Source: Utricularia gibba (taxonomy: Eukaryota > Plantae > Magnoliophyta). Taken from it: a stretch of 64,000 nucleotides of DNA. The notes beneath the pieces were generated by a model that did not search any database, was not told where the DNA came from, and worked only from the letters and a program-made list of their open reading frames with translations. Location: positions 1,612,001-1,676,000 of the forward strand of contig NEEC01000014.1 of assembly GCA_002189035.1 (NCBI GenBank), given 5' to 3'. This document shows positions 1 through 64,000 of the stretch, piece by piece; position 1 is the first letter of the stretch; each line of letters starts with the position of its first letter. Position numbers and translations under genes: made by a program.

Positions 1-950
1 GACATATTCATTCTGGGAAAGAAAAAGAGAAAGTGGTTTGTCTTCTCAAATAGAATTTTGGGTTAGCAACAAAAGGACCGAGGGGACAAGGCCGGGGGTG
101 AAGATTAGGTTTTTCTCAACTTCTTGTAATCAACCCTACGCATCATGTCGCTTGTGCAATTGGGAAGGTAAAAGTAGTGCAATAGGCTCAGTTGCTTTTT
201 TTGTCTTTAATCCTTTGGTCTTTTACTTTTTACATTTTACTGTCCCTGATCTGATGAATGGCTGTAACTCTATGGTTGGTTCATTCATGAAATTTCGAAG
301 TCAGCAATAGCTAGCTGTACATCATCTGCCACGAACTCCGCTCATATTCTGTTTGTTTACATTCCATTAGAATTTAGTGCTTTCTGCTCGGTTCTGTAGT
401 TGCCCATCGCAGTTGCCAGAGATATTTTACCGTCATTTCACCATTTCGGTGAGTGGCTTCTCAGTTGGTCTATCCAAAAATACTGTAAAAGATTCACGGT
501 TTTCTTATCCTGGGATAAGGGAATTGTTTTCTACGAACCATGATTGATCCTAGATGATTTGAGCAGCTGGCAGTATTTGGATTTCTTCTTCATTTTTTTT
601 TTTTTTTTGCAATGGAAAATAAGAAAATGAAAATGCGTGGTACACTGGGTTTCACCTTTCCCTCTGAGGCTCTAGGATGCTGCATTAATGGGTTTTCTTT
701 TGCCTTTTTCTTAATAACTTCCTTCTCAGTATTATAAAGTTGTCTGGTTCATTTCTCCCTTCTTGGTTCTTGTTGGTCAGAGGCATCTTTTGCTTTTATC
801 TTCAGTTGAACAGAAACTAGCCCCAAGGTAGATTTGGAATTTGGTCATTTCAAACTTTCCGGAATCTTAATCTTCCGAGCTGCTTTCAAGAGAGATATTT
901 GGAGTTGTCTGGTGACCCATTAGACAACTTCCCCGGATAATCTTGCAAGA

Positions 951-2501
951 ATGTCTAATGGAGTTGAACCTTTTTACATCTCTGGTTGGGATCCACTGGT
1001 TTCTCCCAATCAAGATGGAAGTTTTCCTGTAAGCTCTTCGATGGTAACTCAGAGTGCTGCGGCTATTCCACACTTCTCAGCTTTGTTGGAAAGCCAGCAT
1101 ATGGGAATGGGAATGAGAATCCTCAACACTTCAGATATGATGATTGCTGAGGAACACAAACCAGGCTTTTACCACATTTCGTCCCAAAACTTGGAAACAA
1201 AAGGAGGCTCCAATTCTTGCCCAAATTCAGAAAATGGAGGATTACTTGGAGTTTCTCCATCAAATGCAAGGGGCAAAAGAAAGGTAGCAGCTTAGCTTAC
1301 ATCTTTTCTTTTCAGATGAGTTGTAACAGACGAATGATTGCAGGTTGAACAACACCCAAGGATTTCAAGTACGGAGATTGTAGATGATAAGATAAATGAT
1401 TGTGATCCAAATTTTAATTCTAATTATCGAGGCAAGCAGCAGGCAGTTAAACAAGCGAAGGATAACTTGATCAGAGCTGAAAATTCCAAGGAAAATTATG
1501 TTCACGTGAGGGCCAAAAGAGGCCAGGCAACAAACAGCCACAGCCTTGCTGAAAGGGTGTGTAATCCTTCTATTCGTCTGGTCTGATCTTCGCTGTTAGT
1601 TTACTGAACTGAAACTTGTAATTCACAGGTTAGAAGGGAGAAAATCAGTGAGCGGATGAAATTGCTCCAGGACCTTGTTCCAGGATGTAATAAGGTGTGG
1701 GGAATTTCTCAGACTAAAGACATATTTTTGGTTGGGTTGTCTCCCATTAATTCTGCTGTGTGTTCATTTTAAATTTTGAAGATCACTGGCAAAGCTGTGA
1801 TGCTTGATGAGATTATCAACTATGTGCAATCACTGCAGCAACAGGTTGAGGTACGCTGCTGCAATCTCATGACATGTGTAAATCTATTAGTTTTAGTTAT
1901 CTGAAACAATCATGGAAATCTGGGAGGAGATTGACTCACTGTGAATGCAGTTTCTGTCAATGAAGCTAGCTACTGTAAACCCGGAGATCAACATGGATAT
2001 AGATCGGATTTTGCCTAGTGAAGTATGCATATTTGTGAACAAATACAAGATGAAACTTTTTTCTGGTTATTTTAAAAATGTTGCTCATATATTCGTCCTG
2101 CAAAATCTATCTGGTAGATCCTTCATCCGCAAAGTAATGAGGCAAGCATCGTTGGTACGGGCCCAGGATTACGTTACCCTCAATCATTCCAGGGACATCA
2201 CCCTCAAGTTCCCATGAATGGTTTCCCTGTCACAAATCCACCATTTCACCACTTACCGCCGGTAACATAAATACATTGTATATTCAACTTTGTTTGCTTT
2301 CTCTGAAACCATTTTCCTTGTCAGAGCTCATGGAACAGCGAGCTTCAAAGCATTCTTCGCCCAGGATTTGGATCTGATCAATCTATCAACTGTTTGGAAC
2401 CAAGTGGTGAATATTTGAAATCACTCTGGATTGAATTTGTGGTTTAACTGACTGCATTGATTCTTACAAACGTGGTGATGTATTTTACAGGGCCTTCATA
2501 A
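951..2501 (+). CDS. bHLH transcription factor, CIB/BEE subfamily (bHLH74-like); about 8 exons, 5' and 3' ends approximate
   Basis: Spliced reading gives ENYVHVRAKRGQATNSHSLAERV|RREKISERMKLLQDLVPGCNK|ITGKAVMLDEIINYVQSLQQQVE|FLSMKLATVNPE, the hallmark of this subfamily, with GT-AG introns. The N-terminal EPFYISGWDPLV motif resembles bHLH74. Confidence 0.88.
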
Positions 2502-2949
2502 ACGGGGAAGATAAGTAAAGATATTCATGTTGAAGCAGATTGAGGGCTGCAGTCAGTAAATGTTTATAGTGTTTTGCTCTGAATCTAGTGGTTTTATAGG
2601 TTCTGAGTTCCTTAGTCATCGAGTTTTAACTGAAGAAAGGCTTGACAGCTGCTTATATGCAATTTATCTACCAAGCGAACGACAAACACACAAGGGGTGT
2701 CCTCTTGAAAGGAAAACAGGCAAGACTTTACATTATGTCAACTGTATGATTCAGTATGCAGACTTGTAACTAATTACTGCTGGTGTTGTGTGTCAAAAAC
2801 TGCTTGTAACAAGTTTGGCTTGAAAAAGTTGCCATTTTTGAATCAATGTAGCTTTTTCTAGTTGCTGTTGCTTTACAATAAAAGTTCAAGTTGAGTGCAA
2901 TTAGGCTAAAAAGTTTGATTATCAATCCAGGCCAACATGAGCTATGCAA

Positions 2950-4125
2950 TCCGTCCCCACCAACATGGGCTTCGGTTGGAAACAATAATTTGGATATTGG
3001 ATTGTTCTGAGGAACCAGTACTTTCTTTCATGAATTATAAACCATCCATGAAGATGGGCACGAACAGCAATGACCACACCATGCCATCCACCTGATTCTT
3101 CCTAGGCCTTAATCCTCCACTCCAGCTGTCCCACTAAACTCAAAGAAGTTGAGGAAAACTCCATTGACTTGCTGTTCTACTGCGAAATGAAATGCTAAAT
3201 TGATGAGCTGCAGCCCTGTAAGAAGATTCTCACCCTTATTTACAAATTACCAACTACCTTGAACCAGCACCAGTTCATCGTCATCCTATAGCACAAATAC
3301 ATCTGCACGTATCATTATCTTGTTCAAGCATGGTGATATGAACGCACAGGACTAAATCAACATTGCAACTAATGAGGAATCGTAATATCATACTTTAGAT
3401 ATGTGACAACGCACTCTCTAACAATGTTGCAAGATGAGCTGATTAAATCATACCTTGAAGTCAGGGATAGTCCTCTTCAAGAAATCTGGGTTCCGCTGGA
3501 AATCCGCATCAAAAATTGCCACAAACCCATAATCCTTAACATAACTCCAACTCAACACGAATTAGCAGCTGCGTAGATGAGTCATTTGAGTCGTCCAAGA
3601 CTCAATGAGAATTCTCTCTTTTAGCCAATCCAGATTACACCCAGCAGCATTTGATTGTTGATATGTCTAACAACAAATTCATGCAGGACTGAGTCATATG
3701 CAAAAACTAAAGAACTCCATGGGTTCTCCACATTTTCAACTTTTACAATAGATATGCCGAAGCGATGAGTGAAGTTCCCCTCCTTCTCATTACACATGGG
3801 AATCGGAACCGATACCATTGGGAAGACATATGCATCTCCGTCTCCGGCTTCAAGATAAATGTAGTCAATTTTAGGGATTATTCCCGAGTTTTATACAGAA
3901 GCAACCGAGACAAAGGAATAGCCTATACAAGATCCGAACGAAGACACAGCAATAGAAACCCTCTGATGCAGTCATAGAGCCGCGGTATCACGGCCGGGTT
4001 TCACATCAACGAGATTTTCATGGAGTTCCTACGCCCGGCAACCACATGCCGACAAAGCACGGCGGCCAGGGACAAAAATGCGGCTGCAATAGAGGTGCGG
4101 CACTTTCTGGGCTTTCAACTGCATA
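2950..4125 (-). pseudogene. CSLC: Cellulose synthase-like C (xyloglucan backbone synthase, CSLC12-like) pseudogene
   Basis: Recognisable fragments include [112 protein letters not shown] and RIKA*EESGGW...IAVRAHLHGW. In-frame stops lie at 3247-3249 and 3102-3104, with several frameshifts and large internal deletions. Confidence 0.92.
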
Positions 4126-5856
4126 GCGGTGTTGTTTGGCCCAGGGCCAGATGTTAAAAATAATAAATTAATAGATTTTTCTAAACTCGAATAAAATTTT
4201 TATTTAATGATTTTTACAGAAATTCATTCATTAGGTAAATTTTTTTAAACCCATATAAAATTTATATTTAATAGTATATCATTAAAACGTCACTATTTAA
4301 ATATATTTTTTATTAATTTAAACAATTATAAATCATCTATCAAACACGTCATCATAAATAAATAATTATTTCATGGTTTATCTAAATCATATTAATTTTT
4401 TATAAGGTTAGGAAATACAATATCAGGTTGAAAAACTCTATTGCATCCCCTATACGGTGACTTAGATAATAATTTTCGAACAAATAATCCCACATCAAAA
4501 AATAAAAATAGAATAATTAATTATATAAAAAAATATTAATCATTAATAATTAATTGAGTTTAATGTATGCCCACACACATCGGTTTCCACTATATTTCGT
4601 ACACCGCTCGCGCCTCGAAGGCAGGCGGTGATGCGGCGGAGCGGTGGAGTGGAGTGGACTGGAAGCCCTCCGGAATCGGTTGGCTGGACGACAAGCGTGA
4701 ACCAGCTTTGCATTTCAGTCGCCTGCCTGATCTTCTTATATTTATGCAGCAAGATCCTGGTTTTATCTCCATACGAAGCACTGTTAAATTGAGGGTTACC
4801 GGTGTCCTGTCAAGGTGCGCCGGCGTTTTGGGTGGAAGCTTGAGAAGGGTAATCAGCAGCTGCAGCAGAGGATAATGCTACAATCAAATATCCCATACTT
4901 AAGGCATGTACAAGTGTATGTGGTTTGGAGATGGTCATCTGGAGCTGGATCAAAATGAAGTGAAGATGAAGAAACCTGATGGTGATGAAGAACAAGTGGA
5001 GTCACACTGCTGGTGACGTGTGGAGAAAGCGTCTCTTGGTGTTCTTTACGTGAAAAAGGAGCTGAGATGACTACAGAAATTGTCCACCTGGTTGAGTCCC
5101 CTTCCAAACAAAGACCTGTGAAGCTGATCTCATACCATTCTCCAAAGGCCTACGCAATTTTTTGGCCCACCCCTCGGAATGTACATTCCATCACTTTACA
5201 GTAACTGAGAGTTCCACTGAAGCAATCAATATTAAGAAGCAATGAAAGCATGATCATGTGACCTGGTGACAAAAATGAGTTGTTTAATTTACAGCTGCTT
5301 TGAGTTGTAGGAGGAACAAGAGTCAACAGAGATTGGATAAAGGTTTGGACAAAAGATTTGGTGATGTCCACCCCATGGCATTGCTCTCTGGCCACAGCCT
5401 CATGTTTAAACAAAAAAAGGTAGCATAAACAAACCACCACCACTTTCAACATCTGACAGACTGCACCGCCTTCTGACAAAAATGTCGACTTGCACTCTCT
5501 CTGCCTGAGAAACGTATTTTATTCCTATACATCCATCATCTCCGTACGTGTTCTTCGATGCTTTGATGCAAAAACATTGATTCAAAGTATACAATGAGCT
5601 ATAGTATCATTTGATTGGTCGATTTTAGCATCAATCGTTGAAGGAAAAAAATGAAGGAATCATGAATCGTGATTAAAGCAGCAATCAAAGAACCCCCTCG
5701 AACACTGAGCCACAACAAAAGAGAGACCTGCAAATGTTGGGAGTACAACACGAGAAATTAAGCTGTTAAAGCTGAATAGCACACAATGCATCTTAGTTAT
5801 GGTTTGAATTGAAGGAAGCCATGGGAACTGAGGCGTGCTATCAGAATGAGGGTGAA

Positions 5857-8051
5857 TTAAGGAGCGAGCCTGTAAGGGCCTTCTCCCAGGTAATGGCCGT
5901 CCATGTAAAGGGTCGGATTCTGGGGATGATGGAATCCATCCATCACCATGAACTGCATATCTTCCGAGGGCTTCCAGTGTCGTTTCCTCTGATTAATGAA
6001 CCAGTTGTTGATCTGCTTCTGATCCAATCCGGTAGCCTCCGCCAACGCCACCTTCTCGGATTCCTGCACAGGCGAATGCTAAATAAAGAGATTGCATTGC
6101 TGTGATCGCAGCTGATGGTAGAGCTTACCGAAGGATAAGGCCATTTGTAGTGCAACTCCCACCAGCTGAGAAGCTTCTGCCGGGCTTCTTTAGGAAGCTT
6201 ACCCTTCTTTTTCTTCTTCGAAAGCTCTTGTCTGAGGCTACTGAGATATCCACTGTACTTCCTAAGAAGATGGTTCTTGAGCTCACGATCTTCCGCTCGA
6301 GGGTCGATCCCTGGGACACCTCCTGCTTCCACGCCGACGCTGTTTTCTTGATCATCATCAGATGAACCACCCCCGACGCTGTTATCATCTTCGTTTTGTA
6401 CACCAAGATAAAAGCAAAAAAAGAGTCAAGTTCAGGTAGCAGTAGTAGTAATCTGAGTGAGAGATTACTGAAAGAAATCAAGGATCAATTTCACATGATC
6501 ACTTACACTTTGTTTGCGAACACAAGAAATAGAATAAATGACATCAGATCCGACAAGCGATTAGGTCTCAGGGACGATGTAGCACAAGGAGATGAACAGT
6601 GTCCTATGATTCCCACATACCCACTTCACTTGCACACACTTTAACTCTATTAACCAATTCTTTTTTTCACCAACACCTAGAAAAACAGGGAACCTTAATA
6701 TTCTTTGAACTGGTGTTGGCTTTCTAAACCCTATACGACTTTCCTGAAATTAGGTATTCAACATTCAAGGTGTTATACTTGAAAGAAACTGGAGCTCAGA
6801 AGTTAAATTCAAAGAATCATATGAATGTAAATAAGGTTCAGTTTCGGGAAGAGGTGTGACTGACTTCACTTGGAAAGCTGTGCCCTCGTGGTTTAGGGTT
6901 TTGTTTTTTGCTCAGTAGGCATCAGTGTAAAAACACTAAAACAGAGAAGCTGCCAGCGAACTCTCGTTCTCCGTTGGAAATACCAAACGCCTGAAAAACT
7001 TATTCACTGTAATCAATGCTAAAATTTCCAAAAAAAAAAAAACCCCCCCGCCACAGCCACACCGGCGCCACCGTCAACCTCTCAATAGTAGAAAAAAAAA
7101 AAACACAACTGGGTCTGCGTCTTTTTAAGTAATCTACAATTCTAGCTTGTCCTGAGAAACACCCAGAAAAGAATGTTCGTATTTTTAGTTATATTTAAAC
7201 TGAAGATGAAGTTTCGTACCGGAGTTGAAACCTCGAGTCGGAGCAGTTGTGAGCATACTGAGCTGCGTTTCGACACGGCGCATGAACTCCATGGCTTCCT
7301 GCAGAGGCCTAGTCAATTCCTCCCGATACTTCACCAGCATATCGTAGTAAGCTTCCTGATAACGGAGCAAACAAATTGGAGCGAGTTTTATTTTAGAACT
7401 CGAGTTGCCAATAATAACTACCATGAATTGATCTAGCTCTGGATCCTTGGAATTGCCATCGCTATCTCTGTTGGCGCCCCGATGCCACGCTTCGAAATCT
7501 TGCCGGACTTGAGCAAGGCGCGCCACCACCTCGGGGGGAGCCCCCACCTTCAATATCGTGGTCGTTACCACAATGTAATCATAAAGTAGAAGTAACTGTA
7601 GAGAGACAAAAAGAGAACGGGTTTCTCAGAGTAAGACCTTGTGGCAATCCATGTAGGCTTCAAGGAGATTGGAGTACTGGGGATGTGCAACAATCTTCGC
7701 TTTAACAGCATCAGCCTGAAAAAGTTCAACTGGCTGCCGTTGAGCCGATGAAGCTGCGTAATGGAATTTATCAGTGTTATTGTTATATGAAAACCCAGGT
7801 TCGGTTATGACGGTGTGGTGCTGCGATTGATCGAAACAGACACCTAATCCCCCGAACTCTAACTGGTGGAGATGATCGCCGCCGGATCCCGGAGACACTC
7901 TCCCCTGGAATGGGAGAGACGAGGAGCTGGGAGCAACAACCGGACCTCCTCCGGCAGTGTACACAAAACCGGCTCGTGAATAATTATTGTTGTCACTATT
8001 ATTATTATTCACGTTTTCGGTGAGATGCGAAGGATGAGTGTATCCCTCCAT
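5857..8051 (-). CDS. KNAT1: Class I KNOX homeodomain protein, BREVIPEDICELLUS/KNAT1 orthologue (5 exons)
   Basis: KNOX1 ([23 protein letters not shown]), KNOX2 (DPELDQFM|[24 protein letters not shown]), ELK ([34 protein letters not shown]) and homeodomain ([12 protein letters not shown]|[32 protein letters not shown]) are present. The C-terminus [16 protein letters not shown] is BP-type. ATG at 8051. Confidence 0.93.
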
Positions 8052-11000
8052 CGCGACAGATCGCAAAATCCAAAAACTTCTTCAAAACCCTATAATAAAA
8101 AACGAAGAGGGATCTCCTTCTGCTGCAACTGCTACTACCTGTTTGGTTTCTTCTTCAATCCTGCAAACAGCAAACGAAAGAAGGATCAGAACTTGGCATT
8201 TGCCCTTCTTCCATCCACAGCAAGAAAATCTTGGGACATCTTGCCTTATCAACTGAAAACATCCGGGAAAAGAAAAGAGAAAGCCAACGACTAAGAACTG
8301 AAATGAAAGCATAGGGAAGACGCGAAGACCTCAGATGGGGCTGCAGCCGACGAGGCTGGAAGTGGTGGAGGAGACGAGTGGAAAAGCTTCTTCTTCATGA
8401 GGACGACAAGACCTTCTCTCATGGTTGCAGTTGCAGGATAAATAATACATGAAATTCCCCCTCTCCCCATCCCACGTATTCTTTATATCTAAAATACACA
8501 TTCCCTTACTTTCGTCATACGAAATATTTCTGCATGTCTTATGTAAACCTTTATTACAACTAGTTTTTTAAGGGTACGGACTCATTTTTTTGTTTAAAAA
8601 TTTCCACTTGACATAATTCTTATTGCTAATTTAGCATTACGTTGATGGTACAACAATACGTTAATTATATATGTGAATTATATTAGAAAAGATTAAATTC
8701 AATTGATTATTAGTTATTTATAATTTCTTATGTATTATTTAATCTTGTAATTTTCAATAGTAGGATAAAAAAAATAGGACAGAACGCATGTGTGATGGAT
8801 AAGGTTTGTTCGTCTTAGCTCTCTGTGTACTAGGGTTTGATCGGGGAGGATAGATTCATCATTTCACAGAAGCGAGCTCCCGGACATTTCGCGCCCCACT
8901 GGGTCCCACAGATAAAGGGCACGGGGGGTGACAGTCGTTATCAGTCACCCCTCCCCGCCCCCTCTTCTTTATCTTTCTCTGCTTGTTCTGTCCGTCCATT
9001 TCAATCAAACTTTTTCGGGTTTTTTTTTATTGCTCCAGCTTTCAATACGAGACGTCGTCCTTTCATCACACAAAAAGCTATACATGGTCTTCGAAGTTTT
9101 CCTTCTTTCAAAAATAAAAAATGGAAACAGATTTTATATTGAAAAGAGTTAAAAAAATGATAATAATTGGAGAGATTATTACAAGACAAGAGCAGCCAGC
9201 ATTGAAGCTATGGAGCATCACAGCGTTCTGGTTGGTTGAAGTTGTCTGTTTTCAGTTTGACAAAAGCCCTCGTACACGCACCGCTGTCCAGTCTTGAAGC
9301 TGGATTGTGTTACCCATTTCTGTTCACCTTCTTTCTGTGTTAAAATAATAATAAAAAAGCTTGCTCTCTGGAAGCAACCCCATGGCACTAAGTCCGCATC
9401 CTGTGGCGGGTAAGTAAAAGATGAACAGAAGATGATGGCTTTGTTTTATGACGTCTTCTCCGTAATTACTCAGTTTTTGGACTTTTGCACTGTAATCACC
9501 AAAAGAAATTGCGGACGACGGCAGTTCAAGTACAAGGCCAGGTATTTGGAGTGAGACGGGTGACCAATCCCATGGTCTGGCTCCGGCGCTCCGTCAGTCG
9601 GGCTTGGGAAAGCAAGCTAAGTTACTGCCGTCAATGCTCGTGTTGCTGTAGGTTTAACTCTGGAAAAAAGGGGGGGTTTTCTGAACCAAAACGGGCCCTG
9701 TGATGCAATTATTGCTATTAATTTGGAGAGGAAAATTGATGGGTGAACTATACGAAGACGATGATGGAGTCGGGGAGCATGGAACGACAGGCAGAGGTTG
9801 TAACGAGGCCCACTTAACTGAAGGAAACCCACGTTGCCCCAGTCTCCCCTTCCCTCGTTGAGCTGCCCTGCCGCCGGTGGGTCTGCTGTCATCACATCAG
9901 ATTGGACGGCGGGCCACCGCCATAATTCCTCACCGCACTATCACCTTCTTGTATACATAGACAGACAGCTTTCAATGCAAAGATATTATTATTTCTCACA
10001 TGATTAGTTGTAAGTTAAGTTGTTTGTACATACATAATAATTTCTGCTTTTTTGTCATCGAAATCTTCTTAGAATGTACCTGTTACTAAACTAATTTTGC
10101 AAGTGTTCTCCTTTCCGGATCTAAGCTCTTGTAAAATTATGCTCGGGTGATCATATTGACATCACAACCCCACTGGCTGCAGCACGTCGAGTGACGATAT
10201 CTGCGTGTAGATGCAGTTATTCCACCATCTGCCACAATGCAAAACGACAGAAGTGATTGAAAAAGCCCTAAACCCCCTCCCTGATAACATCAGTGATCTG
10301 ATGTTCCCTGATCCACGAAAGGCTCAGTCTTTCCAAGGATTTGTTGACAAAAGTCTCGGGAGTGCCTGTTTTCGTTTTTTACTTTTTCACGCATCATTCA
10401 TTCTAGGGCTCTAGGAACTAATCAGCAATGCCATAGGTTAAAGATGGGGTTTTTATTCACACCAATTCGTGACTCTGTGGGCATGGCAATCTTGGTTTGT
10501 GCCTCAGTAAAAGTGGCATGTTTTTGACCATTCTCTTCTGCTGTTTTGCTTCGAATGTGGGCTTGAGTGGATAGATTCAAGAAGTACAAGGTGGAGTTCT
10601 GTCAGCCACAAACGTCAAATCCGGAAGCTAAGTTTCCACACACACATCATGCTCATGATCTTCCTTAGCCCTCAACCAACCCCACCGATCCAGCCAGCCA
10701 AAACCCAACTCCTCTTTTTTAAACAACACGCATCCTCTAAACTAATAACGCCAATTTATTGCAGGCACCAGAGGGTGTGAACTTTGAAGCCTCAGCATCA
10801 CACTTCAAATGAGGCTCAATGCCATTAAACTATCAAAACCAGAGCAAATCAAATCATTAACGCTATGAACCACCCATCTGTATAGTTTACAGATTGGAGG
10901 CTCTCTGCTCTCAGCTTCTTGGTTCAGATGGAATGGGCACAAGAGTGTGCATGGACGAGTTCGAGTTCCGATTGGCATGAACCATACCATGCATTATAGA

Positions 11001-11585
11001 GACTTCATCTTTAATGTATATTCTTATATCGAAATATAAAATTGAAATAATTAAGTATATAATAAATTAAAAATCAATACTAATGATTGTACCTAATGTT
11101 TATTTGATATATGTCGAGCACCTACTTCGCCGCAAAGCAATGCTCAATTACATGCTAATGACATAGGGGAAGAAAGCGAGCCTGAACTGGAAACCGATGC
11201 AGCAAGGAGAAGCGGTTGATTGCGGGGCCCATTGGGCCTGCCCGAAACCGCTTTCCCGTTGGGCCTCCTATATTTACAGTTTATATTAGTGTGGGACCAA
11301 CCGTATTAATGTTATCGTTTCATTTTAAGAATTTTTCGGATTATTTATGATCATTTCTAACATAAGATTAAGATTAAAAAAATACATATAGAAGTCAAGT
11401 TTAGAATATAATGAGTAAACTTTATGTAATAGTAGGAAATATCTGATTTAACCTTGTTGGTAACTAACTAAAGAAGTCAACCTTCAAAAAATTTGGACTC
11501 TTTCATTCATCTTTAACAAAAAAGTCGGGTATCTACCCAATTATCTTAAAAGTTCTCATGGAAGATCACTTATTCGAAATTTCAC

Positions 11586-11700
11586 CAAATTCTTTAGCTT
11601 TCATGTTTTTGTACCATCATATATAATATTTTCAATCGTTATAGATTCATCAAATTTTTTTAGCTTTCACGTTTTTTGTATCATCATATATAATGTTTTC
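11586..11700. repeat. Degenerate direct repeat, 2 copies of about 48-50 nt with a period near 65 nt
   Basis: caaattctttagctttcatgtttttgtaccatcatatataatattttc (11586) matches caaattttttagctttcacgttttttgtatcatcatatataatgttttc-like sequence at 11651. Confidence 0.8.
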
Positions 11701-11779
11701 TATATTGTTTGGGACTATGAAACACTTCTATTTGTTGGTAACAACAATGATAATCGTTCTTTCATGTACAAAGCTTGCC

Positions 11780-12167
11780 CAGATATGAATGGGAGATGAT
11801 TATGATAGGAATATTATGCATGGATAATGTTTTCTATGATATTTCTTTTGTATTGGTTAACACGCAAAGTTCTTATTGTATTCACAACATAAATTATGCT
11901 CCAGACATTATTGTAATGTTGAATACAAAGTCACCACTTGACAACGGTTTGCCCGTCACTTCAATGCTGCGTAGAAAGGGATTTGCCCTAAATAATTCTT
12001 CTTGTTTGAGTGTGAAAGGTGGCCCGTCATAAGTTATGAGTGTTTCAAAATTTTGAACTTGCATGTTTATGGAAGTTGAATTTATCATCATCGATCAGAA
12101 TTGTAAGAAAGATTCCATTAACAGTTTGATTGGGTTCTATCATAACATGGAATCCCATATCATAAAA
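11780..12167 (-). mobile_element. Possible decayed endogenous viral (caulimovirid/30K-superfamily) movement-protein fragment
   Basis: An A-rich broken frame reads FYDMGFHVMIEPNQTVNGIFLTILIDDDKFNF and, after a frameshift, FETLITYDGPPFTLKQEELFRANPFLRSIEVTGKPLSSGDFVFNITI. By eye this loosely echoes the 30K MP core (G-x-x-V-x-I-x-P, hydrophobic-D, DGP, GDxxFxIT). Not tested by search. Confidence 0.25.
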
Positions 12168-13186
12168 TCAATTTGAAATAATCAATTATATAAGAAATTA
12201 TAAATTATTAATAATCGTTTGAATTTAATTTTTTATATTATAATTATTGTTTTTTATGTACTTGAAATTAACGGGTGCTCCATTCTATCCTAAATTTCAA
12301 CAGTTTACATGATGATGTGGGAGTGTCTGATTGAGTGTGGTGATGGTCTGATTATCTGGGACGACGTCCCATGAAACCTAGTTCTCGATTTCGTTGAGGC
12401 CATGCCAATGAAAGATGAAGGAAATGTCTTTATGGAAGGGGGTGTTTTGATTCTGTTTGATGGGGTTTATCTACCACCCTAAGGCCCCTCCAACAGGCTC
12501 CTATCCCTCGTCCCATGTTTCATAAATACCCACTTCGCCATTTCTGTTTGATTGACGTCTTCTTTAAGGAAAAAAACTACAATTCTGTCATGAAAGAATG
12601 TATGGTTGAGCACTGAAAGCACGGCCTTTGCGTGGATTTGCAAGCAAAAATATAACGTTTCTTTAGATATCTACCAGCCAGGGGCCCTACGGGTAGCGGG
12701 ATCCCTGATACAGAAAGAAAGAAAGCTGCTAGCTACGAGGTCTCACCCATCCCCTTGCATTTTCAAGTGTATTATCTCGCACAAAACGATGGCTGTCTGC
12801 CCGTTTGTGTGGTGGTGCACATAATTTAGTGGCACACAATGTAAAGTATTGGCTCATTGTGATGTTGATGTGTCTGTGTGTGGACAAATATCACACAGAT
12901 AATTGGAGAGTTGAGTGTGTAGGGGACTATGTAGTCTGTCGACTGTACCTAACTATTTAATGCATTGGGAACTTTTATAAACTCTGCGTTCGCATGGGAC
13001 AAGCGTGCAGCTATTTCTTCCTCCACGGCTCCCTTTCTTTACTTTGTTTGAAGGATGCGATGCACACATCCCTCTCTTCCATTTTGCTATCCATCGATTT
13101 CCTCTGCAATTGATCGGCCTCCTCTATTCTTCTCTTCATTTGTGTCCGAACCTTCTGCTGCCTGGACAAGTTGCTGTTGAGGTTCC

Positions 13187-13692
13187 ATGGAAGGAACCAG
13201 AAGAAGCAAACTCATCTACCACCTCATTCTTCTGCTTTGCACCTCAGCTATTCTTTTCATGGCTCAAGGTAACCAATCAGTTCCGATGTGAAATGCTGTT
13301 GTTCTTGTTTTTCGACTCAACCTCCATTAGTGAAACGCAATTTTCAGGTAGGCATCTTCATGTAGTCCCCCAAACCACCATGGTAAGCAAGGAATGGCTT
13401 TCTTTGTTTGTTTTCTGATAAAGCAGTAAAGACTCGAAGTGATTTGCAAATGCAGGAGATGAAGAAAATGAGGGTATTGATAGGATCAAGGCCTCCCAGA
13501 TGCGATAGGCACAAATGTGCTCCTGGCGGTGGCCATTGTGAGGCAGTTCAAGTTCCCATCACGCCATCCACACTGAAGCAGCAACAGCAGCAGCAGCGGA
13601 ACCTCGGACACTACACCAGACAAGAAGTCCTGGATTACAAACCCATGGCTTGGAAGTGCAGATGTGGGAACTTCTACCTCAATCCATGGTAG
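13187..13692 (+). CDS. EPFL2: EPIDERMAL PATTERNING FACTOR-like secreted peptide, EPFL2-like (3 exons)
   Basis: Exon 1 (13187-13268) encodes a signal peptide, MEGTRRSKLIYHLILLLCTSAILFMAQ. Exon 2 starts at 13348. Exon 3 reads EMKKMRVLIGSRPPRCDRHKCAPGGGHCEAVQVP...DYKPMAWKCRCGNFYLNPW*. Confidence 0.9.
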
Positions 13693-14642
13693 AACAACCC
13701 AGTAGCGGGAATCACAGATAGAATTCGAGACTCCATTAGAGTGTCGTTATATGATACCAGAGTCTAATCAGAGTCTTGGCTTGGCCTTCTTCATTTCCAC
13801 CCCACCACCTCATTTCTTTGATTTCACCGGCCGACGCAATCTCCCCGCCCGCACGTGAGTGAAATTTAAGGCAACTCCGGGGAAACTTAATTTATTGCAG
13901 CAGATGTAAAAAGTAGATGTCAGTGAATGGTCTGAACTCTGAAGGAAGGAAACTTCCTGAAGTATATTTACTCACTGATGCAAGGATCATCAATGGCGAC
14001 ATCTGATTCACAAGAAAAAAAAACATTAACGTAAGAATCACCAAAAAAGATGTGTGAACGCTTCTTTTGAGGCCGGGCCTACAACACACTGAATGCGTCA
14101 GTTTTAACTGCCAACCGAAAGCAGGAAAAATAAATCCACTTCATACTGTAAAGTTTTTTTTTATGTTCAGAGTAGACGAGGACTTTCTATCACGGATGTA
14201 AAACTATGTTTAAGTTTGAGTTTTATACTATAATATAATTAATAATATACTTAATTTATTTTTATTTAGATAAATATTGATTATATAGTTAAACTTAAAA
14301 TTTGTTTGATACATAAATTTTGAATATATGTGTTTAAAATAATATGATGTTTGATAAATAAAATAGAAATACCTATTATAGAGCACTCGTGTATTGTTAA
14401 ACTGTTATACCAAATATATATTGTTATCAACACAAGGATGTTTAAACAATTAAACCAACTTACTGAACACCCCATAAGTGTAATCTAAAAGAATTAATCA
14501 AACTTGATCCATCGGATTTATATTTTTTAAAATAAGAATATTTTTAAATTTTTAATATTTTAATATAAAAATAATTAATATTTAATAATAAAACTATTTA
14601 CCCTTTTGAAGATCTGCTTATTGCAAAATATGGTGGCATACG

Positions 14643-14680
14643 TGGGCTTGTGTATGGGCTTCTGAATGGTGGGCCACGCG
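14643..14680 (+). promoter_or_regulatory. Site II (TGGGCY) cluster upstream of PSRP6
   Basis: TGGGCT, TGGGCT and TGGGCC occur within about 35 nt, roughly 120-155 nt upstream of the ATG. This arrangement is typical of ribosomal-protein promoters. Confidence 0.55.
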
Positions 14681-14798
14681 CTTGGGCTCATTGTATGCAG
14701 CTCCATTTCCATTCTGCTCATCTGGCGTCTTATCAACACACTCGCGTTTTTTTAGCACTCAGGCTTCTCACTCACCAAAGAGCTTATCTTCAGAGGGG

Positions 14799-15137
14799 AT
14801 GGCGTCAATTTCCACCGTATTCGGTTCTAGACCGGTGGTGGCTCCTCCATCCAAGCCGTGCCCATCGGCGCGTTGTATTGGAGTTTTTTATGCTGGCGGA
14901 GGCGGTAGTGGGCTGGCGATAGAGTGCTCGTCAAGGCCAGAGAAGAAGGCCACCAAACACCACATGAAAACTCGCCCCCGCAAGACCAATCCTTCCGATA
15001 TCCGACGTCGGGGTCCCACAGTATATCCCCCGCTTCCTCCTCTGCCAGCGGAGTGGAGCTTTGTCGTGGAGGAGTCCGCCGTTGCCGCGCCGGAGATCGC
15101 CGCTGTTGATGCCCTAAATCCCCTTCAATCCGTGTAA
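14799..15137 (+). CDS. PSRP6: Plastid-specific 50S ribosomal protein 6 (cL38), intronless
   Basis: A transit-peptide-like N-terminus is followed by IECSSRPEKKATKHHMKTRPRKTNPSDIRRRGPTVYPPLPPLPAEWS, the conserved PSRP6 core. Confidence 0.93.
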   Translation: MASISTVFGSRPVVAPPSKPCPSARCIGVFYAGGGGSGLAIECSSRPEKKATKHHMKTRPRKTNPSDIRRRGPTVYPPLPPLPAEWSFVVEESAVAAPEIAAVDALNPLQSV

Positions 15138-18100
15138 TTCTCCAATCCCTGCATTAGGAAATTTGATTTCCTGAGGTTATCCTATCAACTTCGTTCCTTT
15201 CATTGTAATGGGCCCATGTTTATTGGGCCCAGCCCATATCATTTTAACGAAGCCCTAATTCTGCTGAATCAGAATGGAGAGGCAGTAGGGCAGGTCTAGC
15301 TCCATGGGTCAAACGGGTCGAGATCCGGAAATCCCAGCATTGGTCGCAATCCCCCCATCATTACTACCCAACACAAATAATTTAGAGACGCAGCAAATGA
15401 GGGATAGGATTGGATGGACATGATGATAAGATTTAGTTTGTCTGCTATCTCTGATGGAGGAAAAAAAAACATAGCATAATGGAATGAATGCAGAGGTAAT
15501 TATGAAGATTTTGCAGTGGTAAATTTAATGAGGGGTGCACTGGAGATGATAGAGGGAGGCTGCTAAGTTTCTTGACATGTTCACAAATCACATGCAGTGG
15601 AAGGGAAGGAGAAGGACCACTTGGCAGAGCAGTCCTTGCTTTCTTTGCACACAAAACAGTCACATTTTCTCTTGGCTTGAAATTAAAGTTGCTTCAAGTT
15701 TGTCTCTCCAATGTTGGAATGCCTCAGATTGACATTGGACCACACGCACATACACAGAGAGAATTCTGCACAAACTGCAACTTTCACAAGGTTTTACCCT
15801 ACGGATTGAGGTAGAAAACAAAAAGATGTTACATTGTGGTGGAGGAGAGAGTGACCTGCTGCCACTACACTGTGGGTAAAACATACTACAAAAGTGTGTT
15901 TTTTGAATACAAATTAACTGCCTCGTCTATCCAAGAAGAATGACAGAAGAGAGATGGTATGCCAGAGGGATTTGAGGTCACAAAGTTGTTTCACTCCAGT
16001 TGAACTATGTGAATCAAAACCTCCAGTGAAAAGAAGAAAAAAGGCGCAGTCCTCTGTAAAACTATCATTCCTTTAGCTGCTTACTAGTAACCATTGTTTC
16101 TGGTCACTTCACAGTTGATGTAGGTTTGAAAAAATAGCTTGTGGAGGAGGAGGGCAAGTGAGCAAATGGCCCCTCAAGTGAAGAGCAGTCCAAACATCAT
16201 TAGGGGAAGCATGAGAAAATGACAACACATGGGAGATAATGAGGGACCATTAACCCAGTTTTCATGCATAGATATCTCTACATCACATATTTGATCCGTG
16301 TTTCTTCTTCAGTAAATTGAGAAGACGAACACCTCACAGTTTTTCATGTATTGCAACCATCAACTGTCGTCTTCTCAACAAAGAGGACCACAAACTGTTT
16401 GAAAGACTCATAACAGAACAGTGTGGTAGCTCGGTCTAAGAGCATACCATACAACCATTCCAAGAAAACTATGCATTCAATGATACCACAGAACATGTGC
16501 TGAGCTTCGGCTTAGTGAAAATGGCTGTGTCAACAACACGCGAGGAATTGTTTGAATCAGTGAACACCACAAATGTAATCTAAGCAAAATATGTGAATCA
16601 ACGGAAATGGTAACCCCACTAAGTAATAACAAAAGCACCAGAAGACAAACTTCTGTACAGAGGATTTCTTTCACTTTCCTCTCCCTTTTGCTACATAGAT
16701 GTATAATAGATTTTGTTGTGAAAAAGAACGAAAGAAAAAGAAAATGCCTGGCTCCATCCTGTGTGCCCCCAATCCATCCATACCATACTACCAAAGGAGA
16801 GAGCCTCCTCCCACACATTCATCCACTTCATCAAGGAATAACAGCAAGTTGTAGAAATGTGTTGCTCCCATCATCATCAAGACCCGCAAAGTACAATATT
16901 GGATTCCCAGAAAAAAAGAGCACATGCTTCTTGACAAGGATGACTCGTCTTTCCCACGTTCGATCCCGACCCATTTCTTCTTCGACGTTTCTGATGCCCC
17001 CATTCCCATCCCAAATAAGTTGCGCCTCTTTTCCTGTTCTTCAACAGCAACACTAACAAACAGCTAGTTCCTTTAACTCATCGTTGGCTCTTTTCCTAAT
17101 CACGAGCAGAGAAGAAGGGATTTGAACAAAGAATAATGCGCCTGTTGGTGCGTCCTGGGATCGAAGAGACGGGGAGGCGCAGAGCAGAGGGAATGAACAA
17201 ATCCAATATAAAGCGAGGGTAGAAGTTAGAAGGAGAAGCGACGTTTTAAGGGGGATTTCAAGACAGCCAGGTCGCCCCTGTCTTTCCAACCCATTCCCGC
17301 TGCATGATTATAATTATTATTCTTGTACTAGAAACATCCTTAAACAAATACTACAATTTCAAAAATAATATTTACAATTTTCTAAAAACAAGAATAAAAT
17401 TCTAAATTTCTATTATATTTAAATCATTTTAAAAAAATAAAAACGATTCCAAACATACCTTAAAAATTCATCATGGGATGTGTGTGCAAAAAAATAGAAG
17501 GGAAAGTGATGAGTAGGGTTGGTAAGTTGATAATTGACTGGTAGTTAATGAGGAAGAGGATGCGTGATCCTGCGTCGCGTAGTGTGGTCAAACATGTGTG
17601 CTACTATTTACTTACTATTCACTGCTTCGACAAACTCCCCCTTCTGAAAGAGAAACAAGGACAAACAAACATGTCTGATACTATAATGTCCTTAATAACA
17701 TGATGTCTATTGGGCAAATACTGAGTTAATTGTGCAGTTTTGTTTGCTGGGAAAGTGGATGTCATTCGTTAAGGAAGTGCTTACACAAATTTAACCCACT
17801 AGTGATGTAGGATTTGCTCCGGTTTTCATGGCTCAAGTTGCTTCATTTTGATCATAATGGGGAACAGTAGCCAGTGAGCCTTCACCATAGGCATTGTTGC
17901 CCTGTTTCAGTGTTTCGATCGCACTAAAGGTCTTTGCTGGGATCCCCTTCATAGGTTAAGAGTGTGGTTTCATTTGTGAGGATGAAATGCATCCACCTTG
18001 TTGGGATGGTAAGGTAAATCTACTTGTAATCTGGAGGGAGGGATTTGACTTCCCTGGTGTGCTGCTCGCTCTGCAACCTCCCTTCATGGGAGATGTCTTC

Positions 18101-18361
18101 AGGTCATACACTATGTAGTTCTTCTGTGTTGGGAAGTGAAGCTGTCTTGTCTAGCCAACGCAAATGGAGTCATTTCCCATGGTGTTTTTTTGCATCCCAT
18201 AGTTATTACACAGAAATGGTGATGATGCACAACTACCTTCTGTGGAAGGAACATTATTTATGAATACAGATCTCTCTCTACTTATCCACAAGCTGTGCTC
18301 TACGAATACATACTGCAAACTTGCAATCTATAAACCAAATGTTGGCGCCATGTTCTCTGAA

Positions 18362-21300
18362 TCAAGGTTCTTCCTTCTGAACCGATGATTCATTCTTGTC
18401 TGAGACATCTTTAGAGACGACAATGGTGACCAGCTCACACTGTGTCCGAGCTCCCTCCAGCAATTGAACAACGTTTCTCATGCTTGGCCTAGAGGATGGA
18501 ACCCTGGTAGTGCAAAGAACGGCCACCTTCAGCACTTTGAGTGCACTTTCTTTGTGAACTTCTGCAATTTCTTTGTCCAACAGGCTTTTAACGCTCTCCT
18601 TGGTTTTCAACCTGCAAAAAACCCAATCTACCAAATCCTTGTTCTCCCCAAACTCAGCCTCCATGGGTCTTCTTCCAGTAACGAGCTCCATCAGCACTAC
18701 TCCGAAGCTATAGATATCACTCTTCTCGTTCACCTTCTTCGTGTAGCCGTATTCTGCAAAGCACGAACGAGTCAAATATAATGGATCATGATGGTGTGCT
18801 TAAACAATGCAAGAAACTGGATTTCGTCATTGTTCACCTGGGGCGATGTACCCATGTGTTCCGGCGATCATGACAGTTGAATCATTGTTGGAATCGGCTT
18901 GGATGATCTTGGCCAATCCGAAATCTGCAATTCTTGGTTCCATATTCTCATCCAAAAGAATGTTGCTTGATTTCACGTCGCGGTGGATTAGTGGCTTCTC
19001 ACAGCCATGGTGCAGATACTCGAGTCCCCTGGCTGCACCCAGGGCGATTTCATACCTTGATTCCCAGTCCAAAACCAGCTTCGTTGAAAAATGGAGTTTG
19101 TCCCATAAACTTCCATTGGGCATGTATTCGTAAACCAGAAGGCTGGAGTCTTCGCTTGTTATGCTGCACAGGAGTTTCACCACGTTCTTATGCCTTATGG
19201 AGCTCAGAGTTTGAACCTCAGCTTCAAATCCTCTCGTTTTCAATGGATTTTTGATTAGTATTGGAGTCGAGCTGGTGATCTTTCTGTCATCCAAGTGCGA
19301 GATGTGTTTCACTGCGAGTTTTTGCCCGCCGGGAAGGATGACACAGTATACGTCCCCGGAACCGCCTTTCCCTATCCGATTCTCCGGCTTGATGGAATCT
19401 AGAATGTCGTCCTCTGTGAACGAGAGCATGTGGAAAGACTTGAAATCCCACGAGTTCTCTCTAAGAGATCTCTCCGCGCTACGCTTGGCTTTCTTCTTGG
19501 CGTACGCCATGGCAACCAGCGAAGCGAGCAAAACAATGAAAACCATGCCCAAGAAGAATAGAAGGATATGGAAATGAACGGACTTGCTGGAATCCTGAAG
19601 ACATCGTCGGAATCCCTTCATGTGGTTGCTGCAGAGGCCAGTATTCCCTGCAAAGTTGGCATTTGTGATAGAGGAATCCGGAATTCGACCAGTCAAATTG
19701 TTTTCAGAAAGATCAAGGAGGTTCAGCTGGAGGGAGGAAAAAGACGTCGGAATACGGCCGGAGAGATGGTTTTTCGACAGGTTCAAGTAATTTAAAGCCG
19801 GTAACAAGCCCAGAGAGTCAGGGATATAGCCGGAAAGTTCATTTTCAGCCATGTTGATTTCGTTTACTGAGCTACAAGAGCCTAAAGAGTCGGGTATTGA
19901 ACCAGAGAAGTTGTTGCCCTGCAGCAGAAGACTAGTGAGCTCCTTTAAGTCTCCAATGGTAGCTGGAATTTGGCCAGAAAAATGGTTGTATCCCAAATTC
20001 ATGGAAACTAGAGAGCTAGTTTGTGATATCTCATGGGGCAATTCACCAGAAAGTCTGTTCCTGGAGATAAAAAGCTGGGCCAAAGACTTCGCTCTTGCAA
20101 TATCAGAAGTAATCGCCCCTTCAAGATAATTCTCAGCTAGATCAATGATTTCTGCGTTAGGCAGACCCCAAATTCCTCCGGGGACCTGGCCTGAGAGCGA
20201 ATTCCGACTAACTCTAAACCGTTGCAATGATGTGCAGGCGCCATAAGTTGCCGGAATTTCGCCCGTGAAATTGTTCTGCAGCATTAAGAGCTTTTTCATG
20301 GTTCCCTGTTTGCACATATCCGGTGGAATAGGTCCAGTGAGCAAATTCTCCGACACATCGATGAAGTTGAAACTTGCCCACGAGCCCAGCTTCTGTGGAA
20401 GAGTGCCAGTCAGGTTATTGGTATAAAGCGATAAGTTCACCAAGTTCAAAAAATTGCCAAGCTCTGCCGGAACTTCGCCACTGAAATGGTTTTCAAAGAG
20501 CTGCAGACTGATGAGCTGGTTCAAGAATCCCACTTCGGAAAGATTTCCATGGAGATTATTGTCGGAAGCATCAAAAAACTGAAGATTTTTCAAGTTTCGT
20601 AATCCAAGCGGTAACTCTCCGGTGAGTTTGTTTGAATAAATCACAAACATCTGAAGTTTCACCAGTTTGGTGATTCCAGCAGGAATCTCGCCGGAGAGAA
20701 AATTCTGCGACAGTTCTAAATGAAATAGCTCATTAAGATTCCCAATTTCCTCTGGGATCGTCCCTTCAAGTCTGCAATTGGATAAATACAACCAATTCAG
20801 TTTCTTTAGATCCAAAATCACACCAGGAAACGGCATTCGATCAAACTGATTATCTCCCACACTGAGAACTTGAAGATTAGTCATATTCCTGAGAGAGTTC
20901 CACGGAAACGGCCCAGAAAATCCACTCATATTCGCATACAACGTGACCAACTCACTAAGCGAAGATATATCAGGGAACGTGCCCGTGAAAAAATTGTTTC
21001 CCAGATCCAGATACTTGAGCCCGGAGCAGCCCTCCAAGTCGGAGCCGGAAACGGGGCCGTGGAGATTATTGTATCCAAGCGAAAGCTTCTGCAATGACTT
21101 GAGACTGCAGAAATCATTTGCAGGAAGGCGCCCATTAAGTTTCTGGTTTGAAAGGTCGATTTCCACGACGAACCCATGTGAATCACAAGTGATTCCAGAG
21201 AAGTCGCAGACTGAATGCTGCGGCTGCGCCACCCAAGAATCGAAAACCTTCGTGGAATTGGGATACTGAAATGCCGCCTTGATCGATAAAAGGGTTTCAA

Positions 21301-21376
21301 CTTCGCCGACGGCGGAGGTGGCCGCAGGCAGAAAGAAGACGATAGAAACAAGGCCGAGGAAGGCACCGGCCACCAT
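18362..21376 (-). CDS. RLK7: LRR receptor-like kinase subfamily XI, RLK7/HAIKU2-like (2 exons; intron 18754-18837)
   Basis: The 849-aa first-exon ORF has a signal peptide, N-cap CxFxGITC, about 20 LRRs, a TM helix, SWDFKSFHMLSFTEDDILDSIK, GKGGSGDVY, HRDVKSSNILLD and DFG. Exon 2 reads EYGYTKKVNEKSDIYSFGVVLMELVTG. RLK7 versus IKU2 cannot be resolved by eye. Confidence 0.9.
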
Positions 21377-21814
21377 TTTAGATAAGATTGCGTGGTTGCT
21401 GGAGACCCTTCAGTTTCCGGGCACCATGTTAGAAAGATAGACACGCTCCTGTTGTGTCTTCTAAACCTCAACCCTTTGACTACCGTCAACGTGATGCCGT
21501 CGCCGAATAATTTGACTATTTTAAATCCATGGTTTGACCACGCCCTCGTGATAGCCCACTTGTTTTAAACTAAAAGGCAATTCTAGAAGATGGGTACAAG
21601 TTTTAGATTTCTATTATACTTTAAGAATGATGATATCATTTTCTGTCTTTTTTCCATATTTTCATTTATAAAATCAATCATCATACATGATTTATTAAAA
21701 TTAGGCCTATTTAGCTCCTTTCATTCAAAATGCAAGAAAAACACCATGAATTGTGACTTGAAAATGTTTTTTCATCATATGAATCTCAAAAGTGAATTTT
21801 CTTAAACAGGTTTC

Positions 21815-22110
21815 GGGGATGTTTGGTAAATAGGTTTGATTATTTATATATCTGTATATTGATAAAAATATTTTTTAGTAATCTAAAACAATCGTAAATC
21901 ATTCCGAATTCAGTACTTTAAAACTCACATGATATTTATTAAACAATTTAATTTATAAATTATTTATTTTAAATATATTTATCAAACATAGTATTATTTT
22001 AAATACATATGTGCATAAAAATACATGTTAAAAAAATAAAATCGTAATCGCTTATTACGTATTAATTTTAAGCATAATTAATTCAAATACAATATTAATT
22101 AAACATACCC
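21815..22110. mobile_element. MITE-like element (Tourist/PIF-Harbinger-like)
   Basis: An AT-rich element of about 295 bp is bounded by GGGGATGTTT and AAACATACCC (imperfect inverted repeats) and followed by TAA. The left TSD is not matched. Confidence 0.45.
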
Positions 22111-22147
22111 TAAAGTATGAACAAGATAAATAAGAGGCTCTTAATTA

Positions 22148-22355
22148 GGCTTTGTTTGGTCGATGTGTTTAGATGATTGTGTATTTAAATTATTTAGATT
22201 TAGATAAACTTAAATATATAAATATAAAAATACTCATACATCCTATATATCCATATATAAAGATATTATATGGATATAATGATGATTATATTCGTATAAT
22301 TGATATAATTATAACCAATATAAATCTGTATTATAACTTCATATCAAACAAGATC
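22148..22355. mobile_element. MITE-like element (Tourist-like)
   Basis: GGCTTTGTTTGGT ... ATCAAACAAGATC form imperfect TIRs flanked by TTA and TAA. The interior is very AT-rich. Confidence 0.5.
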
Positions 22356-23099
22356 TAAAAATGTAAGCCCGGAATAATTTGTACTTGTGCGTAGTACAAG
22401 ATGTGTCACTAACTCGGTGATGGTACCACACTAACATCATTTGTCTTGTTTTATACAGAAAAAAATGAGGATAGCCATATAAACTAAGCTATAAAATAAT
22501 ATCCTGAGATAACAACGGGCCATTAATTAGAACACGGTCAGGCACGCGTATTCATGGGGACAGCTTGTCTTCCCCTATCCTTCATTGGATATAAAAAATT
22601 AATTTCACTTCCTAAATATCTCGAATCTTTTTTTTTGTTATCCTCCTAATCTCGTAAACTATACACTTCCTAGAGTTGTGTCTGAATTGGGTTTGTTTAA
22701 AGCAGTCAAATGAGAATTCTGTGAGACATGGAGCATAACATAAAAAACGACAACACACACCCCTTGTTTGTTCGGATTCTGTAATGACAAAGTACGATGC
22801 GCTAAAGAAGGAAATTTTATTTCTTTTTTTTTTAAATTAATGATGGATTGATTGGTAATTAAATAAAAACAAATAATTTAAAATGCTAATAGCGATATTT
22901 AAGCTGCAAAGTAGGCAGGGCCCCACTGAATTAATGGCTTGACCGTTGAGCTGATGTCGCATGGCGACTTTCTCAGATAATCATGAGCGTGTTTTGTGGA
23001 CAACAATTTCTTGAATTAGTAATTAAATGTGAGATTGCAGCTAAAAACATATTTTCCACAACGGTGGAAAATACATTTCTACCCTCCTCTGAAAAACGT

Positions 23100-23107
23100 C
23101 ACGTGGC
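23100..23107 (+). promoter_or_regulatory. G-box/ABRE (CACGTGGC)
   Basis: ACGTCACGTGGC sits at the transition from AT-rich DNA into a GC-richer, transcript-like region. Confidence 0.4.
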
Positions 23108-24790
23108 TTTTGGCTCCGGCTCTGCGGCAGCCGTTGCGCCTCCCCCTCCGGCCGGAGAAGAGCATTTAGGTCAGTGGGTTAGCAACATGACGGAGGGAGA
23201 GGAAAACCTTGCACCAGCGGCATCCCTGTAAAGCCCCAGAGTTGGTTGGGGATTCTTGGTGATTGAATGAATCAAAGGAGTGAGTGGTTTCCGGTGAACA
23301 GTGAATGCTGTAAATCATGAAGAATCGCTTTTTTTTTTTAGCTACAAAGTTATTCATTAAGCCAGTGGTTATTCGTTTTCAGCAAGGAATATAAAATGTA
23401 TTAATAAAGTAAGAAAAGTTTAACCAGTTCTGGGAGAGGATGGTGGAGGTCCAGTCAAGTATTCGGTTCTAATGCTTCTTCTACTCATATTCTTTGTTCC
23501 CAAAATATATTAACATAAACGTTTTTGGAATATTTGACCATCTCATTCCCCTGCAAATTTGTGTGGAATATCTTTTCAAGAACTTGATCCAAGTATTTGC
23601 AGTTAGATAAAAAGAATCACCGCGACCCACAATACCAGTACCGGAATCCCGGAAAGGAAAACCGGAGTTATTCTGCAATGGATGCCCGGCCCCGGCTCCG
23701 GCCCGTGCTTTCACTCCGGATTCTGGAACTGGGTTGAACTTGGATGAGGCCCACTTAGCCCAGCTCTATTTCAAATGCTGAAATGTGATTGGAAGGAATA
23801 GATAAGACGAGGATGGCATACATACTTTAATGTGGCTGGCTGCTCTTCGTAATCCTCTCCATTCCGATGTGTTCGCAGATATATTTCTACCATCCATACT
23901 GGGATATTCTGCATCTTTTCCCATTTCCCTCAAGGCAATTACCGATGATGCATTGCGGAGAAAAAGATATTTAATACCTGTAAGTAATCGATCCTTTCTT
24001 CGTTCTTGATTTGATTTGTTGTGTTCTTAACGCCATGTTGGACAATAAAAAAACTGGTTGCGAGAACAAAGATAGGGTGAGTTAACTGAATAATGGAAAA
24101 AAGCCATTGTTGGTTGGAGGCAGGTCCGAATGTGAGTAATCTGTATGGAACAGACCGGGGATAAATGCAGTATATGAGATTTGGGAACTCGTGTTCGATT
24201 ATTGGTTTCTGTATGTCGTCCCCATAATTGACCCACTGCCCTTTCTTTGATTCTTTATGGTGGTTTAGTTAATGGAAATGTGTGGGATGATTTCAATTCC
24301 AAAAACTTGTTGCTTCTTATACCATGCTTAGCTGAAGAGGGCTTGATTGTTCCCTGTAAGTATGACAGAGGGTGACGAGGTAGAATAAAGTTTTTTTCCT
24401 TAACAGTGCCTAATGAACTTCATCTTGATCCTTTTTTCATCCTTTATTTTGCTTTCTGATATTTTTGTTTGGGCAATGTAGCAAAAAACCATTTTATTAA
24501 CATCTACAATTTTCCTTTTAGCGTATCGTGGATATTATTTCACTGCTTCAGAGTTATGTATCCTATCTTATGGGATGTGTAGTTTAGGAGCTTTTCGGCC
24601 GCAAGTTGTGCAGTTTAGGAGTTTTCAACGTTGCCATTGTTTCCATGCGGTAGATCACCTCAAACACTGGGAACATATCTGGTAGCTGTTGCTTCTGCAG
24701 TGGCTGCAGTTCTCTTACTTTTCCTCCAATTTGCGGCTGTACCAAGCCTCATTGAATCCAAAACCTGCATTTCGATTGCTCTCTTCTGGC

Positions 24791-27281
24791 ATGCCTCATT
24801 ACTCAGAGGCCCACATATGCCAATGCTTGAATGGCCTCGCAACCGCCCACCACCAGCGTAATGTTACTGTAAGTGGACGCCACCAGAAAAGCGGTATTGA
24901 ATTTGTACAAGGAGTAATAGCAAGAGGTCGTTGGCTTACTCAACTAGGCATCAAGCCTGGGGACACTGTCTCCATCTCTGCTCTAAATAGGTCTGCTGAT
25001 CTCTAACTCTCATGTTTTCATTAGTGTGAACATAATGAAAAAAGTTGTACTTTTTTTTTTGTAACTGATCGACCATTGCTAATAGTATTGAAATCTTGTG
25101 GACTTGATTGCTGCTGCAGTGATCTGTATCTAGAATGGATGCTTGCTATAACTTATGTTGGAGGAATTGCTGCCCCGCTTAATTACCGATGGGTATGTAG
25201 CTCTGTAATCTTCTGGCATTAGAAATTCTTTTTAAAATAGCTGAAAGTGATCGGCCAAGTCATCTTCCAGAGCTTGGAGGAAGCAAAATCAGCTATGGAA
25301 ATTGCACGGCCAGTATTGTTGTTGACTGATGCAAGCCAGGGTTACTGGCATTCAAGGTTCACGATTGATCCTGAATCATCTCTCTGTTGGCATGTTCTCA
25401 TGGATACTCCTGTTGATTCAAATGAAACCAGGATATGTAAGTTTTTTCATTTTCAAATCCAGATAATATCACACATGCCAAGCCTTCATGTCCTTTCTAG
25501 ATAAAGATGCTTGTTTACAATTTTGCAGTTTCTGACAGTTCTTTGTTCGACACACAAAGCCTAAGCATTCCTCAAGAAGACTACCGCTGGGCACCTCAAG
25601 GAGTTGCAATCATATGCTTCACATCAGGTATCAATTCATTTCTGTTCTATGGACTCTTTCCTTCATCACTTTGGGCTGTAGGAGGAGCTTCTGTGGAACT
25701 TCTGATTGTCAGGCACCACGGGAACCCCTAAGGGAGTTGCTATAAGCCACTCAGCTTTGGTTTTGCAATCTCTGGCAAAAGTTGCCATGGTTGGCTACAA
25801 TGAGAATGATGTATGCATCTCTTCTGTGAGATTTTTACTCTTGTCGAAACCTCGAATTTCATGAACTTCCTGCATAAAGGTTTATAACCAATTCAGATCT
25901 ACCTACACACGGTTCCATTGTGCCACATTGGGGGGATATCATCAGCCTTGGCCATGTTAATGGTGGGAGGTTGTCATGTTTTCATTGCAAAGTTCGATGC
26001 TAAGTTGGCAGGTGCAGCAATTCAGGATCACAAGGTGTCTACTCTGATCACCGTGCCCACGATCATGGTTGATCTAATCACTTTTTATAGGTAAACTATT
26101 GTGCATTTCATTACTACAGGAAAACAAAAAAAAAAACTACATTTGAGGTCATTTGAATCTCCATTCATAGGACAAAAACAAGTCAAGTGGCATTTGAGAG
26201 TGTGAAGAAGGTTCTAAATGGTGGTGGTGGTCTGACAAATGAGATAATCGAGGATGCAACCCAACTTTTCCCCAGAGCCACAATATTGTCAGCTTATGGT
26301 TCTTCCTGCGTTTTCCCTTTTTGTTTTCCATTACTTCCCATGCTCTATTATCTTGAATGCAATGTTTCCTATTACTCAGGGATGACAGAGGCATGCTCCT
26401 CTCTAACCTTCTTGACTCTTCACGATCCCACAAAAGGGCCCCGGTTGTCTAAAGAAGGTTCAACTAACTCGGAGGGAAGAGGAGTCTGCGTAGGGAAGCC
26501 TGCGCCCCATGTGGAAATGAAAGTGGGTGCCGGTGAATCTGGATGCACTGGAAGAATACTCATGAGAGGTCCTCACGCAATGCTGGGCTACTGGGATCCT
26601 CAGAGTCCATCGAAGATTCTAGAATCTGGTAACCGAGGATGGATCGAAACTGGAGATGTAGGACACATAGATGAGACTGGGAATCTCTGGCTCGTTGGGC
26701 GTGCAGGAGGCAGAATCAAGAGTGGGGGAGAGAACGTCTACCCTGAAGAGGTTCGAGCTGAGTTACCTACCTATGCTGCATTCATCAGCATCCAGCAGTC
26801 ACACACATTCAATGAAACTTCTCGTTTTCCGGTAGCAGGTTGAGGCCGTTATATCCCGGCACCCCGGAATCTCGAGCACCGTCGTGATAGGACTTCCGGA
26901 TCCTCGTCTGGTAGAGATGGTGGTGGCCTGTGTGAGGCTGAAAGCTGGCTGGCGATGGGCTGATCATGCTAGCAGCGTGAGCCGCTCAGCCGAAGATGAG
27001 GATCAGTTGCAGTACTTGTGTAGTGACAGCCTCACAATTTTCTGCCGGAAGAAACATCTGACAGGGTACTAGGAATCTCCCCACATCTTCTTCTTCTCCT
27101 ACTGCATGCTCCTGATTCAAGGCTGGATGTGTTGTGTACTCGCAGGTTCAAGATTCCCAGAAGATTCATCTTGTGGGCTACAGCATTTCCCATGACATCA
27201 ACAGGGAAAGTTCGAAGGGATCACATCAGAGCGCAGATCATCTCGGCTTCAAATTTCAATACTTATACCAGCAGACTGTAA
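24791..27281 (+). CDS. AAE14: o-Succinylbenzoate-CoA ligase (phylloquinone biosynthesis), peroxisomal, multi-exon
   Basis: Motifs include MPHYSEAHICQCL, APLNYRW, ICFTSGTTGTPKG, YLHTVPLCHIGG, SAYGMTEACSSLTF, CVGKPAPHVE, WIETGDVG, GRIKSGGENVYPEEV and FKIPRRF...TGKVRR. The protein ends in the PTS1 tripeptide SRL* (stop 27279-27281). Confidence 0.93.
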
Positions 27282-27607
27282 TCCCCTGCCCTTATTTCAA
27301 TTCAACACAGGCCATCATGTTCATGTCCCTATACCTCAAAAGGGGAATCTGCTTTCATTCATGCATGCAGTCTTATATTTCAACGGTGGATTCTGGGAAA
27401 CGCCATGAAAGGAAAGATGACTAAATGCTGCTGCTTTTGGGAAAGTAACGAGTCTTTTTGACAATTGAATTTATTGAATTCTGCACCGCACGGATTCCTC
27501 GTTCCAACATTAACTCCACAATCGACAGCAGGGACGATGAAATGAAAACTCCAACGCGTGATTTATAAATAGGCGAAGCAGAAGCAGTCAGTCATTGGGT
27601 TTGCAGA

Positions 27608-27928
27608 ATGGATCGCAGGTTCATCATCGCCTCGGCTCTGGTTCTCATGCTTCTCTTCCTGGTAGCCCATGCTTCTCGCCCCGATCCTTCTTCCCCCTTC
27701 AAGGTTGGTTGTGCGTTCAGAAATATCAGTTCTTAGATGACATCACGCATATTTGTTCACATGGGTTTTGGTGAATCCCATCGACAGGATAATGAGGGAG
27801 TCGGCGGCGGTGAGAGTGGAGCGTCTTACGGATCGCCGGGCGGGTCGTCGGCGTTGGCTGCGGAGGCGTTTGATGCCCATCTCGACTACATTTACACTCA
27901 GCAGCAGGATCCTCGAATCCACCATTGA
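27608..27928 (+). CDS. PSK: Phytosulfokine precursor (2 exons: 27608-27703, 27788-27928)
   Basis: The signal peptide MDRRFIIASALVLMLLFLVAHASRP is joined across a phase-0 GT-AG intron to ...AHLDYIYTQQQDPRIHH*, which contains the D-YIYTQ signature. Confidence 0.88.
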
Positions 27929-29433
27929 CAACCTCACCATGCCATGCCCATTTCCAATCTACTAACGAATAAAAATCGCTCCCTATGATTACTGCATTTT
28001 CTTCCCCTTCTTCCAGTGATCAAATCGAAATTCTACAGAACTGGTCGAATATCGAAATTTTCGCACTCTCAATGAACTGCTTTCATTTCAAAATTTTAGG
28101 TTTTTGAATTAAATCCAAATTTGCATAAAGACATGAAGAAGTGTATGGGCCGGCGACATAATAGCTCAAAAGTTATGGGCCTGTAAGAAAGGATTGATAG
28201 CTAAGGCCCATTTAAAATGGGCCATCGAACAAGGCAGCCATTGATGTTCCTTGGCGAGCACTAGGAAAATACAAGGAATGGGATGACCGTTTTACTGCCT
28301 CGACTGAAGTGGAGGTGAGCAGAGCAGGACAAAGCGTTTGTCGGGCGGTGAATGAAAAGGCAATTGGGTGTTGAAAGAGTTTCAAAGGGCGGAGGATTTT
28401 AACTATGAAGAGTAAGTAGTACACTACACCATAGCTGGGAGCCCTTGTCGTCTTTCCGAGGTCACAGGCTTCCAGTTCAAGGACTTGTTTGGATAAATTT
28501 ACCGTCACCCCCAACCCAACAAAGTTGAATGGTGGGTAGATTGTTTCCTGAGGAGTTTCATACATTTTTTTTAATATGAAACAGTCATCGTTTATTTGGA
28601 TCCTCTAATACACACCTGTCAGTCAAGTCTAATACAGTATGGTCTAGTTCACTTCTGGATTCATGTTAGATTTACACAAATATTTCAAATGTGAAGCATT
28701 CATTTTGTAAATCATTTTCGATGCTTCATGAGATATCAAGTATGATACAGTAAACTAACAGGATCACACGATTATATGTGAAATATGTATACTACTTTGC
28801 TTCGATTATATGTTGTATATATATATATACTACTTTTCTTTTTCTTATTTTAATAGGTGTCATTTGTGTGAGCCCCTTGGACTTTTGTAGGAACAGCAAA
28901 AATGGAGTTTTGGTTTGGGACAGACTGCGTTGCCAGATTTGTTTATTATGCATCTTGATGGATCCACCTCAGCTACTCGCAAGAGAAATCATGGCTTTAT
29001 TCCTCTCTTCTCATTATTCTTCTGTTCATTTATGGCTCATAACAGTGCCTTCAACTCCATAAAGGGGTCTTGCTGTTACTCCCCCGAAATTAGTTGGCAC
29101 TTTTCCAGAGGTGTAGCACTGAATTTGAAGATGATTGATTCAGTCATCAACCTCTGTGTGTGTGTGTGTGTTGCTCCCTGCTCAGTAGTCACAAGTTAGG
29201 CACATTCATTCTGAAACATTTGCTTTTCAATTGTTTATTTTTCTCTCCAACCTCATGATGTTCCCTTCTGTATGGACAGGAGATAGGTAAAACAGTAAGT
29301 AACCAGCTATCGATTAAAGAAACGCATACAATGATTTCCTAGACCCAAACTTGATTATTTCTTTATCTTTGCTGCTGAACTGAATATGATAATGTAATGC
29401 TGCCACTTCTCAGTTTCCCTCACTGGCTTTTGT

Positions 29434-30172
29434 TCATTCCCAGAAAAGCTCCTGCTGGAAGAGAGAAAACTCGGGATTTCCGTTGGAAAAATAAGCAAAA
29501 TGTGGTTGTACAGAATTTGGACTGACCTGATTTCCCTTTAGAAGGCTTTGAAAAACCAAAATGCTTCCTTGATGAGGATGATGTTTCAGCCTAAACAGTA
29601 AACTAGATGATTTTAGGGGAATTCTTAGAACCATCGATTACCTCTGCAAACTTGTGCAAGTACCTTAAAATATGCAGCAGAAAAGACACTTTCTTGTGCA
29701 TCAGGAGTTGATTCATTCTGAAAGTGCAATTGAGCGTTAAAGATGCATTCATTTTCAAAAAAAAGGAAAAGGCTATCTTTTTTCTTATGCTTCATCAAAC
29801 CTGTGGGGATACAGGGGAGCTAGCAGTGTCCTCCAGGCACGGGTTCTGTTGCTTCCTTGAAAGAGGCTCCTTGGGATTACTCTTCTGGTTGCTTTTCTTC
29901 GCTTCTTCGGTAACTGCAGATAAATGGCGATATCCATGAGCTTTGCTGTCGTACTCCTCCAAATTTGGAGGCCCTGAGGATGCATCAGAAACCATGGACA
30001 AATCTTCTTCTTCTTCCTCTTCTCCATCTTCATGCTCCTCATTCTTATACACATCTTTTGCATCACAGGTGGTAACACAAGTTCTGCTCCAAGCACTATA
30101 AGAAAGCTGATCGAAATAGCTTGTCCAACCGGATTCGCATCTGCTGCTACAGCCAGAAGAAATGTCATCCAT
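29434..30172 (-). CDS. SOB FIVE-LIKE (SOFL) family protein; 3' exons uncertain
   Basis: MDDISSGCSSRCESGWTSY (SOFL-A), DLSMVSDASSGPP (SOFL-B) and LEDTASSP are present. Splice donor at about 29797. Confidence 0.75.
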
Positions 30173-33079
30173 GCTCTTGCAAATTTCAGAGAGAGCTGAT
30201 GAATGAATTCTTCTGAGTGAGTAGTGTTTTTTCAAAAGCCTAGAAGGACAAGCTGGTTGTCATCTGGGGAAGTTTAGTTTGCCTCTGAATGTGTCTATTT
30301 GTAGGAGATGAAGTAAGGTGGGCATAACAAACAAATTAAATCACAGTCACTATCATATTTTTATAATCTGATTCAAGAATAATCAATTGAATAAAATTTC
30401 CAAGTCAATGTGGAGAGGGGATTCGTTATTGATAACTGTAAGTTTTAACATTTCACTGATAAGCCGTACTGCCCATGTGCCCCTGAGTACCCATGGATCT
30501 ATATATGTGCTTGAGCATCAAAGCATCTCTGTAGACCTGTCAAACTTTTTGTAGTTGTTGTAGCCTTTCTTGGGCTCACATGGCTTCATTGAGCGAAAGC
30601 AGAACAATTGTTCATCCTTTTATTTTTATCTTACTGCTGGGTAGTAAATTGATAAACCGCAGATGCTTAGCAGAAATGCAAAGCTGCCTTGAGTTACAGA
30701 ATCCAAGATCTGAAGGCCATCTATATATTTTTCTATTAGGGAAAAAAAAGCAGTTCAACACTCAAAACAAAAATTTTCCCATGAAAAACACCAAGGGGAA
30801 AAAAATGAAAGACCCTGTGGCCCATTGTGAGCAAGATGTGCAGAAGCCAGCTGAGGGGGGTAAGTGACTGTAGTACACTACATGTTGGTATAGGCCCATC
30901 ATGTGCTTCTCACATCAAGATGCCCATCCCAATGCAAAACAACATCATCAGTTCCCATTGCAGATCACTCTTTTGAAAGTTGATCAATTCAGTAAAGAAA
31001 AAAAAACATTTGCTTTGTGCCTTTTAGCAGCATATGCTTCCCAGTTTCAGTTAGTTCCCTGCCTAGTAGCAGGGGGTTGTGATTGAGGTATCTTTTAGCA
31101 TTTGTTGCCAAGGCAAAGACAATATCTGTCACTGAGCTAGCCACCTATCAAACTATCACAGACATTAATATTCTTGATACCTGTGGTCCAATGCTGTACT
31201 TTTTTCTTCCATCTGCACATGCTGCTTCCTTGCGCACTCTGTCTCTCCCTCTCTCTAAGTTCATAGTTCATCATTTGTCAATTTTTGTGCCCTTTTGCTG
31301 TGTCATAAAAACCAGATCAAAATAATTACTTTTAAAAGAAAGCAGCTTTCAGCATCGACATCTCCAGGCTATTGCAAATGATTGGGGGTTGGTGTTTTTT
31401 GCAAAGGAATCATGTGTTCTCACTGGGTAAATGCCAAAGAAACACAATCATTGGATCCTGATGCTCCCCGAAAACCCAAATCACATCAGCATCATACCCA
31501 CCATACATACATGCATGTGCACAGACATACAACCAGAACCAACTAATCTACCAGTAAGAATTCAGCAGAACAAGACTAGGACTTTCAGACAGCATCATCA
31601 TCACCCTGTTGTTCATCAACTGTAAACTGCTGGAGAAAAAACAACTGGTTCGCATATGAACGCTCTGATTCGGTCAAGGTGACGAGATTTCTTGGGACAG
31701 ACAGGATAAGGGAGAGGCGCTCGATCCAACACGGGGACCCCACGTAGCAACCAATGCACGAATTCAATGATAAGCCTGGACCATTGAAATAAATCTAATT
31801 GTGTGTCATGGAAGATGATGCAGGAAAATTAATTATTTTCCAAATTCTTTGTAATGTAATAATGGAAATGGCACACGTCTCGTCCTAACTGGACTGGAGA
31901 CGTGGTTGCTGGAGGGGCTGGAGAAGAAGATCACCGTCGCATAAATTAGTTACATGGCGCACGTCTGGGTTGTCTGTGGCTCGACCGAGTCCGCCGAACG
32001 CGGGCAACTGGGAGGGCATTCACTGCACTGCTCATGCATTTATTTTTTATTATATTAAAAAAAAACACAGCATCTTTTGTGTATTGGAACATTCTTACAT
32101 AAAAAAAATAATATTTGAATTGATATTTGTCTCATATAAAATTCATGAAAATATGACACCATGCTCCAAATTTTAAAATTATCCACCTTCGTTGTACGGA
32201 CTTCAGCAACTTAAGAAATAGTTCTTCATTCTACAACGATAAATTATATCTATCTACCAAACACAATTTAGACTAATATTATAAAAATATTTTTTCGAAC
32301 TCAAGGATACGAAATTCTTCTCAATCCATCAGTTGCAAGCTCCCGATTGTACCTCGTGAAGCAATTAACTGAATAAAAACTTAATTTTTTCAATTGATAA
32401 TGATTCTGTATTCCATAAAAAAAAAATTCTTATTTGCATTCATAATCAGCGACCCGAGGTCTGAGTTGGGCCAGGCAATCATGTGTGTCCAGTGAATTGC
32501 TGCTGTTGGGCTTAGTCATGGTCTAATTGAGCGTTTGGATGATAATATTTTGAGTGTGTTTTGGACCCAATTTCAGGCCTGGTTGCATAAAAATACATCA
32601 CATACGTGGAGAAAAACTATTGGAGTGGATAAAGTTGACTGAAAACTACAAAAGCAGGATTGAAACTGGGGAAAGAAATTCCCTCTTCTTCACCAAACTA
32701 GTCACGGAATTCATAAATTATGAACATGAAATAACAGAGCAGAGGGTGCCCAGCCCATAAAACACTGCTAGAAATGCATGCAAAAACCCCATGAAGATAT
32801 ATTGTCTGGTTTAGTTGGGTTTCGGCAAAAGCAATGATGCAGGAATAAAAACAGAGCTCTCAGGAAGGCTAACCAGATTTATTGTCGGGTTTAGTTGGGT
32901 TTCAAGGAATCCTTCTGCATGTGTGGTATGGTGTGCTAATGCTGGGTGGGATGATCGTATGCTTTCTCATCTTCTCCGTTGCTGTCCACCTCCTCCTACC
33001 AAGAAACAAGAAAAAGAATAAAAAAAAGACAGCAGCAGATCCAAAAGCCTCCGAATTCGTGACACCCGATAGGTGTATC

Positions 33080-33113
33080 CATGCATGCACACCCACCCAC
33101 CTGTGACACGCGT
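33080..33113. promoter_or_regulatory. RY repeat (CATGCATG) and CE3 coupling element (ACGCGTGTC on the minus strand) upstream of the AITR-like gene
   Basis: Exact motifs lie at about 33080-33087 and 33105-33113, roughly 460-490 nt upstream of the ATG. This fits the ABA inducibility known for the family. Confidence 0.45.
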
Positions 33114-33527
33114 CCCCATCTACCTACTGATTGGTCGATGGGCCACCGCCATTCCGACATCGAAGTACGTCCCTGGGCGATACATAGCTCCAGATCAGAG
33201 GTGGACTGCTCTGGTCCATCTGGCATGCACCACCACCGCTTGACGATCTGAGATGATTAGTACCTGTAGCACAAATGGAACAATGAAGAGGCTGATTAGT
33301 AGCTGCAGGGGAGTTAAGATGGGTGGGTTTTTATTGGGTAGGAACAGGAAGGGAGTCGGAGTGGAGCGGGATGCATGCAGAAGAGCTTGATAAAACACAT
33401 GTCCCCAGCCTGAAACACGTACTCACCAAGTGTCGTACCATCCCTCTCCTCCTGCCACCATCCCATTGGCCCTTCTCTTTTCTTAATAACAACTCGCACT
33501 CCACTTCTCCACCAACCTTCATCTCCT

Positions 33528-33550
33528 TTCTTCTTCTTCTTCTTCTTCTT
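33528..33550 (+). repeat. (TTC)n microsatellite in the 5' UTR
   Basis: About 7 perfect TTC units. Confidence 0.9.
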
Positions 33551-33572
33551 TCATTTGATTTGGTGATAGGAG

Positions 33573-34458
33573 ATGATTCAGACGGTTAACCCACGAACTG
33601 CGGCCGAGATCATGTCTCGGTACCGCCCAATCGCCCCAAGCCGGAGCAGCCGCCGGCGCCGGGAGGGGAGGCTGATGGGGGATCACATGCAAATCTCCCT
33701 ATCTGCGGAACGTGTGGCCGCATCTTCAGGCTCGCCCCACCCGGACACGGAAGAGGACGCGCACCGCCGCATTCTCCTCTGCCAAGAGACACCAGAATCA
33801 TAGGGCGGCGAATGAGAATGGGACTTGCAGTGGGAATGCGATCTCTCTTGTTCCTTTCCTGTTAGACGACTCCTGTAAGGTTGCTGTTGCTCCTGCCACT
33901 GAGGAATTGGATTTCCTAGAGCTGCTACAGAAGCCCCTGAAGCAGCCTGTCCCCATCTCACCTCGCCCGGTTCGGCCGGTTGGCTCAACCATCATCATCG
34001 CCAACATCGTCTCCGAGGGCCATCTCCTCGCCCTGACGATGGAAAAGGAAGCAATCCACGAGGTGGAGGCCATGGTGGAGGCAGAGCATGTACCTGCAAT
34101 CATATCCGATGCAAACAACAAGGTAAGAATGGTGAATTCAGCCTACAGGGAGATGATTGGCCAGCCAGAATGCGGGTGGCTCGACTGCGCCTCCATGGTC
34201 CCTGGCGACACATGCAGCAGCAGGAGAAGGATCGGTGGTGGGGTTTCTCTTCGTTTTACGGATTCCCAACATTTGCACATTGCGGGTATGCATGGATTTC
34301 GCTGTCAGGTGAAGATCGAGTGGGAGGAGAGTAATGGGAAGAAGACGAAGAAGAGCGTCGCAGCTTCTTGCACGGCTGATAGAATAGACTGTCGGGCAAA
34401 GAGTTACCACTTCTTGTGGAGGTTTCAGATCATGCACACGCCGGATTCAGACAACTAA
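33573..34458 (+). CDS. ABA-induced transcription repressor (AITR/DIG-like), intronless, with two apparent -1 frameshifts
   Basis: The pieces MIQTVNPRTAAEIMSRYRPIAP, KPEQPP, KSPYLRNVWPHLQARPTRTRKR, PAIISDANNKVRMVNSAYREMIGQPECGWLD and DYHFLWRF-like C-terminus (SYHFLWRF) lie in three frames. The shifts map to C4 (33634-33637) and a G run (about 33677-33681). Confidence 0.82.
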
Positions 34459-35409
34459 AGGCTCCTCATGAACTGCAGAATCATCAATTCTAGCGTTAGT
34501 ACTAGCAAGATTAGAGAATATACGATATGAAATCTTTATACTATGAACAGACAGAAATGTGTGTAGCTAGACTGTGTCCTCCCAGGTGTAGCAGCTATGT
34601 AACTTGGTCTGCTCTGCAGTTAGTAGATAGAATCGAAAACTGACGTTGGTCATGATGACTAAACACTTTAGCCCCAGATAAACTAAAACAACACTAATTC
34701 TGTGCACCATGGTACTGCTTCTAGTCTCAGTCTGATAGGAGGGCACATTACCCAGCAGCCCAAACATGACATCAAAACTCATCCACTAATCCAGCAACAT
34801 ATCCTCTCAGAGGAACAGTCTCTCAGAATAGAGTGTTAGCGTTCACAGTAGCTGAACTACAAGTCTAGCATGCGCATTCCTAAAGAAAGTCCTCTTATCT
34901 ACCACATCAGCATACGCCACATTTATCACTCGATACCCACACTTCATCAAACAATTATTAAACACATCAAACCATCATAATATTTAAAGCAGCAGTTCGG
35001 CATAAAGGGTTTATGATCATTAAAATTTAAGAATGTCGATTTAAACATGATGAAGAGATATAAATAAACAAGTGTCGCAGCCGGGATGAACAAAAAACTG
35101 ATGCAAACTCCAGAGGGGCATCCAATCCATGAAAAAACTTCATCATTCGGCATCCTCATCACTCACATGACAGCAGTTTCCCAAGTGGAACTAAAAATTA
35201 CTTCAATGCGAGAGAACGCAAGATGCGGAATGCAACCTTGAAGCGTTTCCTGCTTGCTTCACTTCTATAATTGTCCTCGGTGGACACTGATTCTATCTTT
35301 TAATACCTCGCTCTCGGCCTCTGCATTTTCTAAAGAATCCATCTTTTTTTCCCAGGATAAACACAGAATCAGACCTCATCCCTGACTCTTGCTGCATCAG
35401 TTGTAATCT

Positions 35410-36010
35410 TTACTTCCAGACGGCGTCTTTTCCGGAACGCCGTCGCTTCCACTCGGCACCAACGCCATTAACCTCGATGACCTTATCACTCGACTCGTCT
35501 CCGATCTCGATTCCGATGAGATCGATGTACAGAAGCAGGCCGCCATGCAGATACATCACCTCTCCAAGAATACGTCTGAAAGTCGAATCATTATCGCCAA
35601 CTCCGGGGAAAATAAGCCCTATTTTCTGTCATTTCGTATAATGATGGGCTAGGCGTTCAAACTCCTAATCCCTTCGGCACCTCAATAACTCGCGAAAACG
35701 CCGCCTGCGAGCTCCTCCACATATCCCAAATCGCGAGATCGATCCAGAGCGGCCCGCCGGTGGTGAATCTCCTTGAGTGCGGGAGCATTCGCGGCAAGAA
35801 AGTTGCGCGAACCGCTGTCCACTCAAAGTAGGAGAACAATGCGAAGGCATTGAAAGATGCCCCAATTCTCTCAGCATTCAGCGGCGAATCGCAGAATGGC
35901 GAATAACACCTCCGCTCGTGGCTCTCCCCCGGGCCGGGCTGCACCACCCGACCCAAATTGCAAGGGCCTCGCATCAAACAGCTTCTCCTATCCTCTACAT
36001 CATGTTCCCG
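35410..36010 (+). pseudogene. ARM-repeat (PUB4-like, U-box-less type) pseudogene
   Basis: Fragments SRRRLF, DDLITRLVSDLDSDEIDVQKQAAMQIHHLSKN, RENAACELLHISQ, VVNLLECGSIRGKK and PPLVAL are in the correct order but separated by large deletions, frameshifts and stops. Confidence 0.8.
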
Positions 36011-37200
36011 CTCCTTACCCTGCACCATCATTCACGCGTATACATTTGGAATAATTCAATTCCGAGGCTGTCACGTTATAATAGTTGTTGGGACGTGTCG
36101 TCACCTACTTACACAAATACTTTAAGACTCAAGAGTTGCATCACGTAACTAGTAAAATTATGAACCAAAGCCATAGTCACCATATAGATAAGATTCGAAT
36201 ATTCTAGAAATGATTCCACTTGGTTTTTTTTTCTGAATGATGATGATGTTTGAACTCAAATGAAGCAGGAGAGAAAAATGACCCTTTTCTCGGATATTTT
36301 GTTAAAGTACGCACTGTATTAATATCTCTCATATACTAAAGCTATTTTTTTCAATACAGGATGAGTGCTTTTATTACATAGTTAAATTACAGTGGTTATT
36401 TTTCAAATTAAATCTAATTTTCTCATATTCACACATAATAAAATAAAACAAATGAATATACAAATTAATTGATTTTATTTCTTAAATAATAAAATAATAA
36501 TCCGTACAGTCGCCGCCATCAAGTGTATTAACTCACGCAGAGGCGTGTGTCTCCCGGCACGAAGCTTCTGAGAAGTTTGGCGGGGCAGCCTCTAGAAACA
36601 ATTCAGACCCGGGGGCCTGATCCCGTCAACTGACCATAGCAGCCGTGCTGACAGGCCACATGTATTATTAATGATAATACACTCCCATGGCTCCTAACAA
36701 ACGGACAACGAGTTTCGAGAAATTTACAGTATGATGCTGTCTGTGATTTTCTGGTGTTGCACTTTTACTTGGAAATAAAAAGGTAATAATCTGGTATTCA
36801 TGCCTTGGGGAAGAGATATTGTGTAATTGCGTCGCCAGGAAGGATGACTGAGTGCGCCGCGTGGTTAGAGGCGACCCGTCCTTGACTTGGACCAATTCGG
36901 GTCGCCCTCACAGTATTACTTGGCCCGCAAATAATTTTCCAAAAATAAAATAGAATTGGGCAAACCCGAATAATTTTCTTTTTTAAAAAAGAAAAATGTT
37001 ATTTAAATAAATTTAAAATATTTTATAAAAATAAAATAGTGGATAAACTTGATCGTTAATAAAGACTTGCTACTCACTGTATTTGCCATGCACCTTCGTC
37101 CTAATTTCTATCCACTAGACTCAAAACCACCATTCTTGTATGTATAAAAAGCATCCTCCACTCATTTCACACCTCAACACTTTGTGTACCTCATTCAAGA

Positions 37201-37698
37201 ATGGCACTTGAAGCTCTGAGCTCGCCAACCTCTGCCGCGCCGCCGCCGCCGCTTTCTTCGGGGAGGAGGAGCAAGCGCCAGCGGAGTGACGAAGCCACGG
37301 AGGAGGAGTACTTGGCTCTCTGCTTGATCATGCTGGCATCCTCCTCCCCCAACATCCCACCCTGTAAACTGCCTCTGTCTTCAGGGGAGGCGATGCTTTA
37401 CAAGTGCTCTGTTTGTAGCAAGTCCTTCTCTTCGTACCAGGCCTTGGGAGGGCATAAAACCAGTCACCGGAGGATCACCACCGAGGACAAAATCTCGGGG
37501 ACGACAGTCATCAAGACCCACCAGTGCTCTGTCTGCCACAAGAGCTTCCCGACTGGACAAGCACTCGGAGGTCACAAGCGCTGCCACTATGACGGCGGCG
37601 CGTGCGCGGTGGGGCCACACCGCCAATTTGACTTGAATCTCCCAGCGTTGCCGGAAGATCCACCGGAAAGCCCACCCACAGCCAAGAACTTATTTTGA
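37201..37698 (+). CDS. C2H2 zinc-finger repressor, ZAT10/STZ/AZF-like, intronless
   Basis: MALEAL, the L-box [13 protein letters not shown], two QALGGH fingers and the EAR motif FDLNLP are present. Confidence 0.92.
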
Positions 37699-39163
37699 TT
37701 ATTATTAGACATGGAATATGGAAATTCAGGGTGCTGAGTAATTAGGCACTAGCAGATCCTTCTTGATGATGTAAATATCACAAGTAGAAGAATTCGTTTT
37801 GGCATCCTTCACTTCGTGTCCACGCTAACCAAGAAAAGCAAAGTACACATTCACTAATTAACTCTTGTAATGAATTCACATCAAAACTCGTAGAAAGAAT
37901 GGATGATGGCATGCAGTACAATGAGCTTTTTACATTTCAGATAGAAGCACATCATCCCTCAATGAGAAAAAAAATGTTATCGGCATGCAAAGTGGGGCGG
38001 CCCAATGATTGTTGTTGTGTGGATACCATACATGTGAGTGGAATCGGAAGACGAAGTGAGGATTGGATTGACTCATCATCATCATCATCTCATCTGCTAC
38101 TCCGGCGACTCCTGGCTTTAGATTTATGTGGATTAAATTACTCCTACATCGCAACATGGGGTTGCTTCTTTATCCCACCCTCATCGTCTAGTGACGATTG
38201 CCCAACTTGGAAAGTGGGCACCGCCGCCTAATGCCCACCTCGAGTCAGTACAACAGAAGAAACGACATCAGAAACAGACAAAAAAACGGTGGTCAAGAGG
38301 TGAGTTCTGTACTTGAACTTTTATCACCGCCATTAGTGACTTGGGTTAACCATTAGGTATCTCCCAATTTGGACTCGCCAAACTACTTTTGAATTCCGGT
38401 CGACCGGGGCTGAGAGTTGTGTCTGAGATTTGATCACGGCCAGTACTAGCTAGCAGCTATTTCCCATTTTGGAAACTCCAAATTTACTTTTGAATTCCGG
38501 TCGGGCCGGGCCGGTTGTTCCAACTATGGCCCACAAACCAAATCGCGCATCGGGGTGAATGTTCGGCGTGTGAATTATGAAACCACAAATCGATCGAAAT
38601 TGATTAGGGTTTCTGATTTTAGGTTTAGGTTTTCGATTTTCCAAATCTGTACTCATTGATGATGAATGGCAAATCAATCAGCTGAACAGTCGATTAATGG
38701 AATGATTGATTTTCAAATTTTTGGATGAAAGCTGAATAACCTGTCGTCATCTTTGCCTGGTGATATCCGGTGGATGGCCCTGTGTTGACTTCTACGTAGG
38801 TGGTGTCGAGGGCATGCGAAGAGTAGCGCCCAGGCTTGATCCGTGAATCAGCCATGGAAGAAAGATGAGGATTCTTTGCTCAAATTCGCAGGTATCCTTT
38901 TCTTCTGGTAATAAATACATACCTCTCCTACCGCTATCAATTAGGTGCAGGGATGCCGTCATCAAGGACCATCATGCTCCCCGTATAATAATTCGTAGGC
39001 TTATTGTCTCTTGCGTGTCATTTGTAATTATGTTGTAGCTCTTCTCCATCTGTTGTTGTCTTTCTTGGATTGCCTTTCTTTATGCTTTCCGTCGGCTTCT
39101 CCTGACAATCCTTCTTTTCATCATTTGTGGAACTGTTGATTATTGTCTCCGATCGCACAAGAA

Positions 39164-40668
39164 ATGATGGAGATTATTCAAGAACCAACTTTTACTGCTT
39201 TTCTAGTTCTTGCTCTGTTTTATCTTATTTCGAAGATCTTCACTTCCGCTGTTGCTAGCTCTAATTCTTATCGTCAGTCTGCTGACTATCCTCTTTATGA
39301 AGGAGGGGCTGTACGAATAACTGCTTTGGATAAGGGGTTAACAGTAAGGAAGGCTGATCACCCAGGAAAAGTTTTATTTATTGGCGATGATGTGATCAAT
39401 AGGGTTGATTTTCATATAGGCTCTGAAAGTTCTGGGCTTTTCAAGGATGATTGTAATACCTCTACTGATAATTTTTTTCATGAATCTAGTGAAAGAGTAT
39501 GTGAATTTGGAGAAAATGAGCGTAATACTTCCTCTGGGGAGTTTTGTTCTGGTGTTTGCGAAGCTGTAGATCGTTGGAGAAGTACCTCTGCTGCGGAGAT
39601 TGTGGAAGAGTCTGATGAGTGTGTCCATGAACTCGGGGATGCTAAGTTTAATGAAGTACTAGCAGAACAAGAAATACCAGCGGCGGGGTGCAATGAAACT
39701 GTGGGAGGAGTTGCTGCTGATGTAGATGGGGCAGCAAATATCGATCATGATGAACGCAAAAGGGCGGATTATCAGAATGTAGGAGACGTGCGTATTTGCG
39801 AAGTTGTAGCAGAAGCAGAAGGGAGCGACCCGACAACTTTTAATGAAAATGATGATTGGGAGGGCATTGAGAGGAGTGAGTTGGAGAAAGTGTTTGCTGC
39901 GGCTGTTAATTATGTGGAGTTGGGATTCAAGGGAAGGGTGGGTGCTGATGAAAAGATGGAGAAATTAGGTGGCGATGTACAGATGGAGTTATATGGATTG
40001 CATAAAGTTGCAGTAGAAGGCCCCTGCCATGAGCCTCAACCCATGGCTTTCAAGCTTTCAGCTCGTGCAAAATGGTATTCATAAAGTTCTTTTCTATTGA
40101 TTCTTTCCAGTCAATTACCTGAAAACTTTCCAACCCTTCGGATGCTGTAGAAAAACACCTTCCTGAACTAGATTCTTTATAAGTTTTTGCACTGGTTCTG
40201 CGACTTAAATTAATCCTAAGGCAGCAAAAAGCCGTTGTGTGATAAGCTGCCAGGGTGTAGTTTGATTGCTAGCTATATAACAGGGTTTAAAGCTGCTACC
40301 TATGTGTGTGATGGAGAGCAATGGTTCACTTGTGCAAGGAATGCGTGGAATAAGCTGGGAAGGTTAAGCCGGGAGAAGGCAATGGAGAAGTACGTCAGAG
40401 TTCTCTCAGAGAGAATTCCTCGGTGGAGCGACGATTATCATGTCGTAAGATTTATATCGTGTTAGCATCAACTGTTAGTCCTTAAGCTCCCCTTTAATTC
40501 AGGAGATTATGTTTTAGGATGATGATACCCCATATTCCGAACCACAAGTTCACGAAGACAGAAGGTTGGTTGGCTTAAAGCCCCTTGTCTGCTTACCTTC
40601 ACTAATCCCTGATCATAAGAAAGGTAGCAACCTAATCGCATGGTTTACAGGAAGTCGGAGGCGATTGA
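39164..40668 (+). CDS. ACBP3: Class III acyl-CoA-binding protein (ACBP3-like)
   Basis: An N-terminal hydrophobic anchor and acidic linker lead to DDWEGIERSELEKVF...QMELYGLHKVAVEGPCHEPQPMAFKLSARAKW|NAWNKLGRLSREKAMEKYV. The last two short exons are inferred from splice sites. Confidence 0.88.
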
Positions 40669-41298
40669 TGACCTCTGCGTTAATTCATCTATCGCTGCCC
40701 AGAATTCAGCAGGGAAGGTTAGTAGCTGAGTTTTACCCCCAAATTTTGCTTAGAGACTGCTAAGAGAAGTCATTCTGCCCTTCCAAATCTTTCATTGCCA
40801 GAATTGTTTCTCATGACTATTTTAAATCAGGATGATCCCATATGACAGGGCCTAGCTGATCTTCCTCGGCATATATTCCATTCATGTAAGCCTACATTCC
40901 TCCTTGCTGTAGCTCCTATGCTTCTCTCTCCGGTTTCATACTGAAACATTGCATCATTATTTTGCAGCAGCTGTAACATACTGTCGTGTGCGATAAAGTC
41001 AGTAACGCTGCAATGTTCCATCCTAAGGTCCCAACTCATGTAAGGTGACAAAAGACAGCTGCCTCATTGTATCATATATCCGTTGTCTGGTATACATTTC
41101 TGCTCCCATTGCTGAAAAAACTCGCATTTTCCTTCACTTAAATCAGATAGACAGACAAATGGATGCTTAAGCAGGAAAAGGAAGCTTGTTTAACACATAG
41201 GCTAATCAGGAAAAACAATACGATTTTCTCAAGGCTATCTACAAATTTGTAATGCCAGAATGTCGCCCCTACAATGTCTGAAAACAGCATGACTGATC

Positions 41299-43142
41299 TC
41301 ACTCCCTGTAGATTCTCCTCAAAACTACATTGTTGGCATCTGCAACCCTGGACCTATTTGCTCCCATCGTGACCGGATTTCTGATCCGCTCTTCCGGTGG
41401 CGGCAAGTCCCGGGTTTCTGCAGAACCAGAACGCAGCTCCGCCGGCGGAATGAAACAGTCCACTGACAGCCCTGGAACGTTGAATGCTACTTCCTCAATT
41501 GTCCATGACTCTTCCATTCTTGTCTTCGTGTGGCTCATTGCATCCTCACCGAACCGAAAAAGGGTGACCACCGATCTGCCCGAGTGTGCTATCATGATCC
41601 CATCAACGGCTCTGTAGTCATGGATGAAGGAGTTGATGGTCGTTTCCCAATACACCGCATCTCCACCATTGTTCTGGATTCGGGTCAAATGGGAATCTTC
41701 TAGATGCACAAGAAGTCCTGTTCTCTGGCTGAAGTATCCAAACAAAACGTGGCGTATGATCTCCGCAGGCCCTTCACTTCTAGCTCTGAGTGTGTGTGGA
41801 TCGGCACACAGTTTCAACACAAAACAATCTTCTCCGTTGATTCTTTTCTCTCCTGTGCATCTTGCATTGATGAACATGTTTGCTGTTGTTCTCGGATCAA
41901 GACCCTGAAAATACATCAATATGCATCAGTTCAGACAACGTTCGGCGCTGCTGATTGTGCAGGAAAACTATGAAAGTCCTTGCCTGAAGTGCACGACGAA
42001 GAGGTCTCACAGGCCCTTTTGCTGTATGAGCTCCAAGCCAAGGAGTATGCCGCCACACCAGTTTCCCATTGCAACCAGCATGGATCTTGCTGCCCCCCAG
42101 AGCCAGTTCCACGTACCACATATCATGATTCATTTGCCACAGCACGAATCCACCCGATTCAGCAGCTCTGGTTAGGTTCTTGCCTTTGATAACCTTGCTC
42201 GCATTTTCGATATCAGATGCAGATAACTTAACCTTCCCCATTGCATAGGCATTTTGCACTGAATTATGAAGCATCTGGCCACCTGAGGCTGCCAGATATT
42301 GCTGTAGTATGTAGAGAGCAGAGGAAGTTTCCTGCGTAGTAGCCCAAAGCATCAGTGTTTCAAACGTTGGAGGAGACTAGTCAAGGACCACCATGGGCCA
42401 AAACCACATGAACATTAAAGTGATGAATAAGCGCAAAATAATCCACCAACCAAGAAATGTGACAACCAGTCACCATCTTCATCATTTTGTCTTGCATGTA
42501 AACCCAAACAGTTTATATCTTTCGAAAGCTCAGGTTTACGGGGAAAAAAACTAAGCATTTCAACAAATACAGGGATCTACTCATGACGGCGAAAGAAGAA
42601 AAGCAATGAATGTGACAAATATTGCAACTTTACACACACAAATAAACACCAGTAACTCAATCCTTTCATCTCGTTCAACAGATGAAAACACAAAAAAAGG
42701 CGAGGTTACCGAGGAAACAGAGAGAGAGAGAACTGACAATGGGGGTCTCCTTGATGGAGAGGTGAGGCAGACGGTGGTGGTGGCTAACGTGCACCGGCGC
42801 CAATGGTGCGCCGAGGACGCCGAGCAGCAGCCTCAGATCAGACCGCGAGTAACCCGGCCCGACAGCCGAAACGGGTGTACGGCAAAGCCAGTTCGCCCAC
42901 CAATCGCTCTTCGGGTCACGCGAACCGGACCGGCTCGGATCCGGACCCTCCCTCAATGGCGACAGCGTCTCAGTCCCCGTTCTAGCAAATAACGCCTCCG
43001 GCGGCCCCACACTCTTCCTCCGCCGTGGCCGCGACCCAGAACGCGACGGTGACTCACTCCTGCCCCTCCTGGACCTCGACGGCGATAACCCCCTAACCAC
43101 CTCCTCCTTCAGGGAGGCAAAGAAACCCTGCTTCCGCTCCAT
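41299..43142 (-). CDS. DUF620-family protein (3 exons)
   Basis: MERKQGFFASLKEEVVRGLSPSRSR, SDLRLLLGVLGAPLAPV, ETSSALYILQQY, GGFVLWQM and CFVLKLCADP...YWETTINS...CFIPP are present. Confidence 0.92.
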
Positions 43143-43670
43143 GGAGCACTACCAATTAAGCGGCTCCTCCAAATGGGTGGCCTCGTGGCTGAGCCGAAGG
43201 GGGGCGGAGATAAGAAAGAGAAGAAGAAGAATAATGCAGGAAGACAAAAGCAAGGCCAGTGAGCATCATGTCCTGTCGCTACCCACCGAATAACATAACC
43301 TCCCCGTTCACATCACTCTAAGCACACACAAACTGCGCTTATTGCGCCCAAATTGTATGTTACCCAAATTAGCCTTCCTTCAATCCTCGCGCGTATCACG
43401 CCCCCACCCCCCCACGTGACCTGAAATCCTCACGTGGGTGACCCCCCGAGTCAAAGTCAGCCATCCCCAAGGGAGGGATGAATGTGGACGCATTTTCATT
43501 TTTTTTCTTTTTAATGGAAAAAGATTATTAATCACTTCACTTAATGCCGGGGGGTTTCAACTTCCAAGACTTTATGTACCACATCTCATGACTTTTCGAC
43601 TTTTTTGCTATTAAAAAGTATTTTTTTATTTTCCACCGGTTCGAGGTCGGTGATGCTTCAAACCGGTCTA

Positions 43671-43692
43671 CTCTCTCTCTCTCTCTCTCTCT
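43671..43692. repeat. (CT)11 microsatellite immediately after the NRAMP stop codon
   Basis: Perfect CT repeat. Confidence 0.92.
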
Positions 43693-43703
43693 GAGACATT
43701 GAA

Positions 43704-45539
43704 TCAATTAAATGCCAAGTTTGTCCGAAGGTGGGAGAAACCAACTTGGTTTCTCCGACCACGGAGGATCAAATACAAGATGAATGCCACGTAGGCGCTG
43801 CCGCCGAGGAAGACAAAGAATCTTAACAGGGATCTGTCTACTTTGGCAACGAAGAAATCCACGAGGACGTATCCATTCACGAATATCACCACCGCAGCCA
43901 CGAGCCAGGAGATTCTCTGCTTGAGCAACGGGGGGATTCTGTGAGAATCGGAATGGGGAGGTAAAAAAGAAGGGTCTTTCGTTACCTGTAATGTGGCTGT
44001 GATGGTGAAGCTTCCCATGATGCGCTCCTCTGAGACGAAGTGGAGAAGAGGGATGATGGCGAAGGGGATTTGCATAGCCTGAAGGACATTTAGCCACTCG
44101 TTGATGACATCGATAAGTGATTCTGAGCGTTTGAACAGCACGGCGACGATGATGGTGGGCAAAATGGCGCAGCTTCTGGTGATGAGTGATCGGAGTAGTG
44201 GGCTGATGGGAAGATGGAGGAATCCAGTCATGATGAATTGGCCGGCGTAAGTGCCAGAGATCGTGCTGCTCTGCCCTGCCGCGAGAAGCCCGATTCCCCA
44301 AACGTAGACGAGGCCGCCCCCGAATCGGCGTTGTAGAAACTCGCCAGCGTTGAGGAGGCCGATGCTGTCGGCTTCCGGGGATCCGTAGAAGCCCCTGGCG
44401 AAGACCGTCATCACGAACAGGTTTATCAGGAAGGAGATTGAGACGGCGACCCATGACTCGATTGTCAAGTAATTCAACGCTTCCTGGATCAGGCTGCGAC
44501 GGCTCCGGTCGACCCGCTGCGGGACTAAGGCGGAGTAGAGGAAAACGTTGTACGGAGTTATCACGCAGCCTACGATACCCACGGCTTGTTGAATTGTCGT
44601 CGAACTGAGCTTCGGTACAACAAGCCCTGCGAAGCAAAGATCCGATCAACAGCGCATCCTCTTCAGTTACAAACAACCATCAAACAACAAAGCTGAAGTT
44701 CATGTTGGGCGAGTTCAAATCTATTAGAATCTTTAAAAGTAAATTGCTGCTCACTCAATTGACCCACCGTCTATAAGCTGAGCGATGCTCGGCTCAACGT
44801 CTATGAACAACCAGGCGAAAGAGAGCGCCATCATGGAAATAAGAAGGCCGAAGAAGGCTTCCAGCATTTTTACACCGTAGTTATCATCGAGAAGCAAGAA
44901 GATGAAGCTGGAAATGGAAGGGGGCGCCGATCTTAGTCATTTTGCGGGCAAACTGTAATGATTTTATATAAAAAGGGGGTGTTCTAACCAATCGGAAGCA
45001 GTGACGAGGACACCTGCCCAAAGGGGGAAAACTCCTTTTGTCAAAATTCTGATGGCAATGGCGCTACCGATGACCTCCTGAATATCAGCTCCGATCAAAG
45101 CGATCTCCGCCATGATCCACAGCATGATCCTTGACCAAAAAGGGTACTCGTCTCTGCAAACCTCAGCTAAATGACGGCCGGTGGCCACACCGAGTCTCAT
45201 GGAAAGGAGCTGGATGAGAAGGCCCATCAACGTCGTCCATAGTAGCAGCCAGAGCAACGAATATCCAGCGATCGCGCCGGATTGCAGATCGCCTTCCAAG
45301 TTCCCTGGATCAAGAAACGCTACGCTCATCAGAAACCCTGGCCCGGAGAACCTCCACAGCTTCCTCCACGAGAAAGGCGCCGGAGATTCAGGCCCTGCGC
45401 CCTCCTCGATCTCCATAATGCTGGACCATCGCTCAGCATCGGAGTGCAATAACGGGTCGGGATCGTGCGCCGTCCTCGGCGACGGCGAACGACAAAAGCT
45501 GGCATTGGAGATGTCGTCTACCGGAGAAGAGGAGGTCAT
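43704..45539 (-). CDS. NRAMP: NRAMP metal transporter of the AtNRAMP2/3/4 clade with an atypical TM6 motif (4 exons)
   Basis: [83 protein letters not shown] and [15 protein letters not shown] are present. The reading frame is intact with canonical GT-AG introns. First in-frame ATG at 45539. Confidence 0.93.
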
Positions 45540-46798
45540 CTCAGAGTCTTCATCGAACGAATTCTCGTCAACGGCTCGCAATCCCTTTTCCAGAAAAAGG
45601 ATGGTGATGTGGTACGGTTGGTAGTCAAAGACCGGAAAACTTTTCCATATTCAGAAGGTGAGATTGACAAATGTCGACTCCATTTTCAACGACTACAACC
45701 AAAATATCAATTAACCCCATGACATCAACATATGTGATTTATAAAAATTAAAAAAATTCTGAAATTTAAATAATTATATTAATGTTGGTAATATATACAT
45801 AATGATTTAAACTCGATTTAATACATTATAAAAAGAATTAAATTCAAAATTAAGAATAATTCGAATGATGAATTGAACACGTTTTTAAAACAATGATTCT
45901 ATTGATTATGACTAAGGTATAATTATAATTGATGGGGCACTAAATCGGTTGGGACAAATTGGCTGGCAAAAAGATTTCAAAATTATTCTTACAAAGAGCT
46001 ACAAAGAGTATAGATTGATAATTGTCAGAATTGGATAATGGTAATCATTTTGTACAGTTTGAAAAATAGTAGAATCAAATAAATATTAGAGCAGTCGACG
46101 ATTATCCGAATAATATGACTATCAGGTACAGAAAATTACCGACACCTATAAAATTTGATTGGATCGACTTTTCATATAAATATAAGTAAGTTTGAAAAAG
46201 AAATTATTGATCTCTCTATATTTGTACTTATATCATTCACCTCTTTTTCGTTAATGAAATCCATTTTTTCAGAAAGTTTCAATAGTTTAATGGTTTTTCC
46301 GTTTGACCATTTTCACGTAAATAACTTGTATATTTTTATTCATGCACCCATATAATACACCCGGAACCCAAAACTCTTAAATAAGACTCAATGAATTCGA
46401 TTTTATCTATAATCCGAAATCGGTTTATATCGAGAGACTGGTTTTCGACCACAACAATAATATTAATATGTTAATCTTCATGTTTTATAGACATATTTAA
46501 AGTAATAAAAAATAAGATGTATAATTATTTTATAAATGATATGTGTACATAAAAATATTAAATGAAGAGCCGAAACTTGCTGCGCACACTATCAAAAGAA
46601 TTTTTTTTTATAATTATAAGTTCATTATTTTGTTTTGTATGATGTGCTTGAATGCAGCCGTGAAGACATTCATTCACGGTGACGGCAGCAACGGAAAGGT
46701 ACTGGCTACGATACCTCGTTCGTCCTCGAATAAATGAAGCAATCCTTTCCTCGATCAAAATCACTTCTTTCCCTGCTGGGCTTCCCGTTTCCGGCCGT

Positions 46799-47146
46799 AT
46801 GGAGGAAGAGTTTCAAGAATCCGAAATCGTGTTCCCCGAGGACGAGGAAGGAGAAGGAAGCTCGGAATCAGATTCAAGCACCTCTTGGAAGCCGCGAAAT
46901 GCGGCGGGCGAGGAGAGGAGGTGTTCGCTTCCGATGAAAATACCGGAGGGGAGAAGAGTGCGTGTGGTGGAGGAGGAATGGGAGGAGGACGGCGAAGAGA
47001 TGGTTCCCCCGCACGTGATCGTGGCGCGGCGGCTCGCCGGGAAAGTGATGGCGTTGTCTATCTGCACCGGGAACGGCATCAAGGGGCGGTATCTGAGCCA
47101 GCTACGGAATCTGGTATTCCGGTTGACGGGATTCATCGAAACCTGA
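46799..47146 (+). CDS. Senescence regulator S40 (DUF584) family protein
   Basis: MEEEFQESEIVF, SLPMKIP, EMVPPHVIVARR and C-terminal GRYLSQLRNLVFRLTGFIET are present. Confidence 0.88.
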   Translation: MEEEFQESEIVFPEDEEGEGSSESDSSTSWKPRNAAGEERRCSLPMKIPEGRRVRVVEEEWEEDGEEMVPPHVIVARRLAGKVMALSICTGNGIKGRYLSQLRNLVFRLTGFIET

Positions 47147-47677
47147 TTGCTTCTTTGGGATAGATACCGTGCACCAGAAGCTAGCTAGAGACGGGAAGCA
47201 AGAAAAATCTCACATCAACGACACTTGATTACTTCCCGTTTCTTTAACCGGGACGACACCGTATCACCCCCATCTTTTTTTTAAAAAAATTGAATAGAGA
47301 AATAATAAAATTGTTTAAAAAACGTGCCGTTTCATGTGTTTTTGATGGGCTTCCATTTCAAAAGTTTGGAGCCTTGTGCTTGAAGCTTGGAGGTTGAATG
47401 TTGGTGTCCACACTTGAAGGTTTATTCTTTCCCGAGAGGAATGTTTGATATTTTACACAGGAATGTTGATACAAGTCAATCCGCGGTTCCATTTTCAGAG
47501 GATGTGCTGGTACTCGTACTTCACCCTCGATGGTAATCAATTAAAAATTTGTGTATGTAATATCGTGTGAAAAAAATGATCTTTATATGTATATATTTTT
47601 TATTTAAATATGTGATAAATAATCTGATAATGATCATTTTTCTAAATGAATTCTATGAAATATTTATTTATTATTAA

Positions 47678-47891
47678 TGTGTTTGATACATGAATAAATT
47701 ATATCAAAATAAATTATATCAAGTATAAGAAGATATATATAAAAAGGAAGTATATAATACTATAAATTTATCTAAATCACTTCATTTTTATTATTCTATT
47801 TCATATTCATGTAATAAATTATATCACCTATCAAACATTATATTTTTCTTTTTACATTTAACTATTTTCTTTATACTCTATATCAAATACA
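47678..47891. mobile_element. MITE-like AT-rich element
   Basis: TGTGTTTGATA ... TATCAAATACA form an inverted repeat (10/11 match) around about 190 nt of AT-rich DNA. Confidence 0.4.
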
Positions 47892-48604
47892 CTCTATGAG
47901 CACAAACACACTAGTCAATATAATATTATGGGAATACAATTATGAAATATTTTACAAAATTTATATATCAAAATAACTAAATTCGCCATTTTAAAAAACT
48001 TCAAAATTAACACATTTGAAAGAAATATTGTTTCTAAACATAGTAAATAGTTTTTGTTCATCTGTATTTAAAATAATATTATGTATAACATATATATATT
48101 TAAAATATATAATTTGCAATATTTGATATTAAAAGATGATTTTATCTTTCATTCTTATTAAATTTAGTTTATTTAACATAATTCAGGTAGGAGATTAGTC
48201 TTCAAATATCTAATTCGAAGTATATTACATATCTTAATCCCATGAAAGACATTTGGATTTAATGATTTGCTTTTAACTCTGTTCAAATTCACTTTTATCC
48301 TCTTACGCTTGCCAACCAGGACACCACATTACTGCTTTTAATACATATTAAATGCAATCCATGAACCAAAATTTACTGTTTTAGTTAAAATTAAATAAAT
48401 TACAACAGTAAGAAAACACACCGTCCAGCAGCCAGCCACCAGATAGATAAATACCAACGGTCGAGATTTTTTTCACTTATTAAATAAATGAAAAGAAAAC
48501 ATAAAGCTAAAAGGGGTGGTGTGTTCCAAGGTGAGGGCTGAACGGTCCCGGGCAGAGCAGTTTCAAGGGTGTGGTTTAATTAATTATAATTAAGACTAAA
48601 ATAA

Positions 48605-48826
48605 TGTTCTCGAAAATTTTTGAAACTTGTTTTTACTTTTTAAATTTTTTTTGAAAAGTATAAATAAAAATTAAAATTAACCAACTCATTATTTTTCTAA
48701 AAATAATTTTTGTAGTTATAATTTTAAAATTTTTTTTGATAGAATTATTTTTATAATTAAAATTGTTTTTAAAAAAATTATTTTTACTTCTAAAAAATAA
48801 AAAAATTTTAAAATTTTTTAAGAACA
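48605..48826. mobile_element. MITE-like foldback element
   Basis: TGTTCTCGAAAATTTTTGAAA at the left end is an imperfect match to the reverse complement of the right end, TGTTCTTAAAAAATTTTAAAA. Confidence 0.4.
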
Positions 48827-49357
48827 GTAATTAATTAACAATCTATTAGCTTTAAATACGTGGCGGTTTTAACGATTAGAATTTAATGTAAAATAGTTGT
48901 ATTATTATCATTTTCATTTCGTTAATGTGTAGTTTTTGGTCAATTATAATCCATTATTTACCGAATATTTGTGACATGATATAATATGATTATTATTTCA
49001 AAAATTAAATTAGTAGCATTCCGACAATGGGTTGGAGGCAGAGTCACGAGGGGGCGTTGGGGTCATTGAATGGCGAATTGGAATTTGAAAGGGTGTTGTG
49101 TTCCATTCCCATTCCCTCGCATGTAATTAAAAGCAGTGAAAGGAAGTCGTCCCCACCGCGGAAACGACGGGAACACGTGGCCCCCTCACTCGCCACCACT
49201 ACTCACCCACTACGGCCACCAAACCCCCCGCCTGTTTGTTTTCGATAGCGCCTGTTGCTAGAAGCCGAAGAGGGGGAGTGGCTGTGGGAGGGGAGCGCGG
49301 AGGCGGAGACCTGAAAAGAAGTTCCCTTGCGGACAGCCCACGATACTGCTCGACTTG

Positions 49358-51095
49358 ATGCCTTCTGGTCCCAAGAAAAGAAAAGCCGCCAAGAAGAAGG
49401 GGCTGCAGACCCATCCCAATCCGTCGTCTCGGACTCACGGTGTGATATCCTTCTTTGCTTTTTGAATGGGTTCCCCCCCGCCCCGCCCCCATGTGCTGCG
49501 CTCAATTATTTTCCCTTCTTTTTTTCCGACTTTACAGTTGAGTTTCCATTCAATTTTGGGGGTTTCCCGCATTATAAGCATGCCTTTGCCTTGTACCCGG
49601 ATGTGATTTTATTTGAGTTTTTGCTTTAACATCATACTTCTGCTGTGAGTTGCTTGGGAGAATTCTTGTAGTATTTCTGATTGCTTTTTCTTTTTTGAAA
49701 ATTGGAAAACTATGGTAGGGGATGAGGAGGAAGAAAATGGTCTAGGGGGAATCCTGAAGTTGGAGGATATCATTCGGATGAGAATATTGGGCAAGAGATA
49801 CGGAAAGAGGGGGAGGGGAACATTCCAGTTGAAAGCCAGGCCCATGTTGAGGATACAATCGTCAAAGAAAATGGAAGATTTGGGCATGCGGAAGTTAGTG
49901 GAGACGTAGATGAAGACGATCGGTGTGATGGTGTTATCCCAGAAGAAAGCCAAGTCAAACCGGAGGATACAATCTTTCAAGAAAATGGGATATCGGAGCA
50001 TGAGGAAATTTCTCGGGACGCTGATGACGCAGGCCACTGTGACGGTGTCATTTTAGGTGAAAGCGAAACCAAGATTGAGGATACAGCCAATAAAGAAAAT
50101 GAAAGATCCGAGCATGAGGAAGTTGGTAGAGACATTGATGTAGAAGACCAGTGTAATGGTGTCAACGGTTATCTAGCTGAAGAGGATCTTGCTGATCCAG
50201 TGAAAGTGGGTGTCACAACCATACCAACCGATGGGGATATCCATATTGAAGATGGACTCAATGAAGAAAGTGCGAGATCTGAGCATGAAGAAAATGGTAG
50301 CAGCAAGAGCAATGCTGCTGAAGATCAGCCTAATGACGTAAAGGATCCTGAAGAGGATTTTTCTCCTGTTGGTTCATGGAATGGAGAGGTTGGTGAGGCT
50401 CCGACTAATGAATTTGAAAACGAGGAAATTAGGTGCACCAATTATACTGAAGATTATTCTTCTGCCACTGGGGGAATCAGGCCCATCCTGTTGATTCATT
50501 GAAGACAGCCAACACTTCATTGGCAGGAAAAGTTCATAATTCTACGGATCAGGGGTCTGGAGATTCAGTTGCAGAAAATGGCCAGTTAGTTGTACCTGAG
50601 AAGTCTCTTCCTTTGACTGACAGAGAAGAAGATACAAGCTATCAAGAGAAACCCTGTAGCCCCTTGTGACTGAGCATGTAGTAGGAGAAACTGGGGATGG
50701 AAAAGCTATTGCCATGGATGAGAAACTTAATATTTTCGTGTTGAAGGATATAGCCTTGGTACCAGAGGAAAGGATTCTAAAAGATGTGGAGGATAATTCT
50801 ACAAATGAATCAAAGGATTTTATGGTTGATGGCAAGTTGATTCATTCGAACATTACCCCTATCACTTCTGCTTATAATGGGGCTGCACATAATGGAGATC
50901 TTGGTGCTACTGCTTATGAGGTGCTGTTTAGTTTACGGTTTGTAAGGTTAATTCGTCCTCTTTTATTTTGCCAATATTCACCCTTTAGAATATTCGTGGC
51001 AGCCTTTGCTGATTGCACCTCCTCCAGCATTGCAAAAAACATCCTGGAAGGGTTGCTGTGGGCTGTTTGAAGCGTTCAAAAGATCTGGCTGGTAA
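49358..51095 (+). CDS. Uncharacterised plant acidic protein (MPSG-K-KRKAAKKK N-terminus, TSWKGCCGLFE C-terminus); three apparent -1 homopolymer frameshifts
   Basis: Exon 1 reads MPSGPKKRKAAKKKGLQ. A large acidic exon 2 starts at 49719 and the last exon reads PLLIAPPPALQKTSWKGCCGLFEAFKRSGW*. The frame is restored by adding one base at G5 49745-49749, G5 50470-50474 and C4 50660-50663. Confidence 0.75.
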
Positions 51096-52213
51096 CTTAA
51101 ATGCTGCATTTTGAGCTTTATATTCCATGTTACGCATGCGTCATCCCAAGGATAAGAATTTCATAAATATCGATGATCGTTTCTTGTTCGCAGACGGAGC
51201 GTGGAAGGCATGGAATGCTGGCAAGGAGTTGACCCTTCTTTGTGATTTTCCTTCCCCGAACAGCTATATACCCAAGAATAATGGGATGGAAAGTGATCAC
51301 TGCATCATTGTCTATAGACTAAAAGCTGCTTATAGCCTAAGCATTTTCTTTAATCGTCTTGTTGGTTTTTTAATCGTGTCTTAGAAAATGCTCCATACGT
51401 AGACTGTCTTTTTGCGTATAACATTGCATCTGTGGAGAATTGTGAATCTCTCAAAGTATCCTGCTACTTCATGGTTGTTGCTGTTGTTTGATTGTTCAGA
51501 CATGAATTGGTTCTTCTCCTGGTTGAGGGAGCCACAGGTTCACTTTTGTTTCTTCGTATTATGATGAATTCCTTGGGAGTGTGCATTGTTTTACTGGAAA
51601 TTGAGCGAAGCATTAGATAAGGATGGCCAAACAAAATGGGTACCTTGAGACTATCATAATATTTGACTTCAGAAAGGTTTGGGAGAATTATATATGTCGC
51701 TGCGTTCCACCGGGCGTGTTGTGATTCTTTGAGAGAAATATTGGAGTTTTTTAATGATAATTCCGATGTAATGCCCGCTGATACAATAAGAATAAACTTT
51801 TGAAATGGCATACAGTGTCAGTGCTATCAACGTGTAATGGAAATTTTGAACCTTGATTCTGGCAAGTGTTTTTCAGATATGGTTTCTAGAACAGGTAAGG
51901 CTTGTCCCACTCCCAACATGGTGATATGATTAGTTCATGGACAACATGGTTGACCTTTTTTATCTTTACTTACATCATCAGTCCTTGTCTGTTCTGTGTT
52001 GCTAATTCGTTGATCATTGTGATTACAGATGTTGCAATCTTTTGGGTTACATCCGTATCTTATCATCCTACATTATTACGCTTATCGGTGCAACGTTCCC
52101 TTGGTGGTGGTCCGTGTGCTTCCTGAATTTCCACTTCCCTTCTCTGTGGTGATTTTCCCTTTGTGTGGTTTTCCTGAAGCCCTTCATTCCCCTTCCCCGT
52201 GATTTCACTGGAA

Positions 52214-53741
52214 ATGGCTTCTTGCAGTCTGTCGCCCCTGTTTTCACCATCCACCGCCAGCCTGAGGTCTAATCAAAATCCCCTCTTACAAACCGTCTCT
52301 CCAGTACCGAAACGAGTCCCTTGTCCAAGAAGAGTTTCATTTCTTACTAGGGCGTTGCTTTCTGCATCCAAAGATTCAGTCTTGGAAGATTTTCGCCAAA
52401 GAAGGGCTCTCAAAGTTGGTTCCCTTTAGGTTCATTATTCTGGGTTTTCTCTATCGCTTCCCTCCGCCGACACCTTATTGCTGAATTTTCATAATCATTG
52501 CAGATTATCTCTGGGTTGAACAATTTTGATAAGGATAATGTAGCTTCCGTTGTTACTGCTGCTGACAAGGTTAATATTTCGTGTTTTTGCGCCGTTTATT
52601 GGTTTATCTTCTCAACTTGCAGTCGTGAACAGGGAGGAGCAACCTGTGTGGACATTGCCTGCGAAGCGGAGCTTGTTAAGATGGCGACTACCTTAACACT
52701 TCTCCCGGTGAGCCTGAAATGTTGTGTTTACTCGTATGTTGAGGGATTATATCACATGCTGGTTTTCGTTTTCTGTCTGCAGATTTGTGTTTCTTCTGTC
52801 GACCCAGCAGCATTTCCTGCTGCTGTTGAGGCAGGAGCATCAATGGTTTGACCCTATATTACACTCTTTTTGTCTTCTGTTTCTACTCCAGGGCCATAAA
52901 GTAGGATCTTCTTGATTTCTCAGATTGAGATTGGAAACTATGATTCTTTTTATGAGCTGGGAGTGTTCTTCTCGCCTGAACAAGTACGAATGTCTGCAAA
53001 CTAGAATATCCTCTTCTGTTTCTCTGTTTGGCTTGCACAAATCTTATGAATGATGGCATTTTCCTTTCATGTTTCTGCTATCAGATCCTCAGTCTAACAA
53101 AGGAAACTAAAAGAATTCTTCCAAATATCGTGCTCTCAGTGACCGTTCCTCATACACTGAGCCTCCCAGATCAGGTTTCAATCCTGCACAGGGTCCATCA
53201 TTCGTCTCTGTACTTGAACATGAATAACTCCTCCTGCAGGTCAAGCTAGCAGAACAGCTAGAACAAGAGGGAGCGGATATTATTCAAACAGAAGGTGGGA
53301 AATACTCTAATCCATCAAAGGCTGGCGTTCTCGGTTTGATTGAAAAGGTAAGCTTTCCGCCACATTCACCATTTTTCTTCTTCTACAGCTCCTGAAAACT
53401 CCCCTCATCACTGAAACCTCAGGCATCACCCACACTCGCAGCTGCATATTCCATCTCACGTGCAGTTAGAATACCAGTTATGTGCTCATCAGGCCTCAGC
53501 TCTGTTACTGCACCAATGGCCATTTCTGCAGGAGCTTCCGGCATAGTAAGTGACAGAGGAAATTGTAGTGGCCGTGTTCTTTTGCACCACCTTCTCAGTC
53601 CTGGTTCTGTGTGTTCTTCAGGGTGTGGGTTCTGCAGTGAACAAGCTGAACGATGTTGTGGCGATGATTGCAGAGGTGGCAACCATAGCTGAGGCCATGA
53701 AGCTATACAATGGGGAGAGGAGCAGCGTTATTACCATGTGA
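52214..53741 (+). CDS. ycf23: Ycf23/DUF561-family plastid protein (8 exons)
   Basis: A transit peptide precedes ALK|IISGLNNFD, ICVSSVDP, IEIGNYDSFY, LSVTVPHTLSLPDQ, DIIQTEGG, ASPTLAAAYSISRAV and GVGSAVNKLND. Confidence 0.88.
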
Positions 53742-53871
53742 CCTCTTCCATGACTAGTTTTGCAGCTGCGGTCCCACGCCGAAAGACTCTTCTGCCCTTC
53801 CAGTTTACATCTATGTTTTAATGCACTAATATGCCGATAAAAATTTATTATTTATAATTTTTTTAAACCAT

Positions 53872-53880
53872 AAACCCTAA
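53872..53880 (+). promoter_or_regulatory. Telo-box (AAACCCTAA) in the MCM3 promoter
   Basis: Exact motif about 330 nt upstream of the ATG. Confidence 0.55.
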
Positions 53881-54126
53881 AAAATTTTCATTCTTTTTTA
53901 AAATAAATTATGGGTTGTTTTTTTTAAAAAAAATAATAAGAAAATTATCTAAAACAATTTTTTTAAAAAAAAATGTTCGCGTTATGAAGTGGGTGGGCAA
54001 TGGGCCGGGAGTAGCCATTGACAGGCAGTACCAACGGTGTGTTGTGGGCTGGATCCTCACAGCCCGTTTAAATGCCTGGCATTTGGGGTCTCCTTCTACC
54101 GCCAAAATGCACTAGCGTTCGTTGAG

Positions 54127-54135
54127 TTTCCCGCC
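54127..54135 (+). promoter_or_regulatory. E2F-binding site (TTTCCCGCC) of MCM3
   Basis: Perfect consensus about 80 nt upstream of the ATG. MCM genes are established E2F targets. Confidence 0.8.
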
Positions 54136-54210
54136 AAATTAACAGTGTATTTGTGCTTCTTTTTCTTTCTGTACACGCCGGAGGTCCAGTTTGGAGCCGA
54201 CGGAATTGCG

Positions 54211-57930
<3,720 letters not shown>

Positions 57931-58543
57931 TGGGTACGCCTTTCCATGCCCAAAATCAAGCAAAAAATTATCTTAGTTTGTAGAAACCCTAATTTCATGC
58001 CCTCTAGGGACGCCATCATCGTGTCATACTGAAACTGTATCAAGCCTTCTCTTGTGTAGATCACGTCATGAAAATTGGGTTATGTTTTGTTTTGTTTTTC
58101 GAAAATTGTTTTTTGAGAAATATTTTTAATTTAATACAAATTGGATTGTTGCATCTTCTTAAAAATAATAAAAACAAAATTTTTGTTTTTGAAATGATTT
58201 TTTAAAAATATAAACTATTCTCTTTGGAATTAATACCAAGAAAAATAGTCCGACCAAACCATGCACGGGTTTGTGTTGTTGTACCTTGGGCCTCAGGCCC
58301 ATCCATGCCTAACTTCGGATCTTCAATCTCGCCGTCGGCCTCAAGTCGTCAACGTGTTGTCTCGTAGTTTCTGACTTGCCGTTAGTTTTGAAGTTAACGG
58401 CAGCCTCCAGTTTTCCGCTGAATCCCCTCTTTTTCTACCGTCAATCGCCGCCTGTTTTGCTCCAGCAGACTTCTGTTTTTCACCGGAATTAGCTCAAGTT
58501 TTCCGCAGAAATGCTCTTTTGATTCGGGGAAATTGCGTGGGAA

Positions 58544-60748
58544 ATGGCGCAATTGGAAAAAGAGAAAATGAGGCGTGTCAATCCTTGGACCTGGGGCGTC
58601 CTTGGTGCCGCTATTGTTCTTCTTCTTGGTGTTGTGTACGCACATAGGCGTTCGAGTGTGGATTCTTTGATTCATCGCATTCAGAGTTGCAAGTGCCGAC
58701 AGGTTTGGTTATGAATAGGAGATTTACTTATTCTTGTTTCCTGTAAATCTTTCTTGTGCATGTATCTAAAGTGTATATGTAGGAGGGATTTGAATACAGT
58801 GGAGTTGTGGAAGATTGCTGTTGCGATTATGCGACGGTAAATCGCATAAATTCGGAGGTTCTGCATCCAGCTCTTCAGCAGCTAGTCACACATCCATTTT
58901 TCCGGTATTTTAAGGTATGATAAGGTTTAGGCCTCATGTTTGTTTGAGATTGATGTTGCCATGCATCCATTCTCATAATAAGGAACTTTTGGTTTTAGGT
59001 TAAATTATACTGCGATTGCCCTTTCTGGCGGGATGATGGTTTGTGCTTCTTGAGAGGTTGCAGTGTCTGCGAATGCCCAGAGAATGAGTTTCCAGAAACA
59101 TTTAAGAAACCTTCTGGAATTGGGATATCGCCAGATGATCCCATATGCCAGGGCGGAGCTCCTGAGGCTGCTTTGGATCGTACTATCGATGCAAAGGCTT
59201 TTAAAGGATGGATTGATGTGGATAATCCATGGACAGCTGACGATGAGAGAGATCACGGTAATTATTACCTATATCGTGGAGAAAGTTCATTTTAAATATG
59301 CAAAGATGCACATTTTCTGGTACACTCAAAATTTCCCCCACATTTTTATTCCTTTCGCTTCCTTAGTATCCTCTGCTTGATATCCTTGTTTGATGTGCCA
59401 ACTTTCTGTCGTAAGATTTTGAAATCTATTTTTGCAGCCGAGATGGTGTATGTTAACCTGCAGCTTAATCCTGAAAGATATACGGGATATACCGGTGCAT
59501 CAACTAAGAGAATATGGGATGCTGTTTACTTGGATAACTGCCCAATTTGTGAGTCCTTCAACTCCAGGCAGCTGTCATGGCTAGTTCTATATATTTTTCT
59601 TTCTTCTTGGAACTTTTCATTATGATCATTCATTTGGTTTTAGATTCTTCAGAAGAGTGCCAGGAAAAAAGAATATTTTACAAGTTGATCTCTGGTCTTC
59701 ACTCCTCCATCTCGGTTCACGTTGCTGCTGATTACCTGCTAGATGAGAAAACAAACACTGTACGGTCTCAATTTCATGCCTAGCTTATCTTTAAGCTAAT
59801 GCCTGCCAGCATAATGTCTTTTTTTTGGTTTCACTAGTGCTTTACAAATATGGTTTTTAGTTTCATCTGCTGCATTCAATTAACATTTCAGAATCTATCT
59901 TTACTGTAAATCATATCTTGCCTCTTGCAGTGGGGCCCGAATCTATCCTTACTGTATTATCGTGTCTTGGGATATCCAGCCCGTGTCAGCAACTTATACT
60001 TCACGTATCTTTTTGTTCTTCGATCAGTAATGAAGGTAAGCGGCCTTCTTTTTTTTTTTTTTTTCCCGTGTTGCTATTTCTCTTCATGATTGTTCTTTCT
60101 ACTTGGATATATGCTAGGCTTCAGATTTTTTAGAGCAAGCTGACTATGATACCGGCAATCAATTGGAGGATCAGGACACAGAGCTTTTGATTAAGAAGCT
60201 GCTTCATGATCACGAACTGCAAGCCTCATGCCCAAAACCATTCGATGAAGGTAAACTCTGGAAAGGCCAAAATGGACCAGAACTGATGAAGCAAACCCAA
60301 CTCCAGTTTAGAAACATAAGGTTTGTACTTCATTTTACCCGCACACTGTGCTACTTTAGCTCACTAACATACCCATTATACCGGGGCTGTCTCAGTGCTC
60401 TAATGGATTGCGTGGGATGCGAAAAGTGTCGTCTCTGGGGAAAGCTTCAGGTTCTAGGTCTCGGAACAGCAATGAAAGTGCTGTTCTCTCTAGATGGGCA
60501 TGAATCATCACCTCAGCACGTAAGTTCTTGATCATCAATCCTTTTTATCACCCAAGATGACTTCAGCACTCTCTCATCACTCTCTATTGTGCTGTAATGA
60601 AACCCCACAGCTTCAACTTCAGCGGAATGAAGTTATCGCGTTGATGAATTTGCTCAACCGTCTCTCTGAATCCATCCAGTATGTTCATGAGCTGGGACCT
60701 TCTGCTCACGCCAAGTTTGGGGGTACGCTTGGTGCTTTGCCCCTGTGA
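58544..60748 (+). CDS. ERO1: Endoplasmic reticulum oxidoreductin 1
   Basis: [55 protein letters not shown], the inner active site [16 protein letters not shown] and [13 protein letters not shown] are present. Confidence 0.94.
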
Positions 60749-61018
60749 TGCCGCCATACGGACCAATAGGAAAATTGTGCTTCAGAATAACCTAATAAAG
60801 CTTTTTGTCTATGTATACAACAATATATTGTATAACCTAATTAAAAAATATATTGGCCATCCGTACACTCTCTTTCATATACTAATTAAAAAATTCACTG
60901 GTTGATTAATTTTTTAATATACTATCTAATATATTGCCAGATTTCTAATTCATCTTAATATATTACATACTGTAAATAAATTAATTAATATTTTTAAAAT
61001 TAATTACCAGGCCGAAGA

Positions 61019-61133
61019 TGGGCCCCATGGGCTAGGCCCAATGGGGGCTAGAAGGGTACACGGGTTTGACCCACCCAGTTAATCATGACCCAGTTGTGTA
61101 CGGTCGGGTCCGACCCAGAAATCATAAACCCTA
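61019..61133 (+). promoter_or_regulatory. Site II cluster plus telo-box upstream of OLA1
   Basis: TGGGCC, TGGGCT and GGCCCA occur at 61019-61040 and AAACCCTA at 61126-61133. This combination is typical of translation-related genes. Confidence 0.6.
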
Positions 61134-61242
61134 CAGACTATACATCAGCTGGATGGAGGTGGATTGTTGCACTTGCAGCACACAGGGGATATTCTTTTAA
61201 TTGCTGAGAGGGAGATTGGTAGTGAAGTGGGAAAGAGTGGAG

Positions 61243-64000
61243 ATGCCTCCGAAAGCAGGGAAATCGAAGGAAGCTCCTGCGGAGAGGCCAATTCTTGGTC
61301 GATTTTCTTCTCATTTGAAAATTGGAATTGTGGGTACCAATTGCTTATTTGTGTAGCTTCTTTGACAGTACTTCTCGCACGGCCGGTGTTTTATCCTTTT
61401 TCCTGATTTTTTGGTCCTGTTGCCCAGTAAATCGTCAGCTTCGTCGGTGTTGGGTTCTTGTTTGGAGCATCGGATGACGTCTTTATACTACGGTTTATAA
61501 ATTGGTTTCAGGTTGGTTTGCCTAATGTAGGAAAGTCCACCCTTTTCAACACACTCACGAAGTTGTCTATCCCGGCTGAAAACTTCCCGTTCTGCACTAT
61601 TGAACCCAACGAAGCTAGGGTTAATGTGCCTGATGAGCGATTCGAATGGCTGTGTCAACTATACAAACCAAAAAGCGAGGTTCTTCCACTTTTTGATTTA
61701 GATATTGCTTGCTGATCATGCTCAGAAAATCTATTCTGCTATAAATAGTGCTTTCTTTGCTTAAGCACAGGTATCAGCTTTCTTAGAAATTCATGATATT
61801 GCTGGGCTGGTTCGTGGTGCTCATGAAGGTCAAGGCCTGGGGAACAATTTTTTATCGCATATTCGGGCTGTTGATGGCATTTTTCATGTTATTCGTAAGT
61901 CGTTCTTTTGTTGTCATTATTTTTTCCTCCTGTAATTTAAGAGTTTGATGTCATGAATCTAGGTTGCGAGTCATTCTTGTGTTGGAACCTTTCGCCTATG
62001 TAGGTGCGTTTGAAGATACCAGCATTGTTCACGTTGATGATACTGTAGATCCTGTGAGAGATTTAGAGACCATCTGTGCAGAACTACGTTTGAAGGTGTG
62101 ACAAACGGATTTTTCACTTGGTATAGCTATCTATGCCTTGTACAAAAGAGGCGGAAATGGTGCCACATCTCTCATTTGAAATGTCGAGTGCTGTTATAGT
62201 TTTTGGATTCCGATGAGGAATGGGGTTTTCTTGAGTTCTAATGTAATATGAATATGCAATATTAGGATCTAGAGTTCATGGAGAGGAGGATTGAAGATCT
62301 TGAAAAGAGCATGAAGAGGAGCAATGATAAGCAACTAAAAATTGAGCATGAGCTCTGTGTTCGGGTTTGTGTTTTAAATTTTCATTTTATAAGCTAGAAT
62401 TGGGAAACCAAATTGATTCTCCGTCTTTTCACAGTGTTTTCATCTTATGGTGGTTGTGCATCTGATGCATTTTGGTATTTATTATAATCATTCTAAAGGT
62501 AAAAGGATCTCTAGAGGAGGGTAAAGATGTTCGCTTGGTTGATTGGAAAGCTGCGGATGTTGAAATCTTGAATACTTTCCAGTTGCTAACAGCGAAGCCT
62601 GTTGTTTACTTGGTGAGTTGAAAATTATGAACACATATAGGAATCGGTAGAAAATTCATATTAGTAGCACGTATTTTATATTTTGTTGAAAATTCATGAG
62701 AACCTAGACACTATATGTATGATTATTTTCTTACTAAATTTTCATTCTAATTTCTGTATTTTCTACAGGTAAACATGAATGAAAAAGATTATCAAAGAAA
62801 AAAGAACAAGTTTCTTCCAAAGATCCATGCTTGGTACTTTTCAGTAATATGCAAATGCTGTCTTTATTATCCTTTGGTTTGGGACCTATGAAGCCATATT
62901 CTGATGCATAGTTTAGTGTTACTGAGAACTATTATCACATTATGTTACCCAGTGGCCCAATGATGTTACTGAATATTTTCCTTCAGCAGTTTTTTGATCG
63001 AGTACTTGTAGATGCTTTGTTCATCTTATCCCTTTTTTATTTTTCAGGGTTCAGGAGCATGGTGGTGAAACTATAATTCCTGTCAGCTGCGCTTTGGAGT
63101 CCAAACTCGCTGATATGTCTCCAGATGAAGTTGCAAAATACTGTGAGGAAAACCAAGTTCAAAGGTTTGATTCACGATAATATGCTTTGAGTAACATAGG
63201 TTGCAACTATGATGTTCCTGAATGGAACAGCTGTCCTTTAAGATGTGACTTTGCGATGAACACATTAATGCACACGAAGTATCCAATACATGTGATGCGT
63301 CGAGTGCTTCTGAAAGAGGAAATAAAGTTTTTTGTCGCCTTCTGAGTGCTTCGTTACTGAACTGAAGTTACGTCTGGCTGTTTTCAAGCTGGATAGCCAC
63401 TTGGTGAGAATTGAAATTGTTGGGTGGGATTTGAAATGTCCCAAGACATGAGGTGGTTATATTAGTGTAGCGGCTGTTTGTGCTGTTCTGCGCACCTTGT
63501 ATCTGTCTGTTTGTAGGTGGTTGTTTTCTTCTTTTCAGCTCCAGCTTCCATCATGTCCATTCTTTACAAAAATCTGCATTCAGATATTTTAGTCCATCAG
63601 TAACTAATCATGAACGACATCTGTCTGTGTTGCACTGCAGCGTCCTTCCAAAGGTTATAAAGACTGGATTCTCTGCTATCAATCTGATATACTTCTTCAC
63701 TGCTGGTCCAGATGAGGTATCCTGATTGTTTCCGTGCTACCAGTCAATTAAGCCAAGGATTCCATAAACCACCATGATTTGCTTGCAGGTGAAGTGCTGG
63801 CAAATTCGTCGGCAAAGCAAGGCACCTCAAGCAGCTGGAACTATCCATACTGATTTCGAGAAAGGTTTCATTTGCGCTGAGGTACTTGCATGCCTTTCAA
63901 CTGTTTTCGACATCCAAACGTGCCTTGGTGTTTTCATCCCTCTTTCGATCTTTATAGGTTATGAAGTTCGAAGATCTAAAGGAACTCGGAAGTGAATCTG
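61243..64000 (+). CDS. OLA1: Obg-like ATPase 1 (YchF/EngD), truncated by the window end
   Basis: [29 protein letters not shown]|[41 protein letters not shown] and [21 protein letters not shown] are present. Confidence 0.95.

Follow-up and report, generated by a model that had tools for sequence, protein, structure and literature searches.

The stretch of DNA analysed here (64,000 nucleotides of the Utricularia gibba contig NEEC01000014.1, hereafter the window) carries on its minus strand an NRAMP gene whose sixth transmembrane helix (TM6) departs from the usual metal-binding motif of the family. The gene and the features used in the following are, in window coordinates and in the order in which they are transcribed:

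43704..45539, minus strand: NRAMP gene, whole coding region, 514 aa in 4 exons (sequence model, Pfam matches to both halves, spliced RNA contig)
44989..45539, minus strand: exon 1, N-terminus and TM1-TM3 (model; RNA contigs over 44989-45420, not the 5' end or start codon)
45447..45464, minus strand: N-terminal acidic dileucine motif D26-P-D-P-L-L31, of the form [D/E]xxxL[L/I] (motif scan; putative function)
45300..45311, minus strand: TM1 D77-P-G-N80, metal-binding, the canonical DPGN rather than the DPSN of NRAT (alignment)
45075..45086, minus strand: TM3 D152-I-Q-E155, proton-pathway Asp and Glu kept (alignment to 8ONT and DraNramp)
44768..44907, minus strand: exon 2, TM4-TM5, with a Lentibulariaceae-specific TM3-TM4 change (model and RNA)
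43986..44626, minus strand: exon 3, TM6-TM10 (model and RNA)
44532..44570, minus strand: TM6 motif (RNA identical; aligned to SiNRAT GAIITPYNLFLHS and to human IMPHNMYLHS)
44076..44090, minus strand: TM10 N410-V-L-Q-A414 (alignment of the clade and of canonical copies)
43704..43916, minus strand: exon 4, TM11-TM12, C-terminus and stop codon (model; RNA contig from 43756)
43706-43704, minus strand: stop codon TGA (sequence model)

All introns are GT..AG and the 514 residues are encoded with zero internal stops. The Pfam Nramp profile (PF01566) matches in two parts, with E values of 1.2e-52 (profile positions 150-356) and 1.9e-33 (positions 2-100), each of which passes the curated cut-off, and the PDB entries matched by the protein are NRAMPs only. 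Run X1, one of four RNA runs, yields a 1061-nt contig that omits precisely 43917-43985, 44627-44767 and 44908-44988, which are the three predicted introns, and that shows no base differences from the genome, with zero differing letters over TM6. With the RNA identical and the introns exact, assembly errors are excluded as the source of the TM6 codons, and both transcription of the gene and the modelled splicing are confirmed. The sequence-only reading had taken the gene to be intact and normally spliced, and the four-exon frame together with the RNA, which agrees with its TM6 codons without mismatch, bears this out. Nothing on the gene came from runs X2-X4, which is not proof of absence. A second NRAMP was sought within the 64-kb window and none was found.

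Read on the minus strand, positions 44570-44532 are ggc tgc gtg ata act ccg tac aac gtt ttc ctc tac tcc, that is G250 C V I T254 P Y256 N V F L Y261 S262, the codons and residues being those first pointed out within 44520-44585. Thr254 (44558-44556) stands where the metal-binding Met is usual, and Tyr256 (44552-44550) and Tyr261 (44537-44535) stand in place of the two TM6b histidines. The positions replaced carry their usual residues in 38 of 38 canonical plant copies and 5 of 5 outgroups, without exception, and in ~98% of 150 representatives of eukaryotic NRAMP diversity. Met is lacking at the TM6 position in only three of these 150, one of which is probably a pattern-search mis-hit with no true TM6, and the motif is thus far from a chance variant. 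The replacement of Met by Thr had been thought to take two base substitutions; in fact it takes one, ATG to ACG (the Genlisea codon), and the ACT found in the window is ACG plus one synonymous change.

The DPGN of TM1 (D77-N80) and the DxxE of TM3 (D152-E155) are kept, as had been stated from the start, and so are the metal-coordinating Asp and Asn residues, the GQSST transport motif and the Asn (N410) at the position of DraNramp Q378, an equivalence taken from published work. The proton pathway of the kind lost in bacterial NRMTs presents a mixed picture, with the TM3 residues E145, D152 and E155 all retained and both TM6b histidines replaced by Tyr. The canonical signature combines DxxN in helix 1 with A/CxxM in helix 6; the window protein has DPGN together with CVIT, that is, CxxT. 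Further departures are V73, four residues upstream of D77, which is Val for the Ile of canonical copies; Ala151, directly before D152, where SiNRAT has an extra Asp140; and A414 in TM10, which replaces a Ser invariant in canonical copies and outgroups and which corresponds, by ungapped helix numbering, to what is probably DraNramp position 382.

Within the NRAMP2/3/4 group the gene belongs to the NRAMP2 branch; it does not belong to NRAT. In a careful maximum-likelihood tree, with non-plant and algal NRAMPs as its root, the Met-to-Thr change defines one monophyletic asterid clade (the T-clade; 31 rows, support 100/98) nested within the asterid NRAMP2 clade (51 rows, support 100/99), and the four exons of the window gene are the group II structure, published plant NRAMP genes having 4 exons in group II and 13 in group I. 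NRAT and group I plant sequences were sought with an Andrographis orthologue against representatives and were absent from the best 150 matches, which are animal, protist and algal NRAMPs; the tree therefore holds no NRAT sequence, and bit scores and alignments to 8ONT were used in its stead. The window protein scores 132 and 101 bits against SiNRAT (8ONT), compared to 183 and 172-178 against human NRAMPs. The placement outside NRAT proposed in the sequence-only reading accords with both the tree and these scores, and its comparison to vacuolar NRAMP3/4 does not: by ancestry the protein is a copy of NRAMP2, which in Arabidopsis is a protein of the trans-Golgi network.

Nor is the gene a one-off of this genome; an old clade that is spread across asterids reaches its most derived state here. 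The T-clade has more than 60 members, with the frame intact in >60 orthologues over seven asterid orders, and its hosts include tomato, potato, pepper, tobacco, coffee, olive, sesame and tea. The window's TM6 motif recurs in 14 Lamiales proteins, and other asterids read ITPHNVFLYS. No T-type protein from outside the asterids occurs among the best 120 matches of either homologue search, and none from Asterales or Apiales among the matches listed. Solanaceae appear to have no NRAMP2-type gene other than the T-type. The altered TM3-TM4 region that had also been remarked upon is real (Glu to Asp-Asp) and is limited to the window gene and Genlisea, the other T-clade members retaining LENYGVRKLE. 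In databases T-clade proteins go by plain 'NRAMP2', 'NRAMP3.2' or 'NRAMP5'.

Within the clade the pocket occurs in three states. Camellia has T-H-H at the three TM6 positions and Ser in TM10; Cornales, Ilex, Gentianales, Solanales and Oleaceae, comprising most asterids, have T-H-Y and Gly; and core Lamiales have T-Y-Y and Ala, the end state that the window gene of Lentibulariaceae carries as T254/Y256/Y261/A414. The TM6 state tracks the TM10 residue across >60 sequences, a linkage that is beyond statistical testing because it is based on one or two evolutionary events. Replacement of Met by Thr, common to all members, came first, followed by that of the later TM6b His by Tyr along with TM10 Ser to Gly, and last, in core Lamiales, by that of the His of MPH by Tyr along with TM10 Gly to Ala.

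An early tandem duplication in the asterids is the most likely origin of the T-clade, given that a canonical copy still lies directly upstream in Genlisea, Cinchona and Ilex. In the Genlisea locus a canonical MPHN copy (1157-3034) is followed by the T copy (3212-4979); the former was rebuilt by scoring splice combinations against a Henckelia protein, the annotated end at 3007 being invalid, and its C-terminal exon is approximate. Its intron positions are those of the window gene. In Cinchona the order is canonical copy, P450 gene and two T copies, and in Ilex canonical copy and T copy. Compared in translation, the Genlisea locus and the window have nothing conserved in common except the NRAMP gene, and a PUF gene, present downstream in Ilex and Camellia, was sought in the window and not found.

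The window gene is under purifying selection, with dN/dS against Genlisea at 0.09-0.13. Neutral evolution and lack of expression, which the sequence-only reading had named as counting against itself, are contradicted by this ratio of ~0.1 and by the RNA contig, respectively. All four Thr codons (ACT, ACG, ACC and ACA) are in use among the species. T copies evolve faster than their canonical paralogues: relative-rate tests assign them 1.4-3.4 times as many unique changes (significant in 8 of 9 pairs), their mean path length in the tree is 0.88 (canonical copies: 0.35), with the window gene forming the longest branch at 1.76, and T-type protein divergence is ~2.5-fold that of canonical asterid NRAMP2. 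This faster evolution could reflect relaxed constraint instead of new function.

By the textbook account, it is the Met of helix 6 that lets NRAMPs pick Mn and Fe (and Cd) from a large excess of Ca and Mg, and the two His that follow this Met are central to proton coupling. We consider it probable, at roughly 60%, that the window gene is an expressed and selectively maintained asterid NRAMP2 paralogue encoding a Mn carrier of looser selectivity, probably without proton coupling. All that this reading says on function is drawn by analogy from bacterial or grass proteins of 30-40% identity, namely from published structures and mutants of DraNramp, EcoDMT and SiNRAT. The protein would still carry Mn2+, and perhaps Fe2+, from the lumen or outside to the cytosol. 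Since the sulfur ligand is gone with the Met, Cd2+ and other soft metals would no longer be preferred and Ca2+ and Mg2+ would be poorly excluded; and since both TM6b histidines are absent, the Lamiales members would probably transport without proton coupling, the uncoupled form acting as a uniporter driven by metal gradient and membrane potential. It may be sited at an endomembrane (trans-Golgi network or vacuole), like its NRAMP2 ancestor; AtNRAMP2 transports Mn2+ at the trans-Golgi network. Such a location is suggested by the acidic dileucine conserved at the N-terminus, a motif whose definition and part in NRAMP3/4 sorting are taken from published work, and this short motif is the sole basis for it. 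Compared to Arabidopsis-type NRAMP2, the window gene has the same four exons, acidic dileucine, DPGN, TM3 D..E and GQSST, and differs in Met to Thr, both TM6b His to Tyr, TM10 Ser to Ala and TM1 Ile to Val.

Published mutants provide the closest guide to what these differences may do. In a mutational scan of DraNramp, M230A/S/T are the best Mg2+-importing single mutants, with Mn2+ import kept, and H232 is the next determinant, H232Y co-occurring with changes at L381/C382. DraNramp M230 mutants retain Mn2+ and Fe2+ transport, and removal of M230 harms Cd2+ transport more than Mn2+ transport, while H+ transport is drastically lowered in H232 mutants and in H237Q, with the H232 mutants keeping metal transport. 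EcoDMT M235A likewise keeps Mn2+ transport and gains Ca2+ transport; EcoDMT with its Met removed gains no Mg2+ transport, and the gain of hard cations is therefore context-dependent. The engineered proteins (M230A/S/T, H232X, H237Q and M235A) are altered at the same three TM6 positions as the window protein, with the neighbouring TM10 position co-varying. They hold, however, single or few mutations in bacterial proteins ~30% identical to the window protein, whose changes are natural, became fixed tens of millions of years ago and are joined by further clade-specific substitutions. Altered selectivity towards hard cations with possible proton uncoupling, as put forward in the sequence-only reading, is consistent with these data and is the reading we prefer, less its Al3+ component. 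Through the retained E145, D152 and E155 some proton coupling could persist, and Tyr, which is not a neutral filler, could in part take over the role of His.

More tentatively, and at less than even odds, the three states may mark a natural three-step path (T-H-H/Ser to T-H-Y/Gly to T-Y-Y/Ala) from a proton-coupled, selective NRAMP2 to a proton-independent hard-cation carrier with a distinct physiological job, with the Lamiales/Lentibulariaceae form as its end point. Such a job might be, for example, the release of Mn2+, along with Ca2+/Mg2+, out of the trans-Golgi network or vacuole; Cd-poor transport of Mn would be another.

The initial proposal had centred on Al3+, with the gene as a convergent transporter of this trivalent cation like rice NRAT1 or Setaria SiNRAT. 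The NRAT motif that it gave is correct: TM6 of SiNRAT reads GAIITPYNLFLHS in the alignment to 8ONT, with Thr for Met and Tyr for the first His, so that CVITPYN of the window faces AIITPYN. With SiNRAT showing both changes and the gene lying outside NRAT, the two are convergent, and the agreement (ITPYN) falls on the two most conspicuous positions of the motif. Moreover, the DxxN-CxxT of the window nearly equals the signature DxxN-AxxT published in 2022, the Thr matters for Al3+ in that SiNRAT T241V abolishes binding, and the Al accumulators Camellia and Rhododendron have T-clade members. SiNRAT is furthermore uncoupled and poorly selective and still carries Mn2+, the very behaviour that we infer for the window protein. 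Al3+ transport by the latter is nevertheless unlikely, as the residues specific to NRAT are not the ones it shares. The Ser of helix 1 DPSN, unique to NRAT, is Gly in the window (DPGN), and mutation S68A alone deprives SiNRAT of Al3+ binding and Ga3+ competition with Mn2+ transport intact. Helix 3 reads SDDIPE in SiNRAT, where the extra conserved Asp140 supplies negative charge, and GADIQE in the window; helix 10 Ser403 of SiNRAT (by an alignment inferred from coordinates) is opposite Asn410, which the window protein has in common with human NRAMP2 and canonical plant copies; and SiNRAT retains the second His (LHS) where the window has LYS. NRAT is a Poaceae lineage of the 13-exon plant group I, whereas the window gene is a 4-exon group II gene that groups with NRAMP2. 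The T-clade, in turn, spans asterids that have no obvious link to acid soil, an aquatic or wetland carnivorous family among them. The Al-induced 'NRAT1 homologues' of tea are group I proteins on the AtNRAMP1/OsNRAMP4 branch, and that of hydrangea, apparently of group I as well, owes its name solely to a BLAST match to NRAT1.

A dedicated Mg2+/Ca2+ transporter that has given up transition metals, as a eukaryotic counterpart of the bacterial NRMTs, seems equally improbable to us, even though DraNramp admits Mg2+ upon M230T or changes at H232, and H232Y with TM10 changes is seen among Mg2+-importing variants. EleNRMT, whose transport is uncoupled, has lost the Met ligand and both TM6b histidines (there Trp and Asn), as the window protein has. 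The NRMT signature is DxxG-TxxA/T, however, and the window's DPGN and CVIT agree with it at the last position only, the TM1 Asn being kept and the first TM6 position being Cys; the polar TM3/TM9 proton path, hydrophobic in NRMTs, retains its TM3 acids; NRMTs form a distant prokaryotic clade; and EcoDMT with its site converted to NRMT residues transports no Mg2+ and continues to transport Mn2+. The opposite view, that of an ordinary proton-coupled Mn/Fe NRAMP2 with TM6 changes nearly neutral in a redundant duplicate of which only the expression pattern has changed, we judge to be on the unlikely side. The activity of M230 mutants would allow it, as would the retention of D77, N80 and all TM3 acidic residues; the Solanaceae T-type, as apparently the sole NRAMP2-type gene, suggests that the NRAMP2 role is covered, and the faster evolution fits relaxed constraint. 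Near-neutrality is hard to reconcile, though, with replacements at positions otherwise invariant in canonical copies, outgroups and nearly all eukaryotic representatives, with new residues conserved over the entire age of the clade while the Thr codon turns over synonymously, with ordered steps to which TM10 changes to match, and with the same positions being top determinants of selectivity and coupling in mutational scans. Finally, the length of the window gene's branch (1.76 against a canonical mean of 0.35) and RNA in a single run of four might indicate that the protein transports nothing at all, being a duplicate in decay or a subunit with a regulatory or sensor role. This we regard as very improbable in view of the low dN/dS, the frame intact here and throughout the clade's seven orders, and the preserved Asp/Asn ligands and GQSST.

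The natural departures from the Met/His arrangement known to us so far are the bacterial NRMTs and the grass NRATs. To these the window gene points to a third, of independent origin within eudicot NRAMP2 and conserved in seven asterid orders. The T-clade has apparently gone undescribed until now: a search of the literature for it, or for eudicot NRAMP proteins of this kind, found no description, in line with the sequence-only reading, which knew of no eudicot example. If selectivity is altered as predicted, Mn and Cd handling in several major crops may deviate from the Arabidopsis/rice model, the T-clade would constitute natural NRAMP variants with low Cd preference, and its ordered intermediates would lend themselves, as a ready series, to tests of the joint evolution of selectivity and proton coupling. 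That MPH is conserved is stated or taken for granted in family surveys of tomato, tobacco and tea.

The minus-strand NRAMP gene, as modelled from the sequence and with its motifs read directly from it, and the genes around it are arranged as follows.

33712–34458: DUF7950 ORF, farther left of the DUF620 gene
37201–37698: C2H2 zinc-finger ORF, farther left of the DUF620 gene
39143–40084: ACBP-domain ORF, farther left of the DUF620 gene
41299–42352, perhaps on to 43142, minus strand: DUF620 protein gene in two ORF pieces (E 6e-81 and 7e-33), downstream of the NRAMP gene
45539–44989, 44907–44768, 44626–43986 and 43916–43704, minus strand: exons of the NRAMP gene
45311–45300, minus strand: TM1 DPGN
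45086–45075, minus strand: TM3 D-I-Q-E
44570–44532, minus strand: codons of the TM6 motif with T254, Y256 and Y261
46679–47146, plus strand: senescence-regulator family protein gene, upstream of the NRAMP gene

Spacing between these genes is very tight, and gene density agrees with the small genomes of Lentibulariaceae. All introns of the four-exon NRAMP gene are bounded by GT..AG, and both halves of the 514-residue product match Pfam Nramp well above cut-off. A 1061-nt contig from one public RNA run is spliced exactly at all three introns of the model and matches the DNA at every letter, and a second contig covers a further part of exon 1; three other runs gave no signal on the gene, which does not prove absence of expression. 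Because the RNA contig matches exactly, the gene is transcribed and spliced as modelled and its odd TM6 codons, which the sequence-only reading had reported letter for letter, are not assembly errors. Intron 3 (43917–43985, 69 nt) is in frame and stop-free, so that a bacterial-style ORF list runs through it and its retention would add 23 residues ahead of TM11; in the RNA contig it is spliced out. A (GA)n microsatellite (43665–43700), skipped as a repeat in read mapping, lies a few bases past the stop codon, presumably within the 3′ UTR. Ahead of the start codon, in a region beyond the reach of the RNA contigs (45560–45655, minus strand), are two short uORFs, atg gaa aag ttt tcc ggt ctt tga and atg aag act ctg aga tga, the latter overlapping the main start codon (45539) and terminating within it.

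In database searches a Genlisea aurea protein ranks first, 76–77% identical over the whole protein and 73% over its C-terminal part, followed at about 60% identity by Lamiales proteins named Nramp2, Nramp3 or Nramp3.2. This ranking places the DNA in Lentibulariaceae or very near that family. The TM6 Met is absent in 32 of the 120 best matches, and in this first list the exact TM6 reading of the target is shared by 12 core Lamiales species (Andrographis, Handroanthus, Perilla, two Salvia, Henckelia, Primulina, Orobanche, Striga, Phtheirospermum, Paulownia and Phlomoides). Oleaceae, Rubiaceae, Solanaceae, Cornus, Nyssa and Ilex have ITPHNV(F/Y)LYS, and Camellia has ITPHNVFLHS. Further members of what we call the T-clade came from later searches (Erythranthe, Ipomoea, a second Cinchona copy, Rhododendron) and from protein clusters (Capsicum, Solanum, Withania, Lycium, Coffea, Olea, Fraxinus, Abeliophyllum and five Sesamum species); some Capsicum members carry the annotation 'Nramp5'. 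Among 150 representatives of eukaryotic NRAMP diversity, MPHN occurs in 122 and Met is missing in only three: one is a fragment from Rhododendron, another comes from a spider, and the third is probably a mis-hit of the search pattern. Spider NRAMP2 P0249 (Caerostris extrusa) reads ITPHNLYLHS, an independent departure, and in Rhododendron molle T-clade member P0205 the first His-to-Tyr change (TPYN..LHS) is separate from the Lamiales event.

In a careful maximum-likelihood tree of 74 proteins, rooted on charophyte, choanoflagellate, mollusc, diplonemid and foraminiferan NRAMPs, all 31 Thr/Ser/Ala-bearing sequences form a single clade (ultrafast bootstrap 100, SH-aLRT 98), nested in a 51-row asterid NRAMP2 clade (100/99) that itself lies within eudicot NRAMP2. 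The target was thus assigned to the right branch of the family, but the event is not peculiar to one genome: judged from these sequences, the motif is a clade character and not a local oddity. Branching within the T-clade follows the species tree: Ericales and Cornales diverge before Ilex, which is followed by Gentianales, Solanales, Boraginales and Lamiales; Oleaceae fall outside core Lamiales. No non-asterid T-type was found among the best 120 matches, whether the query was the target or a profile of 12 T-clade members, mostly early-branching or non-Lamiales, which scored only the 8000 candidates with most shared words and placed rosid NRAMP2 proteins below T-clade members. The type is therefore likely to be absent outside asterids.

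A canonical (MPHN) copy lies upstream of the T copy, head-to-tail, at three loci: in Genlisea 200 bp separate the two, in Cinchona one strand carries, in this order, a canonical copy, a P450 gene and two T copies, and in Ilex the T copy comes after the canonical one. The locus tags of the Rhododendron copies differ by two. The simplest reading of these arrangements would be that NRAMP2 was duplicated in tandem once, early in the history of asterids. No second NRAMP is present in the 64-kb window, and at the Utricularia locus the pair is separated or the canonical partner is gone. The Genlisea T orthologue (L001 3212–4979) has two introns only and no counterpart of the window gene's exon 2/3 intron; the adjacent canonical copy keeps that intron, which suggests that one lineage lost it. 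At the Ilex paraguariensis locus, the canonical region contains the MPHN-encoding stretch twice in identical DNA (L003 2808 and 4343) and the T copy is divided into two gene calls (188 and 296 aa), the cause being a local duplication or else a fault of assembly or annotation. In Solanaceae, all recovered NRAMP2-labelled proteins (P0055 cluster, P0049) are of the Thr type, and tomato surveys give just two group II NRAMP genes; canonical NRAMP2 may have been lost there, with the T-type its only successor.

Seven key alignment columns read across the T-clade show that the pocket changed stepwise. Camellia has Thr/His/His (at Met and the two TM6b His) with the ancestral TM10 Ser; Cornales, Ilex, Rubiaceae, Solanaceae, Convolvulaceae and Oleaceae have Thr/His/Tyr with TM10 Gly; and core Lamiales, including Genlisea and the window's gene, have Thr/Tyr/Tyr with TM10 Ala. 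Sesamum (Ser/Tyr/His/Ala) and Lithospermum (Ala/His/His/Ala) depart from this series. The TM10 residue, Ser in 38 of 38 canonical plant copies and 5 of 5 outgroups, would correspond to position 382 of bacterial DraNramp, beside L381, as we infer from an ungapped helix count from the Asn equated with Q378 in published work. Leu292Val, Lys331Arg, Ala377Ser, Leu461Val and an Ile-to-Val change two residues ahead of the TM1 Phe-Leu-Asp are likewise clade-wide, and an E-to-DD change in the TM3–TM4 region and ALVPQR are specific to Lentibulariaceae.

Met-to-Thr had been thought to need two substitutions, but ATG to ACG suffices, and ACG is the Genlisea codon. The Thr codon is ACT in the window, ACC in Cinchona and ACA in Ilex and Camellia; thus the third position drifted and the amino acid was conserved. 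In comparison with the orthologue from Genlisea, dN/dS is 0.09–0.13 (dS 1.2–1.6, near saturation) and not near the neutral value of 1. T copies carry 1.4–3.4 times more unique changes than the conspecific or congeneric canonical paralogue (Tajima relative-rate test, significant in 8 of 9 pairs), with mean paths from the shared node of 0.88 versus 0.35; the longest T-clade paths (about 1.76) are those of Lentibulariaceae.

Comparison with the grass aluminium transporter SiNRAT (PDB 8ONT), whose TM6 aligns as GAIITPYNLFLHS against 13 residues of the target, bears out both the NRAT sequence given in the sequence-only reading and the convergence in Met-to-Thr and first His-to-Tyr. Elsewhere the two differ: DPSN and SDDIPE in TM1 and TM3 of SiNRAT stand against DPGN and GADIQE in the target, which at TM10 retains Asn, as eukaryotic NRAMPs typically do, where SiNRAT has Ser403. 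The SiNRAT paper lists DPSN, AxxT, Asp140 and Ser403 as NRAT features, and reports that the S68A mutant still transports Mn2+ and is subject to Ca2+/Mg2+ competition but loses Ga3+ competition and Al3+ binding; the target pocket resembles this mutant at TM1 and also lacks the extra TM3 Asp. As only two of five NRAT sequence hallmarks are present and the protein lies outside the NRAT clade, Al3+ transport is quite improbable, while the altered selectivity proposed alongside it is plausible. Removal of the Met lowers Cd2+ more than Mn2+ transport in DraNramp and, in bacterial EcoDMT, keeps Mn2+ transport and admits Ca2+. In a 2026 DraNramp mutational scan, M230A/S/T were the strongest Mg2+-importing single variants, still Mn2+-active; H232 was the next determinant, and H232Y tended to accompany L381/C382 changes, which parallels the natural TM6/TM10 pairing. 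Proton transport is drastically reduced in DraNramp H232 mutants, which keep metal transport, and in H237Q, and SiNRAT, with Thr and Tyr in TM6, is uncoupled and poorly selective. Taken together, these data suggest an Mn2+ carrier of relaxed selectivity: the target would still move Mn2+ towards the cytosol, T-clade carriers would have lost soft-metal preference and strict Ca2+/Mg2+ exclusion, and the Thr/Tyr/Tyr form would no longer co-transport protons, the retained TM3 acids advising caution on this last step.

Family surveys of tomato, tobacco and tea state MPHN to be conserved or do not examine TM6; the tobacco 'NtNRAMP2/NtomNRAMP2' accessions adjoin those of T-type proteins found here. 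The two structural papers defining NRAT and the bacterial NRAMP-related Mg2+ transporters (NRMT) ascribe the canonical signature to 'most transporters of plant origin' and name only NRATs as plant exception, and the T-clade is absent from a 2026 review of plant NRAMP evolution. Within the literature searched, whose scope excluded most subscription journals, we found no description of it, and to that extent the T-clade is undescribed. An acidic dileucine [D/E]xxxLL, DPDPLL in the target, occupies the same N-terminal place in canonical NRAMP2 and most T-clade members; because such motifs sort NRAMP3/4 to the vacuole and AtNRAMP2 acts at the trans-Golgi network, an endomembrane location is plausible.
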